A program made the translations under genes and the position numbers. From a bacterium (lineage in GTDB: Bacteria; Patescibacteriota; Microgenomatia; UBA10105; UBA927): a DNA stretch of 64,000 nt. The notes under the pieces are model-generated. The model worked only from the letters and a program-made list of their open reading frames with translations, was not told where the DNA came from and did no database searches. The stretch is taken from assembly GCA_021817785.1 (NCBI GenBank), contig JAKAFY010000003.1, positions 4,376-68,375 of the forward strand, read 5' to 3'. How positions within the stretch are numbered: the stretch's first letter is position 1; the number at the start of each line of letters is the position of its first letter. This document shows, piece by piece, positions 1 to 64,000 of the stretch.

Positions 1-401
1 CGCGGTTTCAACAAACGCAGGACGTTTTTGCCGACCGGTGCCAGATCCGCCACGTACTGCAGCACCATAGTGGCAATGACGATATCGGCAATACCCGCAT
101 CCAACGGCAGGGATTGTGTGATATCGGCGGCAACAAATCGGGCAGATAGATCGGTCGTGCGAACTGCGGCTTTCGACAACAGCGTTTTCGCATTGTCGAC
201 TCCTATGTATGTCGTACCCGGAATGAGTTTGTGAAACAGATATCCATTGCCGCACCCCACGTCAACGACGTTTTTATCCGACGTGTTGCCGGTATACCGG
301 GCGATAAGCGGATCGATACAGGCAATATGTAGCGCGTCTCCGCCGCTGCCCACACCGTCATCAAATATATCTGCATACTGATCCCATTGATTTTGGCTCA
401 T
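1..401 (-). CDS. class I SAM-dependent methyltransferase (N-terminal part; gene runs off the window start)
   Basis: Reverse-strand translation from ATG at 401 gives MSQNQWDQYADIFDDGV...VVDVGCGNGYLFHKL with the Gly-rich SAM-binding motif I; no in-window stop; not listed in the ORF track because it is truncated. Confidence 0.6.
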   Translation of the reverse strand, partial: MSQNQWDQYADIFDDGVGSGGDALHIACIDPLIARYTGNTSDKNVVDVGCGNGYLFHKLIPGTTYIGVDNAKTLLSKAAVRTTDLSARFVAADITQSLPLDAGIADIVIATMVLQYVADLAPVGKNVLRLLKP

Positions 402-405
402 GTGG

Positions 406-1824
406 TTAGTCCAGTGCCGTCGTGTTTACACCGGAGGCAAAGTCGATGTCCGGGAACTGATGCAGGATCGTATTGACCTGTTTTTTGAGTACGTCGTACG
501 CTTCCTGCGTTTTGCCCTCAAATTTCACCGTAAGATACGGTCCGTTTTGACTCGCGCGCACGATCATCATTTCTTTTTCCGTATCCATGCGCACGCCGTC
601 GATCTCCACATAGGTTGCCGTAGGATACAGTTTTTTTATCTCGGCGCCGATGTGATCGGACACCAGCGCAAATTTGACCGCATCCGGGCACCCCACTTTT
701 ATTTCCGGACTGGAGACATATTTGGGCAGCTCGTCTACCGCTTCCGCCAGCGATTTGTCCACGCGGGTAAGATACGCCAACAACCGCAGACTGGCGATGG
801 CTCCGTCGTCATGCCCGTAAAAATTATCGACAAAATAAATGTGTCCGGAAAGCTCGCCGCCGAACGGCGCGTGTTCTTCGTGTACTTTGGCTTTGATAAA
901 CGAATGCCCGGTCTTCCACATAATCGCCTTCCCGCCTGCGTCACGGACCACGTCGGACACAATCTTCGAGCACAACGTATTAAAAACAATTTTCGATCCC
1001 GGCAGCGATGCGATAACGTCTTTGGCAAAGAGCGCTACCAACACGTCATTCCAAATCATGCGGCCGGTGCCGTCCACGATACCGATACGATCGCCGTCGC
1101 AGTCATAGGAAAACCCGAGATCCGCTTTGGCTTTGAGTACGCCGTCAGCCAGGCGCTGCTGCACCTCGTGTTCGGTGGGATCCGGCGTACCGACCGGAAA
1201 ATTGCCGTCGGGCGTGGTATTTTGTTCGATGACTTCGCAGCCTACCGAGCGCAATATGTCCGGAAGATATATTCCGGTGGTGGCCGCACACGAATCCACG
1301 ACAACTTTAAACCGCTTTATGGGATCAATGCGGCGCTTCAGATCGTCTATATAGTCCTGCTTGATATCTTTCTGGATGACGACGCCCTTGGGAGACCGCG
1401 TCACGAATGCGCCGCGTTTGACCAGCTCGCGGAACTCTACGATGTCTTCCGTCAGCATGGTTTCGGAATACCCGGTACCAAATTTAAACCCGTTGTATTC
1501 CTTGGGGTTATGGGATGCGGTAATCATGATCATGCCGCGCGTGCGGAAATAGTAGCACGCAAAATAGGCAATCTGGGAAAGCGTCATGCCGATGTCATAG
1601 ACGGTAATCCCCGCGTCCGTCAATTCTTTAGCCATGATATCCCGGAAATGCGGGCTCGACAGGCGGCAATCGTAGCCTACGACGCAGTCGTATATACGCC
1701 GCTCCAAAAGCCACGTGGCATACCCTTTTCCCAAAAGCGATACGGCTTCATCGTTTAATTCGGTACCGACTAACCCGCGCAGGTCATATCCACGAAACAC
1801 ATGATCCGGAATGGTTGTTGCCAT
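406..1824 (-). CDS. phosphoglucomutase/phosphomannomutase family (alpha-D-phosphohexomutase)
   Basis: 472 aa; active-site loop TASHNP and surrounding PGM/PMM motifs. Confidence 0.85.
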   Translation of the reverse strand: MATTIPDHVFRGYDLRGLVGTELNDEAVSLLGKGYATWLLERRIYDCVVGYDCRLSSPHFRDIMAKELTDAGITVYDIGMTLSQIAYFACYYFRTRGMIMITASHNPKEYNGFKFGTGYSETMLTEDIVEFRELVKRGAFVTRSPKGVVIQKDIKQDYIDDLKRRIDPIKRFKVVVDSCAATTGIYLPDILRSVGCEVIEQNTTPDGNFPVGTPDPTEHEVQQRLADGVLKAKADLGFSYDCDGDRIGIVDGTGRMIWNDVLVALFAKDVIASLPGSKIVFNTLCSKIVSDVVRDAGGKAIMWKTGHSFIKAKVHEEHAPFGGELSGHIYFVDNFYGHDDGAIASLRLLAYLTRVDKSLAEAVDELPKYVSSPEIKVGCPDAVKFALVSDHIGAEIKKLYPTATYVEIDGVRMDTEKEMMIVRASQNGPYLTVKFEGKTQEAYDVLKKQVNTILHQFPDIDFASGVNTTALD

Positions 1825-1833
1825 AGGCCTCCT

Positions 1834-2520
1834 TTATAAAGAAACACAAAACTGTTCTATGAGTTGGGCAAGGGAAAATGGGGTAGCGCCTGTTTTGATA
1901 CTGATATCCATATCGAGTAACTTCGTGTGCATGCTGACAAGTTCATCCATGGTAAATAATCGGGCTTGTGCTGTCAAGCGTGCGGCCTGCCACGGCGCCA
2001 ATCCGTCGGGCGTGACATGGTCGGCCGCTTGAATGAGCTGGCGCACGCGGCGCACGAGCAGTGTATACGAGATCTCCGCAGGCTGGCTTGCTGCGACTTT
2101 GCGAAACAGCGGCACGAGGGTGGCTGCTGATTTCGGACGCAGTCCATCCAAAAACTGGAAGATGATGGTCGGTGTTTTAAACGTGCGTACGGTCGCGCCA
2201 CCCAGTGTTTTGACCACGGAAGCGGTGAGTTCTTTATCTTCCCATAAAATCACGTCATTGGCGTTTGCCGCGTTGAGCAATATGGCAGACAGCGCCCCGA
2301 TTTTTTTGATCTGACGGCCTAGTTTCCCGAATAGGTTTTCTATGACGACCAGTGTATCCCCACCGAACAATGATGACGATTCCATGGCCTGCACCAGCTG
2401 GCTGGGTTCGATGGATCTGCCGGACAGCTGCCGGATTTCTTTGCCTTTAGCAACGCCGATCATGCGCAGAAGTTCCGCGCGGGACGCATCGATATTATCG
2501 CCGTGCAACAATATAATCAT
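1834..2520 (-). CDS. holA: DNA polymerase III delta subunit-like (HolA)
   Basis: 228 aa; N-terminal LLHGDN...SLFGG...LVVIENL pattern resembles the delta N-terminal domain; weak similarity by eye only. Confidence 0.45.
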   Translation of the reverse strand: MIILLHGDNIDASRAELLRMIGVAKGKEIRQLSGRSIEPSQLVQAMESSSLFGGDTLVVIENLFGKLGRQIKKIGALSAILLNAANANDVILWEDKELTASVVKTLGGATVRTFKTPTIIFQFLDGLRPKSAATLVPLFRKVAASQPAEISYTLLVRRVRQLIQAADHVTPDGLAPWQAARLTAQARLFTMDELVSMHTKLLDMDISIKTGATPFSLAQLIEQFCVSL

Positions 2521-2522
2521 AG

Positions 2523-2900
2523 CTATATCGAATCTTTATATTTCCGAAACAATACCTCTACGGTGCGACTGTCTATCCTGGCGTGTCTTCCCCGGTGGGG
2601 GACCAGTGCCCCGGAAAAATTTTTGGGGATGTGCATGAGCTCATGGATGATGACCCGCGTTTTATCATCGTCCGACAAATGGTCAAAATGCTGGGAAAGC
2701 ACCTCGATGACATAATGGGCAGGCAGATCGAGCGCCATCTGCCAGATTTTGGGGAAACTCCAGATACGCGCGCGTGCGCGGCTGGTCGCATGGGTGCTGC
2801 GCATACAGACAATGCGGGATGCCGTGACCTGATCAAACAGGTTGGTCCGCAGAATATTTTTCATGATCTTCTGTACGTCAGGCGCCGGAGCTATATCCAT
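2523..2900 (-). CDS. putative HExxH zinc metallopeptidase-like protein (SprT/YgjP-like)
   Basis: 125 aa with IIHELMHIPKNFSGALVPHR zincin-like motif. Confidence 0.4.
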   Translation of the reverse strand: MDIAPAPDVQKIMKNILRTNLFDQVTASRIVCMRSTHATSRARARIWSFPKIWQMALDLPAHYVIEVLSQHFDHLSDDDKTRVIIHELMHIPKNFSGALVPHRGRHARIDSRTVEVLFRKYKDSI

Positions 2901-2909
2901 ACAGATATA

Positions 2910-3356
2910 TTATGACAGCGTTCGGAGAATTTTGTCGACCTCGGAAAGGAGCGGCCGGTTGGACGTAGGATAGCCGATCAGCGTCATGGCCTGTGCAAAG
3001 GGTACCCAGCAGGCTTCCGTGATTCCTTCTTCCGTCTGCACGACCGGAACGGCTCGCGTAGGCGACATGTACAAAAAGAAATGCACGGTTTTTTTGATAG
3101 AGCCGTCACGAAAATAATAGTATTTGTTCGGAGTCAGCGTGGCCACATAGGACAATCCGTCTATATGCACTTCTTCCTGTATCTCCCGGACGGCTGCTGC
3201 CCGGTGGGTCTCCCCTTTTTCTATTTTCCCCTTCGGGAACGTCCAGTTGCCCCCGCGGTCTTTCATCAGAAGCACCCACCAGCCGGCACCTACTTTCGAT
3301 ACGATGATGCCGCCTGCGGAGGTTTCTGTTTTTGCCCGTGTGGTTGGATTTTTCAT
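2910..3356 (-). CDS. NUDIX hydrolase
   Basis: Nudix box GKIEKGETHRAAAVREIQEEVHI. Confidence 0.8.
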   Translation of the reverse strand: MKNPTTRAKTETSAGGIIVSKVGAGWWVLLMKDRGGNWTFPKGKIEKGETHRAAAVREIQEEVHIDGLSYVATLTPNKYYYFRDGSIKKTVHFFLYMSPTRAVPVVQTEEGITEACWVPFAQAMTLIGYPTSNRPLLSEVDKILRTLS

Positions 3357-4534
3357 TTTTTTAAATACTGTTTGCCTTTGAGCTTGTCCGGTAGCAGACT
3401 GTCGTTGCCGTATGCGTGGTATCCTTTTCCATAGTCCAGTTCCTTCATCAGTTTTGTCGGTGCGTTTCTGATGATAAGCGGTATAGGAAGGTTCCCGTGC
3501 TTTTTTACGTCGTCTACTGCCGCAAAGTATGCATCATAGGCACTCCGGTCTTTTTTCGCAAGGGACAGATACGCGACCCCGTGGGCTAAATTTTCCTGGC
3601 ACTCGGGATAGCCGATTTTGTTACACGCATCAAACACTGCGTTGGCAACGACCAGTGCGGTAGGTTGCGCGAGCCCTATGTCTTCACTGGCAAACACTAC
3701 CATACGCCGCGCGATAAACAACGGATCTTCACCGGCTGCTACCATACGCGCCAGATAGTAGAGTGCCGCATCAGGGTCGCTTGCCCGCATGCTTTTGATG
3801 AACGCGCTGATCGTATTGTAGTGTTCCTCCCCTGTGCGGTCGTACTGGAGCATTTTCCGCTGGGCTGCTTCTTCTACATCTGCTGCCGTAAGCTTTTTGC
3901 TTTTCGTGAGGGTTGCCGCTATTTCGAGTGTCGTCAGTAACGCACGCGCATCTCCGTTGGCTATTTCAAAAAGAAATTGCGCTCCCTCTTTGTCTATCGT
4001 TTTTTTGATATAGCCGAGTCCTCGTTGCATGATCTCTTCGAGTTCGGATTGTTCCAACGGCTTTAACACCAGTACCCTACATCGGGATAACAGCGGGGAT
4101 ATGACCTCAAATGACGGGTTTTCTGTGGTGGCACCGATAAAAATCACCGTCCCGTGCTCGACTGCCGGAAGCAGCGCGTCCTGCTGGGCTTTATTAAACC
4201 GGTGGATTTCGTCGATAAACAGGATCGTCCGTTTGCCGTCTCGGGTCGTCCGTTCCTCCGCTTCATGGATGACGCGGCGTACATCCGATAACGTAGACGT
4301 TACCGCTGAATGGGATTCAAAATAACTGTCGGTGAGGGTTGCCAGAAGTTCCGCGAGCGTCGTCTTGCCGCATCCCGGGGGTCCCCACAAAACCAGCGAC
4401 GGCAAAAATCCGGACGCGAGCAGTTTACGGACAATGCCCTGGTCCCCGACAAGGTGCGTTTGTCCTACGACATCGTCTAAGGACGCGGGACGAAGTATAT
4501 CGGCAAGCGGACGGCTGCTTCTTCTGTCTGTCAT
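3353..4534 (-). CDS. rarA: replication-associated recombination protein A (AAA+ ATPase RarA/MgsA)
   Basis: Walker A GPPGCGKTTLA, Walker B ILFIDEIHRFNK, MgsA C-terminal helical domain. Confidence 0.9.
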   Translation of the reverse strand: MTDRRSSRPLADILRPASLDDVVGQTHLVGDQGIVRKLLASGFLPSLVLWGPPGCGKTTLAELLATLTDSYFESHSAVTSTLSDVRRVIHEAEERTTRDGKRTILFIDEIHRFNKAQQDALLPAVEHGTVIFIGATTENPSFEVISPLLSRCRVLVLKPLEQSELEEIMQRGLGYIKKTIDKEGAQFLFEIANGDARALLTTLEIAATLTKSKKLTAADVEEAAQRKMLQYDRTGEEHYNTISAFIKSMRASDPDAALYYLARMVAAGEDPLFIARRMVVFASEDIGLAQPTALVVANAVFDACNKIGYPECQENLAHGVAYLSLAKKDRSAYDAYFAAVDDVKKHGNLPIPLIIRNAPTKLMKELDYGKGYHAYGNDSLLPDKLKGKQYLKK

Positions 4535-4578
4535 CGCTGGTATTTTACCATGCCCGGCAATGCGCCGCCGCCCATGAT

Positions 4579-4593
4579 CAACCCCAGGGGTTG
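4579..4593. repeat. REP-like palindromic unit CAACCCCAGGGGTTG (copy 1 of 5)
   Basis: Exact 15-mer in the rarA-metK intergenic gap; same unit as the copies around the RAYT gene. Confidence 0.7.
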
Positions 4594-4597
4594 AAAA

Positions 4598-5713
4598 CTA
4601 TGAGACAATTTTTTCCCAGGGAAAGCCGGTGCGCCCAAAGTGGCCGTAACGCGCCGTTTCTCGATAGATGGGCCGTCGGAGATTCAATCCTTTTAAAATC
4701 CCCGGCATGGAAAGATCCAGGAGTGACCAGGCGAACGCTTCGATGTCTGCCAATGGCTTTTTTTCCGTGCCAAACGTCTCTATGGCTTTCGCCAACGGCT
4801 CGCGTTGGCCGATGACGTATGCCACCCGTACTTCCGCTCTATCAGCAAGCCCTTTGGCCACTATGTTTTTGGCGATATAGCGGGCAGCATACGCACCGCT
4901 CCGGTCGACTTTGGTGGGGTCTTTACCGGAAAATGCGCCGCCGCCGTGCCGCGCAAACGCGCCATAGGTATCCACAATGATTTTTCTGCCGGTGACACCG
5001 GTATCGGATGCGGGACCGCCGATGGCCCATTTCCCTTTACTACCATTGACGATAACGTTTTCTATGGGTGGAGCTTTCATGTTATATTTCTTCAACACCG
5101 GCTTGACCACTTTTTCGTACAGAGCGACTTTTAATTTCTCGTTGGTCATAGTGGTGTCGTATGGCACGGCCAGCACGATCCGATCTACCGCCACCGGCTT
5201 GTCATTTTCGTAGATTACTTTTACTTCGCTTTTGCCGTCTGGACGCAAAAACGGGAGAATTTTTTTCTCCCGCGCTTCATCCATACGCTCTACCAGACGA
5301 TGGGCCAAAACTAATGGCAGCGGCATATACTCCGGCGTTTCATTGGTGGCGTACCCGAACATCATACCCTGGTCGCCTGCCCCACCGTCATCTACACCCA
5401 CGGCAATATCGGGAGACTGCTGGTGGATGTAGACCGAAATCGGTGATTTATCCGTAAAGTTGTAGATCGACTTGGTGTATCCTAACGACTTGATCGTTTT
5501 CCGGGCGATCACCTCATAATCCAGCTTTTTCTTGCAGGTGACTTCTCCGGCCAACACGATGCGGTTGGTCGTCACCAACGTTTCAACTGCTACACGAGCC
5601 ATGGGGTCTGCCGCAAGCGCCGCGTCTACGATGGCATCGGAAATCTGGTCGCAAATTTTGTCGGGATGGCCGGAAGCTACGGATTCGGATGTAAAATGGG
5701 TGAGTTTTTTCAT
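4598..5713 (-). CDS. metK: S-adenosylmethionine synthetase
   Basis: GHPDKICDQISDAI and other MetK signatures; start placed at ATG (MKKLTHF) preceded by AAGGAGGG RBS. The ORF track extends upstream to a GTG at 5761. Confidence 0.95.
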   Translation of the reverse strand: MKKLTHFTSESVASGHPDKICDQISDAIVDAALAADPMARVAVETLVTTNRIVLAGEVTCKKKLDYEVIARKTIKSLGYTKSIYNFTDKSPISVYIHQQSPDIAVGVDDGGAGDQGMMFGYATNETPEYMPLPLVLAHRLVERMDEAREKKILPFLRPDGKSEVKVIYENDKPVAVDRIVLAVPYDTTMTNEKLKVALYEKVVKPVLKKYNMKAPPIENVIVNGSKGKWAIGGPASDTGVTGRKIIVDTYGAFARHGGGAFSGKDPTKVDRSGAYAARYIAKNIVAKGLADRAEVRVAYVIGQREPLAKAIETFGTEKKPLADIEAFAWSLLDLSMPGILKGLNLRRPIYRETARYGHFGRTGFPWEKIVS

Positions 5714-5732
5714 ATGTTTCCCTCCTTTGGGG

Positions 5733-5826
5733 CAAATCTCAGCCAAAGGCTGATTGTGCACCGTGGTCCGCCTATGGCGGAATCGGTTGCTGGATGTCCG
5801 AGTATATAGGACATCACTCTTGATTT
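5733..5826 (-). ncRNA. candidate SAM riboswitch (SAM-I / SAM-I-IV-like) in the metK 5' leader
   Basis: Minus-strand leader reads AAAUCAAGAGUG-[GAUGUCC..GGACAUC hairpin]-CCAGCAACC-[GAUUCCGCC..GGCGGA hairpin]-GGUGCACAAUC-[AGCC UUUG GCU]-GAGAUUU. It has the SAM-I junction signatures (AUCAAGAG, GCAACC, GGUGC), a P1 closure AAAUC/GAUUU and a 4-helix layout. CCUUUGG in P4 can alternatively pair with CCAAAGG overlapping the AAAGGAGG RBS. The P2 kink-turn is absent, as in SAM-IV. Confidence 0.4.
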
Positions 5827-5837
5827 ATAATTTATCT

Positions 5838-5867
5838 ACATTACTCTGGAAAACTTCTTCGTGTCAA
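5838..5867 (-). promoter_or_regulatory. sigma70-like promoter for metK leader (TTGACA-18-TAATGT)
   Basis: Minus strand reads TTGACAcgaagaagttttccagagTAATGT about 10 nt upstream of the proposed riboswitch 5' end. Confidence 0.35.
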
Positions 5868-6167
5868 GAAGGTAAAATGCCCCGCATGACTCCTGCAATT
5901 GAGGCGGAAAAGATATGTGTTGCACCGTAGAGGTATACTTTCTTTGTATATGCCATTTGCTGACGGCCATGTCGTTAACGCACAAGGAACCCCTGTTGAA
6001 ACAACCGGTGAGGCAATTGCACAAGCACGAGCAGAACGGCCAAGAATCATTTTAGTTCGAGATGGCAAAGGCGTATACAGACTTCCAAAATCAGAACGAG
6101 ACGCGCCTGGGTGTTTGTCTCTACTTTTCCGTTTTGGCCCTTTTGGTCGCAAAGAAAAATAACACAT

Positions 6168-6182
6168 CAACCCCAGGGGTTG
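6168..6182. repeat. REP unit CAACCCCAGGGGTTG (copy 2)
   Basis: Exact copy 90 bp upstream of the RAYT gene. Confidence 0.7.
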
Positions 6183-6243
6183 CACGCCTTGCTATTGTTA
6201 TATATCGTACTGACATATGAAGCTAACAGGTGTAGACTCATAT

Positions 6244-6258
6244 CAACCCCAGGGGTTG
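6244..6258. repeat. REP unit CAACCCCAGGGGTTG (copy 3)
   Basis: Exact copy 14 bp upstream of the RAYT start. Confidence 0.7.
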
Positions 6259-6271
6259 GCTACTATAAGCT

Positions 6272-6901
6272 ATGAGCACGCCGGTTCGATATATTCAGAC
6301 AAACGTACCGTATCATATTTATAATCGGGGCAATCGTAAGTCCGAAATATTCCTGCATCAAAAAGATTATCTGCGATTCCTTGATCACATACGGGAGTAT
6401 AAGCAGCAATATAATGTGCGGATCTATTGCTACTGCCTGATGTCGAACCATTTTCATTTGCTCGCTTCATCCTCCGAAGAATCCGGGCTTACTACTTTTA
6501 TGCTTCGTCTGTCCACGAGTCACGCTAAATACTTCAACATGAAATATCACATGGTAGGCAGGCTGTTCCAAGAGCGTTTCCGCGCCAAGCCAGTTGAGTC
6601 CGACGAATATTTCCTCCATCTTTCCCGGTATATACACTTAAATCCCGTATCCGATGATATCGAAACGCTCACCGCGTTATATACAAAGCCATATGAAGAA
6701 TCCAGCAACGTACGAGCAGCACTTCTGGAATACCCCTGGTCTTCGTATCACGAGTATCGCACGGAATCAGCGGATATATGCGATATACACACCATACTGA
6801 ACTATTTTTCAAAAACACATGCCAATCTCTCGTACACCAATTTCGTCGAATCGAGTATTCCTTCTGAATCCAGCCCTATAGTTAGCAACCCCTGGGGTTG
6901 A
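6272..6901 (+). mobile_element. REP-associated tyrosine transposase (RAYT), IS200/IS605-like Y1 HUH transposase
   Basis: 209 aa; YHIYNRGNRK, HUH motif YCLMSNHFHLL, downstream catalytic Tyr region (YIHLNP); flanked by inverted REP units. The last 5 codons (SNPWG) are encoded by a REP copy. Confidence 0.75.
6886..6900. repeat. REP unit, inverted orientation CAACCCCTGGGGTTG (copy 4)
   Basis: Overlaps the RAYT 3' end. Confidence 0.7.
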
Positions 6902-6937
6902 AATGGATAGTTTGAGATATTTTTATGGCTGGGAAAT

Positions 6938-8275
6938 TCAACCCCTGGGGTTGAGAGGAGTGAAGCCGGCTTTGCCGAAGGCGATGCGGTCGAGGACCCG
7001 CTGTTCCATGTCGAGCATCCGGCCTGGAGTGACGACGAAATTGCCAAACCGATCCGATACCCGGTCTATGGCCGCCGTAAGGCTGCGTTTTTTGTCGTCT
7101 TCCGGAAGAAGCGACAATTGTGCCGCTTCCCGCTCCAGATGATAACTATAGATAGCCAGTATGCGCACGGGATTTTCCGGAGCGGCAGCAAGCATGCGGC
7201 GGTACCATTGGTAAAAGTCCATATCCGCGTAGAGGGCAGCAGACAGTTTTTGCTGCGTATGCCAGTGGGTGTGATCGGCAAACAATAACGATATCCCCAC
7301 TCCGGATGCCGTGCAGCCGTCGTCCCGGAGGCGTTTGCCCATTTTCATGGTAAGCTGCGAAAGAATCTGCCACAGCCGGGGATCTGTCGCTGTATACGAT
7401 TTTGGCAACGCATACGACTGACCGAAGCTCTTCTGAAGCTCTTCCTTTTCATCAAATGTCTTGTACATCACGCCGTCTTCCCACCCGTGAAGCCTCTGCC
7501 ACCAGTGATACCCCACGATCGAATGAAACGCCCGCCCTAACGCTTCCTGCGACGCAGAGAGCATCGCCAACGGCGTGGCTATACCGCCATAGCGCAACCT
7601 GGTTGCGTTTCCTTCCTTGATGCCGCATAAATCTTCCAGCTTGAGTGTGCTAAATACGTCTTCTATGGTTTCCCGGGTGATCCACCGCAGCCCGTCCGGC
7701 TTTTCTAGCCCGGATGCGACTTTGGCCAGATACCGGTTGGGGGCTATCCCTATGGACACCGTAAGCCAGTCTCCGATTTCATCCCGGATGCGTTGCTTTA
7801 TGTCCCTGCCGATGTCCTGCATGGCTGGAATTGTTTTCTGAATCATGAATTCAGAATCAGGAATTATGGGAATATTGTTTCTATATTTTTTTAGACTTCG
7901 ATAGAGCGCTGGCGTATTTTTTACATCCAGCACCATTTCATCGATGGATTCCACGCTGAGCGCATCGGTGTAGCTTCCCAAAAGTGCCGTGAGCTGGTGG
8001 TTGACCAGCCGGTATTTGTCGGGATCCGGCGGCAGAATTATTAACCGGGGATACATAAACTGCCCTTCACGCACGGACATACCGGTTTTGATCCCCAGAC
8101 GTTTGGCTTCTTTGGACGCAGCTAATATGCAGCCGTTGCCCGTAGCATACGCCGCAACGACCAGGGGTTTCCCGCGAAACAACGGATTGGCCTGCTGTTC
8201 TACCGTGGCAAAACAGGAATTCAAATCCACATGCATGACGGTCGGAGGTGCAGGGTTAAATTTCATAATTTTCAA
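6938..8275 (-). CDS. dinB: Y-family DNA polymerase IV
   Basis: MHVDLNSCFATVEQ catalytic N-terminus, UmuC/DinB palm-finger layout, little-finger domain. Confidence 0.9.
   Translation of the reverse strand: MKIMKFNPAPPTVMHVDLNSCFATVEQQANPLFRGKPLVVAAYATGNGCILAASKEAKRLGIKTGMSVREGQFMYPRLIILPPDPDKYRLVNHQLTALLGSYTDALSVESIDEMVLDVKNTPALYRSLKKYRNNIPIIPDSEFMIQKTIPAMQDIGRDIKQRIRDEIGDWLTVSIGIAPNRYLAKVASGLEKPDGLRWITRETIEDVFSTLKLEDLCGIKEGNATRLRYGGIATPLAMLSASQEALGRAFHSIVGYHWWQRLHGWEDGVMYKTFDEKEELQKSFGQSYALPKSYTATDPRLWQILSQLTMKMGKRLRDDGCTASGVGISLLFADHTHWHTQQKLSAALYADMDFYQWYRRMLAAAPENPVRILAIYSYHLEREAAQLSLLPEDDKKRSLTAAIDRVSDRFGNFVVTPGRMLDMEQRVLDRIAFGKAGFTPLNPRG
6939..6953. repeat. REP unit, inverted orientation (copy 5)
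   Basis: Overlaps the dinB stop codon; the dinB C-terminal residues LNPRG are REP-encoded. Confidence 0.7.
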
Positions 8276-8334
8276 TTTTTAATTCGAAATTTTTATTGAA
8301 AATTGATTGCAAATTGAAAATTTTAAATTAGAAA
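8276..8334. repeat. 60-bp pure A/T tract with phased GAAAATT/AATTTTC motifs upstream of dinB
   Basis: aattttcaatttttaattcgaaatttttattgaaaattgattgcaaattgaaaattttaaattagaaattaatttt; about 10-bp phasing suggests intrinsically bent DNA or a UP-element region. Confidence 0.4.
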
Positions 8335-8583
8335 TTAATTTTCTATGTCCATCAATTTCCACCCCAATGTCTCGGCATTCATTTCCAGCCGGAAAAAATT
8401 GATGCCGTCCGTCACCGAAAAGACATGGATAAGGACGCGCCCTTCCCGATACATATGGTGCAGCCCGACCTGCTTGATCTGGTACCGTCTGCCATGCCAG
8501 TAGAGGCCATAAGGAATGATTTTATGTGTGATATGATTACTCCACAGGGTGACGGATACGGGTTCATTAATGGCTTCTGACAT
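8335..8583 (-). CDS. small hypothetical protein (82 aa)
   Basis: In-frame ATG (MSEAINEPVSV...) gives a non-overlapping 82-aa ORF divergent from the GT2 gene; no recognisable motif. Confidence 0.3.
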   Translation of the reverse strand: MSEAINEPVSVTLWSNHITHKIIPYGLYWHGRRYQIKQVGLHHMYREGRVLIHVFSVTDGINFFRLEMNAETLGWKLMDIEN

Positions 8584-8634
8584 AGGACTAAATCCATAAT
8601 AAACCCGAAAATATATATCGTCAACTATATATAA

Positions 8635-9357
8635 ATGATACAAAATATGAAAATAAACCGAAAACGCGTATCTACGTCTCTGGTCATCCCCATGTACAAC
8701 GAGGCTACGTATATGCCAAAACTTCTGGCGTCTATCCGCGCATCTACCGTGCTTCCTGACGAAATCATCATCTGCGACAACGGATCTACCGACGACAGCG
8801 TGGCCATCGTCCGGCATGCCATGCATACGCTTCCCATCCGCGTCGTCCATGAACATAACAAAGGCATACGCCATGCCATAGACCGCGCATGGAGGGAAGC
8901 ATCCGGAGATATCATTTTCCGTACCGATGCGGACTGCGTACTGCCCCCACAGTGGATGGCACACGCCCTTTTGCATTTTGCGAACGATCCGCTTCTTATG
9001 GCCTGTACCGGTCCGCTCAAAAGTCCGGACGGCAGCCGGCTGGATATATTCCTCACATTTGCCTGGACGCGCTACCCTGCCATCGCATTTACCTGGCTCC
9101 AAGGCTATCCGCTGCTCATCGGCAGTAACTCCGCGTTCCGGAAAACTGCACTGATCGCAGTAGACGGATACACGACAAAGAAACACGTATTAGAAGATCA
9201 GCTCATAAGCAGGAAGCTTGCCGACGCGGGCATGAAGACCCGGTGGTTTTGGGACATGAGCATGTACCACTCGTCGCGCCGCTTTCACGGCAAGCCGCAC
9301 GCGTATATCCCCTATGTCCTCTCCCTCGTCCACCCCGCGTTCTATGCGGAAAAGTAA
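8635..9357 (+). CDS. family 2 glycosyltransferase (GT-A fold)
   Basis: VIPMYNEA...ICDNGSTDDS...TDADC (DxD) motifs. Confidence 0.85.
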   Translation: MIQNMKINRKRVSTSLVIPMYNEATYMPKLLASIRASTVLPDEIIICDNGSTDDSVAIVRHAMHTLPIRVVHEHNKGIRHAIDRAWREASGDIIFRTDADCVLPPQWMAHALLHFANDPLLMACTGPLKSPDGSRLDIFLTFAWTRYPAIAFTWLQGYPLLIGSNSAFRKTALIAVDGYTTKKHVLEDQLISRKLADAGMKTRWFWDMSMYHSSRRFHGKPHAYIPYVLSLVHPAFYAEK

Positions 9358-9391
9358 CCATCCCAACTCTACAACGATATACTGCATGTAT

Positions 9392-9823
9392 CTAACGTAT
9401 ACGATCCTCAGGAATCATCAATCCAACCGTATCGATATGCCATGCCGCGACAATCCGGTCAACTCGCAGAGCAGATTGAGCAAGTTTCTCTTGCAACCAT
9501 AATTCATCCACAGGACCATTTCGTCCTTTTCTTGCGTGTGAAAGTGCTGCGATTTTAGCTACTCCGGGTATGACGATACTGTCTCGTACTCCTCCTGCAA
9601 TAATGGTCGATCCCTGAGGATCCACATACACCCAAGCCCCACGCAAAGTGCGTAATACACCCGTTGCTAGCTTCCGCGCCAAGTATTCATCACACAGATC
9701 ACCAAGTCTACCTCTGCCAATTGCGCCAAATCCATGTATTAACGTGCGAGACAGCCTGTCGGCGTCCGGTCCACATGCACGGGCTATTCCTAGTAAAATT
9801 CGTTTTTCCTCCCCAGTTTGCAT
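9392..9823 (-). CDS. hypothetical protein (143 aa)
   Basis: Clean ORF with coding-like composition; no motif recognised by eye. Confidence 0.35.
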   Translation of the reverse strand: MQTGEEKRILLGIARACGPDADRLSRTLIHGFGAIGRGRLGDLCDEYLARKLATGVLRTLRGAWVYVDPQGSTIIAGGVRDSIVIPGVAKIAALSHARKGRNGPVDELWLQEKLAQSALRVDRIVAAWHIDTVGLMIPEDRIR

Positions 9824-9942
9824 ATCAGGTAGTATATCAGACTACATCAAGAATACAGTATACCCAGATGCTCGTTAGCACGAATTGACCATGGACACCT
9901 CTATTTCCATAGCTATCGTTCGTGATATAATTAGATTCTGCC

Positions 9943-10019
9943 GCCCCCTTCGTCTAGCGGCCTAGGACAACGGGTTTTCAGCCCGTGAATCGCCGGTCCG
10001 AATCCGGCAGGGGGTACCA
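9943..10019 (+). tRNA. tRNA-Glu (UUC)
   Basis: Cloverleaf by hand: acceptor GCCCCCT/AGGGGGT, D arm GTCT-AGCGGCCTA-GGAC, anticodon stem ACGGG/CCCGT with loop TTTTCAG, T arm GCCGG-TCCGAAT-CCGGC, discriminator A, encoded CCA. Confidence 0.85.
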
Positions 10020-10070
10020 CGCACCATTCGGTGCATGGCTACGCAGTAGACATGCGACGAAGGCAAGTGA

Positions 10071-10106
10071 GGGGTGCACCGTATGGTGCGCCCCTTATTT
10101 TGTTTT
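10071..10106 (+). terminator. rho-independent terminator after tRNA-Glu
   Basis: GGGGTGCACC-GTAT-GGTGCGCCCC followed by TTATTTTGTTTT. Confidence 0.7.
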
Positions 10107-10138
10107 ACTAAACAGTGAAAAGCTCGTATCTTTGAAGT

Positions 10139-10158
10139 AAATCCGGCAGGGGTACTCA
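10139..10158 (+). repeat. degenerate direct copy of the tRNA-Glu 3' end (att-like)
   Basis: AATCCGGCAGGGGTACTCAC versus tRNA 3' end AATCCGGCAGGGGGTACCAC, 120 bp downstream. Confidence 0.6.
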
Positions 10159-10164
10159 CAAAAA

Positions 10165-10190
10165 GATCCCGTCTCATGCGGGATTTTTTG
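10165..10190 (+). terminator. second rho-independent terminator
   Basis: ATCCCG-TCTCATG-CGGGAT then TTTTTT. Confidence 0.6.
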
Positions 10191-10317
10191 ACACTATGCG
10201 TTGGCGGATAAGGACCGGGTACTGTGCAAGAAACGTAACATATAATAGACCTATAGTTGTATTATCCTTACAGGTATAGTATACTATTCCCCACTTTTCT
10301 ATCCGAATTCGTCGGAT

Positions 10318-11001
10318 ATGAGAGGCAACACACATCTCTCTATGCCGACACTCACGCTCGAGGCCCAATGGCCCGAATCTGCCACTGTCCACACCTTCCG
10401 CTTTTCTGCGGATCGGCCCGTCCGCTATGACGCCGGCCAGTACGCCCATTTCCTGATACCGTCTGTCCTGTTGTCTTTGGGCAAACCGACCCGCAAATTC
10501 TCGTTTGCCTCTGCTCCCAATGACCCGGATATCCGTATTACAGCCGATATATCTTCCCACAGCGCGTTTAAGGAGACGCTTCGTTCGCTTAAAACCGGAG
10601 ATACCGTCTCTCTCTACCACGTAGAAGGAGAAATGGTCCTCCCCGATACTGCTGAAGGCACGTATGTGTTTATTGCCGGCGGCATCGGCATGACGCCGTT
10701 TCGGTCGATTCTCCGCGATGTCGAGCAACGGAAGCTTCCGGTGACGCCCGTATTAGTCCAGGTCGGCCACCCACCGTATCTCTATGAAGGGGAATTCCGG
10801 GGCAAACCGTTTGAACAGCACCGTATCGGCCGCACGGATGTGGAGAGCACGTTGCAGGATGTTCTGTCCCGCCATGCGGATTCGCACTATTTTATCGCAG
10901 GCTCCTCCGCGTTTGTCCGCGACACTGCCAATCTGCTAGAGCGCCACGGCGTCCCGGCAGACCAGATACGCAGTGATGAATTTGAGGGGTTGAAAGAATG
11001 A
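10318..11001 (+). CDS. FAD/NAD(P)-binding oxidoreductase of the ferredoxin-NADP reductase / siderophore-interacting family
   Basis: RKFSFAS (RxYS FAD motif), FIAGGIGMTPF NAD(P)-binding motif. Confidence 0.75.
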   Translation: MRGNTHLSMPTLTLEAQWPESATVHTFRFSADRPVRYDAGQYAHFLIPSVLLSLGKPTRKFSFASAPNDPDIRITADISSHSAFKETLRSLKTGDTVSLYHVEGEMVLPDTAEGTYVFIAGGIGMTPFRSILRDVEQRKLPVTPVLVQVGHPPYLYEGEFRGKPFEQHRIGRTDVESTLQDVLSRHADSHYFIAGSSAFVRDTANLLERHGVPADQIRSDEFEGLKE

Positions 11002-11081
11002 TACCTCCGAAGATCATCAGACGAAACATAATCCACCAATAGGCTGTCAGCACCGAGGGTTGGTAAAGACTTCGGTTAGTA

Positions 11082-11119
11082 TGTACATGTGTTCGTCGCC
11101 CACACACCGGGGTGTGTAA
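11082..11119. repeat. 38-bp direct repeat DR1 (TGTACATGTGTTCGTCGCCCACACACCGGGGTGTGTAA)
   Basis: Near-identical to DR2 at 12014; contains the hairpin ACACACC-GG-GGTGTGT; lies about 65 bp upstream of the 11186 ORF. Confidence 0.75.
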
Positions 11120-11185
11120 TTTATGTCTAAATTTGGTAAGCTACAAACTATATAAATTTATAACAGTCAGTTCATTCGCTCAAAT

Positions 11186-11863
11186 ATGGCATCGGGAAAC
11201 AAAAACGAGTTATTCAAATCTAGACCTGGGTTTCTTAGTGAAATCGATAGCTTCAACCGATTTTTATATGAAATACACCCACCAAAACTGGAAGAATTAC
11301 AAACCGTTAGAGATGTTCTTGGAGATAGATTTACTGCTCATTTAGCCGACTTACACGCACCATTGTATGTCTTCAATGGACAATCAGGTCTCAACACAAT
11401 TAGTTATCAAAGTGAAGAACGCGGCTCTAATACCCATTCCTTCTTTCACAAGTATCGCAGAACTAACTATGCATCCATCATAGACGGATGGATTGTTTTT
11501 ATAAATACTTGGAAATCAAATGCCAGTTCAAAATTTCGTCCAAATAAAGCCGCAAGATTTGACTTTATGTTGCTAGACGATTGGATGAATGAAGACAACT
11601 TCCGTTTGGCCAATACAAAAAAATTGAAAGCGGATGTGCGGTCAGCCGGCTTATTTACTAGAGGCTCAAGCGTACTTAGAAAAATTCAAAGCTTAGTATT
11701 AAGTGTGCCCGAAGATTGCAGAATAGACATATATTCAGCAAATCTGCAAAGAGAAAAAATATATAGAAAAATGGTAATGAATCATAATAATATTATTGTT
11801 CACAAAAATTATGAAGATGCGGCATCACCCCTCACTAAGCTGATCAGAAGATTAAATCAATAA
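11186..11863 (+). CDS. hypothetical protein (225 aa), low-GC, bracketed by DR1/DR2
   Basis: About 38% GC against about 55% genome background; no recognisable domain. Confidence 0.5.
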   Translation: MASGNKNELFKSRPGFLSEIDSFNRFLYEIHPPKLEELQTVRDVLGDRFTAHLADLHAPLYVFNGQSGLNTISYQSEERGSNTHSFFHKYRRTNYASIIDGWIVFINTWKSNASSKFRPNKAARFDFMLLDDWMNEDNFRLANTKKLKADVRSAGLFTRGSSVLRKIQSLVLSVPEDCRIDIYSANLQREKIYRKMVMNHNNIIVHKNYEDAASPLTKLIRRLNQ

Positions 11864-12013
11864 TTTTGATAATAAATTTACCCTAATCAACTCCACAACT
11901 CAACAAACAATTTATTACACAATGACGTTTCTAATCCTCTCGACAACTGATAGCTTTTGTATTGATCTACGCTGCACATGGCCGTCCGAGGTGGCCATGA
12001 CTTCGATTCGTTT

Positions 12014-12051
12014 GTACATGTGTTCGTCGCCCACACACCGGGGGTGCGTAA
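12014..12051. repeat. 38-bp direct repeat DR2
   Basis: TGTACATGTGTTCGTCGCCCACACACCGGGGGTGCGTAA; differs from DR1 by one inserted G and one T/C. Confidence 0.75.
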
Positions 12052-12070
12052 CATTCGGTTACTCTCTAAT

Positions 12071-13066
12071 TCATCTTTTCTTCTTTTTCTTCTTTTTACC
12101 AGACCATGTTTGGATGTCAGGATACGACATCGACATTTCCGATCCAGCAGACGGAGGACCTATCTTAAAAGCACGGCGTGCGTTTTCTAAATTTGATAAT
12201 TTTCTGGAAACCACGCCGCCCGCTCCGACCGAAATGCGCTCGTAGATAAACTGATCAGCTTTCATCATGCGGCCGTGCCATGTCCCAGGGTCTTCACCCA
12301 AATCTGTTGACGGTCGACGATGCACTCCATGCTCATCCACGATAAAACCGTCGTCTATAGCCTTTCGTAAGTTGGGAGCCATACGGCTCAATATATCCTC
12401 TCTATCCGCTACTGGCAGCATAAAAAAACGTTGAATTGTCTGGGAAACGCGTGGTTCTTTTCGTTTACGTGCACGAGCACTACCAACTGGATTTAATGAA
12501 TTTATATCCTTAGTTCTTTTCGTTCCCCTGGTCACTAAAAATGCAGGAGCCGGCCTCTCTGCTAACTTGGAAGGCATGTATGTAAAATCAGGCTGTCTCA
12601 GCTCTCCCCGAAAAAATGTGAGTGAATGACCAACGTTTCCTGGTAAATTACGTAGAAATTGTAATAACGGCATATCACCATCTGCCGATTGGATCATGAG
12701 ACTACTCGCTCCCTGCTCTTTCGGAAAATAATATTTGTATGGGACCCCTACCATCCTTTCTCCCCCTGCAGTCACTCGCACTACACCGCGCCCCTGTCCC
12801 TTTGAGTCAGGATGATAGTCTGCTTCTGGCATCCAGTGGTATAACTGAGCAGGCTCTTTGGAACGGTTAGTCACAAGGGTAGTGACTATTTTTCGGAATT
12901 GACCCTCTACAGTGAATACCGTATCCGATGCTGCTGCCGTTATGACACCAGTGGCCCCCATACGCTCAAGCGCGGTAGTCATAACATCAGCCGCATTCGT
13001 TTCTACAGACGTAAAATTTGAAGCACCAAAACTCGAATGATCGTCTATTTCCTTTAGTACTGACAT
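12071..13066 (-). CDS. hypothetical protein (331 aa)
   Basis: Long ORF with no recognised motifs; C-terminal KKKKKKKR arises from a ttttcttctttttcttcttttt tract and may reflect a slippage-prone or artefactual end. Confidence 0.5.
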   Translation of the reverse strand: MSVLKEIDDHSSFGASNFTSVETNAADVMTTALERMGATGVITAAASDTVFTVEGQFRKIVTTLVTNRSKEPAQLYHWMPEADYHPDSKGQGRGVVRVTAGGERMVGVPYKYYFPKEQGASSLMIQSADGDMPLLQFLRNLPGNVGHSLTFFRGELRQPDFTYMPSKLAERPAPAFLVTRGTKRTKDINSLNPVGSARARKRKEPRVSQTIQRFFMLPVADREDILSRMAPNLRKAIDDGFIVDEHGVHRRPSTDLGEDPGTWHGRMMKADQFIYERISVGAGGVVSRKLSNLENARRAFKIGPPSAGSEMSMSYPDIQTWSGKKKKKKKR

Positions 13067-13138
13067 GTCCAGAATTATACTATAGGTTCATAATTTGAAC
13101 AACAAGACGCTTTATACATACCTGATAACCTATCTACG

Positions 13139-13152
13139 CCGGGGGTGAGTAA
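13139..13152. repeat. partial third copy of the DR core (CCGGGGGTGAGTAA)
   Basis: About 70 bp upstream of the 331-aa gene start; same promoter-proximal position as DR1. Confidence 0.4.
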
Positions 13153-13175
13153 TCCTTTACTGATTCGCATACTTA

Positions 13176-13592
13176 TCATCGTCTTCGCGCTTTTACGTCA
13201 GCTTTTGCTTTATTCCAGACTTTTGTAGGAGTCACGATTATACGCGGATCATCAATATCCATAAAATAGCTTAAAACTAGCGCAAAATCGTGTGCAACGT
13301 CTGCCAAGGTATTACCATTAGAGCCTGCGATATTATTGAGTGGGGCAACACCTTTCAGCGCGCCAGCCTTCATTGCTCGGGCAAATCCTATTGGTGCACA
13401 ATATGAAGAGGATGCACCATTAATAACAAATATTTTACCACCCGAATCATTGATTGCGTCCTTTAATTCGGAGTCATCGTCTATACTGGCCCCCACCACC
13501 CAGCCTTGCTTACGACGTTTTTTAGCTAATTCATTTTGACTCGGAACTTCCCCTTCACCGACAAAAACTTTTATAACCTCTGATTTTTGCAT
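13176..13592 (-). CDS. hypothetical protein (about 138 aa), possible Rossmann-like small protein
   Basis: Start placed at MQKSEVIKVFVGEG; alternating beta-alpha pattern (KVFVGEG...KIFVINGASS...) with no firm family assignment. Confidence 0.4.
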   Translation of the reverse strand: MQKSEVIKVFVGEGEVPSQNELAKKRRKQGWVVGASIDDDSELKDAINDSGGKIFVINGASSSYCAPIGFARAMKAGALKGVAPLNNIAGSNGNTLADVAHDFALVLSYFMDIDDPRIIVTPTKVWNKAKADVKARRR

Positions 13593-13764
13593 ATTGCTAC
13601 GGGTAGCGTAACATATTTGCCCATTCCTCACCCGCTTTCATTTTGATTCTCTTCCCCTTCCAAAACAGGATGAAACACGGAAGGGCTGTCGCAGGTTCGA
13701 AGACTCACCCCTGACCCGCATCAGGGCGGCGACGCGAGGTTTGGAGTATAATGCCATTGTATTT

Positions 13765-15210
13765 ATGTCACTAAAGGATTATTTGGATTTTGATCTTCTT
13801 TTTGATTACTTAGAACGAAATATCTATTCTAAGCGGTCTCTAGTTCTCTTCTGTTTTTTATTTCCAGTTATAAGCAGTCTCGCTTTAGACATACTTAAAC
13901 TTTCTCTTAACAATTTCTATTGGTGGATTACTGTTGCCATAGTAGATGTTATCTGGGTGATATTCTGGATTGCGCATCGCAATAAGTATCCCAAGGTGAC
14001 AAAGGGGAAAATTGGAGTAGTGCTAGCCATAGAGACCGAAAATAATCTTATTAGAACAAAAGTTTATAAGGATTTTGTAAATCACTTTAATAAGTTAATC
14101 TTAGAGAACGGTTTAGCGAACTATATTCAACTTATAGAACTTAATGAGTATCAATCCTCAATTTTATCCAACGTCTTAATAAAACATTCGGAATATTTAT
14201 CTCAATTTAGAAGAGATGGATACTTTGATAAAACATCAAGGCCTCAGGACTTGGAAAAAATGCAAGGTAAAATAGGAGGACATTTCTATATATGGGGGAA
14301 AATACGAAAGAGATTAGATAAAGAAAGCAAGTATTTCTTGGATATTGATGGGCTAGTCAGACACATCGGAATTGGAGTAGAAAAACATAAATTAGTTACA
14401 AATAATTTTCTTGAAGCGTGGTTTAAACGGATAGAATTTAGCGAAATATTTGAACTAAAAGGTTTCGAGATCTCTGCTGAACTAGTGTTTCTAGTAGCAA
14501 AGTATATTGTAGGTGTTGCTGCACTTGTATCCCATGACCCCTTGTTAGCACTGACACTTCATTCAAAGCTAAAGGGCGAACTTGCGGATATTTTAACTAA
14601 ATTCAATCCACCACCTCAAAATCTTATTACTATTAGTAAAAAACTAGATTCGTTTATCGCGGAAGAAAATTCATTACTGGCAACTTGGTACATTAGAAAC
14701 GGAAGACCTGACTTATGCGACAAGTATATTCAAGATAGTTTTGCTGCAAAAGCTGAAAATTATTCTGGCTATATTCTTAAAGCATTAAGAGGTTTCCAAG
14801 AAGGGAATATAAAGGAATCTTTTGATTATGTAATGAAGGCGAAAAAAATAGCGGTAAATAACCAAATATGGAGATATGACCTTGCATTCCTTTATATGTG
14901 GGCTGATGATTATAAAAAGGGACTTGCAGAATACAAAAAAATTGCAGAAAAAACTTTTGCAGGAGAAGTTATTACAGTATCGGAAATTATTGACTTTCAA
15001 AAAAAGCTACTAACAACTAATCCAAAATTTGCAGTGAGTTATTTTATATTGGGCTTTCTGTATTATAAAAAATTAAGTAATTTACCAAACGCGCTAGAAA
15101 ACTTTGAAACATTTATGGCTGAAACTAAAAAAATCCCTGCATTCAAGAACTTACGCGAGGTAACGCAGTCGTATTTGTCCGAAATTTCTAAAGGAATGAG
15201 TCTAAAATAG
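13765..15210 (+). CDS. membrane-anchored TPR-like repeat protein (2 N-terminal TM helices), very low GC
   Basis: About 33% GC; N-terminal hydrophobic helices (LVLFCFLFPVISSLAL, WWITVAIVDVIWVIFWIA); Lys-rich C-terminal region with TPR-like helical repeats; TATAAT box just upstream. Confidence 0.55.
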   Translation: MSLKDYLDFDLLFDYLERNIYSKRSLVLFCFLFPVISSLALDILKLSLNNFYWWITVAIVDVIWVIFWIAHRNKYPKVTKGKIGVVLAIETENNLIRTKVYKDFVNHFNKLILENGLANYIQLIELNEYQSSILSNVLIKHSEYLSQFRRDGYFDKTSRPQDLEKMQGKIGGHFYIWGKIRKRLDKESKYFLDIDGLVRHIGIGVEKHKLVTNNFLEAWFKRIEFSEIFELKGFEISAELVFLVAKYIVGVAALVSHDPLLALTLHSKLKGELADILTKFNPPPQNLITISKKLDSFIAEENSLLATWYIRNGRPDLCDKYIQDSFAAKAENYSGYILKALRGFQEGNIKESFDYVMKAKKIAVNNQIWRYDLAFLYMWADDYKKGLAEYKKIAEKTFAGEVITVSEIIDFQKKLLTTNPKFAVSYFILGFLYYKKLSNLPNALENFETFMAETKKIPAFKNLREVTQSYLSEISKGMSLK

Positions 15211-15314
15211 TTCCAATTTCGTCCCAACACCTGTACCATCGTTATCACATTCCCCACCCTTGACTCCAAAAATTGTCCTAGTATATGATTGAACAGTTGT
15301 TCAATTAAACAAGT

Positions 15315-15665
15315 ATGCTTACCACAGAAGATATCAACACTATCAAAGCCGCCGTGGCACGTACCGCGGGCATAGACGCACGTGCGGCGCTGGCCAGGTG
15401 CCTGGCAGACCCAACGTCTCTCAAAATCCTCTATGTGCTGACCCGGAAAAACAATGTGTGCCCCAGCGATTTGGCAGCCATACTCTCACTATCCCTGTCT
15501 ACCGTGTCCCACCAGCTTTCCAAATTAAAGCAGATGGGCGTCGTATCCACTATCCGCCACGGACACATGATATGCTATTCATTGGAACCGACAGAGAAAT
15601 CGGACCTGATCCGAAAGCTCGTGACTATGATCATGGACGGGAAACTCAACGGAGGAGTGGTATGA
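15315..15665 (+). CDS. ArsR/SmtB-family transcriptional regulator
   Basis: Winged HTH: VCPSDLAAILSLSLSTVSHQLSKLKQMGVV. Confidence 0.85.
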   Translation: MLTTEDINTIKAAVARTAGIDARAALARCLADPTSLKILYVLTRKNNVCPSDLAAILSLSLSTVSHQLSKLKQMGVVSTIRHGHMICYSLEPTEKSDLIRKLVTMIMDGKLNGGVV

Positions 15666-15925
15666 ACATAACATTCTATGGGGCGACGTGGTGCCCGGAT
15701 TGCCGCCGGTCAAAAGAGTATCTGGATACACATAACATCCCCTATGACTACATAGATTTGGAAACCGTGCCGGAAGCGGCAGATGAAGTCGTGCGGATAA
15801 ACCATGGGCTGCAATCTATCCCGACCATCGTGTTCCCAGACGGCACCGTATTGGTAGAGCCAACCAATGCTGCGCTGGAAAATGCCGTAACAGCAAACAA
15901 AGATACACTCTCGCACTACGTATGA
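15662..15925 (+). CDS. glutaredoxin-like / NrdH-like thioredoxin-fold protein
   Basis: ATGA start/stop overlap with the ArsR gene, GGAGGAG RBS; MNITFYGATWCPDCRR with CPxC redox motif, 87 aa. Confidence 0.8.
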   Translation: MNITFYGATWCPDCRRSKEYLDTHNIPYDYIDLETVPEAADEVVRINHGLQSIPTIVFPDGTVLVEPTNAALENAVTANKDTLSHYV

Positions 15926-16545
15926 AACTCTTTTACCTGCTTATCGGCATGGTAGCCGCGCTGGCGCTTGCGCTCGTGTCCTACGGGATGCTGCGCGCTA
16001 ATTCCAGCTTGGGACTGCTCTATGTGCATACGTCGGCAACGTATGTGTTTTGGTTTGTAGCGCTTTCTGCCATGTCCGCCATATTGTTTGGCATCAATAC
16101 CGCGCTTTTTGTCTATGAATGGCGGAGGTTCGGTCTGACACGGTTTTTCCACTACGGCGGGGGCGGCATCGGCGCGGTATTTAGTGTATTTGCCTCGGTG
16201 TGCCCGGTGTGCGGGTCTGCCGTGGTGTCTGCTATAGGAGCCATAAGCGGACTGGCCACACTCCCCTTTCAGGGATTGGAAGTAAAAATAGCGGCAACCC
16301 TCGTATTGGTTGCCGCCACAATCTATTCCGTGATACTGCTGCGGCAAAAAAACTGCCATGGCGCCCATTGTCCTGCCCCGCGGGACGATCGGCTGAAACG
16401 CTGGGAACAACGTATATACATCCCGCTTCTCGTTACCAGTATGGCACTCTGTATAGTGGCCGGATGGCAATGGTTCGCGGGAGACAGCATACGCTCGCCG
16501 GAGGCCATGGCGCAGGCGCGGTATAGTTGCACTGCAAAAAAATAA
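15922..16545 (+). CDS. polytopic membrane protein with intramembrane CPVC and C-terminal CHGAHC cysteine pairs
   Basis: About 5-6 predicted TM helices; ASVCPVCGSAVVS motif inside a TM helix; translationally coupled to the Grx-like gene. Confidence 0.55.
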   Translation: MKLFYLLIGMVAALALALVSYGMLRANSSLGLLYVHTSATYVFWFVALSAMSAILFGINTALFVYEWRRFGLTRFFHYGGGGIGAVFSVFASVCPVCGSAVVSAIGAISGLATLPFQGLEVKIAATLVLVAATIYSVILLRQKNCHGAHCPAPRDDRLKRWEQRIYIPLLVTSMALCIVAGWQWFAGDSIRSPEAMAQARYSCTAKK

Positions 16546-16582
16546 TACGGAATAGACACGGAGGATACGCGGTGCGCAATCT

Positions 16583-16864
16583 TTAGATCTTTATCTTCTT
16601 TCGTGGGACATCTTTCGTTTTTTCGTACCAACGATAAAAATCCGCGACATTGGCGTCGGCAGTAAGTAGCAGAGAGAGAACTTTGTCCCGGATGAGCAGC
16701 GACGACACCGATGCATCGGGCACCGTGCGGATCCAGGTAGATACCTGAGCGGCAAGCGCTTTGGCTTGTTCGTCCGGCAATCCCGCGGCTTGTACCACAC
16801 GGACGACTTTGGCTTCTTCATACGCCTCCGTACTTCCGTCGCGTTTCAGAACTTTTTTATCCAT
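16583..16864 (-). CDS. ATP-cone domain protein
   Basis: MDKKVLKRDGSTEAYEEAKVVRVVQAAGL matches the ATP-cone N-terminal pattern (V-KRDG-E-F). Confidence 0.55.
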   Translation of the reverse strand: MDKKVLKRDGSTEAYEEAKVVRVVQAAGLPDEQAKALAAQVSTWIRTVPDASVSSLLIRDKVLSLLLTADANVADFYRWYEKTKDVPRKKIKI

Positions 16865-16995
16865 AAGGATATAGTTATACCATACCTGGCGCTGCGTCGT
16901 GAATAGCGATCGTATCCGGAAGCCACACTATAATATGAAAGCTGACGCAATCTACACAACTGGCATAGAATGAATAACGAGCCGAGTGCAATCCG

Positions 16996-17310
16996 TTAGG
17001 CGAGCGTGGCGTGTTTTGAGAGTTCCGCTGCCGCGGACTTCAGTTCACCGGCCCATACGCGGTGATCGGTGATCCCTTTTTGGTATTCGGTTTCCAGCTT
17101 GTCGTAGACTTTGCAGAATTTCTGGAACTTGGGCTCAAATGCCGCAGTCAAGGGAAAGCGCGTTAGCTGCTTGACGTCTTTGCGGGTAAGTTTCAGAAAC
17201 AAGGTGATGTGCTCTTTCCGCTCCTGAAACCCTTTGAGCGTCCAATCGCTTACCTGCTTTAAGTTATCCACGATGTCCAACACGATTTCTCGCTGATTGG
17301 TGGGAGGCAG
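16996..17310 (-). CDS. hypothetical protein (start uncertain)
   Basis: ORF track extends to 17442 but that part overlaps the HAD gene; the conserved-looking part begins near VTLPPTNQREIVLDIV. Confidence 0.3.
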   Translation of the reverse strand: MPPTNQREIVLDIVDNLKQVSDWTLKGFQERKEHITLFLKLTRKDVKQLTRFPLTAAFEPKFQKFCKVYDKLETEYQKGITDHRVWAGELKSAAAELSKHATLA

Positions 17311-17371
17311 GGTGACATGGTGCGGTTGTCTATTTATAGCTCGTAGTATACCGCATCCGGGCCGGTGTCCG

Positions 17372-18166
17372 CTAGTGACGAAGCGCCGGCGAAGCGAAAA
17401 GCGCCGGTATGACGTCGGCAATAGCGTCCGCACGTATGACATCGTCCGGTATCCCGCCGTTCCGGTAGAGATCCCAAGGGCTTGGTAACCACACTGTATG
17501 CGCTACCCCAGCGGAGCGTGCGGCCAAAATATCGCCGGTCAGATTATCGCCTATGACCAGCACGTCTTCGGGCCGAACGCCAAGCGTGTCAATCGCACGC
17601 TTCCAATCTTCTGGTCCTTTATACCCCCACGGATCAGCGAGCGTTACCGTGTCAAAATACTTTCGTATATTATGGCCATCCAACTTTACCGCGGTCCATG
17701 CCTCGTCCGCGTGGGTGACCACACCAAGATGTGCTGCAGCTTGATGGAATTGTTCCAGCGTCTCTACCGCTCCCGGCATGAGTTCGGCAGGCTCGTCATA
17801 CACGCGGTACAGAATATCCTTGGCCTCGTAGAGTGCCGGCGTGACGCGAGCACCGTACTTTTCAGCCATGAGTGACACGACCGCATTCCACCGTTCGCGG
17901 TGGACGGAATGCGTCGCATAGACATGATCGCTTAAGGAATTAAACGTATCGGAAAGCTCCTTGGGATCCAGCTCTGGATTTGCCTGGGCGACGGATGCGA
18001 TAAATTGTGCCTGAAGTTCCCGATGCTTTTTGTGTGTGTTGAGCAGCGTGTCATCCAGATCGAAGAGCACAGCCTTGATGCCATGGGTATCCAGCCATTC
18101 CCGAAGGGCACTCGCACCCACCTCTTCTCGGGTATTTTGCACCGGTAATCGCTCCGTAGCTAACAT
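17372..18166 (-). CDS. HAD-superfamily hydrolase
   Basis: Motif I VLFDLDDTLL, motif III/IV VIGDNLTGDILAARSAG. Confidence 0.8.
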   Translation of the reverse strand: MLATERLPVQNTREEVGASALREWLDTHGIKAVLFDLDDTLLNTHKKHRELQAQFIASVAQANPELDPKELSDTFNSLSDHVYATHSVHRERWNAVVSLMAEKYGARVTPALYEAKDILYRVYDEPAELMPGAVETLEQFHQAAAHLGVVTHADEAWTAVKLDGHNIRKYFDTVTLADPWGYKGPEDWKRAIDTLGVRPEDVLVIGDNLTGDILAARSAGVAHTVWLPSPWDLYRNGGIPDDVIRADAIADVIPALFASPALRH

Positions 18167-18269
18167 AATCAGCGCATTATAGCAATCCAACCCTATGTGT
18201 ACAACGCATGTCATCTCTGTTTACTACCCGCACATTGCATAGGACGAAGAAGCCGGTATAATAGAACGT

Positions 18270-18677
18270 ATGAAATATTCGAAATTATTTCTGGCCGTAA
18301 GCTACCTTTCGTTTATCGGGGTACTGCTTGCCGTCTACCTATTGTGGGAACAATTTTTTCACCCGGCGTTTCAGCCGTGTAACATAAACAGTTTCATAAA
18401 CTGCAATGCCATTATTTCCGGGGCGGTGGCCAATACACTCGGCATCCCGACGCCGATCTACGGACTCATCGGCTATATTGTCCTGATGATCGCAGGCCTG
18501 ATGCACCAAAAGAAGCTCATCCTGGGGACAGCAAGTTTCGGTCTCGTGTTTTGCCTCTATATCGCGTTCCGCGAGCTGGTACAGCTCCGGGTCATCTGCC
18601 CGGTGTGCATCACCTGCCAGGTCGTCATGATCTCGGTATTTACCATAGGCGTCATCCTCATCCGCCGCAAAGACTGA
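18270..18677 (+). CDS. vitamin K epoxide reductase (VKOR)-like membrane thiol oxidoreductase
   Basis: 135 aa, 4 TM; loop Cys pair (QPCNINSFINCNA) and intramembrane CxxC (ICPVCITC). Confidence 0.6.
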   Translation: MKYSKLFLAVSYLSFIGVLLAVYLLWEQFFHPAFQPCNINSFINCNAIISGAVANTLGIPTPIYGLIGYIVLMIAGLMHQKKLILGTASFGLVFCLYIAFRELVQLRVICPVCITCQVVMISVFTIGVILIRRKD

Positions 18678-18700
18678 ATAGGGTATAATAAAACGCTCCT

Positions 18701-20128
18701 ATGAAAAAACTACTCTTATTTTTCTTCATCTTCGCCGTCCTTTTGGGCATTGTGGGATATCTCTGGTACCACCGGGTCACCAATAAAATTTTCGTAAAAT
18801 CCGGCACGCAGAAGGCGGCGGTCAATCTACCCACAACGCTCAAAGGATACTTTGATACCAAAACGCCGTTTACCGTGCTGGTGGCAGGCTACGGCGGGGG
18901 CACCCATGATGGAGCGTATTTAACCGATACCATGATCGTGGTGCACGTAGACCCCAAAACGCAAAAAATATTTTTGATCTCTATCCCCCGGGACATCTGG
19001 ATAAAAATCCCGACCGACGGCACCAACGGCAAATACTGGAAGTTAAACGCCGCGTATACGCTCGGACTGGATAACACGCAGTTTCCGAATAAACTGCCGG
19101 AATTTAAAGGTACAGATGGCGGCGGCAGGCTTGCCGAATATGCGGTGGGGCAAGTGACGGGACTCACCATCCCTTACTTTGTGGGACTCGACTTTTCCGG
19201 GTTTACCCATACGATAGACACCCTGGGCGGCGTGGATATAAACGTCAATCCCGCATTTACCGATCCGGAGTACCCCATAGAGGGCAAGGAGGCGGATTTA
19301 TGCGGACATACGCCGGAAGAGATTCCGGCGCTGGACGCGCAAGTGGCAACGACTGCGGCAGAACTCGTGTATCCCTGCCGGTACGAAACGCTGCATTTTG
19401 ACAAAGGCCTGCAGCATATGGACGGAGCGACTGCGCTAAAGTATGTGCGGAGCCGCCACTCCATGGAGGACGGCACGGATTTTGGCAGGGCACAGCGCCA
19501 GCGCAAACTCATATTGGCAGTCAAACAAAAAGTATTTTCCATAGGATTTGCCTCGCGGGTGATTCCGTTTATTTCTTCGCTGGGGGACGATTTCCGCACA
19601 GATCTGACGCCAGATGACGTCAAAACCATCCTGGAACACGCGACGGAACTCAATGGCTACAGCGTGGATACGATGGCGCTGACCGACCAAAATTATCTGA
19701 CGGACACGTTTTCCGCGGATAACCAGAGCATCCTCGCCTCGATCGACGGACTGGACCGTTGGGACAGCGTACACACGTGGCTTGCCAATACGTTTGCCGG
19801 ATTACCGGTACCCGTGCTTCCTGTGGTGCGCGTGTTAAACGGCACGAAGACCCCCGGTCTTGCCCAGTATGCAACCGACCAGCTGTCCGCCATGTATGTC
19901 CAGACACGGGCTCCGGGCAGCGTAACTGACCACGCGACGCCAAAGACCACGATTACCGTGTATACTCCAAACGTGCCGTCCGACGCTCTTTCCGCGCTTA
20001 TGAAAACATTTCATGTGACCAGCGTAAATATGGCGCAAAGCGGCACGCCGTCTGCGTATAATATAGAAGTCGTCCTGGGAACCGATTACCAGCCTGCCAT
20101 ATCCCCGACTAGCGCGCCTACGCCATAA
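18701..20128 (+). CDS. LytR-CpsA-Psr (LCP) family cell-envelope phosphotransferase
   Basis: N-terminal TM anchor, then the LCP core DTMIVVHVDPKTQKIFLISIPRDIWIKIP ... KLNAAY. Confidence 0.85.
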   Translation: MKKLLLFFFIFAVLLGIVGYLWYHRVTNKIFVKSGTQKAAVNLPTTLKGYFDTKTPFTVLVAGYGGGTHDGAYLTDTMIVVHVDPKTQKIFLISIPRDIWIKIPTDGTNGKYWKLNAAYTLGLDNTQFPNKLPEFKGTDGGGRLAEYAVGQVTGLTIPYFVGLDFSGFTHTIDTLGGVDINVNPAFTDPEYPIEGKEADLCGHTPEEIPALDAQVATTAAELVYPCRYETLHFDKGLQHMDGATALKYVRSRHSMEDGTDFGRAQRQRKLILAVKQKVFSIGFASRVIPFISSLGDDFRTDLTPDDVKTILEHATELNGYSVDTMALTDQNYLTDTFSADNQSILASIDGLDRWDSVHTWLANTFAGLPVPVLPVVRVLNGTKTPGLAQYATDQLSAMYVQTRAPGSVTDHATPKTTITVYTPNVPSDALSALMKTFHVTSVNMAQSGTPSAYNIEVVLGTDYQPAISPTSAPTP

Positions 20129-20144
20129 TGCTATACTGGGAATC

Positions 20145-20567
20145 ATGAGCTGGTTACCGTATGCGCTTCTTTCGGCATTTTTTGCGGCCCTTACGGCAAT
20201 ACTTGCCAAAATCGGCATCAAAAACGTGGATTCCAACCTGGCGACCGCCATACGCACCGTCGTGATTTTGATTTTTGCCTGGGGTATCGTATTTTTCCAG
20301 GGCACGGCAAGCAAACTCGGCGGGATTTCCAAATTTTCGCTGCTGTTTCTCGTGCTTTCCGGCGTTGCCACGGGACTGTCCTGGTTATTCTATTTCCGGG
20401 CCCTGCAGCTTGGGGAGGCAGCCCAGGTATCGCCGGTTGATAAATTAAGTTTAGTCATCACGATCGTCCTGGCAGCGATCATCCTCAAGGAAAAAGTGAC
20501 GCTGTCGATCGTCCTGGGGGCGCTCCTTATGTCTGCGGGCGCGATCCTCGTGGTGCTGGGGAAATAA
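20145..20567 (+). CDS. EamA/DMT-superfamily small membrane protein (4 TM)
   Basis: 140 aa; four hydrophobic helices, EamA-like half-transporter pattern. Confidence 0.7.
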   Translation: MSWLPYALLSAFFAALTAILAKIGIKNVDSNLATAIRTVVILIFAWGIVFFQGTASKLGGISKFSLLFLVLSGVATGLSWLFYFRALQLGEAAQVSPVDKLSLVITIVLAAIILKEKVTLSIVLGALLMSAGAILVVLGK

Positions 20568-20576
20568 GACGTGTTT

Positions 20577-21218
20577 TTATTTTACGATAATATCGACCGA
20601 TGTGACGTGTACCGGCACGTCCGGCGTAGAATCTTCTCCCGACGCTCCTGCGTGTACCGGAGCCGTCGCGATGGCATCCACCACATCCATGCCCCGGGTG
20701 ACGTTGCCGAAGATGACGTAATTTTTCGGTAAGTCATAATTCGCATGCATGATAAAAAATTGGCTGCCGTTGGTATTGGGCCCTGCGTTTGCCATGGCCA
20801 CGGTGCCACGGGTGTAACTGCCGGTAAACGGTTCGTCGGCAAATCGGTATCCCGGCCCGCCGGTGCCGTCCCCTTTCGGGTCGCCGCCCTGGATCATGAA
20901 TCCTTTGATAATGCGGTGGAATATGGTGCCGTTATAGAATCCCTTGTTGGCAAGATAGACGAAGTTATTGACGGTTTTTGGCGTATCAGTGCTGTGCAGC
21001 GCTATCGTAATATCGCCTTTGTCCGTGTGGAGGACTGCCGTATACGTTTTGGACGTATCGATCGTCATGTCGGGAGGCTGGTCTACGGCAGACGTCGGTT
21101 GTGGTTGGGATGATTTCGGCATAGGTGTTGTATGTTCGGACGCTTTCCCCAGAAATTGCCAGGCCAGGACGCCGCAGGCGATTACCAGGACTATGATCAT
21201 ACCATAGTGGAATTTCAT
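20577..21218 (-). CDS. cyclophilin-type peptidyl-prolyl cis-trans isomerase, membrane-anchored or secreted
   Basis: FHRIIKGFMIQGGDP, GTGGPGY, QFFI motifs; N-terminal hydrophobic anchor; start placed at MKFHYGM. Confidence 0.9.
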   Translation of the reverse strand: MKFHYGMIIVLVIACGVLAWQFLGKASEHTTPMPKSSQPQPTSAVDQPPDMTIDTSKTYTAVLHTDKGDITIALHSTDTPKTVNNFVYLANKGFYNGTIFHRIIKGFMIQGGDPKGDGTGGPGYRFADEPFTGSYTRGTVAMANAGPNTNGSQFFIMHANYDLPKNYVIFGNVTRGMDVVDAIATAPVHAGASGEDSTPDVPVHVTSVDIIVK

Positions 21219-21296
21219 ACAATATATACTACCGCAGTCGGACGTCGATGAAAAGATTGTATTGTATTCCCATACTATCCCTGTATACTGGGTAGT

Positions 21297-22574
21297 ATGA
21301 GTGAAGTGACCCCGGACGTACGACCTATAGGGCGTTACGAATATCCCACGCATCTCCAATGGAAGGAAACCAATCCGGCAGCTCTAGCGGAATTGGCCGC
21401 GACACTTTCCAAACACGATCTCAAACTTCCGGATCCATTGGTCGCTATGCGGGGAGGCGGCATGATGGAACCCGTAACCAATGATCTGGCGCCCCGGTAC
21501 AAAGCATTTCTGTCTAATGACCGGCCCATTGCCGTGCTACCCGTCAAGGAAGAAGCGGGCGGGAAACTTACGGATGTCGTACATTTCCCCGCGAAAAAGG
21601 AAGGCGGCGCTATCCGATTTGACGCAAATCTGGCAGCCTATAAATTTCATGTCGGGCAGTATGTGTACGAACACTGGGACAAAGCGAACGGTCCCCCGCC
21701 GCTGACCCAAGTGCGGGCAGTCGATGAATTGCCGGACGGCAGGTTTGTCACCATAGACCGGCACCGGCCGTATCTGCGCGGCATAGGCAAGGGATCGGGA
21801 ACACTGGGCATGCACGAAATGGATACGGCTCGCATCTCGCCGCAGGAAACAAGACAACTGGTACACGTGCTGGATGCCCTGCACCCTACCGTATCGGATT
21901 TCCGCACGTGGCTGTCCGATAAACAACTGGCGCTGCCCCAGGAAAGCCTGTTACACGAACACAATCCGCTGACTGCCCTGCGCGGCCAGGAATGGTGGAT
22001 AGACCCCGATGCCGGCATGGACCGGTTGCGGGAACTCGGGGCTAAAGCGGAGACGCTCCAAAAGGAATTCAGCGCGATAGATCCCGCATTTCATGCCAAA
22101 GATGCCGTCGAACAGATGATTCACAATAATGTTGGCATCTTCCCCCACCGTGACGGACACACAGATACGGCGGCTCAGGTAGCGAGTCTGCATGTCGTCC
22201 ATGGAACGCTTTACCCGGATAATATCCACAGATCGCAAACCCCGGACCGCATGAAAACGTACGTTACCGTGACCGGCGGCGACCGCGCGCACATAGGACT
22301 GGCCGGAGAATCCATCGACTGGCTCGTGTCGGCAGCTGCCGAATCCCCGGCACACCAGGAAGCGTTGATTTCCGAATTTCTGACACTGCATCCGACCGAC
22401 ACGGACAAACGCGGACTTGCCATGCATGTCCTCTACCGGACGCTTTCAGAAGCATCCTGGTTTGCCTCCCAGGGAAAAACCGCGGAACTTTCCAACCTCA
22501 CCAAATTAAGTTATGACATCATGAATGGTAACGGCGTCTGGCAGGGTGTGAATACGCCGTATAGCAGTTCATAG
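21297..22574 (+). CDS. hypothetical protein (425 aa)
   Basis: Long ORF with host-like composition; no motif recognised. Confidence 0.5.
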   Translation: MSEVTPDVRPIGRYEYPTHLQWKETNPAALAELAATLSKHDLKLPDPLVAMRGGGMMEPVTNDLAPRYKAFLSNDRPIAVLPVKEEAGGKLTDVVHFPAKKEGGAIRFDANLAAYKFHVGQYVYEHWDKANGPPPLTQVRAVDELPDGRFVTIDRHRPYLRGIGKGSGTLGMHEMDTARISPQETRQLVHVLDALHPTVSDFRTWLSDKQLALPQESLLHEHNPLTALRGQEWWIDPDAGMDRLRELGAKAETLQKEFSAIDPAFHAKDAVEQMIHNNVGIFPHRDGHTDTAAQVASLHVVHGTLYPDNIHRSQTPDRMKTYVTVTGGDRAHIGLAGESIDWLVSAAAESPAHQEALISEFLTLHPTDTDKRGLAMHVLYRTLSEASWFASQGKTAELSNLTKLSYDIMNGNGVWQGVNTPYSSS

Positions 22575-22598
22575 TTCATCGTTCATAGTTCATAGGCA
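22567..22598. repeat. heptad tandem repeat (GTTCATA)x4
   Basis: gttcatagttcatcgttcatagttcatagg right after the stop; shares the GTTCAT core with the 9-bp repeat family. Confidence 0.5.
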
Positions 22599-22706
22599 AC
22601 AGCTCGCAGATAACGCGAGAGAAATAATACCGAAGACAGGATATTTGGTTTCGCCGCAAATTTCCCCCTTGCGCCGGACCCATGGTTTCCGTTTAAATAG
22701 GTAGAT

Positions 22707-23165
22707 ATGGATAACACACCTGATGCGTCTTCTGTCCCCGATACAACTATGTCCGCAGCGCCTTCCGAAACGGTCAGCGCCGATACCGTGTTGGAGCTGG
22801 AGTCGATGATCAAACAGGGCATGACGACGATCGACCGCAATAAGTCGGAACTCAAAAAATTAAAGGAAATGATGGAAAGTGCGCTGTTAAACGATGAGCC
22901 GTACCGCACCGCCGCAGAAAAAGCGAAAGAAGCCGCCAAAGAAAAAGGGAAAGCAAAAATGAACGTGATGAGCGTGCCAGCCAACAAACAGCTTGAGGAA
23001 AAGATCAAGGACCTCACCCAGGAAAACAAGGATTTGGCGGGCGCCCAGTCCGAATACCTCCGGGAATATGCCCGATTGTCCGGCACCAACGAGATAGAAG
23101 GCGAAGACGGAGAGGTACGCGAAATCATCTATGTCGCCAAACTCGTCAAAAAAGCAAAGCGCTAA
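22707..23165 (+). CDS. hypothetical coiled-coil protein (152 aa)
   Basis: K/E-rich heptad-like sequence (ELKKLKEMMESALL...KEKGKAKM); the opposite-strand ORF is Ser-rich and looks like an antisense artefact. Confidence 0.4.
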   Translation: MDNTPDASSVPDTTMSAAPSETVSADTVLELESMIKQGMTTIDRNKSELKKLKEMMESALLNDEPYRTAAEKAKEAAKEKGKAKMNVMSVPANKQLEEKIKDLTQENKDLAGAQSEYLREYARLSGTNEIEGEDGEVREIIYVAKLVKKAKR

Positions 23166-23839
23166 AGCGTAAAACTGCGACGTTTCGTGACCAGATACAG
23201 TTCTTCTTTAGGCATCTTCTGCCACCTGGCGGTCACCCGCAGGACGTCTTTCATCTGGGTATCGTGACAGCGAGCTGCGGCAATCTTTGTATCCAACACG
23301 TCGGAGATGTCCACGATTAGATCTACGTCTTTCCGCTCAAATCCCGGAGGGAAGTAGATAAAATAGTCGGCCATGGCATCGCTTGCCGTTTTGGTGGCCA
23401 CGTTATACAAAATCGCATCGATAAACGGAAGGTTTCTATAGACAAAACTGGCAATCATGGACACGGCCACATGATCCAGATGCCCGGACACACCGCGGTT
23501 TTCCATGGTGATAATAAACGTCGGATGGATTTCTTCTGCAAGCCTGGTCATTTTTTCCGCGATCTCGTGATACAGATTATTGGAAAGCGAGCCGTCCTGG
23601 TAGTTGAAAAAATGTACCTTTTTCACGCCTAAAATCGCGGCAGATTTTTTCAACTCTTCTTTGCGGATGGGTCCGAGTTTGGCCCCCATGGCGTGGAATC
23701 TGCTGTCGGACGCCCCGTCGGTGACGCACACCAGGTGTACGTCATAACGGCCGGAAATTTTGGCAATAAGCCCGGACGGACCGAATGCTTCGTCATCGGG
23801 GTGTGCCGTCACTACCAGTACCGTCTTTTTGGTCGCCAT
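23162..23839 (-). CDS. PIG-L/LmbE-family N-acetylglucosaminyl deacetylase
   Basis: VLVVTAHPDDEAFG signature; start placed at MATKKTVLVV. Confidence 0.85.
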   Translation of the reverse strand: MATKKTVLVVTAHPDDEAFGPSGLIAKISGRYDVHLVCVTDGASDSRFHAMGAKLGPIRKEELKKSAAILGVKKVHFFNYQDGSLSNNLYHEIAEKMTRLAEEIHPTFIITMENRGVSGHLDHVAVSMIASFVYRNLPFIDAILYNVATKTASDAMADYFIYFPPGFERKDVDLIVDISDVLDTKIAAARCHDTQMKDVLRVTARWQKMPKEELYLVTKRRSFTL

Positions 23840-23857
23840 GTACGTTATAATACAGGG

Positions 23858-24787
23858 ATGGATGTCTTTTCGCAATTCACGCCCGGCCTTGCTGTTGCCT
23901 GGCAGGACGCCCTGGCACACGAGCGTGCTGCATATCCGTTTTATACCGATGCGTGGCATACGCAGTGGTTTGCGTCACTGGGTACGGGCGAACAGCCCAT
24001 GATACTTGCGGACGTACCGACGCATACCCTCATCCCGCTCGCCGTCAAGGACGGCCACGCACACTTTAGCGGGGGCGAGGAGATAGCGGACTATCTGGAT
24101 GCTGTGGGGTCGGAAGCCGCAAAGGCTGCCATCTGGCAGAAAGCGTTGGGTATTATAAAAATGCAGGGTGCGACCCAGCTGGTGTTGCGTAACATCCCGG
24201 AGGACTCCGAAACGCTTTCGTTTTTCCGGTCCGTCTCCGGCGCCGCCATAGAACAGGAAGATACGACGCCGCGTCTTTCTTTGCCGGACACCTTTGATGC
24301 ATATACTGCCTCGCTCGGGCGCAAAGACAGGCACGAACTCCGGCGCAAGCTCAGAAAATTTGAAGCCGCGTATCCCGGAAACGCCATTACAGTCGCAGCC
24401 GGGGAAGATACGGACATGATGCAGCTCATGTCGCTCATGGCACGCGATGAGGACAAACAGGCATTTTTGACTGATGCCATGAAGCAATTTTTTCAGAACC
24501 TGCCGGATACTGTAGGCCACGCACTTACTCAGCACACGCTTTCGCTTGACGGCAATGCGATCGCCACTGCCGTTTCGTTTCATACCGGCGATGCGTTACT
24601 TTTATATAACTCCGGTTACAATGCTGACTACGTAGGAGCCGGATTGTACCTGAAAACGAAAATGATCGAATGGGCCATAGCCCAACACATACATACCTAC
24701 AATTTTCTCCAGGGCAACGAGCGGTACAAATATGAGCTTGGCGGCAAAGATTTTTTCGTCTACCGTGTCACCTACACGCTGCGATAA
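23858..24787 (+). CDS. FemAB-like GNAT acetyltransferase-fold protein
   Basis: C-terminal LYNSGYN...GAGLYLKTKMIEWAI...YNFLQG...YKYELGG pattern typical of the Acetyltransf_6/FemAB family; divergent from the PIG-L gene. Confidence 0.55.
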   Translation: MDVFSQFTPGLAVAWQDALAHERAAYPFYTDAWHTQWFASLGTGEQPMILADVPTHTLIPLAVKDGHAHFSGGEEIADYLDAVGSEAAKAAIWQKALGIIKMQGATQLVLRNIPEDSETLSFFRSVSGAAIEQEDTTPRLSLPDTFDAYTASLGRKDRHELRRKLRKFEAAYPGNAITVAAGEDTDMMQLMSLMARDEDKQAFLTDAMKQFFQNLPDTVGHALTQHTLSLDGNAIATAVSFHTGDALLLYNSGYNADYVGAGLYLKTKMIEWAIAQHIHTYNFLQGNERYKYELGGKDFFVYRVTYTLR

Positions 24788-25180
24788 TATCCGTCAACGC
24801 ATGAGAAAAATGCGTTAAAATACACAAAGATAATCCTGAATCCTGCTATGCCACCTTCTTACAAGCCATAATTTTTACCCGAAATGATATAATCTGATAT
24901 ATGGGCAAGTACCCTGATTCTGAATTGTTCATACTACCTGATGGCTTAGTACCACCTTTCTTATGCATCGCAGATAAGTATGGGGTACTACTAGGAGCGT
25001 TTGCCGGCAGACCGGGTGATCGGATTACTCTAGAGGGGCGCCAACGGCGCATTAGAAAAGGACACATAGCCCTTGCCATGCAAATAAATCCTGATGATAT
25101 GACCGGAATGCGCATTCTTAAAGCTGCTGTTTATTATATCGCACACCCCTCAAAACCTCCGACGGTTCTCTACAAAAACC

Positions 25181-25891
25181 ATGAATATACACATCATCCT
25201 GCACGAATCATTTGAAGCGCCTGGGGCCATCGCGACGTGGGCCGGAAGCCGCGGCCACTCGATAACATATACGCGTTTATATGATAAAGAGCATCTTCCG
25301 AAGGATGCTTCTGGTTTTGATTTTCTTGTGATCATGGGCGGGCCGCAGTCACCTGCTACTACAACAGATGAGTGCTCATATTTTGATGTAAAAAAAGAAA
25401 GTGCACTCGCAAAAAATGCAATTAATAATGGCAAATATGTATTTGGCGTCTGCCTCGGAGCTCAAATCATCGGAGAAGCACTTGACGCCATATTTGACCA
25501 CAGCCCGAATCGAGAAATCGGATTTTTCCCAATTGCACTTACTGAAGTGGGCAAGAATGACCCGTTACTTCAAGGATTTCCTGATACGTTTGTCGTCGGC
25601 CACTGGCACGGCGATATGCCTGGGCTCACGTCGACCTCTCAAATACTGGCAACCAGTGTCGGGTGCCCGAGACAAATCGTTCGGTACACACCAAAGGTCT
25701 ACGGGTTCCAGTGTCATTTAGAATTTACGTCAGAATCTATTGAGGGCATGATAGCAAACAGCGGCAAAGAGTTGTCTGACAACGCGGGATTGCCGTATGT
25801 CTGGCCTGCGGCAAAACTCCGGGGGCATGGTTGCAAACCCATGAATGAGCTTTTGTTTACTTTCCTCGACCGGCTTACCCAACAACCATAA
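25181..25891 (+). CDS. class I glutamine amidotransferase-like protein
   Basis: GVCLGAQ nucleophile elbow, later His in a GATase1 layout. Confidence 0.8.
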   Translation: MNIHIILHESFEAPGAIATWAGSRGHSITYTRLYDKEHLPKDASGFDFLVIMGGPQSPATTTDECSYFDVKKESALAKNAINNGKYVFGVCLGAQIIGEALDAIFDHSPNREIGFFPIALTEVGKNDPLLQGFPDTFVVGHWHGDMPGLTSTSQILATSVGCPRQIVRYTPKVYGFQCHLEFTSESIEGMIANSGKELSDNAGLPYVWPAAKLRGHGCKPMNELLFTFLDRLTQQP

Positions 25892-25938
25892 AGGAATGCT
25901 CTGGCACGCACGATCGCGCTTTGCTATAATTGCTCCAT

Positions 25939-26010
25939 GGGTCGGTAGCTCAATGGTAGAGCAGTAGCCTTTTAAGCTATTGGTTCTGGGTTCGAGCCCC
26001 AGCCGACTCA
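25939..26010 (+). tRNA. tRNA-Lys (UUU)
   Basis: Acceptor GGGTCGG/CCGACTC, D arm GCTC-AATGGTA-GAGC, anticodon loop CTTTTAA, T arm CTGGG-TTCGAGC-CCCAG, discriminator A; TATAAT 9 bp upstream. Confidence 0.85.
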
Positions 26011-26017
26011 CTAGATA

Positions 26018-26048
26018 AAATATGCCGCCTTGTGTGGCATATTTTATA
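26018..26048 (+). terminator. rho-independent terminator after tRNA-Lys
   Basis: AAATATGCC-(9-nt loop)-GGCATATTT then T-rich. Confidence 0.6.
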
Positions 26049-26087
26049 TAATGCATTGGGGCGAGATGTTTATCCCGCCAAGCGGGA

Positions 26088-26104
26088 AGCCCCAGCCGAC
26101 TCAC
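26088..26104 (+). repeat. direct copy of the tRNA-Lys 3' end (AGCCCCAGCCGACTCAC)
   Basis: 17/17 identity to the tRNA T-stem and acceptor 3' strand, 78 bp downstream, preceded by the hairpin TCCCGC-CAA-GCGGGA. Confidence 0.65.
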
Positions 26105-26192
26105 AAAAATTTATAGTCGCAACGCTTATCCGGTCGAATAATAGTATACATACACGACCGACTTATATAATCCATTAAAACTCATCTTCGTT

Positions 26193-26435
26193 ATGCCAAA
26201 AGTTACAGTTGAAATACCATCAAATTTAAGAAGCGTGCTACAAACGCTCGGCATCGAGGTCGACCAAAATAAACCAGTAACATGTCGCGATCCATCCTGC
26301 AGATTGCGAGGATGCCGTTTGGTACGACAAATGGTTGAAGAGTTTTCACACGCAAAGGGTCTGAAAAACCAGCGGAGTTTTCTTTTGAGTCTTCGTGATG
26401 CTGCACGCGAAGACAATTGTGAGGTTATTTCCTGA
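26193..26435 (+). CDS. hypothetical small protein (80 aa)
   Basis: ORF only; several Cys (CRDPSCRLRGC). Confidence 0.3.
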   Translation: MPKVTVEIPSNLRSVLQTLGIEVDQNKPVTCRDPSCRLRGCRLVRQMVEEFSHAKGLKNQRSFLLSLRDAAREDNCEVIS

Positions 26436-26534
26436 TTAAACTTGCAAGAAGTTGACGCATTTACGCGTAATACACCTCAGGTCAAAGACTTGCGTCGAGA
26501 CAAAATATCTCCGTCTACAACCCTATAATATTTC

Positions 26535-26565
26535 CAAGGACAGTCTTCCATAAGGACAGTCCCTG
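26535..26565. promoter_or_regulatory. operator-like tandem site AAGGACAGTC-N7-AAGGACAGTCCCTGA overlapping the nuclease promoter
   Basis: Immediately downstream of TATAAT (26524-26529); contains the palindromic core GGACAGTCC; a near-identical site recurs at 27369. Confidence 0.5.
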
Positions 26566-26637
26566 ACGGCGCTGGGTATGCGCAGATTTTGTAATCTACC
26601 ATACTGAACCAATTGATCATCGCTGGTATGATAGTAT

Positions 26638-27312
26638 GTGTCACGCAAAAAAAGGAAAAAGAATATATCACTACCGCGGAGCATACTGACCCGCCTGGGG
26701 CTTACAGCCATAGGGACAGGTATGGCCATCCTCATCGGATCAAACGTACTTTCTGTCCCCTCCTCTACCGCGATCTCCGCCTTTGACGGCGATACCTTTG
26801 TCACCAAAGAAAAGCAGTACATCCGGCTTTCGGGAATCGACGCGCCGGAGACGGGTCGCTGCGGCAGCACCGAAGCCAAAAAGGCACTGGAATCGCTAGT
26901 CATCGGAAAACCGCTGTATATCAAAGTTCTCTACCACACCGGCGCCCGGAGCAACGGATTAGTCTACGGCAAATCCGGACTCGTAAACGCCGAAATGCTG
27001 CGGCAGGGCTGGGCTATATACAATGATCGGGACAACGTGGATCTGCCGGAGCTGGCCAAAGCCACCAAAGAAGCGCGGGAGAACAAGCGCGGGATATTTA
27101 GCAGTCTGTGCACCCAAACGGTAAACGCCGAAAAACCATCCTGCGACATAAAGGGGAATGTCCTGGAAAACGGGGACAAACGGTACCACCTGCCTAGCTG
27201 CGCGTCCTATGCTGCGACGGTCGTCCAGCTGTATAACGGGGACACATGGTTTTGCACGGAGACGGACGCAAAAAAAGCTGGGTTTACTAAATCCGATCGG
27301 TGCTTTCCGTAA
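26638..27312 (+). CDS. secreted or membrane-anchored staphylococcal-nuclease (SNase/thermonuclease)-like nuclease
   Basis: N-terminal Lys-rich region plus TM helix, SNase motifs DGDTF...IRLSGIDAPE...R, C-terminal Cys-containing extension (CDIKGN...YHLPSC). Confidence 0.75.
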   Translation: MSRKKRKKNISLPRSILTRLGLTAIGTGMAILIGSNVLSVPSSTAISAFDGDTFVTKEKQYIRLSGIDAPETGRCGSTEAKKALESLVIGKPLYIKVLYHTGARSNGLVYGKSGLVNAEMLRQGWAIYNDRDNVDLPELAKATKEARENKRGIFSSLCTQTVNAEKPSCDIKGNVLENGDKRYHLPSCASYAATVVQLYNGDTWFCTETDAKKAGFTKSDRCFP

Positions 27313-27368
27313 CAAGCCTATCTGTAAATATCACATTGAACCACTCGTAACTGCACAACAATTTCTAC

Positions 27369-27399
27369 AGGGACAGTCCCCTACAAGGACAGTCCCTGA
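27369..27399. promoter_or_regulatory. second copy of the GGACAGTCC tandem site
   Basis: AGGGACAGTCCCCTACAAGGACAGTCCCTGA, same orientation as the site at 26535, about 830 bp away; followed by the palindrome GCAAAGATCTTTGC and a 26-codon ORF. Confidence 0.5.
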
Positions 27400-27752
27400 A
27401 GCAAAGATCTTTGCGACGGCTATGGCTACTATCTTCCCCATCTTGGAATTCATAGACCAACCCAACTTTCTCAGCCTCTGCAAAGATTTGGCTACCAAAT
27501 AGCGTCATACGCTACGCCCGTCGTACGATACGCCGTTTATTCGGCAGCTATCCTACTACGAAGTCGTAAGCTGATCGAAAGCATGATGAAAAACTTCACA
27601 AATATAAAGCAGGATAAATGATTTTGATGGACAAGCCCGTTAACTTCCATTATGAACTCACCCTTATCAGGTGTGCTTTCTGTCACTGTTGCTTACACTA
27701 TAGCCACCATCATTCTGACGATTTATAGCATTACCGCTTCATTATAAGAAGT

Positions 27753-28229
27753 TTACCCATCATGAGAGCTAGGCGTACGCAGAGAAAGAATTTTTTGGAT
27801 AAGCAGGAGGTCTTTTTCCCGGATGATCGGCAGATTTTCAAACGTAAAAAACTTCGCATTCACAACTTCTGTCGAGGGGGTAAATGTCCCACCAATAAAG
27901 GCACCGATATAGACAATGTCTAGTCGAGCTGTTTCTCGGTCTGTGCGGATGTTATACCGGGTATCAGCGCTTATAACCAATCCGGTTTCTTCTTTAACTT
28001 CCCGCTCCAACCCTTCTTTGGGATGTTCTTTCGCTTTGATATAGCCCCCGGGCAGACCCCAGGAAACCGCACGGTAGCTGTGTTTGAACAAAAGCACTTC
28101 GTGTTTGTCGTTAAAAATCACACCGGTCACCCCTACCAAAAATTGATCCTGGAACACCCTCATGAGCATAAGCTGAAGGTTTTTGGGCAAATGAAGTGCT
28201 TTCCACAGTTTGGCGAGTAAGCTACTCAT
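27753..28229 (-). CDS. NUDIX hydrolase
   Basis: Nudix box GGYIKAKEHPKEGLEREVKEETGL. Confidence 0.8.
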   Translation of the reverse strand: MSSLLAKLWKALHLPKNLQLMLMRVFQDQFLVGVTGVIFNDKHEVLLFKHSYRAVSWGLPGGYIKAKEHPKEGLEREVKEETGLVISADTRYNIRTDRETARLDIVYIGAFIGGTFTPSTEVVNAKFFTFENLPIIREKDLLLIQKILSLRTPSSHDG

Positions 28230-28579
28230 AGCGACTCATCGTCGGTGTCTTGTTCCCCATTTTTTGCCCTGAGCTTGGTATTGTCCAATTCCAATTCGTG
28301 GATGCGTTTCGTCAACTCGACGATTTCTTTTTTCTTCTCAGAAAGTTCTTTTTCCTTTTTGCCGAAGGCAAACATCCCGGGGATGGATTTAAAAAAATAG
28401 AAAAGCGAGGTAAAAATAATGCCGATGCCAAAGGATGCTAAAACGACGAAATACATGGGGATACTGGAAAGCGTGGATATACCAAAATGGACGGAAACCA
28501 GCGACGTATTCATCGTGGCAAAGTACCCGAAGAGTAGTCCAAATGCGATAAACAGCATCAGAGCTATCATAGAATTCAT
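28226..28579 (-). CDS. LapA/YciS-like small inner-membrane protein with C-terminal coiled coil
   Basis: Two N-terminal TM helices, then KKEKELSEKKKEIVELTKRIHELELDNTKLRAKN. Confidence 0.5.
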   Translation of the reverse strand: MNSMIALMLFIAFGLLFGYFATMNTSLVSVHFGISTLSSIPMYFVVLASFGIGIIFTSLFYFFKSIPGMFAFGKKEKELSEKKKEIVELTKRIHELELDNTKLRAKNGEQDTDDESL

Positions 28580-28620
28580 TCTACCATACCCGTATACCCG
28601 TAGCCTACATGACGCACGTA

Positions 28621-29094
28621 TTATTCCATCGCCTTACCTAATTGTTCCATAGCCCGAACAAGCGAGCCATTCGTGTATTTGGAAAAATCCACGTGTTTCT
28701 GATGGCCCTCCATAAGTCCTGCAAGGATACGCCGGGCTTTTTTGGCTTGGTGCTTCCATAAAAATACAATCTGTAATGTTTGTTCCAACGGACCCTGCGG
28801 AATAATCTCCAGCGTCGCAAAAAACGGATTATATTGTATAGATACCTGTCGGATATCGGGCAATTGTACACGAGTACTCGTGGCAGACCAAAAAAATAAC
28901 CCATGAATGACATCTATGTGGTTTGCCCGAATGATCACTTTATCGGTAAATAATACAAACGGGAAAACCGTTTTGATGACATACAAAGGTTCATTTGCTT
29001 CCTGAAGAAGTTCGGGGAGTGGATCCGGAAGGCGTACCTCCCTTCGAGCTGTCGTAGGAGTTATTTGAAATATGGTACCTCTCGGTTGTACCAT
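28621..29094 (-). CDS. hypothetical protein, possibly bacterial PH-like domain
   Basis: 157 aa; alternating beta-strand pattern; no firm assignment. Confidence 0.35.
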   Translation of the reverse strand: MVQPRGTIFQITPTTARREVRLPDPLPELLQEANEPLYVIKTVFPFVLFTDKVIIRANHIDVIHGLFFWSATSTRVQLPDIRQVSIQYNPFFATLEIIPQGPLEQTLQIVFLWKHQAKKARRILAGLMEGHQKHVDFSKYTNGSLVRAMEQLGKAME

Positions 29095-29152
29095 AATATG
29101 TATTATACATTACAAAACAAAATTATACTGGGATCCGTTATACTATATCCAT

Positions 29153-29794
29153 ATGACCAAACAACAAAAAGCTCTGGAAATATATAAACGACTGCTTAAG
29201 GATAATCCCCATCCCAGGGTAGAACTCCACTATACCACTCCCTTTGAACTGTTGGTGGCTACCATTCTGTCCGCCCAGTGCACCGACAAACTCGTCAACC
29301 TGGTCACTCCTGCCCTATTTGAAAAATATAAAACCATACAGGCGTATGCGGATGCGACGGTCAAAGACATAGATACCATGGTCGGGAAAGTAAATTTCCA
29401 TTCCAACAAAGCCAAAAATATCCAAGCCGCGGCCAAGATGATCATGAACGACTTTGGCGGCAACGTCCCTAAAACCATGAAAGAGCTGGATGCGTTGCCC
29501 GGGGTCGCGCGAAAGACGGCAAACGTCGTCCTGGGGAGCGCCTTTGGCATAGCCAGCGGCATCGTCATCGACACCCACGGCATACGCCTGGCAAACAAAC
29601 TGGGACTTACCACATCCAAAGATCCGGTTAAAATCGAACAGGACCTCATGAAGATTCTGCCCCAGGACGCATGGATTCAGTTTGGCAAGCTTTTAACCCT
29701 GCACGGGCGGTACGTCTGCACCGCGCGTCCGCATACGTGCGAGCCGTGTCCGTTAGGCGATCTGTGCCCGGAGTATGCAGCAAAGACACGCTAA
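29153..29794 (+). CDS. nth: endonuclease III (DNA glycosylase/AP lyase)
   Basis: HhH-GPD (LPGVARKTANVVL), catalytic Lys and Asp, C-terminal 4Fe-4S cluster loop C-X6-C-X2-C-X5-C. Confidence 0.9.
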   Translation: MTKQQKALEIYKRLLKDNPHPRVELHYTTPFELLVATILSAQCTDKLVNLVTPALFEKYKTIQAYADATVKDIDTMVGKVNFHSNKAKNIQAAAKMIMNDFGGNVPKTMKELDALPGVARKTANVVLGSAFGIASGIVIDTHGIRLANKLGLTTSKDPVKIEQDLMKILPQDAWIQFGKLLTLHGRYVCTARPHTCEPCPLGDLCPEYAAKTR

Positions 29795-30990
29795 TGCAGT
29801 ATCCTTCCGGTCGCCTGTTCAACCACATGCATGAATAACTTCGTGTCATATGCCGGCGTAAAGTGCGACGCTTCCGGCACGATGAATACCTTTGCCACGT
29901 GTTTTACCTGCTTATTTGCTTTTCGGACATGGGATACTTTCATAAACCGGTCGTTTTCCAAATAGACGAGACTGGTATGTAAGCGTATGTTCTGTTTGGC
30001 AAGCGTATCCGTCACCTTTTGGAGTTGGGTATCCATCCCGCCGGAAATCATTGCAGCCATTTTAAGGCGTGTGACCCAGATATAGGGCAATAATGAATAC
30101 CACGCGACATGTTCCGACGGGTTATAGAGATCGTGCATAAATCCTTTCAGCGACGGATCGATGAGGTCGCCGCTTAGCAGCGTAGGAATATATGGTTTGA
30201 TGAGCGCGTTGCGTTCGGCAAGTAATTTCTGATCTACCGTGCCGGTGCTGGCAACAGCCTGGGTGAGTGATGCATCAATCGTTTCTAGTCGGGACAATAA
30301 TTGGCCTGCATCCTGCGGCGGCAGCCTAGTACGGGCGAATGTATGAAATTTCTTTTGGAGCTCCGTCGACTTCGGCGGCTTTTGTGCTACGGCCAAACGC
30401 AGAAGGGCTTTGCGTGCGTTTGGAATCTCCTTTGGCACCGGAATCGTCTGCATATCCCCGGCAAGCGGTAGCTCCGGCACTATTTTTGCAGCCACGGCAG
30501 GAGGCAGTGGATAGGCGATATGCGCCTCGAACGTATCCCGGTTATGAAGTATGCGCGCCGACCCGGATACCAAATTCCCCAACGCATCCAACCCTTTGGA
30601 TCCGTATTCTATGGGAGACACCACCGCAAGATCTATTGTTTTCCCTTTATACCGGTCGTCTTTGGCTATGGCATTCAGAAATGCCACCGCCTCGACACCT
30701 CCCATGGAATGCGCGATGATCACAATCTCCTTTTTATTTTTCACCTTCTGAAACAGTGTATCGGCCAATCGTTCGTAGCGTTTTGTAGTAAATCGATCGC
30801 GTTTGGCCGCGGTAGCAGACGTAATGGATTCTTCGTAATGAAAATCGGAGCCGAAACGTTTTTTGGCCTCGGCTGCCCCCGACCACATCCCTTTCCCCGA
30901 CGCGGGAGCCCCGGGGAACATGACGACAAAATAATCTTTCGTCGTCTTGGCGCCCTCGACAAATGGTGACAGGCGGGTTTGTTCAGCCAT
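29791..30990 (-). CDS. alpha/beta-hydrolase-fold protein (lipase/esterase-like) with C-terminal extension
   Basis: Nucleophile elbow IIAHSMGG; about 200-aa C-terminal helical region of unknown function. Confidence 0.55.
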   Translation of the reverse strand: MAEQTRLSPFVEGAKTTKDYFVVMFPGAPASGKGMWSGAAEAKKRFGSDFHYEESITSATAAKRDRFTTKRYERLADTLFQKVKNKKEIVIIAHSMGGVEAVAFLNAIAKDDRYKGKTIDLAVVSPIEYGSKGLDALGNLVSGSARILHNRDTFEAHIAYPLPPAVAAKIVPELPLAGDMQTIPVPKEIPNARKALLRLAVAQKPPKSTELQKKFHTFARTRLPPQDAGQLLSRLETIDASLTQAVASTGTVDQKLLAERNALIKPYIPTLLSGDLIDPSLKGFMHDLYNPSEHVAWYSLLPYIWVTRLKMAAMISGGMDTQLQKVTDTLAKQNIRLHTSLVYLENDRFMKVSHVRKANKQVKHVAKVFIVPEASHFTPAYDTKLFMHVVEQATGRILH

Positions 30991-31053
30991 ATAGTGTCAG
31001 TTATACCATACGCACAATTTCCCCGTACACCGCAAGTATTGTAAAATGACCGT

Positions 31054-31944
31054 ATGCAGTTTAACAACATCGCCGTGGTCGACAAACTGAGCATCACCGA
31101 AGATGCGAAACAAAAAATCCAAACGTTTTCCGCATCCCCCATGACGTTTCCTGCGACGGACGCTACTACCGATGAAGCGCGCATACAACGTATCGGAAAT
31201 GCCGATGCGGTACTCGGGTCCTGGATGACTGCCATAAACCAAACGGTGTTGGATGCTTGTCCTCATATACGCTATATCGGCATCTGCGGTACCAACCTCA
31301 AAAATATCGATCTGGATGCGGCAGCCGCACGCGGGATTACCGTCAAAAATGTCCTCGACTACAGCGATGAAGCCACGGCAGAATACGTATTCACCCAACT
31401 GTTTATGCTCGCCAGAGGCATGGGTCCGTACCAATGGAAATCCGAGCCCTGTGAATTAAACGGCAAGACCATGGGAATTATCGGCCTGGGAGCCGTGGGC
31501 CAGGAAACCGCGCGGCTCGCGCTGGGATGCAACATGAAGGTGGTATACAACGCACGGAGCCGTCACGAGGATTGGGAACGCAAAGGGCTTGTCTATGCCA
31601 GCATACCGGAATTGCTGGAGCAGAGCGATATCGTAAGTTTGCACGTTCCCAAACATACCCTGGTGCTTACCGAAAAGGAATTTGCCCATATGGCACGCGT
31701 ATCGGTACTGGTGGAAACTTGCCTGGGCACGATCTTTGATATGGCAGCATTTAAACGCTGGATGAAACAAGGTACGCATTTTGCGATCTTTGACCACAAG
31801 TTGGATATCTATGATGACGTAAAGGATATGGAACGGGTCATCGGCGCAAATGCCGGGCAGGCGGGTATCACCCTGGAGTCCCGGCAGCGGCTCAGCAACA
31901 AAGTCATCGGGAACATAGAGTCGTATATGCAATCCCACATATGA
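31054..31944 (+). CDS. D-isomer-specific 2-hydroxyacid dehydrogenase family
   Basis: NAD-binding GIIGLGAVG; catalytic Arg/Glu/His pattern. Confidence 0.85.
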   Translation: MQFNNIAVVDKLSITEDAKQKIQTFSASPMTFPATDATTDEARIQRIGNADAVLGSWMTAINQTVLDACPHIRYIGICGTNLKNIDLDAAAARGITVKNVLDYSDEATAEYVFTQLFMLARGMGPYQWKSEPCELNGKTMGIIGLGAVGQETARLALGCNMKVVYNARSRHEDWERKGLVYASIPELLEQSDIVSLHVPKHTLVLTEKEFAHMARVSVLVETCLGTIFDMAAFKRWMKQGTHFAIFDHKLDIYDDVKDMERVIGANAGQAGITLESRQRLSNKVIGNIESYMQSHI

Positions 31945-32815
31945 ATATCATAGCGGGCATCGTCGGATTATTTGTTCTCACTGCCGGTTTTCTCTTCGCA
32001 TATGCCTGGTTCCGATTACACGCTTCGCTCCACGTCCACACAAATGAACATGAAGACTTACTCAGAACCTACCCGCTGAAACATACGGACGTACATCTGA
32101 CAACCAGGGACGGATTTAGTATAGCTGCGTGGTACATTCCCGTTCCGAAACCCAAAGCGGTCGTCATATTGCTTCACGGATTTACGGATGTAAACGGAGG
32201 CAAAGCACTCATGCTTCCGCATGCCGCGTATTTACATGCGCACGGATATACCACGCTCCTTATCGATTTCAGAGCCAACGGCGACAGTGATGGCACCCAC
32301 TGTACACTGGGCGTTACCGAATGGCAGGACGCAGAAGCCGCATTTGACTATGCAGCAAAACAACCCGAAAACACAAATGTTCGTATCGGATTTTTTGGCA
32401 TTTCTATGGGAGCCGCTACAGCAATCATCACCGCGGGAAAAACCGGAAAAGGCGATTTTGTCATCGCCTCGGTGCCATATGCAGGATACCACGCAATGTT
32501 TGCCTATCAGAGCGCAAAAGAACATCTGCCCCTTGGCTCATTGTCCCATTTCTTTCACTGGCCGCCCGGATAGAACTTGGCGTTTCGTTTCCATCATACG
32601 ATCCTTCCAAATGGATTCCCCGTGTTCATGTGCCGTTTCTTGTATTCGCAGCCAAAAGGGACCGCGACGTAGGGTACCGCCAACCGGAGTATCTGTACCA
32701 GCTGGCCCACGCCCCGAAAACGCTGTGGTCACCCGATACCCAGCATGACATACATGCGGAAAAACCAAAAGAGTTTGAGAAGCATATACTATCTTTTCTC
32801 GATAAAATCCGATAA
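31941..32815 (+). pseudogene. alpha/beta hydrolase interrupted by a frameshift near 32560-32575
   Basis: Frame 0 ends ...HFFHWPPG* at 32573, yet the +2 frame stays open across the same region and continues as ...PFLVFAAKRD...LYQ...H..P.EF (the normal hydrolase C-terminus with catalytic Asp and His). GxSxG is GISMGAA. Confidence 0.5.
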
Positions 32816-32829
32816 TATAGCCTACGAAT

Positions 32830-33591
32830 ATGGCCGTACAGGAACTTACGAAGCGAAGCGCCGGTGAACTGATGCCTCCCCCGCATGCCTATGGCCCCGA
32901 GGCAATCCGCAATATAAACGGCAAGTTTGTATGTGATATAAACTTGGGCGGCAATGCCGTGACCCTTCCGCTCATCAATGTGGGAAAGGACAAACCAAAC
33001 TGGGTAGCATATGCCGATGTACGCCAAAACGTAGAACTGGCTATGGCAGCCCTTCCCGAAATGGTAAGTCGTATTTATACGGCTATCCAAAACGGAGCGT
33101 CCATAGACGCCATTGTCACCCCGCAATCAGACAAATCCGAGGCATTTATCCGCTCCGTCACGCTCGAGCTTTCGCGTCGCCTGGGTCGGGTCATCCCACT
33201 TATTCAGCTTGTGGGCAGTATAGATAATCCGGAATTTGTCAAAAACAAGTCCGCTCCGGGATTGACGACCGAATGCGTGTCCGTCGTCTCCAAAGCCAAG
33301 GGCATCACGAAAACGATCGGCATGACGGAAAAAGATGCGCAGATTTTAAAAGCCGTCGACGGCAGGGTCGCGTGGGTGGACGACGTCCTGACCACCGGTA
33401 CCACGCGGGAAAAGTCATTTTATCTTATAAATAAAGCACTCGGAAAACCGGAGGATACGACGTACCCCACGTTTGTGATCGCCGTGGAAAGCGAATGGGG
33501 GCCCGCGTATCCGAAAGCGTTTCCGGAATACAATGCCATCTACCAGACCCCGGAATTTACTACACTTATCCCTGACATTCTTCGCAAATAA
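32830..33591 (+). CDS. phosphoribosyltransferase-domain protein
   Basis: PRPP-binding motif VAWVDDVLTTGTT in the C-terminal half; N-terminal half unassigned. Confidence 0.55.
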   Translation: MAVQELTKRSAGELMPPPHAYGPEAIRNINGKFVCDINLGGNAVTLPLINVGKDKPNWVAYADVRQNVELAMAALPEMVSRIYTAIQNGASIDAIVTPQSDKSEAFIRSVTLELSRRLGRVIPLIQLVGSIDNPEFVKNKSAPGLTTECVSVVSKAKGITKTIGMTEKDAQILKAVDGRVAWVDDVLTTGTTREKSFYLINKALGKPEDTTYPTFVIAVESEWGPAYPKAFPEYNAIYQTPEFTTLIPDILRK

Positions 33592-33616
33592 ATTGGAAAG
33601 AGTTCCGCGGTGGTTT

Positions 33617-33997
33617 TTACATCGTCACGTTTGGGGTGTGTACGAGCGAAACAATATCGTGTGTGGTACTCTCCAGCACGATACCCACTACGTCTATCCG
33701 AAGCGACCGGGGGACAAGGGGGTGGGTTGCGACATAATACTCCGCAGCACGGATAATGTCCCGCAACTTCTTCGGCGTGACCGCTTCTTCCGGGGTCCCG
33801 AATTCGGCACCAATACGGGTTTTGACCTCGACAAATACCAGCGTTTCGCCGTCTCTGGCGATGATGTCCAGTTCGCCATAGCGGGCTTTGAAATTGCGGC
33901 CAATGATTCGGAACCCTTTGCGGGAAAGATACGTTGCGGCGAGGTCTTCGCCGAGCTTACCCACGGACTGATTATCTGACTTTATGTGCCGCGCCAT
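33617..33997 (-). CDS. YraN-family (UPF0102) endonuclease-like protein
   Basis: GEDLAATYLSRKGFRIIGRN...GELDIIARDGETLVFVEVKTR. Confidence 0.8.
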   Translation of the reverse strand: MARHIKSDNQSVGKLGEDLAATYLSRKGFRIIGRNFKARYGELDIIARDGETLVFVEVKTRIGAEFGTPEEAVTPKKLRDIIRAAEYYVATHPLVPRSLRIDVVGIVLESTTHDIVSLVHTPNVTM

Positions 33998-34024
33998 AGT
34001 AGCCCCCCCGTTCTTCACAGTGTA

Positions 34025-34813
34025 CTACGGGAGGGGTTTGGCAAGAAGTGTAAGGAACGCATACACGTCCGATACATCGCGGAGATAGTATCGGGCGAGG
34101 GATGTGTAACTTCTGCCCACATGGATCGTCAGCGCCGAGGGAAAAGCACGGAAGACATCTTCATCCGTCGTATCGTCTCCGATATAGATGCACACTGTAT
34201 CCTCGGTCCGTATGCCTTCCTCAGAAAGTACGCGGGAAATCACGGATGCTTTGGTCCAGGAGATATTCGGACGGACATCGATGTCTGTCCCCCCCGGGAT
34301 AACCGCAAATAGGCGTGCGTTTTCCGTATGGGCGATACGCTCCAGTATGCCGGTGCGCGCACGGGGCACAGAGACCGGAGATACCGATCGCAACTGTATG
34401 CTGATACTTAGTCCTTTCCAGTCCACATGGGCTCCCGGGTATTTCTCTATATACTGAACGCACGCCGTGTACAGCGCCTGCAACGCTTCCGGATATGCGG
34501 CAGGCACCGCGGCCGTTTCATATGTACCCCGTATGACCCACTCCAGCCCGTGATTACCTGCCACCACAACCGATTCCGGTACCTGTACATAGTGCGACAG
34601 ATCCGCGACCGTTCTGCCGCTTATGATACCGACCGTATATCCCGGACGCGCCGCAAGTGTCTTCAGTATGTGGGGAAGCGTCTCCGGAACACGGATTGCG
34701 TCGGGTGCCGGAGCCAAAGGAACTATAGTGCCGTCGAAATCCAAGAACAACGCGACGCTGGGCGCGCGGATGACGCGCTGCACCATGACCCTGTCGGAGA
34801 GGAGGTAGTTCAT
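34025..34813 (-). CDS. otsB: trehalose-6-phosphate phosphatase (HAD-IIB)
   Basis: LFLDFDGT motif I, IGDDTTDE motif; adjacent to otsA. Confidence 0.8.
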   Translation of the reverse strand: MNYLLSDRVMVQRVIRAPSVALFLDFDGTIVPLAPAPDAIRVPETLPHILKTLAARPGYTVGIISGRTVADLSHYVQVPESVVVAGNHGLEWVIRGTYETAAVPAAYPEALQALYTACVQYIEKYPGAHVDWKGLSISIQLRSVSPVSVPRARTGILERIAHTENARLFAVIPGGTDIDVRPNISWTKASVISRVLSEEGIRTEDTVCIYIGDDTTDEDVFRAFPSALTIHVGRSYTSLARYYLRDVSDVYAFLTLLAKPLP

Positions 34814-37038
34814 CAGGATAATTTGATCATCGACCGCAAAAATTCCGCGGACCAGCGGTACACATTGTATTCTTTGACTAAGCTGCGCATTTTGCGCATC
34901 CTGCGGGTCTGGTCGGATTGCAGCATTTCAAAGCCTTCGCGGATGGCATCCGACACTTCGGCGATGTTATACGGGTTGACGATGAGGGCGTCCCTAAGCT
35001 CCCGGGAGGCTCCGGCAAACTGGCTTAAAATCAGCACGCCTTTTTCATCCCTGTGGGATGCGATGTATTCTTTCGCTACCAGATTCATGCCGTCGTGAAG
35101 CGACGTCACCAGACACACGTCCGATTCCCGGTAGAGTGCGTCGATTTCCTCGTGCGTATGCAGGCGTTTGGAAAAAAGGATCGGCTGCCAGGATCCGCTT
35201 TGATATTTTTTGTTGATCCGGGAAACCGCCGCATCCACTTCGTGTTCAAACTCCTTATATTGTTTGATTTTCGTGCGGGACGGGGCTGCTATCTGTACAA
35301 ACAACGTTTTAGTGCGGTACGCAGGATACGTCTCCAAAAACAGGTCGATCGCCTGCAGGCGTTCCAGTATGCCCTTGGTATAATCCAGCCGGTCGACGCC
35401 GATGGCGACATGCGGCATGGATTTCATGACATCAAATTCTTTCCCGAGGGTATAGCCTTCTCCGCGTGCGGCAACCGAGGTATCGGTAAATGCGATGCTG
35501 ATAGGAAACGGCTTTACCGTCGTCATATGCCCGCCGCGTACCACCGCAAACTGCTGCCAGTCGATCAGCGATTCCAGTTCTTTCCCCACCGTGTCGACGA
35601 AGTTATTACAATGGAGCTGGGTATGAAAACCCAACAGGTCAGAACCCAACATGCCGTCCAGCAACTCTTTGCGGTACGGGCATACGCTGAAGGATTCCCA
35701 GTTCGGCCACGGGATGTGCCAAAACAGTCCGATGGTCGCATCCGGCCGCGCACGCTTGACCATGCGCGGCAATAGCGCGAAATGATAATCCTGGATAAAC
35801 AGTATCGGCCGGTGGACGTCTTTGATTTCGGATAATACTACCTCGGCAAATTTGCCGTTGACCGCTTTGTATGCCTCCCAGTCCTCTTTGCGGAACATGG
35901 GGCGTGTATGGGCAATATGGCATAGTGGCCACAGCCCTTCGTTGGCAAAGCCGTAATAATACCCGTTTTCTTCCTTTTCGGTAAGCCATACGCGGCGCAG
36001 CGTATACTTGGGGTCATCCGGCGGCACCCTTATACGGTCGTGGGCGTCAACCACTTCCCTATCCCCGGAGCCGCTGCCGTGGGCTATCCACGTCCCGCCG
36101 CAGGCATGCATCATGGGTTCTATGGCGGTAGCCAACCCGCTCGCCGGCACATGATACTGGGTGATGCCGTTTTCTTTGGTATGGATATATGGCTCACGGT
36201 TGGAGATCGTATATATTTTGCGGCCTTTGACGATGTCTTTAACAAATTCGCTGAGCCGCTCCGCCGTCCAGGGCGTATCCAGTTTTTCCAGCCGCAACCG
36301 CGCTTCTACCTGCGCCCGCACGTTGGCTTCCGACAAACTCCGGCGTACGTTTTCGACCTCCACGGCAAGCGGCCGCAAAAACGGATTGTTCGGCAGTTTG
36401 CGCTCCGAGGGTTCGGATGACGAGTTTCTCACGGCTTTCAGGGAGAATACGAGCGCACGCACCGGCTCATAGATCACCCACTGCAATACCATGAGCACGG
36501 CGAGGGATAATAAAAATGCCTGGGTAAACAGGCGGATGACGTTGTTGCGCCATATGGCAAACAGCCGGGAATCGATATAGGAGGCGTTTTGGGCTACCAT
36601 GAGTGCTCCGACCACGCTTTTGGTGTCATGCAGCGGCAATGCAAATATGTACACCTTGCCGCTGGGGAGCGTCACAAAATCCCCGTTTGCTTTGTCCGCG
36701 TCCATGACCTCGGACACGATCGTCGTAATCTGTTTGTCGTTGGGGGGGATGGCCGCGGAGGCGGCGACAGTCGCCGTTTTGTTGTCGTAGATCGCCAGTC
36801 CCGCAAACCGTTCTTTGGTGGCAAAGCGTTCGACGACGTTTTGCAGATAGGTATTGGATTTATTGATAAAATTGGGTTCTACGGATTCCCGGAGACTGTC
36901 GGCGACTAGGGTGGAGCGGTACTGCAGATCCGTCTGTAGGCTTTTTTCCTCCTGGTTTACCTGATTGACCGTAAACGTGACGGTGATCAGTGACGCAACC
37001 AGGATGACAAACAGGATGGAACCGATAATTCTCTTCAT
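34813..37038 (-). CDS. otsA: trehalose-6-phosphate synthase (GT20) fused to an N-terminal membrane-flanked extracytoplasmic domain
   Basis: C-terminal 470 aa carry OtsA motifs (GLFWHIPWPNWE, GT-B fold). The N-terminal 280 aa hold TM1 (IIGSILFVILVASLITV), a 150-aa exported domain and TM2 (LFTQAFLLSLAVLMVLQWVIY). Start taken at MKRIIG; an upstream GTG/ATG at 37089 is possible. Confidence 0.85.
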   Translation of the reverse strand: MKRIIGSILFVILVASLITVTFTVNQVNQEEKSLQTDLQYRSTLVADSLRESVEPNFINKSNTYLQNVVERFATKERFAGLAIYDNKTATVAASAAIPPNDKQITTIVSEVMDADKANGDFVTLPSGKVYIFALPLHDTKSVVGALMVAQNASYIDSRLFAIWRNNVIRLFTQAFLLSLAVLMVLQWVIYEPVRALVFSLKAVRNSSSEPSERKLPNNPFLRPLAVEVENVRRSLSEANVRAQVEARLRLEKLDTPWTAERLSEFVKDIVKGRKIYTISNREPYIHTKENGITQYHVPASGLATAIEPMMHACGGTWIAHGSGSGDREVVDAHDRIRVPPDDPKYTLRRVWLTEKEENGYYYGFANEGLWPLCHIAHTRPMFRKEDWEAYKAVNGKFAEVVLSEIKDVHRPILFIQDYHFALLPRMVKRARPDATIGLFWHIPWPNWESFSVCPYRKELLDGMLGSDLLGFHTQLHCNNFVDTVGKELESLIDWQQFAVVRGGHMTTVKPFPISIAFTDTSVAARGEGYTLGKEFDVMKSMPHVAIGVDRLDYTKGILERLQAIDLFLETYPAYRTKTLFVQIAAPSRTKIKQYKEFEHEVDAAVSRINKKYQSGSWQPILFSKRLHTHEEIDALYRESDVCLVTSLHDGMNLVAKEYIASHRDEKGVLILSQFAGASRELRDALIVNPYNIAEVSDAIREGFEMLQSDQTRRMRKMRSLVKEYNVYRWSAEFLRSMIKLS

Positions 37039-37130
37039 CGTTTTTTTGGCGGTGTACCTACAAACAAAAGGAATACTATTGTACCGCACACCCTATGGGG
37101 GTTGTCAAACAAAGGGAATGGTTTGGGGCG

Positions 37131-37532
37131 TTATGACGCGTTGCCGGTCTGAGTGACGCGGGTCGCTTCCTTGCCGAGCTTTCCGCGGAGGAAATATAAT
37201 TTCGCGCGGCGTACTTCTCCGTGTTTTTTGACTTCCATCTTGCGGATCCATGGGGATACTAACGGGAAAATGCGTTCAATGCCTACTGCCGCCGCTCCGA
37301 TTTTCCGCACCGTAAACATGCAGTCGGCACCGCTTCCTTTGATGGCGATGACGATGCCTTCAAATACCTGGATACGTTCGCGGGTCTCTTCTTTGACTTC
37401 GCGTTTGGTTTTGCCGGCGACTTTTTCCTTTTCGATGAGTTTGTAGTGGACGCGCACCAGATCGCCGACGTGAAAGTCGACTGAGAGATCTTTATCCCCG
37501 TCTTTGCCGGTCCAGGTAGTCATGTTTGCCAT
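37131..37532 (-). CDS. rplS: 50S ribosomal protein L19
   Basis: [16 protein letters not shown]...[11 protein letters not shown]...FTVRKI...GIERIFPL...RRAKLYFLR. Confidence 0.9.
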
Positions 37533-37540
37533 AAGAGTAC

Positions 37541-39223
37541 CTATTTTATCAATTTTGCGCGGTCGTTACAAGCTCGAATGTAATCGATGAACAGGGGGTG
37601 GGGCGTCAGCGGCTGGGAGCGGTATTCCGGGTGGTACTGTGTGCCCAGGAAAAACGGGTGTACATTGGTCGGAAGTTCGATGATTTCCGCCAGGTTTTCT
37701 ACGGTGGAACGGCCGGAAATGATAAGCCCGTGATCTTCCAGGGCTTTGGCATAGTCGTCGTTAAACTCGTATCGGTGGCGGTGGCGTTCCCATACCAGCC
37801 GCTGTGCGGGATCGGTATACCCGCCGTGGGCCACATAACTTTTGTCGGCTATTGACCCCTCTTTGACGTTGCATTCCCAGCGGCCTAACCGCATGGTACC
37901 GCCGTATGCCCTGCGGGATTTGTTTTCTTCCTGCAGTTTGTTCATATGGATGACGGGGTTGGGCGTACGCTCGTCACACTCGGTCGTATTGGCGTCGGTA
38001 AGTCCCAAGACATTGCGCGCATATTCCACCGTGGCAAGCTGCATGCCGTAGCAAAGCCCGAGATACGGAATTTTGTGTTCCCGGGCGTACCGGATGGCAA
38101 CCAACATGCCCTCGACGCCGCGGGCGCCCCAGCCTATGGGCACGATGACGCCGGACACGCCGTCCAGGAGTTTTTCAATGGGTTCCCCTTTTTCGATTTT
38201 CTGAGAGTTCACCCAGCGCGTCTTTACCTGCACGCCTTCGTGCCATCCTGCGTGATCCAACGCGTCCATAAGCGCGGCATACGAATCCCGAAGTTCGTAG
38301 TCCCCGGTACCGAAATATTTGCCGACGATGGCTACTTCTACCGTTTTCTTTTTGCTTGTCTTCACCGTATCCAGAAACGCATTCCAGTGGGTTAGATCGG
38401 GCGCACGGTCGGGCAGATTGAGGAGCGATAATATCTTTTGCGCAAACCCCTGTTCTTCAAACGTCTGCGGTACGGCGTAGGCCGTGGATTCATCCGGATT
38501 GTTGATGACGTTTTCGGGACTCACATTGCAAAACATCGCCACGCGTTCGCGGCGTCGGATATCGATGGGTTTTTCACTGCGGCAGACGATGAAATCGGGC
38601 TGGATACCCATGGACAGCAAAAACTTCACGGACAATTGTGTGGGCTTGGTCTTGGGCTCACCCAGGTGCTGAGGCGTGGGCAGGTAGCTCACGTGGACAT
38701 GGACGACCGTTGCTTTGCGGACTGTTTTTAAAATCCGGGACGCTTCGTAGTAAAGCATGTTCTGGTATTCGCCTGCCGTCCCGCCAAGCTCTACGACCAC
38801 GATTTCCGCGCCGTCTTTTTTGGCCGCTTCATCGATGCGCTTCAATATCTCATCCGTTATGTGGGGGATAGCTTCCACGTCTTCGCCTTTGTATTCGAAA
38901 TTCCGTTCGCGGGCAATCACCGAAGAGTAAATCTGGCCCATGGTGATAAAGTTATGCCGGTAGACGTTTTTCCCCAGGATTTTTTCATAGGTACCCATAT
39001 CCATATCGGCCTCGGTCCCGTCGTCACAAAGATATGGGTCACCGTGCTCGATGGGATTGATGAGTCCTGAGTCCAAATTAAGGTAATTTTCGCATTTTAC
39101 GGGGGTGACGCTGTAACCTCTCTGCTGAAGGAGTAAGCCTATGGAGGCTGCCGTAACGCCCTTGCCTAAACCGGAAAGGACGCCGCCTGATACAAATATG
39201 TATTTAATCTCGTGAGCGGGCAT
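37541..39223 (-). CDS. pyrG: CTP synthase
   Basis: N-terminal synthetase domain ([14 protein letters not shown]), C-terminal GATase (GLCYGMQ, HRHRYE). Confidence 0.95.
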
Positions 39224-39430
39224 GGCCAAGCAGTAGATTTTCGATATCTCACGATGCAATGAGATACAAATCCACTCCTCCTTTCAATAACGTCAATGGA
39301 AATACCGAAACATTCGGAGCGTAAAATGAGGCTATTGCAATCGAAAATTCACAACTTGGCATGGTTTAAGATACCAAAAAAACACATCGCCGTCAATAAA
39401 GCGAAGAGAAACTATAGATCACCGTATCCT

Positions 39431-39940
39431 TTATTTCCCCGATGATCGTTTCATTTTGGCTGTATGTTTTGGTTCTTTTCGTGCGCTTTGGGGCACCAGA
39501 TGGGTGCGGAACAGGGTGTAAAAGATATCTCCCTTGGTGATTACGCCCATGACGCGGTCGCGCTCGTCTAGGACCGGCAACTGGTCGACGTTTCGTACGA
39601 TCATCCGGGAAAGCACCCGCATGATGAGCGTATCGGCTCGGGTAAACACCACGGTTTTGCTCATGAGGTCTTTGGCCAGCAGTCCCTCGAGATCTTCGAT
39701 TTTATGCTCCATGGCTTCAAAATCCTTGGTGGTTTCCAGGTATTCAAATACATCCTGGTACTGCGGGTATAACGGGCGAAGCAAATCCTCGCGGGTGATG
39801 ATGCCGACGAGTTTGTTTTTTGCATCTACGACCGGAAGCGTATGGATATGTTTGGAAAAGAAGCGTTTCCAAATTTCCTTGTAGGGAGTATTTGGTCCTA
39901 CCGTCACAACCCCTTTGGACATGATCTCGGAGACGATCAT
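39431..39940 (-). CDS. CBS-domain pair protein
   Basis: Two CBS motifs (SEIMSKGVVTV..., DLMSKTVVFT...); start chosen at MIVSEIM. Confidence 0.8.
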   Translation of the reverse strand: MIVSEIMSKGVVTVGPNTPYKEIWKRFFSKHIHTLPVVDAKNKLVGIITREDLLRPLYPQYQDVFEYLETTKDFEAMEHKIEDLEGLLAKDLMSKTVVFTRADTLIMRVLSRMIVRNVDQLPVLDERDRVMGVITKGDIFYTLFRTHLVPQSARKEPKHTAKMKRSSGK

Positions 39941-39996
39941 AATGCGATTCGTGATGAGTATAGTCAAGAGAAGAAGACCTTGTCAATCCCTTTTTA

Positions 39997-40200
39997 TTAA
40001 GATAATATATCATCTTCAGTTTTACTAAGCGCGTTAAGAAGATGCATTAATGAACGAACCCTTCGTTTTAGCTTCTTTTTTGATACAGGATTGGTTGGTT
40101 TATCTTTTGGAAACTGGTTACCTTGTATCCTATGAAGCAAAGTATCAACATGTTTAACCTGGGCCTGAGAATCAACTGATTTTTTTTCTGCCTTAGACAT
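39997..40200 (-). CDS. small basic hypothetical protein (67 aa), low GC
   Basis: ORF only. Confidence 0.25.
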   Translation of the reverse strand: MSKAEKKSVDSQAQVKHVDTLLHRIQGNQFPKDKPTNPVSKKKLKRRVRSLMHLLNALSKTEDDILS

Positions 40201-40229
40201 ATTTTATATACATTATAATCGAGTCGACG

Positions 40230-40664
40230 TTATGAAGACACGCTGCCGCCGAATGGGTGGGTTTTCCGTCGTTTGGCGACTTTGAGCTCCAGTATCGAGC
40301 GGCGAAGGGTCGCGAGCGCCGTCACCAATTCGTCTCCGGTGACCTTGCGCGCGATCAGTGATTTGGCGGATTCCATGGCTTTTTTGATTTCGGCTTCGTT
40401 GACTTCGTCCGCGTGGACCGCGCGGGATACCAATATGGTGACGGTGCCATGCGGCCGCACTTCCATAAATCCCCCGCCGATCGCCAGAAAATACTGTTTG
40501 CCCGCGGCAGAAATCTTCAGCTCTCCTTCGGCCAGGGACGTAAACAGCGCCTCGTGGTGAGCCAATACCTCGATAAGCCCTTCCGGCGTCGGAACCGTCA
40601 CGGCATCGACTTCCTCGGAAAAGGCTTTGCGCTGAGGCGTGATGATATCGAGTAAAAATTTCAT
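40230..40664 (-). CDS. atpC: F1 ATP synthase epsilon subunit
   Basis: Beta-sandwich plus helical hairpin pattern (TPEGLIEVLAHHEALFTSL...); operon position after atpD. Confidence 0.85.
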   Translation of the reverse strand: MKFLLDIITPQRKAFSEEVDAVTVPTPEGLIEVLAHHEALFTSLAEGELKISAAGKQYFLAIGGGFMEVRPHGTVTILVSRAVHADEVNEAEIKKAMESAKSLIARKVTGDELVTALATLRRSILELKVAKRRKTHPFGGSVSS

Positions 40665-40670
40665 ATATAA

Positions 40671-40750
40671 GTCATTGCGAGGAACAACGTGACGACGCAA
40701 TCTCGTTTATGATTGGGATTGCTTCGCCGTCAGAACGGACTCGCAATGAC
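40671..40750. repeat. 80-bp palindromic element between atpD and atpC
   Basis: Outer arms GTCATTGCGAG / CTCGCAATGAC (11 bp, perfect) enclosing imperfect inner inverted repeats. Confidence 0.6.
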
Positions 40751-40757
40751 AGATGAT

Positions 40758-42299
<1,542 letters not shown>

Positions 42300-42306
42300 C
42301 TTTTTT

Positions 42307-43167
42307 CTACACTTCCACCGCCATACGGGCGGTGACCATATCGGTAATTTCGTATGTGATTTTTTCCTGGCGTGCTTTGTTGTACTGGAGGGTCAGTTCG
42401 TCCCGCAGGGTATTGGCGTTGTCCGTCGCGTTGTGCATGGCGATCATCTGGGCGGCATATTCGCTGGCTTCGGACTGCAAAACCGCATCCCGCAGCTGGT
42501 TTTCGACGTAATGCGGCAGTAATGACGCAAATACGTCTTCCACATTGGGCTCGATGACAAATTCGTACGTCTTTTCGCCTTCGGAGGGAAGCTCAGAACC
42601 CGACAGCGTAAGCGGCAACAAGGTCTTTTTGTGCGGAATTTGTTTGACCACGGATACGAATTCGTTGGAGACAACGTCGACGCCGTCATAGCCGCCGGAC
42701 AAAAATGACTGGATCATGAGCTCTACCACTGCCGGCACGACCTGTTCCCGCGGCGTCGTATCGGAAAAATCCGCTTTGACGCTCCGCCCCACACGGGTTA
42801 TGAAATCCGCGCCTTTTTTCCCGACCGTCATCACGTCGCAAGCATTGAGATTGGGATATTCGTGCATCAGAAACCGGAACAGCGTGGTATTGAGCCCGCC
42901 GCAGAGTCCTTTGTTCGTCGACAGCAAAATAATGAGGCGTCTGCCGGTGGGCTTGGGAGCCGTAAGCAGCGGATGGTTCCGGTAGTCCGTACGCTGGGCT
43001 AAGCGCATGACCATCTCATAGATCTTTTCGGCATACAGTTTGCCGGCGAGTGCTGCCGCCTGGGCTTTTTTCATTTTGGCCGCGGCCACCAGTTCCATGG
43101 CTTTGGTAATCTGCGATATGTTTTTGCTCGTTTTGATACGGCGTTTGATGAGACGGATATTGGCCAT
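42307..43167 (-). CDS. atpG: F1 ATP synthase gamma subunit
   Basis: MANIRLIKRRIKTSKNISQITKAMELVAAAKMKKAQ N-terminus and conserved C-terminal helix. Confidence 0.9.
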   Translation of the reverse strand: MANIRLIKRRIKTSKNISQITKAMELVAAAKMKKAQAAALAGKLYAEKIYEMVMRLAQRTDYRNHPLLTAPKPTGRRLIILLSTNKGLCGGLNTTLFRFLMHEYPNLNACDVMTVGKKGADFITRVGRSVKADFSDTTPREQVVPAVVELMIQSFLSGGYDGVDVVSNEFVSVVKQIPHKKTLLPLTLSGSELPSEGEKTYEFVIEPNVEDVFASLLPHYVENQLRDAVLQSEASEYAAQMIAMHNATDNANTLRDELTLQYNKARQEKITYEITDMVTARMAVEV

Positions 43168-43185
43168 ACATCAGTAATAAAGAAA

Positions 43186-43330
43186 TAAGTTCGTAAAGTT
43201 CATAAAGTTCGTAAAGTGAAAAAGTTCATAAAGTTCATAAAGTTCGTAAAGTTTATAAAGTTCATAAAGTGAAAAGGTTCATAAAGTTCGTAAAGTGAAA
43301 AAGTTCGTAATGTTTATAACGTTTGTAAAG
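43186..43330. repeat. 9-bp tandem repeat array A (about 16 units of AAGTTCRTA with interspersed AAGTGAAA)
   Basis: aagttcgtaaagttcataaagttcgtaaagtgaaaaagttcataaagttcataaagttcgtaaagtttataaagttcataaagtgaaaaggttcataaagttcgtaaagtgaaaaagttcgtaatgtttataacgtttgtaaag between atpA and atpG. Confidence 0.9.
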
Positions 43331-43369
43331 ACGTCCTTTATGAACGTTCAAATGTTACGAACATTTACC

Positions 43370-44881
43370 TCATAGTTTAAATGACTTCTTAAAGTCTTTG
43401 ACTGCGGATTCCAATTCCTTTTCGATTTCCGGCGTCAGGACTTTTTCCTTGGCGATCGCTTTCAGCACTTTTTTGTGGCGGCTCTCGAGATACGTGTGGA
43501 GCTGCGTTTCAAACACGGTCACCTGCGGCACCGGCACGTCATCCAGATATCCCTGGGCTCCTGCCCACATGACAGCAACCTGGAGCGCTACCGGCTGCGG
43601 CTGGTATTGTCCCTGTTTCAGAAGCTCCATCATGCGGCTTCCCCGGGCAATCTGCTTTTTGGTCGTTTCGTCTACGTCCGCCGCAAACTGGGCAAATGCT
43701 GCCAAATCGCGGTACTGCGCCAGATCCAGGCGGAGGTTGCCGGCGACTTTTTTCATGGCTTTGATCTGCGCGGATCCTCCCACACGGGATACGGAAAGCC
43801 CCACGTTGATAGCCGGACGCTGACCCGCATTGAACAAATCAGACTCGAGGTAGAGCTGCCCGTCGGTTATGGAAATGACGTTGGTCGGAATATAGGCGGA
43901 CATATCCCCTGCCTGTGTTTCGATAATGGGAAGCGCGGTAATCGACCCGCCGCCTTTTTCTGGGGACAGCCGGCACGCACGCTCAAGCAGTCTGCTATGA
44001 AGGTAAAACACGTCTCCGGGATATGCCTCGCGGCCGCTTGGGCGGCGCAGCGTCAGCGAAATCTGGCGGTATGCCCAGGCATGTTTGGACAAATCATCGT
44101 AGATGATCAACACGTCTTTTCCTTTGTTCATGAAATACTCGCCCATCGCACACCCTGCGTACGGCGCCAGATACTGGTACGTCACGGGGTCGCTGGCTGA
44201 GGCCGATACCACGATCGTATGTGCCATGGCGTTTCGTTCGGAAATATCGGCGATAACCTGGGCCACTCTGGCCGTCTTTTGGCCGATGGCGACATATATG
44301 CAGATCACTCCTTCGTCTTTTTGGTTAATGATCGTATCCACGGCAATGGCGGTTTTCCCCGTGGTGCGGTCCCCGATGATCAGCTCGCGCTGCCCGCGGC
44401 CGATGGGAATCATGGCGTCGATCGCTTTGATACCCGTCTGCAGCGGCGTATTGACCGCCTGGCGGTGTACGACTCCGGATGCGATTTGTTCCATGGGATA
44501 GCGCGTTTTGGAGGAAATCGTGCCTTTGCCGTCGATCGGCTGGCCCATCGGGTTGATCACCCGGCCCAAAAACGCCTCCCCGACGGGAACGGACAACAGA
44601 TTGCCGGTGGAGCGCACTTCATCGCCTTCTTTGATGGCCAGATAATCACCGAGTATGATGATGCCGACTTCTTCTTCCTCCAGATTTACGACCACTCCCT
44701 CGGTGCCGTTTGCAAACGTCACCAACTCGAGGTAGGAAACGTGCGGCAGCCCGGATGCTTTGGCGACACCGTCGGCAATCGTGGTCACGTAGCCCACTCT
44801 CCTGGCCCCGACGGACGATTCAAAGTTTTCCAGTTTTTTGACTAATTCTTTGGCGATAAGCGATGATACATCTGTTTTCAT
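43370..44881 (-). CDS. atpA: F1 ATP synthase alpha subunit
   Basis: P-loop GDRTTGKT, alpha-subunit signature. Confidence 0.95.
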
Positions 44882-44891
44882 AGAATTTAAA

Positions 44892-45248
44892 TTACTCCCC
44901 CTGAAGCATAACGCTCATGTTTTGTAATTCGTTTTTCATACTCGTGTCCATGACCCAGTCGCCCATCTGGATACGCACGCCGGCGATGAGATCCGGCTCG
45001 ATTCTCGTTTCCAGACTGACGTCATGCCCGGACACTTTGGCAAGCAGTTTTCCGACTGCCCGTTCTTCGTCTGCCGTCAGCTTTACCGCAGACAGGACGA
45101 CCGCCTGGCGCTCTTTCCGGGCGCCGGAGGTCATTTTCATAAGTAACGACTGTACCCTGGGCGTCACGGAAGACGCTTTGCCGGTCGCTTTCAGCTGCGT
45201 GACGACTCCGTTAACAAATCCACGCGCATCTTGAGTTAATGATTTCAT
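44892..45248 (-). CDS. atpH: ATP synthase delta (OSCP) subunit, short form
   Basis: 118 aa matching the OSCP C-terminal region ([22 protein letters not shown]); position between atpF and atpA. Confidence 0.7.
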
Positions 45249-45288
45249 ATAGTACGGTGATCCCGCATCTCGGGACTACTACCTCCGG

Positions 45289-45792
45289 TCATACGCGATT
45301 GGCCCACGACTCCAAGTCTTTGACCCGCTTGGCGATATAGGCATGCTGTTCTTTGGCAGACATGATGGACGTAAGCAACCGCCTGGCCATCATGGTCGCC
45401 AGCTCAACTGCTTCCTTGCGGAGTGCAGCCTGTGCCGTTTTATGTACTTCGGCAGCTTCTTCCTTGGCCCGGGTGATGATCGCAGCAGCCTGCGTATGTG
45501 CGTCGGCCACGAGTTCCTTTTCTACTTCCTTGGCCTGCTTTTTGGCTTCTTCGATAATACCCATCGCATCTTCCCGCGCTTTTGCCATGGCTTTTTCCTG
45601 CTTTTCTTTAAACTTTTCTTCCTCGACCCGCATCTTTTCGGTCAGCGAAACGCCTTCGGCGATTTCTTTTTTCCGTTTGTTGATCATGTCGAGAATCGGC
45701 TTATAAAGAAGCTTCTGCAATACAAACACGATGATTGCAAAATTCACGAGCTGTGCGATAAGTAATTTTGGTTCTATCCCTAATTGTTCCAT
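45289..45792 (-). CDS. atpF: Fo ATP synthase subunit b
   Basis: N-terminal TM helix, then long Ala/Glu/Lys-rich helix. Confidence 0.85.
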   Translation of the reverse strand: MEQLGIEPKLLIAQLVNFAIIVFVLQKLLYKPILDMINKRKKEIAEGVSLTEKMRVEEEKFKEKQEKAMAKAREDAMGIIEEAKKQAKEVEKELVADAHTQAAAIITRAKEEAAEVHKTAQAALRKEAVELATMMARRLLTSIMSAKEQHAYIAKRVKDLESWANRV

Positions 45793-45858
45793 GTATATAA
45801 TGACGTCAACCGTGACGGGATGACACTATGGTCATCCCGTGCACGAATGCGTTTTGCG

Positions 45859-46086
45859 TTACGTAAAACGAATAATGAGCCCGATAACCAACGAGTAAAT
45901 GGCGATTGCTTCCGCAAACGCGATACCCAAAATCATGTTGGTTCGAAGGTCGTTGGCTGCCTCGGGATTTCGTCCCATGGCTTCCAATGCTTTGCCGGTC
46001 AATAACCCGATGGCGAGTGCTGGCATACCACCGCCGATTGCGACGGTTAATCCCATCATGACTAAACGAACTGATGTTTGATCCAT
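45859..46086 (-). CDS. atpE: Fo ATP synthase subunit c
   Basis: 75-aa hairpin proteolipid with the conserved carboxylate (IAFAEAIAIYSLVI). Confidence 0.9.
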   Translation of the reverse strand: MDQTSVRLVMMGLTVAIGGGMPALAIGLLTGKALEAMGRNPEAANDLRTNMILGIAFAEAIAIYSLVIGLIIRFT

Positions 46087-46216
46087 AATACACTCACCCC
46101 CTTTGCGTTCCTGTAGTCTTTCGGACTACGGACATAATCGTTACCCTGTAAGTATACGCGATTCCACGCCGCGCTGCCATACATCACCACGCTGCATCCC
46201 CGCCCTCCCCAACCCG

Positions 46217-46936
46217 TCATTCTTCGTGCGCGACTGCGATGGTAAAAAAGGCCGCGGACAGCATAGAAAATACGAGCGCCTGGATGAGTCCCACAAACAG
46301 CTCCATGAACAAAAACGGCAATGGGACGATAAACGGCATCAGAAACGCCATGACCGCCAGCAATACTTCCCCGGCGAATATGTTTCCGAACAACCGGAAC
46401 GCAAACGAGATGATTTTGGACAAATCCGAAATGATCTCCAATATCCCTACGCTGAAAAGGATGGGGTCTTTGAAATTGATATAGCGCTTGGCGTAGTGGT
46501 GCCCCAGATTTTTAAAGCCGTAATACTGCATGGCGAGCACGGAAACGACGGCCAATGCGATGGTCGTATTGAGGTCCGACATGGCACCCCGGAACAGCGG
46601 GATAAACTCTTCACCGTGCCAGAATCCTACGGTACCCACGCCGGGCAACAACCCGATCCAGTTGGCAAGCAATATATAGAGGAATAAACTGCCGACCAGC
46701 GGGAAAAACTGTCCGATAAAGCTGCCGGAGATGGAACCGAAAAAATCGTACAGCCCGCCGACGACTATCTCGGCCAGCGTCTGAAACGTACCCGGTTTCA
46801 TCGAAAGCTTGCGGGTGGCTACGATACTACATACGATGAGGACTGCCATCACGATCCACGTGGTAAGCAGTGCGTTCGATATAGGAAGCCCCCAGAGCGT
46901 CCAGAGCGTTTCCGCGGGTAGTGATATGCGTAACAT
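46217..46936 (-). CDS. atpB: Fo ATP synthase subunit a
   Basis: Conserved Arg-containing helix (FRLFGNIFAGEVLL). Confidence 0.9.
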   Translation of the reverse strand: MLRISLPAETLWTLWGLPISNALLTTWIVMAVLIVCSIVATRKLSMKPGTFQTLAEIVVGGLYDFFGSISGSFIGQFFPLVGSLFLYILLANWIGLLPGVGTVGFWHGEEFIPLFRGAMSDLNTTIALAVVSVLAMQYYGFKNLGHHYAKRYINFKDPILFSVGILEIISDLSKIISFAFRLFGNIFAGEVLLAVMAFLMPFIVPLPFLFMELFVGLIQALVFSMLSAAFFTIAVAHEE

Positions 46937-46967
46937 GTCGGTTTGAGACTAAATAAATACGTTTCTA

Positions 46968-47315
46968 TTATGCCTTACGGATCACATCCCGTACAATGCG
47001 TATCAGTGATGTACATGATAAAGCCAGTCCGAATACAAATAACCCCACGGTCCATCGGGGCGCGGTGCCCCAGCGGGCATCCAGTTTGGTGCCGATGATC
47101 AATCCCCCTACCATAGGAAGGGCGATATCAAATCCCAATTCGCCGGCGAGTGAAAAATATTTCATCCCGCTGGTTTTTGCCTTCGGGACCTTCTTTTTTA
47201 CCCGGGGATGCACGGCGGTATGCCCGTCATCCATCACCAAATCAAACGTTTTTTCGTCTACTTCATCATGCACTGATTTCATAGGTATTGTATCGCGGCC
47301 GCCCAAACCGGTCAA
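46968..47315 (-). CDS. AtpZ/AtpI-like small membrane protein preceding the atp operon
   Basis: Two TM helices (FSLAGELGFDIALPMVGGLIIG, WTVGLFVFGLALSCTSLI); operon position. Confidence 0.55.
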   Translation of the reverse strand: MTGLGGRDTIPMKSVHDEVDEKTFDLVMDDGHTAVHPRVKKKVPKAKTSGMKYFSLAGELGFDIALPMVGGLIIGTKLDARWGTAPRWTVGLFVFGLALSCTSLIRIVRDVIRKA

Positions 47316-47322
47316 CGGGTGG

Positions 47323-50300
47323 TCAGGCCGTAAGTTTGGTCATGGGCTGCAACACCCGCACTTCGTCGGCCAGGATCATGAGCCGGTCTTCTTTCTGATC
47401 TATTTTCCCGCTTACCAGTACGACGCCGTCCCGCACCCATAGCTGGCTGGTCCGCGCGTAGGTTTTGGGAAATATGACGACTTCTATAGAACCCGTCAGA
47501 TCCTCGATGCGGGCAAACGCCATTTCCGCGTTGCTTGCGCGCGTGATAATTTTTTTGACCTGCGTGATCAGGCCGATGACCTGCACGCGCTGACTCACGG
47601 TTTCTTCGGATATGTCGGCTATGGGCGTCATATGGTCTTTGTGCGTAAACTGCGCCATCGTTTTTTCCAACGGGTGGGCGGTAAGATAAAACCCGAGCAT
47701 TTCTTTTTCAAACGCCAGGAGTTCCTGGCTGGAAAGCTCCGCCACCTGGGGCAGGTATTCCGCGTGGGACGCGTCGGCTTTGACGGTCGGCCCGGTGTCA
47801 AACAATCCGACCTGGCCGGCTGCTATTGCTTTGCGTTCTTTGTGGACGACATCGAGCATGGTTTCCAAAGCAGCAAGCAGCGCTGACCGCGATCCGAACG
47901 CATCCATGGCTCCTGCACGGATTAAGCTTTCCAGCGTTTTTTTGTTGACTTTCGATACATCTACCCTGCGCAAAAATTCCGAAAAGCTGTGATAGGGCCC
48001 TTCGGACGTCCGGGACGCCAATATGCTCTCGATCGCAGCTTCCCCCACGTTTTTTATGGCGGACAGCCCGAACCGGATATTGCCGGCTTCTACCGCAAAC
48101 TCGACGGACGACGTATTGATATCCGGCGGAAGCAGGGCCAGGCCCATGCGTTTGCACTCCGAGACGATCATGGCGATTTTTTCGTTTCTGGTGTCACCCG
48201 TATTGGCGCGCGATTCCGCCGTCAGCACGGCCGTCATGTACTCGACCGGATAATTCGCTTTAAGATACGCGGTTTGGTAGGCGATGACGGCATAACAGGC
48301 CGCGTGCGCTTTGTTGAACCCGTAGCCCGCGAACGGCTCGATGAGATGAAATATTTCTTCTGCTTTTTGTTTGGACATGCCGTTTTTGACACAGCCGTCG
48401 ATAAATTTCTCCTGCTGCTTTTTCATTTCGGACGGAATTTTTTTACCCACGGCCTTGCGCAGTTTGTCCGCATCCAGCCAGGAATATCCCGCCAGGGTTA
48501 TGGCGGTGAGCAATACGTCGTCCTGATAGCAGATCAGCCCGTATGAGGTTTTGAGGACATCCTGTAACCGCGGGTCCGGATAGGTGATGCTGGCGGGATT
48601 GTTTTTCCGGGCGATAAACTGCGGGATGACGAGCATCGGTCCCGGCCGGTAGAGCGCCACCATAGCCATAAGGTCAAAGATGGTGGTGGGCTTCAGCTCT
48701 TTTATATACCGGCGCATGCCGGAGGATTCCAGCTGGAATACGCCCGTGGTTTCGCCGATAGAAAGCATGTCAAACGTTTTGGTATCCGTCAGCGGTATGG
48801 AATACAGATCCAATGTTTTTCCTTTTGTGGTTTTGATAAACGCCAGCGCCTGGGACATGATGGTTAAGTTCCGAAGACCCAGAAAGTCCATTTTCAAAAG
48901 TCCCACCCCGTCTTCCCCTACCGTATACATGTCGTACTGGGTCACCACCCGGTTGCCTTTGGATTCGCGCTGCAGCGGCGTGTACTCGACGAGCGGCTTG
49001 TCTGCGATGACGACGCCGGCCGCGTGCACCGATGCATGGCGTGCAACTCCTTCGAGCTTTCGGGCGACATCGAGTAAACGCTTGGTTTCCGGCTCGGTCC
49101 GGTAGGCCGTGGCAAGGTCCGGCGACTGGTCTATGGCTTTGTCTATCGACATGGACGCCCCCTGCGCACCCGGCGGAATCATTTTGGATATGCGGTCGGG
49201 TGCCGCATACGGCATACCCAGCGCCCGCCCCGCATCCCGGACAGCCCCCCGGGCTTCCATGGTCCCGAAGGTGATAATTTGGGCTACTTTGTCGTCCCCG
49301 TAGCGGTTGGTGACATACGCGATTACTTCTTCCCGGCGGTCATCGGCAAAATCCAGATCGATATCCGGAGGCGACGGCCGCAGCGGATTGAGGAACCGCT
49401 CAAACGGCAAGCGGAAATACAACGGGTCGATACCGGTAATGTTTAGAATATACGACACGACGGACCCTGCCCCGGACCCGCGGCCCGGGCCAACCCCGAT
49501 ACCGTTTTCTTTTGCCCAGTTGACGAAATCCGACACGATTAGAAAATATGTGGAATATCCTTTTTTGACGATGATATCCAGCTCATACTCGATGCGGGCG
49601 GTCAGTTCCGGCGTGACCGTTTTGTACTTTAACGATATACGCTCGTTGATAAGCTGCCGCAGATAGTCCTCCGGTTTTTTGTCATCCGGGACGGGAAATT
49701 TCGGCAGAATCCATTTTCCGACGGATAGCGTGATGTCGCACATATCCGCGATTTTTACGGAATTTTCTATCGCTTCGGGATACTGCATGAACAGCTCCTC
49801 CATTTCGTCGGGACTGCGGAGGTAAAAATCCGGCGACCCGAGCATGGACAGCGGCCGATTTTTTTCGACGATGGTGCGTTGGGTCTGGACGCAGAGCAAT
49901 ATTTCCTGTGCTTCGGCGTCGTCGGCCCGCACGTAATGCACGTCGTTGGTGGCCAAAAGCGGCAACCCGAGCTTACGGGACAAGGCAACAAGCTTTTCCG
50001 TCACCTGGCCCACTTCGGGGATATGCGGGTGTTTTTGGATTTCTATATAATAATGATCCGGTCCGAACAGATCTGCGTATTTGAGTGCGACTTCTTCTGC
50101 TTCTTTCTGTTTGTCCTGCAACAGGAGCTGGGGCACCTGACCGGCCAAACACGCACTCGTTGCAATGATCCCCTCGTGATGCTGCTGCAAGAGTTCCCAG
50201 TCGATGCGCGGCTTGTAATAAAATCCTTCCAGATGCGCGTGGGTCACCAACTTCATGAGATTTTTATAGCCTTCGTTGTTTTGGGCAAGCAAAATAAGGT

Positions 50301-50562
50301 GGTACGGGTCCGTATCAATCTTTCCTTCCTTGTCAAACCGGCTGCGGCGGGCCACATACGTTTCTACCCCGATGATGGGCTTGATACCCGCAGCTCGGGC
50401 TTTGAGGTAAAACTTGAAACTCCCGTACATGGCGCCGTGGTCGGTGAGTGCCATGGCGTCCATGCCCAGTTCTTTGACGCGGTTGATCAAAAGATCGAGT
50501 TTCCCCAACCCGTCGAGTAAGGAAAATTCGCTATGGACATGCAGGTGGACAAATTTCGCCAT
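47323..50562 (-). CDS. dnaE: DNA polymerase III alpha subunit
   Basis: N-terminal PHP (HLHVHSEFSLLDG), palm, fingers, OB-fold; 1079 aa. Confidence 0.95.
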   Translation of the reverse strand: MAKFVHLHVHSEFSLLDGLGKLDLLINRVKELGMDAMALTDHGAMYGSFKFYLKARAAGIKPIIGVETYVARRSRFDKEGKIDTDPYHLILLAQNNEGYKNLMKLVTHAHLEGFYYKPRIDWELLQQHHEGIIATSACLAGQVPQLLLQDKQKEAEEVALKYADLFGPDHYYIEIQKHPHIPEVGQVTEKLVALSRKLGLPLLATNDVHYVRADDAEAQEILLCVQTQRTIVEKNRPLSMLGSPDFYLRSPDEMEELFMQYPEAIENSVKIADMCDITLSVGKWILPKFPVPDDKKPEDYLRQLINERISLKYKTVTPELTARIEYELDIIVKKGYSTYFLIVSDFVNWAKENGIGVGPGRGSGAGSVVSYILNITGIDPLYFRLPFERFLNPLRPSPPDIDLDFADDRREEVIAYVTNRYGDDKVAQIITFGTMEARGAVRDAGRALGMPYAAPDRISKMIPPGAQGASMSIDKAIDQSPDLATAYRTEPETKRLLDVARKLEGVARHASVHAAGVVIADKPLVEYTPLQRESKGNRVVTQYDMYTVGEDGVGLLKMDFLGLRNLTIMSQALAFIKTTKGKTLDLYSIPLTDTKTFDMLSIGETTGVFQLESSGMRRYIKELKPTTIFDLMAMVALYRPGPMLVIPQFIARKNNPASITYPDPRLQDVLKTSYGLICYQDDVLLTAITLAGYSWLDADKLRKAVGKKIPSEMKKQQEKFIDGCVKNGMSKQKAEEIFHLIEPFAGYGFNKAHAACYAVIAYQTAYLKANYPVEYMTAVLTAESRANTGDTRNEKIAMIVSECKRMGLALLPPDINTSSVEFAVEAGNIRFGLSAIKNVGEAAIESILASRTSEGPYHSFSEFLRRVDVSKVNKKTLESLIRAGAMDAFGSRSALLAALETMLDVVHKERKAIAAGQVGLFDTGPTVKADASHAEYLPQVAELSSQELLAFEKEMLGFYLTAHPLEKTMAQFTHKDHMTPIADISEETVSQRVQVIGLITQVKKIITRASNAEMAFARIEDLTGSIEVVIFPKTYARTSQLWVRDGVVLVSGKIDQKEDRLMILADEVRVLQPMTKLTA

Positions 50563-50573
50563 GATATTTTTAG

Positions 50574-50645
50574 AGTCATCCCCGACCTAATCGGGGATCC
50601 AGTGTATACTACGCTGGATTTCCGCGTTCGCGGGAATGACAGCCA
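50574..50645. repeat. dispersed double/triple-hairpin element, copy 1
   Basis: GTCATCCCCGAcctaaTCGGGGAT-CCAGTGTATACTACGCTGG-ATTTCCGCGttcGCGGGAATGAC; its reverse complement matches 60002-60055 at about 50 of 52 positions. Confidence 0.75.
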
Positions 50646-50652
50646 TACTCTT

Positions 50653-51966
50653 TTATGTATTATCCAGTTCTTTTTTCAGTGCGTCCAGAATAACCTTTGT
50701 ATCCGCTTTGGGTAACTTTCTCCGCACCAGCCCCATAAGGAACATAGCCGATTGCTGCTTGCCTGCTTTATAGTCTGCCACTGCTTTGGCGTTTTCTGCC
50801 AACACTGTAGATATAATGCCGGACAGGTCGTCCGCTGACACCGCGACCGTCGCCTTTGCGTCTTTGAGCGAGGCAATGAGTGCCGCCGGCAGCACCGTGT
50901 CGATATCCGGTTTTTTGTTGATGATCCAGTTGGCGACATCTTTGGGCGTGAACATGGTTCCTGCGACTTTTACTGCTTCTTCATAATAATCGGCGAGGGC
51001 GCGGGTATCGGTAAGTTGCGCTGCATCGGCAGTATGTAGTCCGTACGTTTTCTCAAAACGCATCCGCTTGACGTCCGGCAATTCGGGGAGCGTACTGCCG
51101 ATAGCCGCGATGTACTGTTTCGTAAACCGCATCGGCGGGATATCCGGCTCCGGGAAATAGCGGTAGTCCGCGGCTTCTTCTTTGGTGCGTTGCGACACGG
51201 TGGCATTTTTGGCTTCGTCCCACCCCCGCGTTTCCTGCGCGGGATTGACGCCGGTATCCAGGATTCTGGCATGGCGTTCGATTTCGTACTTGATCGCCCG
51301 CTCTGCGAATCGGAATGAGTTAATATTTTTTACTTCCACTTTATATGCTGGCAATCCCGTCTCGCCGACTTTGCGCAGCGAAATATTGGGCTCCAGCCGC
51401 ATGCTGCCTTTTTCCATATCCGCATCCGAAATCCCCAGGTACCGCACGATCTGATGCAGCTTTTTCAAAAATTCCTTGGCCGCTTCCGCGCTATGGATAT
51501 CCGCCTCCGTGACGATTTCAACCAGCGGCACACCGGATCGGTTAAAGTCTACGAGCGTCACCTTTTCGCCGTTTACCGTCGCGTGCTGCAATTTGCCGGT
51601 GTCTTCTTCCAAATGCACGCGATGGATGCGCACGGGACCGAACGAGGTTTCAATCTTCCCGCCGCGGCACAGCGGTTGGTCGTATTGGGATATTTGATAG
51701 CCTTTGGGAAGATCCGGATAAAAATAATGCTTGCGGTCGAATTTGGAAAACTCGGCAATCGTGCTTCCGAGGGCCAATCCCAGCATGATCGTCCACTCCA
51801 CGGCCTTTTTGTTGGGAACGGGGGTCGCGCCGGGGAGTCCCAAACATACGGGGCACGTCCCGGTATTGGGCACTTTGGCGAAATGGTCCGCGGGACACCC
51901 GCAGAACATGCCGCTTTTGGTTTTGAGTTCTACATGTATTTCTAATCCGATCACCGGTTCGTACAT
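50653..51966 (-). CDS. gatB: Asp-tRNA(Asn)/Glu-tRNA(Gln) amidotransferase subunit B
   Basis: MYEPVIGLEIHVELKT..., GatB/YqeY C-terminal domain. Confidence 0.95.
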   Translation of the reverse strand: MYEPVIGLEIHVELKTKSGMFCGCPADHFAKVPNTGTCPVCLGLPGATPVPNKKAVEWTIMLGLALGSTIAEFSKFDRKHYFYPDLPKGYQISQYDQPLCRGGKIETSFGPVRIHRVHLEEDTGKLQHATVNGEKVTLVDFNRSGVPLVEIVTEADIHSAEAAKEFLKKLHQIVRYLGISDADMEKGSMRLEPNISLRKVGETGLPAYKVEVKNINSFRFAERAIKYEIERHARILDTGVNPAQETRGWDEAKNATVSQRTKEEAADYRYFPEPDIPPMRFTKQYIAAIGSTLPELPDVKRMRFEKTYGLHTADAAQLTDTRALADYYEEAVKVAGTMFTPKDVANWIINKKPDIDTVLPAALIASLKDAKATVAVSADDLSGIISTVLAENAKAVADYKAGKQQSAMFLMGLVRRKLPKADTKVILDALKKELDNT

Positions 51967-51968
51967 AA

Positions 51969-52062
51969 AATAGTTTGTAAAGTTGAAAGTGTATAAAGTT
52001 TGTAACGTAATTACTTTATGAACTTTCGAACTTTATGAACTTTTTAACTTTTTTTCGCCCAT
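51969..52062. repeat. 9-bp tandem repeat array B (forward units then inverted units)
   Basis: agtttgtaaagttgaaagtgtataaagtttgtaacg | ttactttatgaactttcgaactttatgaactttttaacttttttt; overlaps the last codons and stop of gatA. Confidence 0.85.
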
Positions 52063-53462
52063 TCATTCCAATCCGTTGCCTGCTCGTATGCGTGTGCAGC
52101 CCGAATGACTTTTGCTTCCTGCCACAGGTTGCCCATGATATTTAATCCGATATACAAATTGGTCGCCGGATCGCGGAAACACGGGACATTGATGCCCGGC
52201 AAGCCGGACACGGAACTGGCTTCCAGGAGCATGTCTTCCAGTTCTCCGTACATCGGACTCTGTGTAGACGCCCCAAGTTTTTGGGCAAACCCCGGAGATG
52301 TGGGAGAAATAAGCACGTCATAGTGGCTGAATAATTCATGGAAATTTTGGATGATGAGGCTTCTGACCTGTTGTGCCCGGACATAATATTTGTCTGCGTA
52401 CCCGTGGGACAGTGTAAATGTGCCCAGCATGATGCGCCGTTTGGCTTCGTCGCCGAACGCACCGCGATCGCCGCCGTAGCGCACCCCGTCGTATCGGGCG
52501 AGATTCGAACTTACTTCTCCGCGCTGTACCACCGTATAGACGCCGATGGCATAATCGGGATTTAACATATGCTTGGGCTTCACCTCATCGGACACCGGCA
52601 CCGGCTCTACCACAGCACCCAACTGCTCAAATACTTTTCCTGCGGTAATGACCGCGTCAGCCGCCGGCGTACCTCTCAGCGCATGATGGTCGACATAACA
52701 CAGACCGATCTTCATGCCTTTGACCCCGCCATCGAGCTGTTTCGTAAGATCCGGCACGGGATCGGTGGATGTAGATGCGTTGTATGGGTCATGGCCTGCG
52801 ATATGGTTAAACACCAATGCACAGTCCCGCACGGTTTTCCCTATCGGGCCGGGCGTATCAGTCGAAGATGCCATGGCTACCACGCCATACCGGCTCGTCC
52901 TGCCGTACGTCGGCTTAAGCCCCACGACACCGCACCATGCCGCCGGCTGGCGTATACTCCCCGCCGTTTCGCTGCCGATAGCGGCAATACACAGATTTGC
53001 AGCGACTGCAGCGGCAGAACCGCCACTGGAACCTCCGGGCAGATATTCCGGATTGCGCGGATTTTTCGTGGGACCGAAGTCAGACGTTTCCGTACTGCTG
53101 CCATGAGCCCAGGCATCCATATTGGTTTTGCCAACCACCACACCTCCGGATTTTTTTAATCGGGAGATGACGGTCGACTCGTATGGCGGCATAAATCCTT
53201 TGAGCACGTTAGACGACGCCGTGGTTTCCAGCCCCGGGGTCAGAAAATTATCCTTGACGGCTATCGGTACGCCCGCAAGAGGCGTGTTGAGAAGTTTCTC
53301 CCCTTTGGACACTGCTTCGGGATCGAGCGCTAAATAAATATTAAGCTCCGTGTTTTTCTCCGAGATGGCATCATGGACGTCTTTATACAGTTCCGCATGG
53401 GAAATTTCTTTCTTTTTCAGTTTATCTATGGCTTGGGTAAGCGTGAGGCGGTGCAAGTTCAT
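52044..53462 (-). CDS. gatA: Glu-tRNA(Gln) amidotransferase subunit A (amidase signature)
   Basis: GGSSGGSAAAVAA amidase signature, Ser-cisSer-Lys triad context. Confidence 0.95.
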   Translation of the reverse strand: MNLHRLTLTQAIDKLKKKEISHAELYKDVHDAISEKNTELNIYLALDPEAVSKGEKLLNTPLAGVPIAVKDNFLTPGLETTASSNVLKGFMPPYESTVISRLKKSGGVVVGKTNMDAWAHGSSTETSDFGPTKNPRNPEYLPGGSSGGSAAAVAANLCIAAIGSETAGSIRQPAAWCGVVGLKPTYGRTSRYGVVAMASSTDTPGPIGKTVRDCALVFNHIAGHDPYNASTSTDPVPDLTKQLDGGVKGMKIGLCYVDHHALRGTPAADAVITAGKVFEQLGAVVEPVPVSDEVKPKHMLNPDYAIGVYTVVQRGEVSSNLARYDGVRYGGDRGAFGDEAKRRIMLGTFTLSHGYADKYYVRAQQVRSLIIQNFHELFSHYDVLISPTSPGFAQKLGASTQSPMYGELEDMLLEASSVSGLPGINVPCFRDPATNLYIGLNIMGNLWQEAKVIRAAHAYEQATDWNEWAKKS

Positions 53463-53464
53463 AC

Positions 53465-53770
53465 TTATTCATCCAAAATCTGATCGACGACAAAAAATCC
53501 GTTATGGGTGCGTTTGCCGTTTGCCAGCGCCTGCTCTTGGGTAAACATACGAGACGAATCTATTTCGTCTTCCCGGAATACGTTTTCAAAACCCGTCACC
53601 TGGCTTGTTGGGGTAACCCCTTTGACATCTACCTTGCCGAGCTTGTCAACGACATCCATCGTCGTCGTAAATCCGTGGGCCAATTCACCCGCTTCTTCAT
53701 CGGTAATGGGGATATGCGCGAGTGTCGCAATTTTTTGTACTGTCGCAGCAGTAAACGGAGACGCTTTCAT
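53465..53770 (-). CDS. gatC: Glu-tRNA(Gln) amidotransferase subunit C
   Basis: About 100 aa preceding gatA; start taken at MKASPFTAATV. Confidence 0.8.
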   Translation of the reverse strand: MKASPFTAATVQKIATLAHIPITDEEAGELAHGFTTTMDVVDKLGKVDVKGVTPTSQVTGFENVFREDEIDSSRMFTQEQALANGKRTHNGFFVVDQILDE

Positions 53771-53816
53771 GAGCTCATTATAGCGGAAATGCAAAAGAGG
53801 TGATAGGCTTTATATT

Positions 53817-54104
53817 ATGACCAAATACCGCGAGGCCGTACAACAAATGCTCACCGAAAATAAAGAGCTTTTCGATGAATTCCGTCCGATCCATGATGCG
53901 TATATGCTAAACCCTGCGGTAAACCAGGCAAAATATAACTCCATAGGCAGTACAGTGATGGATACGATACGCGAATATGAACGCAGGCTCTGCGCCAAAA
54001 TGGGCGGCGGTATGTACAGCAAATTTTCGGCCAACCTGTCGGAAAAATTTATGGAAGAAATTAAAAAAACGTTCCCCAAGATTATGTTTATTGGAGTGGA
54101 GTGA
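53817..54104 (+). CDS. small hypothetical protein (95 aa)
   Basis: Clean ORF divergent from gatC; the opposite-strand ORF looks non-coding. Confidence 0.4.
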   Translation: MTKYREAVQQMLTENKELFDEFRPIHDAYMLNPAVNQAKYNSIGSTVMDTIREYERRLCAKMGGGMYSKFSANLSEKFMEEIKKTFPKIMFIGVE

Positions 54105-54687
54105 GCGCGCGTATATCTTCTTGAAGCTGTTTTGGATTTTCAAAAAGTATTGTATGTATTCCCAATTCTTTTGCGGGGATAAGAAAACGAGGTTTGTCAT
54201 CGATATAGATGGTTTCCTGTGGCTTTGATTTCGTTTTGGCCAAGATGAGTGTATATATGTCCGGATTTGGTTTACGTATACCAACTTCATGGGAAAATAT
54301 GCCGCCATCAAACCAGGACAGAAAATGATACTGCTGTTCAAGCCGATCGACCCGCTCTTTCACATTATCGGAAAGATAATAAGTGGCATATCGTTTTTTC
54401 AGTTGAAAGAGAAGTTCTTTTGTATCCTCTATCAATTCATACCCATGTATCCACGCTTCCTCTAGTTCTACAACAGGTTGTGATATACCAAGAATCGCTT
54501 GAAACTGTTTCCAAAACTCATCACGAGAAAGTTTTCCTTCACGATAGGCTGTCCCTATCGTACCGCTTACGACTTTTTGCACGTTATCCTCCGGAATATG
54601 AAATTTCTTGCTTACATACTCTCGAAACGCGCGGGAACCATTGGTAAAAAGCACGCCGCCGAGATCAAAGATAATTGTAGTGATCAT
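54088..54687 (-). CDS. HAD-IA hydrolase
   Basis: Motif I IIFDLGGVL, later YLSDN and IYIDDK. Confidence 0.8.
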   Translation of the reverse strand: MITTIIFDLGGVLFTNGSRAFREYVSKKFHIPEDNVQKVVSGTIGTAYREGKLSRDEFWKQFQAILGISQPVVELEEAWIHGYELIEDTKELLFQLKKRYATYYLSDNVKERVDRLEQQYHFLSWFDGGIFSHEVGIRKPNPDIYTLILAKTKSKPQETIYIDDKPRFLIPAKELGIHTILFENPKQLQEDIRALTPLQ

Positions 54688-55289
54688 ATACCCAATGCAT
54701 CTCGAATATTCTTAACTGACGAAGCAATGTTGTTTGTATCAAATACCATCCCCTGCCAGCCGCGGGATTTGACGATGGCAATATATTCTTCCACATCATC
54801 AATAAATAACATTTCTTCGGGCGAAACACCGGACGCTTGCTCTGCTAATTCAAAAATGCGAGCTTCTGGTTTGACCACTCCAACGGCCGACGAATCAATG
54901 ATCGTATGCCAGGAAATAGATGGGATAAGCCCTTTTTGCATTGCATATTTCATCGATCCGTCCTCAGCATTAGAAAGAAGCCCCAATGTGTATGTGCTTT
55001 GTAGTTCACGCACCAACGCATGCGTTTCGACAATGGGAGCATAGTGATCCGACCAAAAATCAGATGTCGAAGGAAACGGAGGATTCAATCCTAATATTTT
55101 TGCATACTCCGCCATGTATCCCAAGCCAGTAAGTTGCCCCCGTGCTGCTTTTTCCCAATGCCTTTCCAGCACCTTGTAGAGCGACTCTTCCGACACGCCG
55201 TATTTCTTCGCGACACGCGTATATCCGCCTCGCCAATCCAGTAAAACTCCACCGATATCAAAATAAATAAATTTTATGGGTTTTTTCAT
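54684..55289 (-). CDS. HAD-IA hydrolase (tandem paralogue)
   Basis: Motif I IYFDIGGVLL, FIDDVEE; overlaps the previous gene by 4 bp. Confidence 0.8.
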   Translation of the reverse strand: MKKPIKFIYFDIGGVLLDWRGGYTRVAKKYGVSEESLYKVLERHWEKAARGQLTGLGYMAEYAKILGLNPPFPSTSDFWSDHYAPIVETHALVRELQSTYTLGLLSNAEDGSMKYAMQKGLIPSISWHTIIDSSAVGVVKPEARIFELAEQASGVSPEEMLFIDDVEEYIAIVKSRGWQGMVFDTNNIASSVKNIRDALGI

Positions 55290-55293
55290 AGAT

Positions 55294-56013
55294 TTACCGA
55301 AGAATGTTGTTGGCGCTGTGCTCGAGCGAATCGTCCAATGGCGCAAGAGTACCAACAACTTTGCTAATTAACCAGTCAGCAATTTTTGGATTTTTAGGAA
55401 GCAACGGACCATGGAAATAGCAGCCGATGGTATTTTTGTATGTGGCTCCCTCGTACCCATCCTCTCCGTTATTTCCATATCCTTTGATCACTTTGGCGAG
55501 TGGCTGCATTTTAGGACCCAAATGCGTTCGACCGCCGTGGTTTTCAAAACCGACGATGATGGTGCCGGATAACTCGGCAGGCGTAATAATTTCGGCCACG
55601 GTATTGCCGATACATCGTTTTGCCTGATCTCCGGGGTGCACGGTGTAGAGATCCCATATCCCTGCTCCGGGTATAGGCTCACCCTGGTATGGTTTGTAAT
55701 AGGCTCCGACAAATTGGTATGCGGCACAGACAAAGAGCGCTGGGGTACCGTGTTCTATCATTTTTTTGACTACCGGCCCTTTGCGTTTCAGAAAATCTTC
55801 TCCCGCAAGCTTTTGCTGTCGATCCTGGGCCCCGCCCATAAAAATTAAATTACATTGTTCTAACTCTCTTACTGGCGTTTCTAGCGTTACTGGTGTTACT
55901 TGCACATGTATCCCCCGCCATACGCAGCGCTGTTGCAACACGATGACGTTCCCGCGATCGCCATACGTGGACATGAGGTCAGGGTATAACCACGCGATAC
56001 GAATAGAGTTCAT
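55294..56013 (-). CDS. gatD: lipid II isoglutaminyl synthase, glutaminase subunit (CobB/CobQ-like GATase)
   Basis: IAWLYPDLMSTYGDRGN N-terminus and GATase_3 layout; partner of murT. The start codon is supplied by the first unit of repeat array C (GTTCAT). Confidence 0.85.
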   Translation of the reverse strand: MNSIRIAWLYPDLMSTYGDRGNVIVLQQRCVWRGIHVQVTPVTLETPVRELEQCNLIFMGGAQDRQQKLAGEDFLKRKGPVVKKMIEHGTPALFVCAAYQFVGAYYKPYQGEPIPGAGIWDLYTVHPGDQAKRCIGNTVAEIITPAELSGTIIVGFENHGGRTHLGPKMQPLAKVIKGYGNNGEDGYEGATYKNTIGCYFHGPLLPKNPKIADWLISKVVGTLAPLDDSLEHSANNILR

Positions 56014-56052
56014 AAAGTTAAAAGTTAGTAACGTTTATAAAGTTTTAATAAA
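56008..56052. repeat. 9-bp tandem repeat array C
   Basis: gttcataaagttaaaagttagtaacgtttataaagttttaataaag; spans the gatD start and the 4HB gene stop. Confidence 0.8.
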
Positions 56053-56379
56053 GCCCGACAATAATCTTGATATTTCTTCGGATTTGCTGAGTAAATCATC
56101 GCGTCCTGAAGAGGTCACATATTTAAGATCACACGCAAGATATATCATCGACCGTACCTCCCCGCAGGATCCTTTTGCAATAAATAGAAAATTCTTTAAT
56201 TCTTTGTTTCCTTTCCGCTCAAATCCCTCAGCGATATTATTCATAATCGATACAGATGCTCGTTGGATCTGGTCTCGGAATCCGAAATCGCGGTTCGATC
56301 GAAACAAGTGATAGATGGTATTGGTCAACTCTTTTGCCCTTTGCCATGCAAGTATGTCTTCAAATCTATCTATTTTCAT
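56035..56379 (-). CDS. four-helix-bundle protein (23S rRNA-intervening-sequence protein family)
   Basis: ILAWQRAKELTNTIYHLFRSNRDFGFRDQIQRASVSIMNNIAEGFER...FLFIAKGSCGEV matches the TIGR02436-type pattern; flanked on both sides by 9-bp repeat arrays. Confidence 0.8.
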   Translation of the reverse strand: MKIDRFEDILAWQRAKELTNTIYHLFRSNRDFGFRDQIQRASVSIMNNIAEGFERKGNKELKNFLFIAKGSCGEVRSMIYLACDLKYVTSSGRDDLLSKSEEISRLLSGFIKTL

Positions 56380-56383
56380 ATCG

Positions 56384-56583
56384 TACTTTATAAACTTTCT
56401 AACTTTATGAACTTTACGAACTTTATGAACTTTCTCACTTTATAAACTTTATGAACTTTCCAACTTTATAAACTTTATGAACTTTTCACTTTTTCCCCTT
56501 CTCACTTTATAAACTTTCCAACTTTATAAACTTTATGAACTTTCTAACTTTATAAACTTTACGAACTTTCTCACTTTACGAAC
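56384..56583. repeat. 9-bp tandem repeat array D (about 22 units ACTTTATRA / ACTTTCYMA)
   Basis: tactttataaactttctaactttatgaactttacgaactttatgaactttctcactttataaactttatgaactttccaactttataaactttatgaacttttcactttttccccttctcactttataaactttccaactttataaactttatgaactttctaactttataaactttacgaactttctcactttacgaac. Confidence 0.9.
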
Positions 56584-57900
56584 TTATAATATCTTCTTCC
56601 CCGTGAGTATTTCCCGTATATCGAGCATCGCGGAGTACGTCGGCAGCACATACAGCGTTTGCCCTTTCGGAACTCGGGCCAGCGCATCCGTCACGGCCAT
56701 CATGAGGTTTGGTTCGATATCCATGCGTTTTGTATCTACCCCGGCGTATTTTAACCGCAGCGCCATATCGTACACGCGGTCACCGCTTACCGTAACGCGC
56801 ACGGATTTCGGAAGCGTTTCAAAATCCACATCCCAAATCCAGCTTACATCCCGGCCGTCCGGTATACGATCGTTTAATGCAAACAGAAAATACTGTCCCC
56901 GTTGTTCGATGACGGTGCGAAGCGATGCGTTAAACCCGGCCGGATTTTTGGAAAGAAATATTTTGACGGTCCTGCCGTCCATCACGATTTCTTCCTGTCT
57001 GCCGAATGCGGGTTTAAATGATTTCAGGGCGTGGGCTATATCCGTATCTCGGACGGACAACGATCCAGCCACGGCTACGGCAGCCAGCGTATTGTACTGG
57101 TTATAGAGCCCCGGCAATGGATTCGGCCAGGCAGACACGGATGGCACCGGCCGCGTATACCCGCACGCCGGACACGTCCACAAACCCAAGTGAGAAAAAT
57201 AGATGCCGTCGTAACGCAGTCTGTTGCCGCATTTCGGGCAAAAGGTCGAGTCGGTCGCATGCTCGGCTACGTTCAAAAATTTTGTCTTATCTTGGACGCC
57301 AAAGTATATGACGGTTCCCGGCACGGATTTACCCAGATATGCCACACCCGGATCATCGGCGTTTATGATGACCTGGGTTTCTTTCGGAAGCGCGGCAAAT
57401 GCCTTTTCCCATTTTTCTATGATCACGTCTACCTCACCATAGCGGTCCAGCTGATCACGAAAAAGATTCAGAACCACGATCCGCGAGGGTTTCATGTATC
57501 GGAGCACGATCGGCAGCGAATTTTCATCGACTTCAAAAATTCCGACGTCGGCGGTGATCCTCCCCAAAAAATCCGCGTGGCGGATAAACGAAGACACCAC
57601 GCCGTTTAACAAATTGGCTCCCGTGGCGTTATGGATGACGACGTCTCCCACGTGTTCCAAAATAGTCTTCAGCATAAGCGACGTAGTGGTTTTCCCGTTC
57701 GTACCGACCACGAGGATGACGCCTTTTTGAAATTCTTTGGCAAGCGACGCTGCAATATGCGGCCGCAGAGTGAGGGCGATTTCTCCCGGCCACGTGGCGC
57801 CGGCACCCAAATGGAATGTGGTACTTACAAACGAAACAAATTTTGAAAGAATGACAACGAGGCGGTCAATCAAATCCATATCCGTATTATCGCGCAACAT
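56584..57900 (-). CDS. murT: lipid II isoglutaminyl synthase, Mur-ligase-like subunit
   Basis: VVGTNGKTTTS P-loop, Cys4 ribbon CPKCG...CPACG, C-terminal DUF1727-like region; start uncertain (ATGs at 57900 and 57879; the ORF extends to 57990). Confidence 0.85.
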   Translation of the reverse strand: MLRDNTDMDLIDRLVVILSKFVSFVSTTFHLGAGATWPGEIALTLRPHIAASLAKEFQKGVILVVGTNGKTTTSLMLKTILEHVGDVVIHNATGANLLNGVVSSFIRHADFLGRITADVGIFEVDENSLPIVLRYMKPSRIVVLNLFRDQLDRYGEVDVIIEKWEKAFAALPKETQVIINADDPGVAYLGKSVPGTVIYFGVQDKTKFLNVAEHATDSTFCPKCGNRLRYDGIYFSHLGLWTCPACGYTRPVPSVSAWPNPLPGLYNQYNTLAAVAVAGSLSVRDTDIAHALKSFKPAFGRQEEIVMDGRTVKIFLSKNPAGFNASLRTVIEQRGQYFLFALNDRIPDGRDVSWIWDVDFETLPKSVRVTVSGDRVYDMALRLKYAGVDTKRMDIEPNLMMAVTDALARVPKGQTLYVLPTYSAMLDIREILTGKKIL

Positions 57901-57967
57901 ATGTATGGAAGGCAACGTGCCGCACGTATGAAGACTGATACATCGCGACGCTATCACGGTTATTCTA

Positions 57968-58564
57968 TCATCGAATTCCCAGAGACTCACGGAGCCGTTC
58001 TACAGGATGCAAACCACCGTGAGGAAAATCAAATTCATTAACTGTCATTCCGTGAAGCCGATCCGGTAATATAATCTCTTCATCCTGCCAAAGTCGCCTC
58101 GTCACGGCAGGGTGTAGCACGCGTTGTGCGACTAAACGATCCAACGCTCCAACCGGATACCATCGCCATGGGCCATGTTTGTTAGGTTCCCGACGCTCGG
58201 GCGGAGCACCGTCTGTCGCTTCATCATAGTAGATATAAAATATTTGCATCCGACGCCAAAATCCATCTTGATTAACCTCAACTGGTGACCTATGTCTGCC
58301 GATAAGATATTCTGGACTCCATATTCTTCTTCCCGTTTCTTCTGGCATCTCACGCATGGCAGTTTGTTCAAACGTTTCTCCATCCTCCCCTTTTCCACCA
58401 GGAAGGGTAAGCAGCCCCTTATTAACTCCAAGTAAGCGTCTGGCTAGTAATACTTTTGGGTCGCTCTCTGCGTCTTTAATAGCAACAATGGCCGCCACAC
58501 GGGTTGCAAATATTCGAGGAGTCCTGACTGAGCGTTCTCTAATCATTAGCAGACATTCTATCAC
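57968..58564 (-). CDS. NUDIX hydrolase
   Basis: Nudix box LPGGKGEDGETFEQTAMREMPEETG. Confidence 0.75.
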   Translation of the reverse strand: MIECLLMIRERSVRTPRIFATRVAAIVAIKDAESDPKVLLARRLLGVNKGLLTLPGGKGEDGETFEQTAMREMPEETGRRIWSPEYLIGRHRSPVEVNQDGFWRRMQIFYIYYDEATDGAPPERREPNKHGPWRWYPVGALDRLVAQRVLHPAVTRRLWQDEEIILPDRLHGMTVNEFDFPHGGLHPVERLRESLGIR

Positions 58565-58598
58565 TCCTGAAAAGTCGCTTCATATCACGCGATACAGA

Positions 58599-59090
58599 TT
58601 ATACAATTGGCGTGTTCAGAAACACATGGACAAACACATCTTCGCCTTTGTAGCTGATAGTCTCCACGCCTATAGACAACGGCAAGTCAGGATAGTCTTT
58701 CATCGGGGTATAGGTATACTTCCAGTCTCCATCGGGAGCCAAATCAACCGGTTCATGTAGACGTGTGCGATCTGCAACGTTCGGCAATGTTGATTTCAGG
58801 TATGCCATAACCTGCTCTTCGGTTATACCCAACTGTTGTAGTTTTTCCGGCTTTACGATGCCTCCAGCAAACACACGGGTCGCCATCTCATCGCCTGTCT
58901 GCGCTATCTCCTGACCGCCCCCAATCCGCTTCGCAATCCAGTGATCATTGTACTTCGCATCTAATTCGGGAAACGACAATTCAGTGGCTTTCAACGTAAA
59001 CGGGCCACGCGTCACGGTTTGCCGCTGGCTTCCGCCTGCGTATCCCGCTTTCAACCCCATCGTTAATACGTTGTCTGCATTGGACATCAT
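58599..59090 (-). CDS. hypothetical protein (163 aa)
   Basis: ORF only. Confidence 0.4.
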   Translation of the reverse strand: MMSNADNVLTMGLKAGYAGGSQRQTVTRGPFTLKATELSFPELDAKYNDHWIAKRIGGGQEIAQTGDEMATRVFAGGIVKPEKLQQLGITEEQVMAYLKSTLPNVADRTRLHEPVDLAPDGDWKYTYTPMKDYPDLPLSIGVETISYKGEDVFVHVFLNTPIV

Positions 59091-59093
59091 AGA

Positions 59094-59999
59094 TTACATC
59101 GCCCGAAGTCTCTTTATCCGCTCTTCTATGGGCGGATGAGTATCAAAAAGTCCTGCAAACCATGCACCGTAATTTTTCCCCTTAAACGGATTGGTGATAT
59201 AGAGGTGCGCCGTGGCATTGGTCGCCGCTTCTAAAACCTCCTGGTCCTTTGCAAGCTTTTGCAAGGCGCTTGCTAGTCCCGCAGGATACCGCGTCAGGAG
59301 AGCGCCGGAAGCGTCCGCCAGATATTCCCGGTTTCGGGACACGGCAAGCTGGATCATGGTCGCAAAAATCGGAGAAAGGATAGCCAAAATGATGCCGACA
59401 AGCATCATGATTTGCCCTAAATTTCCGTCCCGGTCATCTCGTCTCCTTCCGCCGCCCCACCACAGCGTCCGCATAAAAAAGTCCGCCAGAAATACGATCG
59501 TTCCCACCAGCACTGCTACCACCGCCATAAGCCGGATATCGAAATTTTTTATGTGGCTCATCTCGTGGGCGATGACGCCCTCCAGCTCCCGACGGTCCAG
59601 ACGTGCCAAAATACCGCTGGTGGCACATACCACTGCATGCTCGGGATCCCTGCCCGTGGCAAACGCATTCATCGCGGTATCGTCGATGACATAGAGTTTG
59701 GGCTTCGGGATACCGGCTGCTATGGCCAGATTTTCCGCCACGGTAAAAAAGTCAAAATCCGTTCTCCGGTCGGCGGGTCTCGCGCCGGACATCGCAAGCA
59801 CCATTTGATCTCCCCAATAGTAGCTTGCAAAGCTCGATATCACGGCAAAAAGTACCGCAAACCACATGAATCCGTTGCCGTACCCTAACGCCTGGCCCAT
59901 CACGTATCCCACGACGATCACAAAGGCGATAAACAGCGCCATGATGACATAGGACTTTGTGATATTGCCACGGATAGAAGATTGGATACTCATATACAC
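59094..59999 (-). CDS. htpX: zinc metalloprotease HtpX (M48)
   Basis: TM helices plus VIAHEMSHI HExxH and downstream NREYLADA motif. Confidence 0.9.
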   Translation of the reverse strand: MYMSIQSSIRGNITKSYVIMALFIAFVIVVGYVMGQALGYGNGFMWFAVLFAVISSFASYYWGDQMVLAMSGARPADRRTDFDFFTVAENLAIAAGIPKPKLYVIDDTAMNAFATGRDPEHAVVCATSGILARLDRRELEGVIAHEMSHIKNFDIRLMAVVAVLVGTIVFLADFFMRTLWWGGGRRRDDRDGNLGQIMMLVGIILAILSPIFATMIQLAVSRNREYLADASGALLTRYPAGLASALQKLAKDQEVLEAATNATAHLYITNPFKGKNYGAWFAGLFDTHPPIEERIKRLRAM

Positions 60000-60001
60000 G
60001 T

Positions 60002-60080
60002 GTCATTCCCGCGAACGCGGGAATCCAGCGTATGATACACTGGATCCCCGACTCGCCTCGATTCGGCGGAGCGGGTCAGG
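60002..60080. repeat. dispersed double-hairpin element, copy 2 (inverted relative to copy 1)
   Basis: GTCATTCCCGCGaacGCGGGAATCCAGCGTATGATACACTGGATCCCCGACTCGCC...GGCGGAGCGGGTC. Confidence 0.75.
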
Positions 60081-60093
60081 CCAAAAAATAACG

Positions 60094-60651
60094 TTAGAAG
60101 TTCACTTTCACTGCTTTCCGATCTTCGTCGCTCGCCCCAAAAAATTGCTTTTCGCCGAATCCTAACTGGCTGGCAATCATGGAATTCGGGAAGACTTTGA
60201 TTTTGACGTTGTAGTCCATCACCGTTGAATTGTAGTACTGGCGGCTGTAGGCTACTTTGTCTTCCGTATCGGAAAGCTCTTTCTGAAGCTGCAAAAATTC
60301 ATCATTTGCCTTCAGATCCGGGTAGGCTTCTGCCACGGCAAAGAGTTTGCCGAGTGCGCCGCTTAACGCGTCGCTAGCCTGCGCTTTTCCTGCCATCGTG
60401 GATGCACCCATGAGGGCACTCCGGGCCTTCGTAACATCGGAAAACACGCTTTTTTCATGCTTGGCATAGCCTTTCACCGTTTCCACCAGGTTCGGGATCA
60501 GGTCAGCCCGGCGTTTAAGCTGGACATCGATCTGGCTCCATGCTTCATCTATCGCCATCTTCATCGAGATCAAGCCGTTATAGAGCGACCATACATAGAG
60601 GGCAAGAAGTACTACTATTCCTCCGACGATCCAAAATGTATTCATATACAT
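60094..60651 (-). CDS. lemA: LemA-family protein
   Basis: N-terminal TM plus LemA core (DEAWSQIDVQLKRRADLIPNLVETVKGY); strong AGGAGGAGGA RBS. Confidence 0.85.
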   Translation of the reverse strand: MYMNTFWIVGGIVVLLALYVWSLYNGLISMKMAIDEAWSQIDVQLKRRADLIPNLVETVKGYAKHEKSVFSDVTKARSALMGASTMAGKAQASDALSGALGKLFAVAEAYPDLKANDEFLQLQKELSDTEDKVAYSRQYYNSTVMDYNVKIKVFPNSMIASQLGFGEKQFFGASDEDRKAVKVNF

Positions 60652-60663
60652 CCTCCTCCTACG

Positions 60664-60737
60664 TTGAAAGTTTATAAAGTTTCAAGTTTTTAACCTTATG
60701 AACTTTATGAACTTTATGAACTTTCGAACTTATTATG
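60664..60737. repeat. 9-bp tandem repeat array E (forward then inverted units)
   Basis: ttgaaagtttataaagtttcaagtttttaaccttatgaactttatgaactttatgaactttcgaacttattatg; encodes the polX C-terminus KFESS*. Confidence 0.85.
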
Positions 60738-62519
60738 TAACCAACCGTTAAATTTATTATACTCCAGCGTGTTTACGATGTCATGTTTCGTGCTCCACCC
60801 GCGTCGTGCCACCGATACGCCGTAGCGCATGAGCGTCATGTGCTCCGCAGCATGCGCGTCCGTGTCTATACAAAAGCGGATGCCCATGTTGCGGGCGTCA
60901 TACACCAATGTGTCGGGCAGATCCAGTCGTTCGGGGTATGCGTTTATTTCCAGCGCGATATCGTGTTGTTTTACCACCTCAAAGACGGCGGGCCAGTCCG
61001 CATCTATGCCTTCCCTGCTTCCCAGTAGTCTTCCGGTAGGATGCCCGAAGATCCGGACCTTTGGGTGGGCAGTCAACGCCCGGATCAATCGTGCAGTCAC
61101 GACCTCTCGTGGTTGCGTAAACGCGGAATGGACGGAAACGATGACGGCATCCACATATTCCAGTGCCTCATCCGGCAGAGCGAGTCTTCCGTCAGGCAGT
61201 ATATCCACTTCGCACATGAGGAAATAATGTGTTCGTCCTTTCACGCGGTCTTTCCACGAGGAATATTGGTGTTCATATGCAAGCCTCCGGCGCTTCATTA
61301 TGTCAACAATCTGTTGCTTCGTGTGGTTCGTTATTCCGGGATTATGATCGGAAAATCCGATGTACTCGTACCCCAGGCGTTCTGCCGTCGTCAGCAATTC
61401 CCCTATGGAATCCTTTCCCAAATCATGGGATGGCTCCAGATCATAATTGGAATGCGTATGCAGATCGCCGCGGATATCGCCAAGCTCGACAAGATCCGGC
61501 AATCCGCTGGGTCTCCCCTGTGCCCGACACAGAGAAGCGGATATCTCTCCGCGGTCTTCCCGCAGTTCAGGAGGTATATAGGTCAGCCCGATTGCTTTAT
61601 AAAACGACTCTTCGGTTTCATATTCGGTGAGTTTTCCGGTACGTACGGATTTTATGCCGTGTTCGGAAAGGGACAGTCCCCGGGATAACGCCAGCTCGCG
61701 AAGCTGTATATTGTGGTTTTTGGACCCGGTAAAGTACTGAAGCATGGCGCCGTACGCTTTCGGCGACTGTACCCGCAAATCTGCCTGTCTGCCGTTTGTC
61801 AAAAGCAGCGTCGCCCCGCGCGTACCCTGATCCACGATGCGCTGATGCGGAAACGAAACAAATTGTTCGATGATCGTTTGTGGCTCAGTCGTGGCTACTG
61901 CTATATCGATATCCCCGATCGTCGATACCTGCCTGCGCAGACTCCCCAACACGTCATATCGGGTGGCTTTTCCTTTCTTTTTTAGGTGAGCGATAAGTTC
62001 CTGCGCGATTTGGTCAGCATACGGCAATGGCATCCGGTTTTCTTTGATCTGCCCGCGCTTATAGATGGCTATAGACTCCAGGATGACACCCTGCGACTTC
62101 TCGCCGAATCCCTCAAGCGGCGCTATTTTCCCGGATTTTGCCGCTTTTTCGAGGTCGGAAACGACGGTTTTTGCGTTATCGAGCTTCAGCGTGGTTACCA
62201 ATGTGTATGCTTTCTTGGGGCCGATACCGGGAACCAGCAGCAATGGAAATATTGCCTGTGGTACTTTTGCGAACACACTCTCCCAATGTTTGGACTTGCC
62301 GGTTTTAAACAATTCATCCAGATTACTGGCGATTCCTCCTCCCACACCGGGGATATCTTCCAGTTTTCCATCATCCCACATGTCTTTGACGTCACTCGTC
62401 AGATGTTCGATGCTGTCGGCAGCCCGTTCATAGGCAATGATACGGAATCTGTTTTCGTTCAGGACTAAGTATGCCGCGGCTACTTTACGAAGCAATTGTG
62501 CGATCTCTAGATTGGTCAT
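60714..62519 (-). CDS. polX: family X DNA polymerase with C-terminal PHP domain
   Basis: N-terminal HhH/8-kDa and pol-beta-like palm (GSLRRQVSTIGDIDIAV), C-terminal PHP (HTHSNYD...). Confidence 0.9.
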   Translation of the reverse strand: MTNLEIAQLLRKVAAAYLVLNENRFRIIAYERAADSIEHLTSDVKDMWDDGKLEDIPGVGGGIASNLDELFKTGKSKHWESVFAKVPQAIFPLLLVPGIGPKKAYTLVTTLKLDNAKTVVSDLEKAAKSGKIAPLEGFGEKSQGVILESIAIYKRGQIKENRMPLPYADQIAQELIAHLKKKGKATRYDVLGSLRRQVSTIGDIDIAVATTEPQTIIEQFVSFPHQRIVDQGTRGATLLLTNGRQADLRVQSPKAYGAMLQYFTGSKNHNIQLRELALSRGLSLSEHGIKSVRTGKLTEYETEESFYKAIGLTYIPPELREDRGEISASLCRAQGRPSGLPDLVELGDIRGDLHTHSNYDLEPSHDLGKDSIGELLTTAERLGYEYIGFSDHNPGITNHTKQQIVDIMKRRRLAYEHQYSSWKDRVKGRTHYFLMCEVDILPDGRLALPDEALEYVDAVIVSVHSAFTQPREVVTARLIRALTAHPKVRIFGHPTGRLLGSREGIDADWPAVFEVVKQHDIALEINAYPERLDLPDTLVYDARNMGIRFCIDTDAHAAEHMTLMRYGVSVARRGWSTKHDIVNTLEYNKFNGWLHNKFESS

Positions 62520-62548
62520 AGTTCTTATAGTATAATGCAAAAGTTAAT

Positions 62549-62561
62549 GGGATCGTAGCTC
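62549..62561 (+). repeat. 13-nt copy of the tRNA-Asp 5' end (GGGATCGTAGCTC)
   Basis: Identical to tRNA-Asp positions 1-13; followed at once by a 34-nt nested stem-loop CCCGTCGTCGAGACCTTCGGTCACGACTGACGGG. Confidence 0.6.
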
Positions 62562-62639
62562 CCGTCGTCGAGACCTTCGGTCACGACTGACGGGCCCGGC
62601 AGCACTACGAAGTTGTGCGTCGGGCAGCCGAGTATAAAT

Positions 62640-62879
62640 ATGTATTTTTATACATATGTACTAAAAAGTAAAAAGGATAATAAACTTTACATCGGTTCAT
62701 CGGGCGATATCAAAACAAGATTAAAAGCACACAATGCAGGAGAGGTAGAATCAACAAAATCGAGAAGACCTTTGGAACTGATATACTTTGAAGCGTGCAC
62801 AAGCAAGAAAAAAGCAGAAGATCGAGAATTATATTTTAAAACAGGATTTGGAAGAAAATTTTTAAAAAATAGATTGTAG
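62640..62879 (+). CDS. GIY-YIG nuclease-domain protein (79 aa), low GC
   Basis: YFYTYVLKSKKDNKLYIGSSGDIKTRLKAHNAG is a canonical GIY-YIG motif; about 35% GC; stop 5 bp before tRNA-Asp. Confidence 0.75.
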   Translation: MYFYTYVLKSKKDNKLYIGSSGDIKTRLKAHNAGEVESTKSRRPLELIYFEACTSKKKAEDRELYFKTGFGRKFLKNRL

Positions 62880-62884
62880 CAATT

Positions 62885-62959
62885 GGGATCGTAGCTCAGC
62901 CTGGTTAGAGCGTCTCCCTGTCAAGGAGAAGGTCGCCGGTCCGAACCCGGTCGGTCCCG
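62885..62959 (+). tRNA. tRNA-Asp (GUC)
   Basis: Acceptor GGGATCG/CGGTCCC, D arm GCTC-AGCCTGGTTA-GAGC, anticodon loop CTGTCAA, T arm GCCGG-TCCGAAC-CCGGT, discriminator G. Confidence 0.85.
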
Positions 62960-63110
62960 CATTGACATTTCTTAACGATCCCGAGTATATCGAGGGAGAG
63001 TTTAGAAATGACAATGCCCACCAACTATCGCTCTGTGAGCCGTTAGGCGAACAGCAAAGATATGGCGGGCTTACCCACTATCACTGCCTGGAACGGAGGA
63101 AATTTTTTAC

Positions 63111-63656
63111 ATGGTAGAACAACTTAAAAAACTTACCAATCCGGACTCACTCGTATCGTTATTTTTAGGTTTGGCAGTCGTGGTCGTCATCGGCGTCATG
63201 ATCGTCAACTACGTCAAAGGCAAACAAGCTCCGGCAACGAAAGACCAGACGACAGAGACGCAGCAAAATGCCACAACCTCCGGAACGTTACCTGCTACCT
63301 ATACCGTCGAATCCGGAGAAACACTCTGGAGTATCGCGGAAAAAACCATCGGAAGCGGGTATAACTATGTTGACATCGCAGAAGCCAACAAACTCATGAA
63401 TCCGAATCAGATCTCCGCTGGGGAAACCTTAACCATTCCGAATGTACCCAAACGGGAACCGGGACAGGTTTCATCGGCATCCGTGGAAACCCATAGACCG
63501 GCAGACGGCAAATATACCGTCCAAAAAGGAGATTCGCTTTGGAGTATTTCCGTCGCCGTATATGGCACCGGATATCGATGGAGCGAAATTGCGACACTCA
63601 ACAAACTGGAAGACCCGGGGCTTATCTTTAGCGGCAATGTTCTGATGCTGCCCTGA
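63111..63656 (+). CDS. LysM-repeat protein with N-terminal membrane anchor
   Basis: TM helix, then two LysM motifs (YTVESGETLWSIA...ISAGETLTIP; YTVQKGDSLWSIS...IFSGNVLMLP). Confidence 0.85.
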   Translation: MVEQLKKLTNPDSLVSLFLGLAVVVVIGVMIVNYVKGKQAPATKDQTTETQQNATTSGTLPATYTVESGETLWSIAEKTIGSGYNYVDIAEANKLMNPNQISAGETLTIPNVPKREPGQVSSASVETHRPADGKYTVQKGDSLWSISVAVYGTGYRWSEIATLNKLEDPGLIFSGNVLMLP

Positions 63657-63686
63657 GACAGTTTGCGAACCGTTTGTATTTGATAT

Positions 63687-63714
63687 AATCCTGATAGACT
63701 GTCAGGATTGTTTT
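63687..63714 (+). terminator. rho-independent terminator (or leader hairpin) after the LysM gene
   Basis: AATCCTGA-TAGACTG-TCAGGATT then GTTTT. Confidence 0.5.
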
Positions 63715-63717
63715 AGT

Positions 63718-63788
63718 GCGGGTATAGTACACTGGTAGTATGCGACCTTCCCAAGGTTGAGAAGAGGGTTCGATTCCCTTTACCCGCT
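63718..63788 (+). tRNA. tRNA-Gly (CCC)
   Basis: Acceptor GCGGGTA/TACCCGC, D arm GTAC-ACTGGTA-GTAT, anticodon loop TTCCCAA, 4-nt variable loop, T arm GAGGG-TTCGATT-CCCTT, discriminator T. Confidence 0.85.
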
Positions 63789-63795
63789 CAAAAAG

Positions 63796-63825
63796 AAAAT
63801 GGGTTTCTGCCCATTTTCCTTTTTG
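63796..63825 (+). terminator. rho-independent terminator after tRNA-Gly
   Basis: AAAATGGG-TTTCTG-CCCATTTT then CCTTTTT. Confidence 0.7.
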
Positions 63826-63893
63826 ACAGGGAAGGGATGAATACCTGATTGGTTCGACCGTGTCCCTCGTAGCCAGAATGGCGAAGTGGGATA

Positions 63894-63907
63894 CCCTTTA
63901 CCCGCTC
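63894..63907 (+). repeat. direct copy of the tRNA-Gly 3' end (CCCTTTACCCGCTC)
   Basis: 14/14 identity to the tRNA T-stem 3' strand, acceptor 3' strand and discriminator, 106 bp downstream, preceded by the small hairpin GCCAGAATGGC. Confidence 0.6.
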
Positions 63908-63962
63908 CAAAACAGACAGAAATGTGCATAAATTGACAGAAACGTTACACTAAATATCTAGT

Positions 63963-64000
63963 ATGGACATCAACAAGTTCTTTAGTCCTTCTAAGAAACA
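63963..64000 (+). CDS. start of an unidentified gene (MDINKFFSPSKK...), truncated by the window end
   Basis: ATG at 63963 preceded by TTGACA-N16-TATCTA; only 12 codons visible. Confidence 0.2.
   Translation, partial: MDINKFFSPSKK

Follow-up and report, generated by a model that had tools for sequence, protein, structure and literature searches.

The window, that is, the whole 64 kb stretch of DNA analysed here, carries a gene of the SNase (thermonuclease) family between two directly oriented copies of a short hairpin repeat (Table 1). A tRNA-Lys gene, an exact copy of its 3' end and a TATAAT box lie upstream, and a convergent NUDIX hydrolase gene lies downstream. A RAYT-like gene is encoded further upstream in the window.

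Table 1. Positions of the features discussed in the text, counted from the first base of the window.
Feature	Position	Strand	Remarks
RAYT-like Y1_Tnp gene	6272-6901		Flanked by CAACCCC-W-GGGGTTG, not GGACAGTCC
tRNA-Lys (UUU)	25939-26011	+	ARAGORN; Rfam tRNA, 72.5 bits
tRNA-Lys 3'-end copy	26088-26104	+	Exact, 17 nt; 2 matches versus 0.05 expected
TATAAT box	26524-26529	+	Likely -10 element of the nuclease promoter; the first GGACAGTC follows after 8 nt
Hairpin repeat copy 1	26534-26566	+	CCAAGGACAGTCTTCCATAAGGACAGTCCCTGA; the more decayed copy; 71 nt 5' of the nuclease start codon
SNase (thermonuclease) family gene	26638-27312	+	224 aa, GTG start; Pfam SNase match
Hairpin repeat copy 2	27367-27399	+	ACAGGGACAGTCCCCTACAAGGACAGTCCCTGA; begins 54 nt past the nuclease stop codon
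NUDIX hydrolase gene	27753-28229	-	Convergent neighbour; Pfam NUDIX, 2.4e-15

Nuclease gene and homologues

The translated gene matched the Pfam SNase model with an E value of 8.7e-9 (36.2 bits; cut-off 21) and contains the motifs FDGDTF and RLSGIDAPE. Its N terminus is a basic, hydrophobic signal-anchor, in agreement with the original prediction of an SNase-like nuclease with an N-terminal anchor; the C-terminal domain is Cys-rich and matched PF27542 weakly. The product is a predicted membrane-anchored SNase-family protein, with putative nuclease activity and secretion. It has 175 homologues, chiefly from Patescibacteria and annotated as thermonuclease or micrococcal nuclease; the long N terminus is retained in homologues. 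A PDB sequence search with the nuclease gave no match at E <= 0.01. When contigs of the representative genomes were scanned with the nuclease protein no relative was found, and the species is therefore not among these genomes. The GC content of the gene is 55 %, versus 41-46 % in its flanks. All 13 of 13 same-species contigs carry the gene together with both repeats.

Other nuclease genes lack the hairpins. Neither the motif nor a flanking repeat was found at the homologue loci L001-L004 and L135 (61 % identity), a set that does not include the closest homologues, P0002 and P0003; the second SNase paralogue of the same genome is likewise without hairpin sites. Y1_Tnp genes adjoin the nuclease homologues in L001-L004.

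Flanking region

The tRNA-Lys gene has a promoter-like site of its own (CTGGCA-18-TATAAT at 25901-25930, promoter scan). The copy of its 3' end stands 93 nt further downstream and resembles an att-like scar from an earlier integration. It is not contiguous with the repeats: about 420 nt separate it from the first one, so the locus does not begin directly behind the tRNA copy, contrary to what had been proposed.

ORF80 (26193-26435, 80 codons), which lies between the tRNA copy and the first repeat, was considered as a ribbon-helix-helix (RHH) regulator and rejected. Its N terminus looks RHH-like; however, it had no homologue among 1.84 billion representative proteins and is absent from public gene calls, and it was therefore dropped as a gene.

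TATAAT is enriched about fivefold in the non-coding DNA of the window and stands 8-12 nt ahead of tRNA-Glu, tRNA-Lys and several start codons; judged by this placement, it appears to behave as a real -10 element in the source genome. A consensus promoter scan found no -35 element at the TATAAT box of the nuclease. The nuclease transcript would start at about 26536-26538, which are the first bases of hairpin copy 1.

On the other side, the LapA-NUDIX arrangement is kept in L011, L012 and L014, the next gene being different in each. Synteny with relatives extends no further than the NUDIX gene, and nucleotide homology to L011 stops at window position 27787. Since the nearest relatives lose synteny at this gene, a search for an empty site by way of the NUDIX orthologues found none.

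Sequence of the flanking repeats

A repeat search of the window returned a direct repeat of two copies, 26527-26566 and 27360-27399 (40 nt, 80 % identity, spacing 833 nt), the likeness being confined to about 33-40 nt. In keeping with the original prediction, true direct repeats enclose a single gene; a TATAAT box lies just ahead of copy 1. Each repeat is one imperfect palindrome. The motif GGACAGTC occurs six times in the window versus 0.96 expected, a count reached in none of 100 shuffles. Four of the six sites form two pairs (26538/26554 and 27371/27387); the remaining two, at 20374 (minus strand) and 61671, are single and lie within coding regions. Tandem units 12-20 nt apart with up to two mismatches were observed once, versus 0.12 times in shuffles. 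The source genome showed two copies of the hairpin within the 64 kb and about 19 kb of adjoining contigs.

The two copies have the 15-mer AAGGACAGTCCCTGA in common. Six of 33 positions differ between them, every one outside the GGACAGTC cores, and all four cores are intact; such invariance of the cores would fit conservation of a stem and, equally well, a protein-binding site. The half-sites are separated by 6 nt (TTCCAT) in copy 1 and by 3 nt (TAC) in copy 2, rather than by the N7 and N5 first described, and the first half-site of copy 1 reads GGACAGTCT instead of GGACAGTCC. Copy 2 equals a canonical instance of the family described below (L128) except for three G-to-A changes, and lies 353 nt from the stop of the NUDIX gene. 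A supposed parallel with the 225-aa gene at 11186 proved to be superficial: the 52-nt repeats there (11061/11992) are unrelated in sequence and give no signal of folding, and the gene between them is an AT-rich orphan.

Hairpin family in other genomes

Contigs of one genome per species were scanned with the pattern GGACAGTC-N8-GGACAGTCCC. At least 120 stretches matched, versus about 17 expected by chance (an estimate for 18 fixed bases). The matches listed come from more than ten phyla or classes, including Omnitrophota, Planctomycetota, Aminicenantes, Nitrospirota, Actinomycetota, Myxococcota, Proteobacteria, Chloroflexota and Saccharibacteria. The sites are not specific to the nuclease gene, the hairpin lying beside unrelated genes in many phyla.

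The consensus is R-GGGACAGTCCCC-TNC-GGGGACAGTCCC-Y (R-GGGAC-A-GTCCCC-TNC-GGGGAC-A-GTCCC-Y), about 29-33 nt long. As the family was gathered with a pattern derived from the window, its invariant cores and the A-A mismatch are present by construction; at positions left free by the pattern (G at 0, CC at 9-10 and G at 16), conservation among the matches listed is 96-99 %. Two stem pairs covary in the same matches, the first between G-C (64) and A-U (44), the second between C-G (90), U-A (12) and G-C (6), and 97.3 % of the cells are paired, versus 33-61 % with the partners slid.

By heuristic gene calls, the intergenic matches listed lie between convergent (30), tandem (33) or divergent (10) genes, at a median distance of 37 nt from a gene 3' end and 101 nt from a 5' end. 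In-frame copies occur within ValRS, UvrA and giant ORFs; in the ValRS example the insertion boundaries are unclean, a variable segment being replaced with a net gain of three amino acids. Several copies per genome are frequent (Oxalobacteraceae UBA6704 accounts for at least 12 of the sampled stretches), and single GGGAC-W-GTCCC units as well as three-unit arrays with a period of 15-16 nt were seen in other genomes. Some hairpins of AT-rich genomes (L035, L103 and L046) are flanked by A-runs and T-runs and resemble bidirectional terminators. Among the matches listed, the hairpin is single rather than a gene-bracketing pair in nearly all other genomes; in L030, two copies in direct orientation, 1130 nt apart, enclose a gene.

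Flanking tags and partner genes were also sought. No dominant tetranucleotide accompanies the hairpin: GTAG/CTAC is present in only about seven of 139 instances, and a GTAG or CGTC tag was not found. When the ORFs of the 120 listed loci were clustered all-against-all, only the ubiquitous response regulators and sigma-54 activators recurred; no Y1 gene recurs near these hairpins. An Rfam search of the nuclease locus, 18 hairpin-rich loci and the 11-12 kb repeat region returned tRNAs only. A BLAST search of plasmids and phages with the consensus hairpin yielded no meaningful match, viral contigs gave three hairpin matches, and a full-text literature search for the hairpin sequence string retrieved primers only. 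The one metagenome contig that matched the window-type variant was discarded, since the match lay in a coding repeat (NGDSPVKGQSP) and is hence due to chance.

Window copies as members of the family

A covariance model (R1) was built from 131 distinct instances, all from other genomes and with the window copies left out. In the 64 kb window it scored copy 2 with 38 bits (E 5.9e-6) and copy 1 with 19.6 bits (E 0.04), the next-best match having an E value of 1.2; these scores are partly circular, because the instances had been gathered with a pattern derived from the window. The two copies each adopt the register of the family (outer stem, 1x1 mismatch, inner stem and short loop; RNA minimum-free-energy folding). 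In this register copy 1 reaches -11.2 kcal/mol (z -1.5), and copy 2 reaches -18.8 kcal/mol on the plus strand and -21.8 kcal/mol on the minus strand (z about -4.2 to -4.3); as DNA, copy 2 folds with z scores of -4.9 and -5.9.

An A at position 16 is common to both window copies and occurs in none of 139 other instances; this shared derived base marks the copies as duplicates of each other. They also share A15/A16 and the ends CA...TGA. Copy 1 carries a compensatory change from C-G to T-A at positions 10/16, which favours selection on pairing. No plus-strand terminator-like site was called at either copy, only a weak one on the minus strand (27386-27365). The window copies are not classical intrinsic terminators, since neither is followed by a plus-strand U-tract.

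Interpretation of the repeat pair

The reading that we prefer, and hold to be slightly better than an even chance, is that the repeats are diverged copies of a REP-like hairpin that were duplicated in this lineage and work at the ends of the nuclease mRNA. They are probably generic transcript-end hairpins and not a nuclease-specific switch or the border of a cassette, because the hairpin occurs in many unrelated phyla and there usually stands right after genes. Both copies would descend from one already diverged ancestor, one having arisen from the other within this lineage of Patescibacteria. Copy 2 would most likely close the nuclease mRNA with a 3'-end hairpin that terminates or stabilises the transcript, and would be a barrier to the convergent NUDIX transcript. 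Copy 1 would form a 5'-terminal stem-loop on the same mRNA, since it sits exactly where a TATAAT-driven transcript would begin, and it may also block read-through from the side of the tRNA-Lys gene. Stem-loops at the 5' terminus protect bacterial mRNAs against 5'-end-dependent decay. Several observations count against this reading: the window copies have no plus-strand U-tract; copy 1 follows a promoter and not a credible gene, ORF80 having no homologue; two copies in about 83 kb are below REP-like abundance; and independent random insertions would be unlikely to place adjacent copies on either side of the same gene.

A broader possibility, to which we give limited credence, is that GGGAC-W-GTCCC is a cross-phylum mini-palindrome, either self-mobile or the site of a widespread factor, and that the nuclease locus arose by hairpin-mediated duplication or gene capture. 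If the element were self-mobile, it would land after genes and in frame within the essential ValRS and UvrA. In either case the nuclease locus would be a primitive cassette made by GGGAC-W-GTCCC repeats.

The proposal that the sites are operators of the nuclease gene is rather improbable. The near-palindromes GGAC-A-GTCC would bind repressor dimers, sites at +1 to +30 would block transcription of the nuclease and the downstream pair would permit DNA looping. Copy 1 indeed starts 8 nt past a TATAAT box that appears to behave as a -10 element in this genome, its dyad overlaps the promoter or transcript start (26536-26538; copy 1 only), all differences between the copies avoid the four intact GGACAGTC cores (6/33 positions), and a single hairpin does not explain the lone units and the three-unit arrays of 15-16 nt period. 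However, a Pfam search of about 26 neighbouring ORFs revealed no regulator and no DNA-binding protein stands beside the locus, the RHH-like N terminus of ORF80 belonging to a reading frame with no homologue. The site is missing at the orthologue and paralogue loci, and in other genomes this sequence is found in both orientations, for the most part behind genes, and also within coding sequences. Selection on pairing is favoured by the compensatory change of copy 1. The half-site centres are 6 bp apart and the pairs 16 bp apart, distances that are unusual for helix-turn-helix dimers.

It is just as doubtful that the repeats border a cassette. The nuclease gene would have been inserted at a resident hairpin with duplication of the latter (attL/attR-like), or captured between two copies, and the pair could still mediate excision. 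Consistent with this, the copies are each other's closest relatives (A15/A16 and CA...TGA ends) and stand in direct orientation around a single gene of deviating GC content (55 % vs 41-46 %); the region from tRNA-Lys to NUDIX is non-syntenic in relatives and holds the att-like tRNA scar; the decayed inner stem of copy 2 can be read as a 12-7-12 layout like that of tyrosine recombinase core sites; and L030 provides a second gene between direct copies, 1130 nt apart. Against it, Pfam finds no integrase or recombinase among about 26 neighbouring ORFs, and attC features are missing (no RYYYAAC/GTTRRRY boxes; 33 nt versus at least 57 nt). No polymorphism was seen in the same-species contigs (gene and both repeats in 13/13) and no empty site was found. 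The metagenome scan for the window-type variant yielded only its one chance match, and in other genomes the hairpin is mostly single and not paired around genes. The operator and cassette mechanisms first put forward are thus not supported, although the descriptive parts of the original prediction hold.

A non-autonomous, PATE-like element of the IS200/IS605 type is very unlikely. In such an element the hairpins would be the ends recognised by a trans-acting Y1 (HUH) transposase on single-stranded DNA, with the nuclease as cargo. IS200/IS605 ends are hairpins in direct orientation, as are the ends here; the stem of the present hairpin holds a mismatch; a Y1 transposase is encoded at 6272-6901, and the homologues in L001-L004 adjoin Y1_Tnp genes. 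However, the Y1 gene of the window is flanked by the other palindrome, inverted as in RAYTs, no second copy of the cassette was found, the family occurs as solitary, cargo-free units of about 30 nt, and the Y1_Tnp-rich loci L001-L004 are without such a hairpin.

Chance resemblance of two AT/GC-mixed intergenic stretches can be dismissed in view of the six GGACAGTC sites, the identical 15-mer, the R1 score (E 6e-6) and the excess of tandem units, although the search tool may have extended the 40-nt repeat by chance at its 5' end (10 nt, 7/10 matches).

Comparison with known systems

REP elements and REPINs show the same behaviours as the hairpin family (surveyed by Di Nocera et al. 2013, PMC3733652). 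Both are imperfect palindromes of 20-40 nt with several copies per genome, which occur as singles, inverted doublets and tandem arrays. They lie mostly between convergent or same-direction genes near 3' ends, as does copy 2 in the window, have G-T pairs in their stems and include some in-frame copies in genes, among them repair genes. In contrast, the hairpin family is without a GTAG or CGTC tag and only two copies were found in about 83 kb of the source genome. No cognate transposase is known for the hairpin, since the palindrome on either side of the RAYT-like gene of the window is another one. REPs are usually species- or genus-specific, whereas the 11-nt core of the hairpin recurs over many phyla.

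Similar to intrinsic terminators and stabiliser stem-loops, copy 2 is a GC-rich hairpin that directly follows a stop codon, and copy 1 is placed like a stabiliser at the predicted 5' end of a transcript. Neither window copy has the plus-strand U-tract of a terminator behind it. Terminator stems normally drift in sequence; in this family the stem sequence itself is kept across phyla.

Rickettsia palindromic elements (RPEs) and the GC clusters of yeast mitochondria are selfish palindromes that are tolerated in coding sequences. The hairpin consensus is comparable in having no stop codon in six frames and in standing in frame in ValRS and UvrA; however, it is far shorter than RPEs (about 100-150 bp), no target-site duplication was identified and the boundaries in ValRS are unclean. 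Integron cassettes share the layout of one gene of promoterless size between direct imperfect palindromes. The hairpin differs from attC in length (33 nt vs 57-141 nt) and in having no R''/L''-L'/R' boxes, no integron integrase was found among the scanned ORFs, and the unit contains a promoter-like TATAAT.

Significance

The nuclease locus itself is little changed by these results: it holds an ordinary thermonuclease-family gene with stem-loops at both probable transcript ends. The repeat is not local. Its 11-base core and the same 29-33 nt hairpin are found from Omnitrophota to Actinomycetota to Saccharibacteria, and neither Rfam nor the searched collections of phages and plasmids contain the hairpin. 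Repeats of the REP type are as a rule confined to a lineage and linked to a RAYT transposase; here, a stem that is constant across phyla, without the usual tag or a visible transposase, makes one ask by what the hairpin is copied or recognised. Annotators should be aware that a gene bracketed by such repeats does not necessarily have operators or att sites at its sides.

Flanking repeats and their fold

The direct repeats predicted around the nuclease gene were confirmed by a repeat search (26527-26566 and 27360-27399; 40 nt, 80% identical, 833 nt apart), and the similarity between the copies was confined to the repeat, with none beyond. In the window, GGACAGTC was observed six times (0.96 expected); four of these sites make up the two pairs and the remaining two are lone sites within genes. 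The spacers measure 6 nt and 3 nt, against the 7 and 5 nt originally given, and copy 1 has T in place of C at the end of its first half-site. Rather than merely two half-sites, each repeat forms a single hairpin: the paired GGACAGTC units, 16 nt apart, are mutually near-complementary. Copy 2 (27367-27399) folds as CAGGGAC-A-GUCC / GGAC-A-GUCCCUG (-18.8 kcal/mol as RNA; z between -4.2 and -5.9 for RNA and DNA and for both strands); copy 1 (26534-26566) gave a weaker fold in the same register (-11.2 kcal/mol, z -1.5). A lone exact GGGACAGTCCC unit at 61670-61680, within a PolX-like gene (60714-62540, minus strand), is either chance or a half-element remnant.

Location of features in the window and, where a locus handle (L) is given, in loci retrieved from other genomes
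Feature	Location	Strand	Remark
Repeats around Y1 transposase gene	4579-4593, 6168-6182, 6244-6258, 6886-6900, 6939-6953		
Y1 (IS200-like, HUH) transposase gene	6272-6901	+	lone, 209 aa
TATAAT boxes near starts or mature tRNA 5' ends	18257, 18684, 13074, 9926, 25925		13074 on minus strand
tRNA-Lys	25939-26011		upstream landmark of nuclease region
TATAAT box	26524-26529		5' of first repeat
Nuclease gene	26638-27312		224 codons, between first and second repeat
NUDIX gene	27753-28229		convergent; ~350 nt without long ORF separates it from second repeat
In-frame hairpin in UvrA	L069 6646-6671		also L054, L073, L124, L129
Further in-frame hairpins	L092 5352-5377; L098 449-474		
Omnitrophota/Planctomycetota sub-family	L030 3522-3547, 4652-4677		also L036, L044, L096, L104, L127

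Hairpin family

A search for GGACAGTC-N8-GGACAGTCCC, with each species represented by one genome, returned at least 120 stretches, where about 17 are expected by chance (our own estimate from 18 fixed bases, 596 Gb and two strands). Hosts among the matches listed were Omnitrophota, Planctomycetota (including Kuenenia), Aminicenantes/Acidobacteriota, Nitrospirota, Actinomycetota (including Gaiellaceae), Myxococcaceae, Oxalobacteraceae (one isolate genome included), other Proteobacteria, Anaerolineaceae, a Eubacteriales MAG and one Saccharibacteria MAG; their GC content was 39-73%, and many of these genomes held several matches. The hairpin was rare in viral contigs, was not found in plasmid and phage collections and matched no Rfam entry.

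The 139 instances, a sample biased by the window-derived search pattern, gave the consensus R-GGGACAGTCCCC-TNC-GGGGACAGTCCC-Y. Since the pattern itself forces the A-A mismatch and the invariant cores, neither is a finding; the bases at its eight free positions are strongly non-random, and G at 0, CC at 9-10 and G at 16, which the pattern leaves free, are 96-99% conserved. Two stem pairs covary (G-C 64 vs A-U 44; C-G 90 vs U-A 12 and G-C 6), and no pairing was detected in these instances outside the 29-31 nt core.

From 131 distinct instances, with the window excluded, a covariance model was built; it detected copy 2 (38 bits, E 6e-6) as well as copy 1 (19.6 bits, E 0.04), and no other window site below E ~1. 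Copy 2 is the canonical ACAGGGACAGTCCCCTGCGGGGACAGTCCCTGA, as in the retrieved locus L128, save for three inner-stem G-to-A changes; copy 1 shows nine changes, of which most are GC-to-AT transitions. The two copies have A in common at positions 15 and 16, A16 being absent from all 139 others, and in copy 1 a C10-to-T change restores pairing with A16. The copies are accordingly members of this family and each other's closest relatives, derived in the host lineage from a single ancestor that had already diverged, and pairing seems to have mattered.

At the 120 loci listed, where gene contexts are heuristic ORF calls, no gene family travelled with the hairpin. Intergenic matches listed lay between convergent (30), tandem (33) or divergent (10) genes in GC3-filtered calls, at a median of 37 nt from the closest 3' gene end, with many of them 0-25 nt away, and at a median of 101 nt from a 5' end, in nearly random orientation to the neighbouring genes. 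Family members stood alone or formed inverted doublets, tandem arrays (period 42-50 nt) or sets of three units 15-16 nt apart. These properties are those described for REP elements (PMC3733652); unlike REP elements, the hairpin has no GTAG/CGTC tag, and its stem sequence is common to several phyla.

Nuclease locus

The host belongs to the Patescibacteria (Microgenomates/Gottesmanbacteria-like), and near-identical contigs include GCA_021839525.1. The nuclease is of the thermonuclease (SNase) family (Pfam match 36 bits vs cut-off 21). It contains the motifs DGDTF and RLSGIDAPE, and its basic-hydrophobic N-terminal anchor is retained in homologues. A second SNase paralogue (219 aa; locus L142, 10363-11022), ~3.4 kb past the window end, shares the anchor and the Cys-rich C-terminus.

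Upstream, the last 17 nt of tRNA-Lys (25995-26011) are exactly duplicated 93 nt downstream (26088-26104), resembling an attL/attR scar left by an integrated element since lost. The next ~420 nt hold no credible gene: a search of 1.84 billion representative proteins gave no homologue of the 80-codon ORF (26193-26435), which is uncalled in public assemblies. The region downstream of tRNA-Lys holds three TATAAT boxes (26047, 26166, 26524) within 500 nt.

The same-species contigs from other samples, six in all, carry five substitutions grouped into 18 nt at the nuclease C-terminus (27271-27288; K212Q, T217I and two synonymous) and otherwise equal the window over 1.5-8.6 kb; the cluster looks like a small recombination patch or a strain marker. 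At loci L001-L004 of the homologue P0006, a 61%-identical nuclease sits amid dense Y1_Tnp and DDE transposase genes and restriction-modification fragments, a setting that shows movement of this gene family among variable regions of related genomes.

Hairpins of this kind do not belong to the nuclease gene as such. At 61% identity, homologues in other Microgenomates have neither such sites nor flanking repeats, none flanks the second paralogue, and ~19 kb of adjoining sequence holds no further copy. Both copies are unchanged in all same-species contigs; the nearest relatives (NUDIX 91% and 77% identical) have LapA-NUDIX in common and a different gene beyond.

Interpretation of the flanking hairpins

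The TATAAT box at 26524 is probably a real -10 element, because TATAAT is about five-fold enriched in the window's non-coding DNA and stands 8-12 nt ahead of tRNA-Glu, tRNA-Lys and several start codons. This spacing before start codons and mature tRNA 5' ends suggests that leaderless mRNAs are common in the host. The predicted transcript start at ~26536-26538 would fall on the first bases of copy 1. Copy 2 has no TATAAT box upstream and begins 54 nt past the nuclease stop codon. We lean slightly towards two REP-like hairpins, of which copy 2 would give the nuclease mRNA its 3'-end stem-loop and act as a barrier against the convergent NUDIX transcript, and copy 1 would form a 5'-terminal stem-loop or an insulator.

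The original prediction offered operators or recombination sites. Where copy 1 lies and the fact that its cores and those of copy 2 are intact favour operators, but these are improbable given that no regulator was found nearby, that the sites are not conserved at orthologues and that the same sequence behaves elsewhere in a way that does not suit an operator. It is likewise doubtful that the gene is a recombining cassette: no recombinase was found nearby, the repeats have no attC-like features and no polymorphism was seen among same-species contigs, although the two copies are sisters, the nuclease gene has a raised GC content and the tRNA-Lys region is plastic. An IS200/IS605-like origin is most improbable, as the Y1 transposase of the window has a different flanking palindrome, CAACCCC-W-GGGGTTG.

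That transposase gene has two CAACCCCAGGGGTTG copies upstream, two CAACCCCTGGGGTTG copies downstream and, at a distance of 1.6 kb, a fifth (0.12 expected), the classic RAYT-plus-REP arrangement in a Patescibacteria genome; its repeat differs from the nuclease hairpins, with a central CAG/CTG common to both. A 52-nt direct repeat (11061-11112 and 11992-12043, 88% identical) surrounds an AT-rich 225-aa orphan gene without Pfam match (11186-11863), and the jump in composition suggests an inserted segment. These repeats gave neither a fold signal nor an Rfam match and are unrelated to the GGACAGTCC hairpins.

In-frame and putatively leader-associated hairpins

In an Omnitrophota/Planctomycetota sub-family, the hairpin is followed by ~45 conserved nt (GCGAGATAAGT...GATAYGCCAAA, on the strand opposite the hairpin) and a ribosome-binding site ahead of unrelated genes, including ACP-like and PyrB-like ones; this module could be a mobile promoter or leader.

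The consensus is stop-free in all six frames, and in-frame hairpins encode peptides such as GQSPAGTVP. They were found at an orthologous site in UvrA of five Nitrospira species, with the same stems and different loops, inside giant Omnitrophota ORFs, and in a Saccharibacteria valyl-tRNA synthetase (L038, 3032-3057), where RGLSPSGTVPG replaces a segment variable among homologues. Valyl-tRNA synthetases of other Patescibacteria (P0247, P0249, P0254; alignment A2) carry different in-frame inserts, for example SSRACRGIP, VIPVKTGIQ and PELVEGSL. As these inserts look like translated palindromic repeats, several hairpin-repeat families may invade coding sequences in Patescibacteria genomes.

Follow-up and report, generated by a model that had tools for sequence, protein, structure and literature searches.

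Intervening sequences (IVSs) of 23S rRNA that carry an ORF for a four-helix-bundle (4HB, 'S23p') protein are found in Leptospira, Coxiella, Xanthomonas and Azospirillum; this is the protein family of the cassette described here. To our knowledge, the proteins encoded in 23S rRNA IVSs have been without a known function since the early 1990s. The ends of these IVSs are complementary and enclose the ORF in a stem of ~30 bp. The Coxiella IVS contains tandem GACAGAT heptamers upstream of the ORF and a 28-bp terminal stem, and is cleaved by RNase III (PMC4990558).

Genes of the family (23S_rRNA_IVP) are also located in cas operons, with a Pleurocapsa example between cmr3 and cmr2 (PMC3936711); that report reads them as functionally associated with CRISPR and leaves flanking arrays undescribed. 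The diversity-generating retroelement (DGR) accessory protein Avd is a homologous basic four-helix bundle, which forms a pentameric ring taking part in an RNA–protein complex. REP/REPIN elements and their RAYT gene reportedly combine a gene flanked by inverted short repeats with gene-less hairpins scattered in spacers, and the cyanobacterial STRRs are short tandemly repeated heptamers in intergenic spacers.

Organisation of the locus

A first-pass annotation of the DNA analysed here, a 64-kb stretch referred to as the window, described a repeat-bracketed 4HB gene inside murT–gatD. This observation is confirmed: the 4HB gene, both arrays and the flanking murT and gatD genes were all found at the coordinates it gave, on the minus strand, in the order murT, 200-bp array, 4HB, ~45-nt array, gatD. 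The arrays are termed 5′ arm and 3′ arm below.

56584–57900, minus strand: murT, lipid II isoglutaminyl synthase ligase subunit (PF08353 E=1.4e-33, PF08245 E=1.2e-15, NF045635 E=2e-75)
56385–56585, minus strand: 5′ arm, 200 bp, ~23 units of 7–9 nt with an AAAGT core (mRNA sense)
56035–56379, minus strand: 4HB gene, 114 aa, pI 9.2, GC 38%, of the PF05635/TIGR02436 '23S rRNA intervening sequence protein' family
56008–56050, minus strand: 3′ arm, ~45 nt of ACTTT-core units in mRNA sense (AAAACTTTATAAACGTTACTAACTTTTAACTTTATGAACTCT)
55294–56013, minus strand: gatD, glutamine amidotransferase subunit (PF07685 E=5e-31; NF052463 E=8e-53)

Concerning the flanking genes, the murT product has 438 aa in public gene calls, and an alternative GTG start is present at 57990. 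The gatD ATG at 56013 is supported because the NF052463 alignment begins at GatD residue 4.

The units of the 5′ arm (mRNA sense) include AAAGTTCAT, AAAGTTCGT, AAAGTTTAT and AAAGTGAGA, among others. Tandem Repeats Finder describes the arm as 23.4 copies of period 9 at 56385–56585 and also finds within it 1.9 copies of an 84-bp block (91% identity); its composition is 25% GC. The window contains 14 exact copies of the word AAAGTTCAT (0.6 expected), a count reached in 0/100 shuffles. The 3′ arm is the reverse complement of the 5′ arm units. Taken alone it is weak, with three ACTTT cores and one degenerate ACGTT, and it is absent from the Tandem Repeats Finder output; its size and position match those of the 3′ arm in homologues (median 4 units, ~30 nt). 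Arrays of ~45 and 200 bp are present on the two sides of the gene as first described, but they are mutually inverted (AAAGT upstream of 4HB, ACTTT downstream) and not two copies of one direct array.

The arms also reach into the neighbouring codons. The murT TAA (56586–56584) opens the 5′ arm (TAAGTTCGTAAAGT), the first ACTTT unit forms the final 4HB codons and stop (AAA ACT TTA TAA), and the last unit of the 3′ arm (ACTTTATGAACTCT) contains the gatD ATG, the arm overlapping the first gatD codons. The earlier claim that the arrays supply the 4HB stop and the gatD ATG holds for both of these codons, but part of the 'MN..' start of GatD may be ancestral: an ATGAAC supplied wholly by the element is less likely, since gatD in the 4HB-less relatives L010 and L017 also begins with ATGAAC. 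No promoter-like or terminator-like consensus was found in a scan of 55900–56700. Neither the arms nor the complete cassette matched any Rfam family (searched at gathering thresholds across the window and at E≤5 over 55900–56700), and the only Rfam hits in the window were four tRNAs, with no rRNA.

The 4HB protein

The proposed membership of the four-helix-bundle family was borne out by HMM search, predicted fold and conserved motif. The protein matches PF05635 with E=4.8e-32 and 110.8 bits (cutoff 33.8), residues 7–109 corresponding to profile positions 1–106 of 106, and TIGR02436 with E=1.2e-31 and 109.1 bits (cutoff 24). The AlphaFold2 model (pLDDT 96) consists of four helices at residues 10–25, 32–54, 58–84 and 90–113. 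Based on Foldseek, the TM-score of the model is 0.90 to 2GSC (XCC0516), 0.83 to 2RLD (BT_0352) and 0.78 to Avd (4DWL); the sequence also matches 2GSC (E=1.5e-11), and both crystal structures, 2GSC and 2RLD, contain five chains. The family motif, in the form in which PMC3936711 cites it from Lin 2006, is (G)xxRxxxSxxxNxxE. R40, S44, N48 and E51 are invariant among 28 homologues, while the leading G of the motif is Q37 in the present clade. The median pI is 9.0.

The 4HB ORF is under purifying selection: pN is 0.15–0.23 against a pS of 0.8–0.9, and 75 of 81 ORFs are intact. The protein has no match in PADLOC or PHROGs, and the 64-kb window contains no second 4HB gene.

Insertion into the murT–gatD junction

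The proposed insertion into a normally tight gene pair is upheld by empty sites, by short gaps elsewhere and by a contrast in GC content. The gap between murT and gatD is ≤129 nt in 71 of the 79 MurT loci that have a gatD match. In the sister genomes L008 and L009, murT and gatD overlap as an ATGA stop/start (TTATGA) and there is no 4HB gene; since the nearest relatives have this overlapping pair without 4HB, the cassette is an insertion. The GC content of the 4HB ORF is 38%, compared with 52.5 ± 2.7% for the long ORFs of the window. The same three genes without repeats, an arrangement that had been named as evidence against insertion, were found in none of the relatives: murT–4HB–gatD is present in six, with arrays in 6/6.

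The six 4HBs found at murT junctions fall into a single clade with saturated synonymous sites; for both reasons the insertion at this junction is ancient. It is not unique to the present genome and not the result of a recent delivery. The insertion is common to a clade of Gottesmanbacteria-like genomes; its absence elsewhere reflects either loss or never having been acquired.

Flanking arrays across 4HB homologues

The suggested link between the 4HB family and a specific repeat type proved both real and general, as arrays flank close and distant homologues when these are compared with control genes. Flanks were counted as armed when at least 3 AAAG[TG] were present upstream plus at least 3 [AC]CTTT downstream. 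Armed flanks are found in 80% of 69 close 4HB homologues and in 0/154 other genes of the same contigs; the inverted-flank scores of 4HB and control genes also differ (Mann–Whitney p=2e-23). Across 71 loci, the median inverted-flank alignment score is 39, compared with 18–19 for the direct orientation and for shuffled flanks, and inverted arms are present in 72–80% of the homologues. Arrays number 173 across 388 kb of 4HB loci, as against 6 across 379 kb from unselected Patescibacteria loci and 2 across 499 kb from other phyla, so that arrays are ~30 times denser in 4HB loci.

The units are narrowly spaced (7 or 9 nt), and an arm typically contains 4 of them (median; interquartile range 4–6). 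The dominant unit class agrees between both arms in 39/60 loci, against 21.5 expected. Unit class shows no co-evolution with protein similarity (identity 0.654 within a class, 0.660 between classes). An upstream ORF on the same strand is present in 51/51 loci, with a median distance of 5.5 nt between its stop and the first repeat core, and a downstream ORF on the same strand in 46/51. A few loci depart from the inverted-arm pattern: L107 has direct arrays on both sides, and L123 and L149 lack clear arms. A search of 40 related loci placed none of them in an rRNA gene.

The arrays are also found beyond the close relatives. A cassette with 68% identity is located in Segatella (Bacteroidota) between avd and the RT gene of a DGR. 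In all of the distant homologues (8/8; 29–46% identity), a purine-rich tandem array on the 5′ side is matched by a complementary one on the 3′ side, with units quite unlike those with the AAAGT core; these homologues include the Cmr2|Cmr3 and ParA|ParB junctions and the Azospirillum 23S rRNA IVS, where the units of the 23S gene are GGACAGA/GGACGGA. In Nostoc and Trichormus, mutually inverted heptamer arrays lie on either side of the 4HB genes, an arrangement that resembles STRRs. The STRR consensus units are unlike those at the present locus; no link between STRRs and 4HB genes was found in the literature. Outside the Coxiella IVS heptamers, we also found no literature on such flanking arrays; most subscription journals were beyond our reach and an earlier description is possible.

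Predicted stem and ORF-less hairpins

When the 596-nt RNA of the region is folded, the minimum-free-energy and centroid structures contain a long-range stem of 42 bp in five helical segments, composed of the following strands.

56537–56584, minus strand: 5′ strand of the predicted stem, nt 7–54 of the folded RNA, beginning at the last base of the murT stop codon
56007–56056, minus strand: 3′ strand of the predicted stem, nt 535–584 of the folded RNA

In the predicted fold the 4HB ORF is looped out, the murT stop adjoins the gatD start at the base of the stem, and the gatD AUG (nt 578–580) pairs with nt 11–13. Most of the 5′ arm has no pairing partner, because it measures 200 bp against 45 nt in the 3′ arm. 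The fold z-score of the whole region is only −2.1.

Three hairpins of the same AAAGT/ACTTT type, which lack an ORF, are present in the window at the atpA|atpG, gatA|gatB and polX|lemA junctions (no strand assigned).

43187–43370: ORF-less hairpin atpA|atpG, between the atpA stop (43370) and the atpG start (43167)
51975–52054: ORF-less hairpin gatA|gatB, AAAGT arm, loop and ACTTT arm, filling the spacer from gatA stop to gatB start
60664–60731: ORF-less hairpin polX|lemA, between the polX stop (60714) and the lemA start (60651)

The arms of the atpA|atpG hairpin, whose neighbouring genes were identified by Pfam, are unequal: a 137-bp AAAGT array is followed by a GACGTC loop and a degenerate ACGTT/ACATT arm of ~35 nt. 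Fold z-scores of the ORF-less hairpins range from −3.6 to −6.7, with −3.6 for the inner part of atpA|atpG, and −4.5 (minus strand) and −6.2 (plus strand) for gatA|gatB. Two of the hairpins fold better as the antisense strand. Mismatches between the arms show no excess of G:U over A:C (43 vs 46). Given the lack of wobble bias and the two hairpins that fold better antisense, a DNA-level role of the inverted arrays fits equally well. The AAAG core is conserved despite the saturation of synonymous sites, and pairing alone is an insufficient explanation for this; arrays of variable unit number resist column-by-column alignment.

A probable IVS-type cassette in a messenger-RNA operon

We favour, with a probability of roughly 0.6, the reading that the locus is an IVS-type cassette resident in a messenger-RNA operon rather than in ribosomal RNA. 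The unit comprises a 5′ purine-rich tandem array of AAAGT-core 7–9-mers, the 4HB ORF and, complementary to the first array, a 3′ array with an ACTTT core. Its site is the exact murT/gatD stop/start junction, and the arms hold the murT stop, the 4HB stop and the gatD start. The cassette would be co-transcribed with murT and gatD, and its arms would pair in the transcript into a stem of ~42 bp, looping out the 4HB ORF; the base of this stem would bring the murT stop and the gatD start together. Because stop and start would be joined there, the insertion could be tolerated, either with translational coupling kept or with RNase III cutting the stem as in rRNA IVSs. The 64-kb window, a fraction of the genome, contains no RNase III gene. 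More speculatively, the 4HB protein, which is basic, probably pentameric and homologous to the RNA-binding ring of Avd, might act on the repeated arms.

The arrays are part of the cassette itself, as the inverted arms of one hairpin-like element that matches the design of rRNA IVSs; that they were also the means of its delivery, as first suggested, is conjectural. Besides the shared protein family, complementary ends enclose the ORF in a stem (predicted in the present case), the arms consist of tandem short units, and ORF-less variants exist in both. There are also differences: the host RNA here is a protein-coding operon and not helix 25 or 45 of 23S rRNA, the arms additionally supply the stop and start codons of the neighbours and have an AAAGT core, and the ORF is under purifying selection, in contrast to the Coxiella ORF, for which decay is reported.

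Tentatively, and with well under even odds, the cassette may represent one widespread class of element that occupies both operon stop/start junctions and rRNA helices, is silent by virtue of its arms, has a 4HB ring that reads one unit per subunit, and gives rise to ORF-less hairpins. If so, arms that supply stop and start codons and rejoin the flanks by a stem would make the insertion phenotypically silent, the 4HB ring would control the pairing, processing or propagation of the arms, and enigmatic intergenic tandem-repeat hairpins, among them the three in the window and possibly the cyanobacterial STRR heptamers, would be ORF-less derivatives.

Alternative explanations

The arms could instead be protein-binding sites, which we think rather unlikely. 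The 4HB pentameric ring or a host factor would bind the tandem 7–9-nt units in RNA or DNA, with (AAAGUUCAU)n or (AAAGTTCAT)n as candidate bound units, and would regulate its own expression or maintain the element; the inverted symmetry would then provide two binding platforms. The TRAP ring, which binds spaced triplets, is an analogy. This would account for an AAAG core kept across phyla while the synonymous sites of the ORF are saturated, for the absence of a strand-specific wobble signal, and for arms whose unit number (median 4, IQR 4–6) at a spacing of 7 or 9 nt is near the five subunits of the 2GSC and 2RLD pentamers. The median pI of 9.0 and the place of the homologue Avd in an RNA–protein complex (PDB 8UB7 and others) point the same way. 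However, unit class does not follow protein similarity (0.654 vs 0.660), the units of distant homologues are quite different, the arms of a single element co-vary, which pairing explains directly, and binding is known for family members only within DGRs. It is unlikely, too, that a mobile DNA element, moved by 4HB or an unlinked enzyme, has the arms as its terminal inverted repeats and the ORF-less hairpins as its non-autonomous, MITE- or REPIN-like copies. As in REP/REPIN–RAYT systems, inverted repeats surround a gene and gene-less hairpin copies occur in the same genome, one ORF-bearing and three ORF-less copies with the same units being found in 64 kb. The distribution at murT|gatD is patchy, with a second, independent insertion at the same junction in L031; Patescibacteria and Bacteroidota share cassettes with 68% identity; one structural difference between assemblies breaks at the edge of an arm; and TTAT is found at both edges, where deletion between the copies would restore the ATGA overlap. 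TTAT is too short to qualify as a target duplication and is readily expected from the surrounding sequence. The 4HB protein has neither a catalytic motif nor a known catalytic fold, unlike the Y1 transposase-like RAYT, and no transposase is nearby; REP units are single palindromes and the present ones tandem 7–9-mers. Outside this genome, gene-less copies are rare (3 across the 388 kb of 4HB loci), and no two sites were found to carry identical copies. The saturated synonymous sites of the junction copies point to long residence and against recent movement.

That 4HB is a DGR accessory (Avd) or CRISPR-linked protein to which the repeats are unrelated is very improbable. Its fold is like that of Avd (PDB 4DWL, 8UB7; TM-score 0.78), the family is reported in cas loci and near DGRs (PMC3936711, PMC10910872, PMC10053308), and the Segatella copy lies inside a DGR. 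The identity to Avd is only 14–16%, however, and the window, where the neighbours are housekeeping genes, lacks a reverse transcriptase (tblastn with a DGR reverse transcriptase, best E=1.2), a template repeat and a variable repeat; PADLOC and PHROGs gave no match, and the repeats are tightly tied to the 4HB gene. In Segatella, bAvd is a separate gene without upstream arrays next to the armed 4HB, which suggests that 4HB is an insertion there also. Hardly credible is a coincidence, in which the AAAGTTCAT arrays would be ordinary intergenic simple repeats near an unrelated gene, or an assembly artefact. Similar arrays do occur at other junctions of the window without 4HB, and three Logan contigs break within the 5′ arm. 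This reading is contradicted by the control genes (0/154 armed, against 80% of 4HB genes), by the ~30-fold array density and by the identity of the locus sequence in independent assemblies from ENA, NCBI (two) and Logan.

Implications for 4HB genes in other operons

The frequent presence of 4HB genes in unrelated operons (cas, DGR, par, nrd and now murT–gatD) has previously been read as functional association. The cassette reading suggests a simpler rule, namely that the 4HB gene travels with two complementary short-tandem-repeat arrays and is located exactly between a stop and a start codon. This advises caution against annotating 4HB genes as CRISPR or DGR components through guilt by association, and it offers a possible origin for repeat hairpins in operon spacers. 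As in the cas operons, the present gene interrupts a tight operon between two of its members, although the host operon here is one for cell wall precursors; on a Picosynechococcus plasmid the order is Cmr2|4HB|Cmr3.

Organisation of the murT–gatD locus

The source organism belongs to the Patescibacteria and is Gottesmanbacteria-like. The minus strand carries every gene of the region, and the order in mRNA sense is murT, a 200-bp array, the gene of a four-helix-bundle protein (4HB), about 45 nt of repeats and gatD:

56584-57900, minus strand: murT (Pfam and NCBIfam)
56585-56385, minus strand: tandem array of 200 bp, the 5' arm (Tandem Repeats Finder)
56379-56035, minus strand: 4HB ORF, 114 aa (PF05635, TIGR02436)
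56050-56008, minus strand: repeat stretch of about 45 nt, the 3' arm
56013-55294, minus strand: gatD (Pfam and NCBIfam)

The first-pass annotation, which placed a 4HB gene with repeat arrays between murT and gatD, is confirmed by the PF05635/TIGR02436 match, the array coordinates and the locus sequence, which is identical across independent ENA, NCBI and Logan assemblies. The gatD ATG at 56013 is backed by the GatD profile alignment; public gene calls differ in the length of gatD (181 vs 239 aa). The Logan contigs L004, L006 and L007 all have their first nucleotide (position 1) at the duplicated 84-bp block of the 200-bp array, 104 nt upstream of the 4HB ATG, and the assembled length of the array should therefore be taken with some caution. 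Two adjacent paralogues of the HAD hydrolase family lie 3' of gatD (54088-55358); their GC (41-45%) and GC3 (35-42%) are low relative to the window average.

Insertion at the murT–gatD junction

We fetched 80 MurT loci from species-representative genomes, and a gatD match is present in 79. The gap between the two genes is at most 129 nt in 71 of these 79 loci. The two nearest relatives (L008 and L009, with 68% and 66% MurT identity) lack 4HB, and their murT stop overlaps the gatD start as TTATGA, which bears out the proposed insertion into a tight gene pair. The order murT–4HB–gatD, each time with arms, is also found in L088, L089, L090, L111, L116 and L031. Concerning the MurT and GatD trees, genomes with this order are interspersed with empty-site genomes; in the 4HB tree, a single clade holds six of the seven junction copies, L031 being the one that falls outside it. 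The simplest reading of these sequence comparisons is that one insertion took place long ago and was later lost and/or spread laterally via the conserved flanking genes, and that L031 represents one separate, independent insertion at the same junction. The insertion is thus ancient, which corrects the first-pass annotation.

Other inserts at this junction are found in L025 (1428-2099), L033 (7230-8233), L040 (7392-8847), L042, L065 and L077. Those of L025, L033 and L040 comprise an antisense IS200-like Y1 transposase (PF01797, E=3e-24), an APH-type phosphotransferase (PF01636) and a 480-aa membrane protein with no Pfam match; long antisense ORFs occur at the junction in three non-Patescibacteria loci. 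Short spacers with unrelated palindromes are present in the relatives L010 (ATACTCTAATGAATCGATTCATTAGAGTAT, for instance), L011, L012, L014, L022, L028, L039 and L060; L012 and L060 clearly carry a recurrent GTCATTGCGAG...CTCGCAATGAC element, and L014 has one resembling it. Hairpin elements in general seem to favour this junction as a landing site. Many contigs, L009, L010 and L014 among them, are titled 'uncultured Gammaproteobacteria bacterium'; their MurT and GatD cluster with Gottesmanbacteria and other Patescibacteria, and the taxonomy of these records looks wrong.

The 4HB protein

Based on profile searches, the ORF belongs over its full length to PF05635 (E=4.8e-32) and TIGR02436 (E=1.2e-31), as the first reading of its family had anticipated. 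The AlphaFold2 model has four helices (pLDDT 96), with TM-scores of 0.90 and 0.83 to the solved family members 2GSC and 2RLD, and 0.78 to Avd, the accessory protein of diversity-generating retroelements (DGRs). The residues R40, S44, N48 and E51 of the family motif are invariant in 28 homologues. The GC and GC3 of the ORF are both 38%, vs 52.5 +/- 2.7% and 60 +/- 7% for the long ORFs of the window. Among the copies at the murT junction synonymous differences are saturated (pS 0.8-0.9) and pN is 0.15-0.23, and 75 of 81 4HB ORFs are intact; selection has maintained the protein throughout.

The two arms and their predicted stem

At 56385-56585, Tandem Repeats Finder reports a 9-nt unit in 23.4 copies, including an 84-bp block that was recently duplicated. 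The unit AAAGTTCAT occurs 14 times in the window vs 0.6 expected. In mRNA sense, the units of the long array share an AAAGT core (AAAGTTCGT, AAAGTGAGA, AAAGTTTAT and AAAGTTCAT), and the short array is their complement (AAAACTTTATAAACGTTACTAACTTTTAACTTTATGAACTCT). The suggestion of a cassette with tandem repeats is supported, with the correction that the arrays are its inverted arms; they are a possible means of its delivery. The first triplet of the long array is the murT TAA, and the final codons of 4HB with its stop (AAA ACT TTA TAA) form the first unit of the short array, whose last unit contains the gatD ATG.

RNA folding of the 596-nt region predicts a 42-bp long-range stem in the minimum-free-energy and centroid structures alike (whole-region z-score -2.1). 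Nucleotides 7-54 pair with 535-584, and the remaining array and the entire ORF are looped out; the stem has the murT stop (nt 5-7) at its foot, and nt 11-13 pair with the gatD AUG (nt 578-580). The interval 55900-56700 has no promoter-like or terminator-like consensus. Each edge of the element has a TTAT, and we infer that a deletion between the two copies would restore the ATGA overlap.

Arms across the 4HB family

We fetched 80 metagenome loci encoding proteins 60-76% identical to 4HB. For the 71 with enough flank, aligning the upstream 200 nt with the reverse-complemented downstream 200 nt gave a median score of 39, vs 18-19 for direct orientation or shuffled flanks. With few exceptions the arms consist of tandem units, whose core is AAAGT on the upstream side and ACTTT on the downstream side. 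Three or more AAAG[TG] in the upstream 120 nt, combined with three or more [AC]CTTT in the downstream 120 nt, are found for 80% of 69 4HB genes and for 0 of 154 other genes of the same contigs, so that the suspected tie between this family and a repeat type holds; inverted-flank scores of the two gene sets also differ (Mann-Whitney p=2e-23). The 4HB loci contain 173 arrays per 388 kb, with 54 array pairs one ORF length apart, whereas unselected Patescibacteria loci have 6 per 379 kb and other phyla 2 per 499 kb. In 39 of 60 loci (21.5 expected) one unit class dominates both arms. Units are spaced by 7 or 9 nt, and the median arm has 4 units (~31 nt), the 200-bp arm of the window being an outlier. 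Where flanks suffice, a same-strand ORF is found upstream in 51 of 51 loci and downstream in 46 of 51. The median distance is 5.5 nt from the upstream stop to the first core and 10 nt from the last core to the downstream start, whose context is CTTTATG in 13 of 46 loci.

In Segatella hominis (Bacteroidota), a 68% identical 4HB lies between the bAvd and reverse transcriptase genes of a DGR; its cassette has AAAGT/ACTTT arms as in the window and an extra hairpin without an ORF downstream. All eight distant homologues (29-46% identity; plasmids or chromids) are preceded by a purine-rich tandem array and followed by its complement, with lineage-specific units: GGGAAAA/TTTTCCC, TAGGGAG/CTCCCTA, AAGGAGATA/TATCTCCTT, GGGCAGGA/TCCTGCCC and GGACAGA/TCTGTCC. 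Their host sites include Cmr2|Cmr3, ParA|ParB, two nrd genes and a T4SS operon, and one lies inside a 23S rRNA gene of Azospirillum lipoferum (Rfam-confirmed).

The S. hominis loci (L168-L173; e.g. L171, 2618-5050) represent a gut Bacteroidota DGR of target gene, bAvd and reverse transcriptase, in which two PF05635-type genes adjoin and only one has arms; the hairpin of L171 is at 3450-3530. Exceptions to the inverted rule are L107 (780-2250, 3650-4450) and L165 (2850-5300). In L107, two tandem 4HB genes are enclosed by long GACTTT arrays that keep one direction on either side, and direct CTGAYAAC-type arrays surround a third 4HB (42% identical). L165 contains a pair of cassettes, each 5' of an FtsX-like permease gene, the second with an AAAGG-type 5' arm.

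Comparison with known systems and proposed mechanism

In Coxiella rRNA, the intervening sequence (IVS) has tandem GACAGAT heptamers 5' of its ORF and a 28-bp terminal stem, and is excised by RNase III (PMC4990558). The arms and predicted stem are as in the Azospirillum and Coxiella IVSs, and the window cassette therefore shares the classical IVS design; however, it is housed in mRNA and lacks the defining location, no rRNA being present. The element probably works like an rRNA IVS. Members of PF05635/TIGR02436 between cas genes have been read as a functional association (PMC3936711, PMC10910872), and flanking arrays are not described in these reports. Beyond the Coxiella heptamers, the searchable literature, which leaves most subscription journals outside its reach, holds no description of flanking arrays. 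An identity of 4HB as the Avd of a DGR was rejected, as the window has no reverse transcriptase; 4HB as a recognisable defence gene was also rejected.

The unit is arm–ORF–arm, placed at operon junctions in sense orientation; the neighbours' stop and start codons come from the arms, the arms co-vary and the protein is under selection. Read-through from murT would carry transcription into the cassette, the arms would pair within the transcript and the stem would render the insertion harmless. The stem may hold the murT stop near the gatD start, with translational coupling substituting for the lost ATGA overlap; alternatively, it may be an RNase III site, as in rRNA.

Pairing does not explain why the AAAG core is conserved across phyla and why, as a rule, the purine-rich arm comes first, which leaves room for a sequence-specific partner. 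The basic, probably ring-forming 4HB, whose homologue Avd is an RNA-binding pentamer, presents itself as the candidate, but simple recognition of the repeat units by 4HB is at odds with a unit class that does not track protein similarity. Arm mismatches have no G:U excess (43 vs 46), and two ORF-less hairpins fold better as the antisense strand; a DNA-level role of the arms therefore has to be kept in consideration beside pairing in the transcript.

Hairpins without an ORF

The remaining AAAGTTCAT arrays in the window are two-sided as well, an ACTTT arm coming after an AAAGT arm, and each fills a stop-to-start spacer:

51975-52054: ORF-less hairpin, gatA|gatB; AAAGT arm then ACTTT arm
60664-60731: ORF-less hairpin, polX|lemA; AAAGT arm then ACTTT arm
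43187-43370: ORF-less hairpin, atpA|atpG; 137-bp 5' arm and short degenerate 3' arm

Their fold z-scores are -3.6 to -6.7, and the arm asymmetry of the atpA|atpG hairpin matches that of the 4HB cassette. The other loci examined have few ORF-less copies (3 in 388 kb), and the source genome therefore seems to have multiplied them. An AGTTCAT array of about 4 copies (22566-22595), between convergent ORFs without Pfam match (21297-22574, plus; 22583-23128, minus), is one-sided and has no inverted partner array.

L001 (5560-5760) and L002 (1850-2030; window ~60640-60740), two assemblies of one and the same population, share the hairpin and lemA and differ in the gene upstream: L001 has LytR_C, L002 and the window have PolX. 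The upstream 5.7 kb of L001 are not in the window. The sequences diverge at the exact outer edge of the 5' arm, which reflects either a genuine rearrangement at this repeat or a mis-join.
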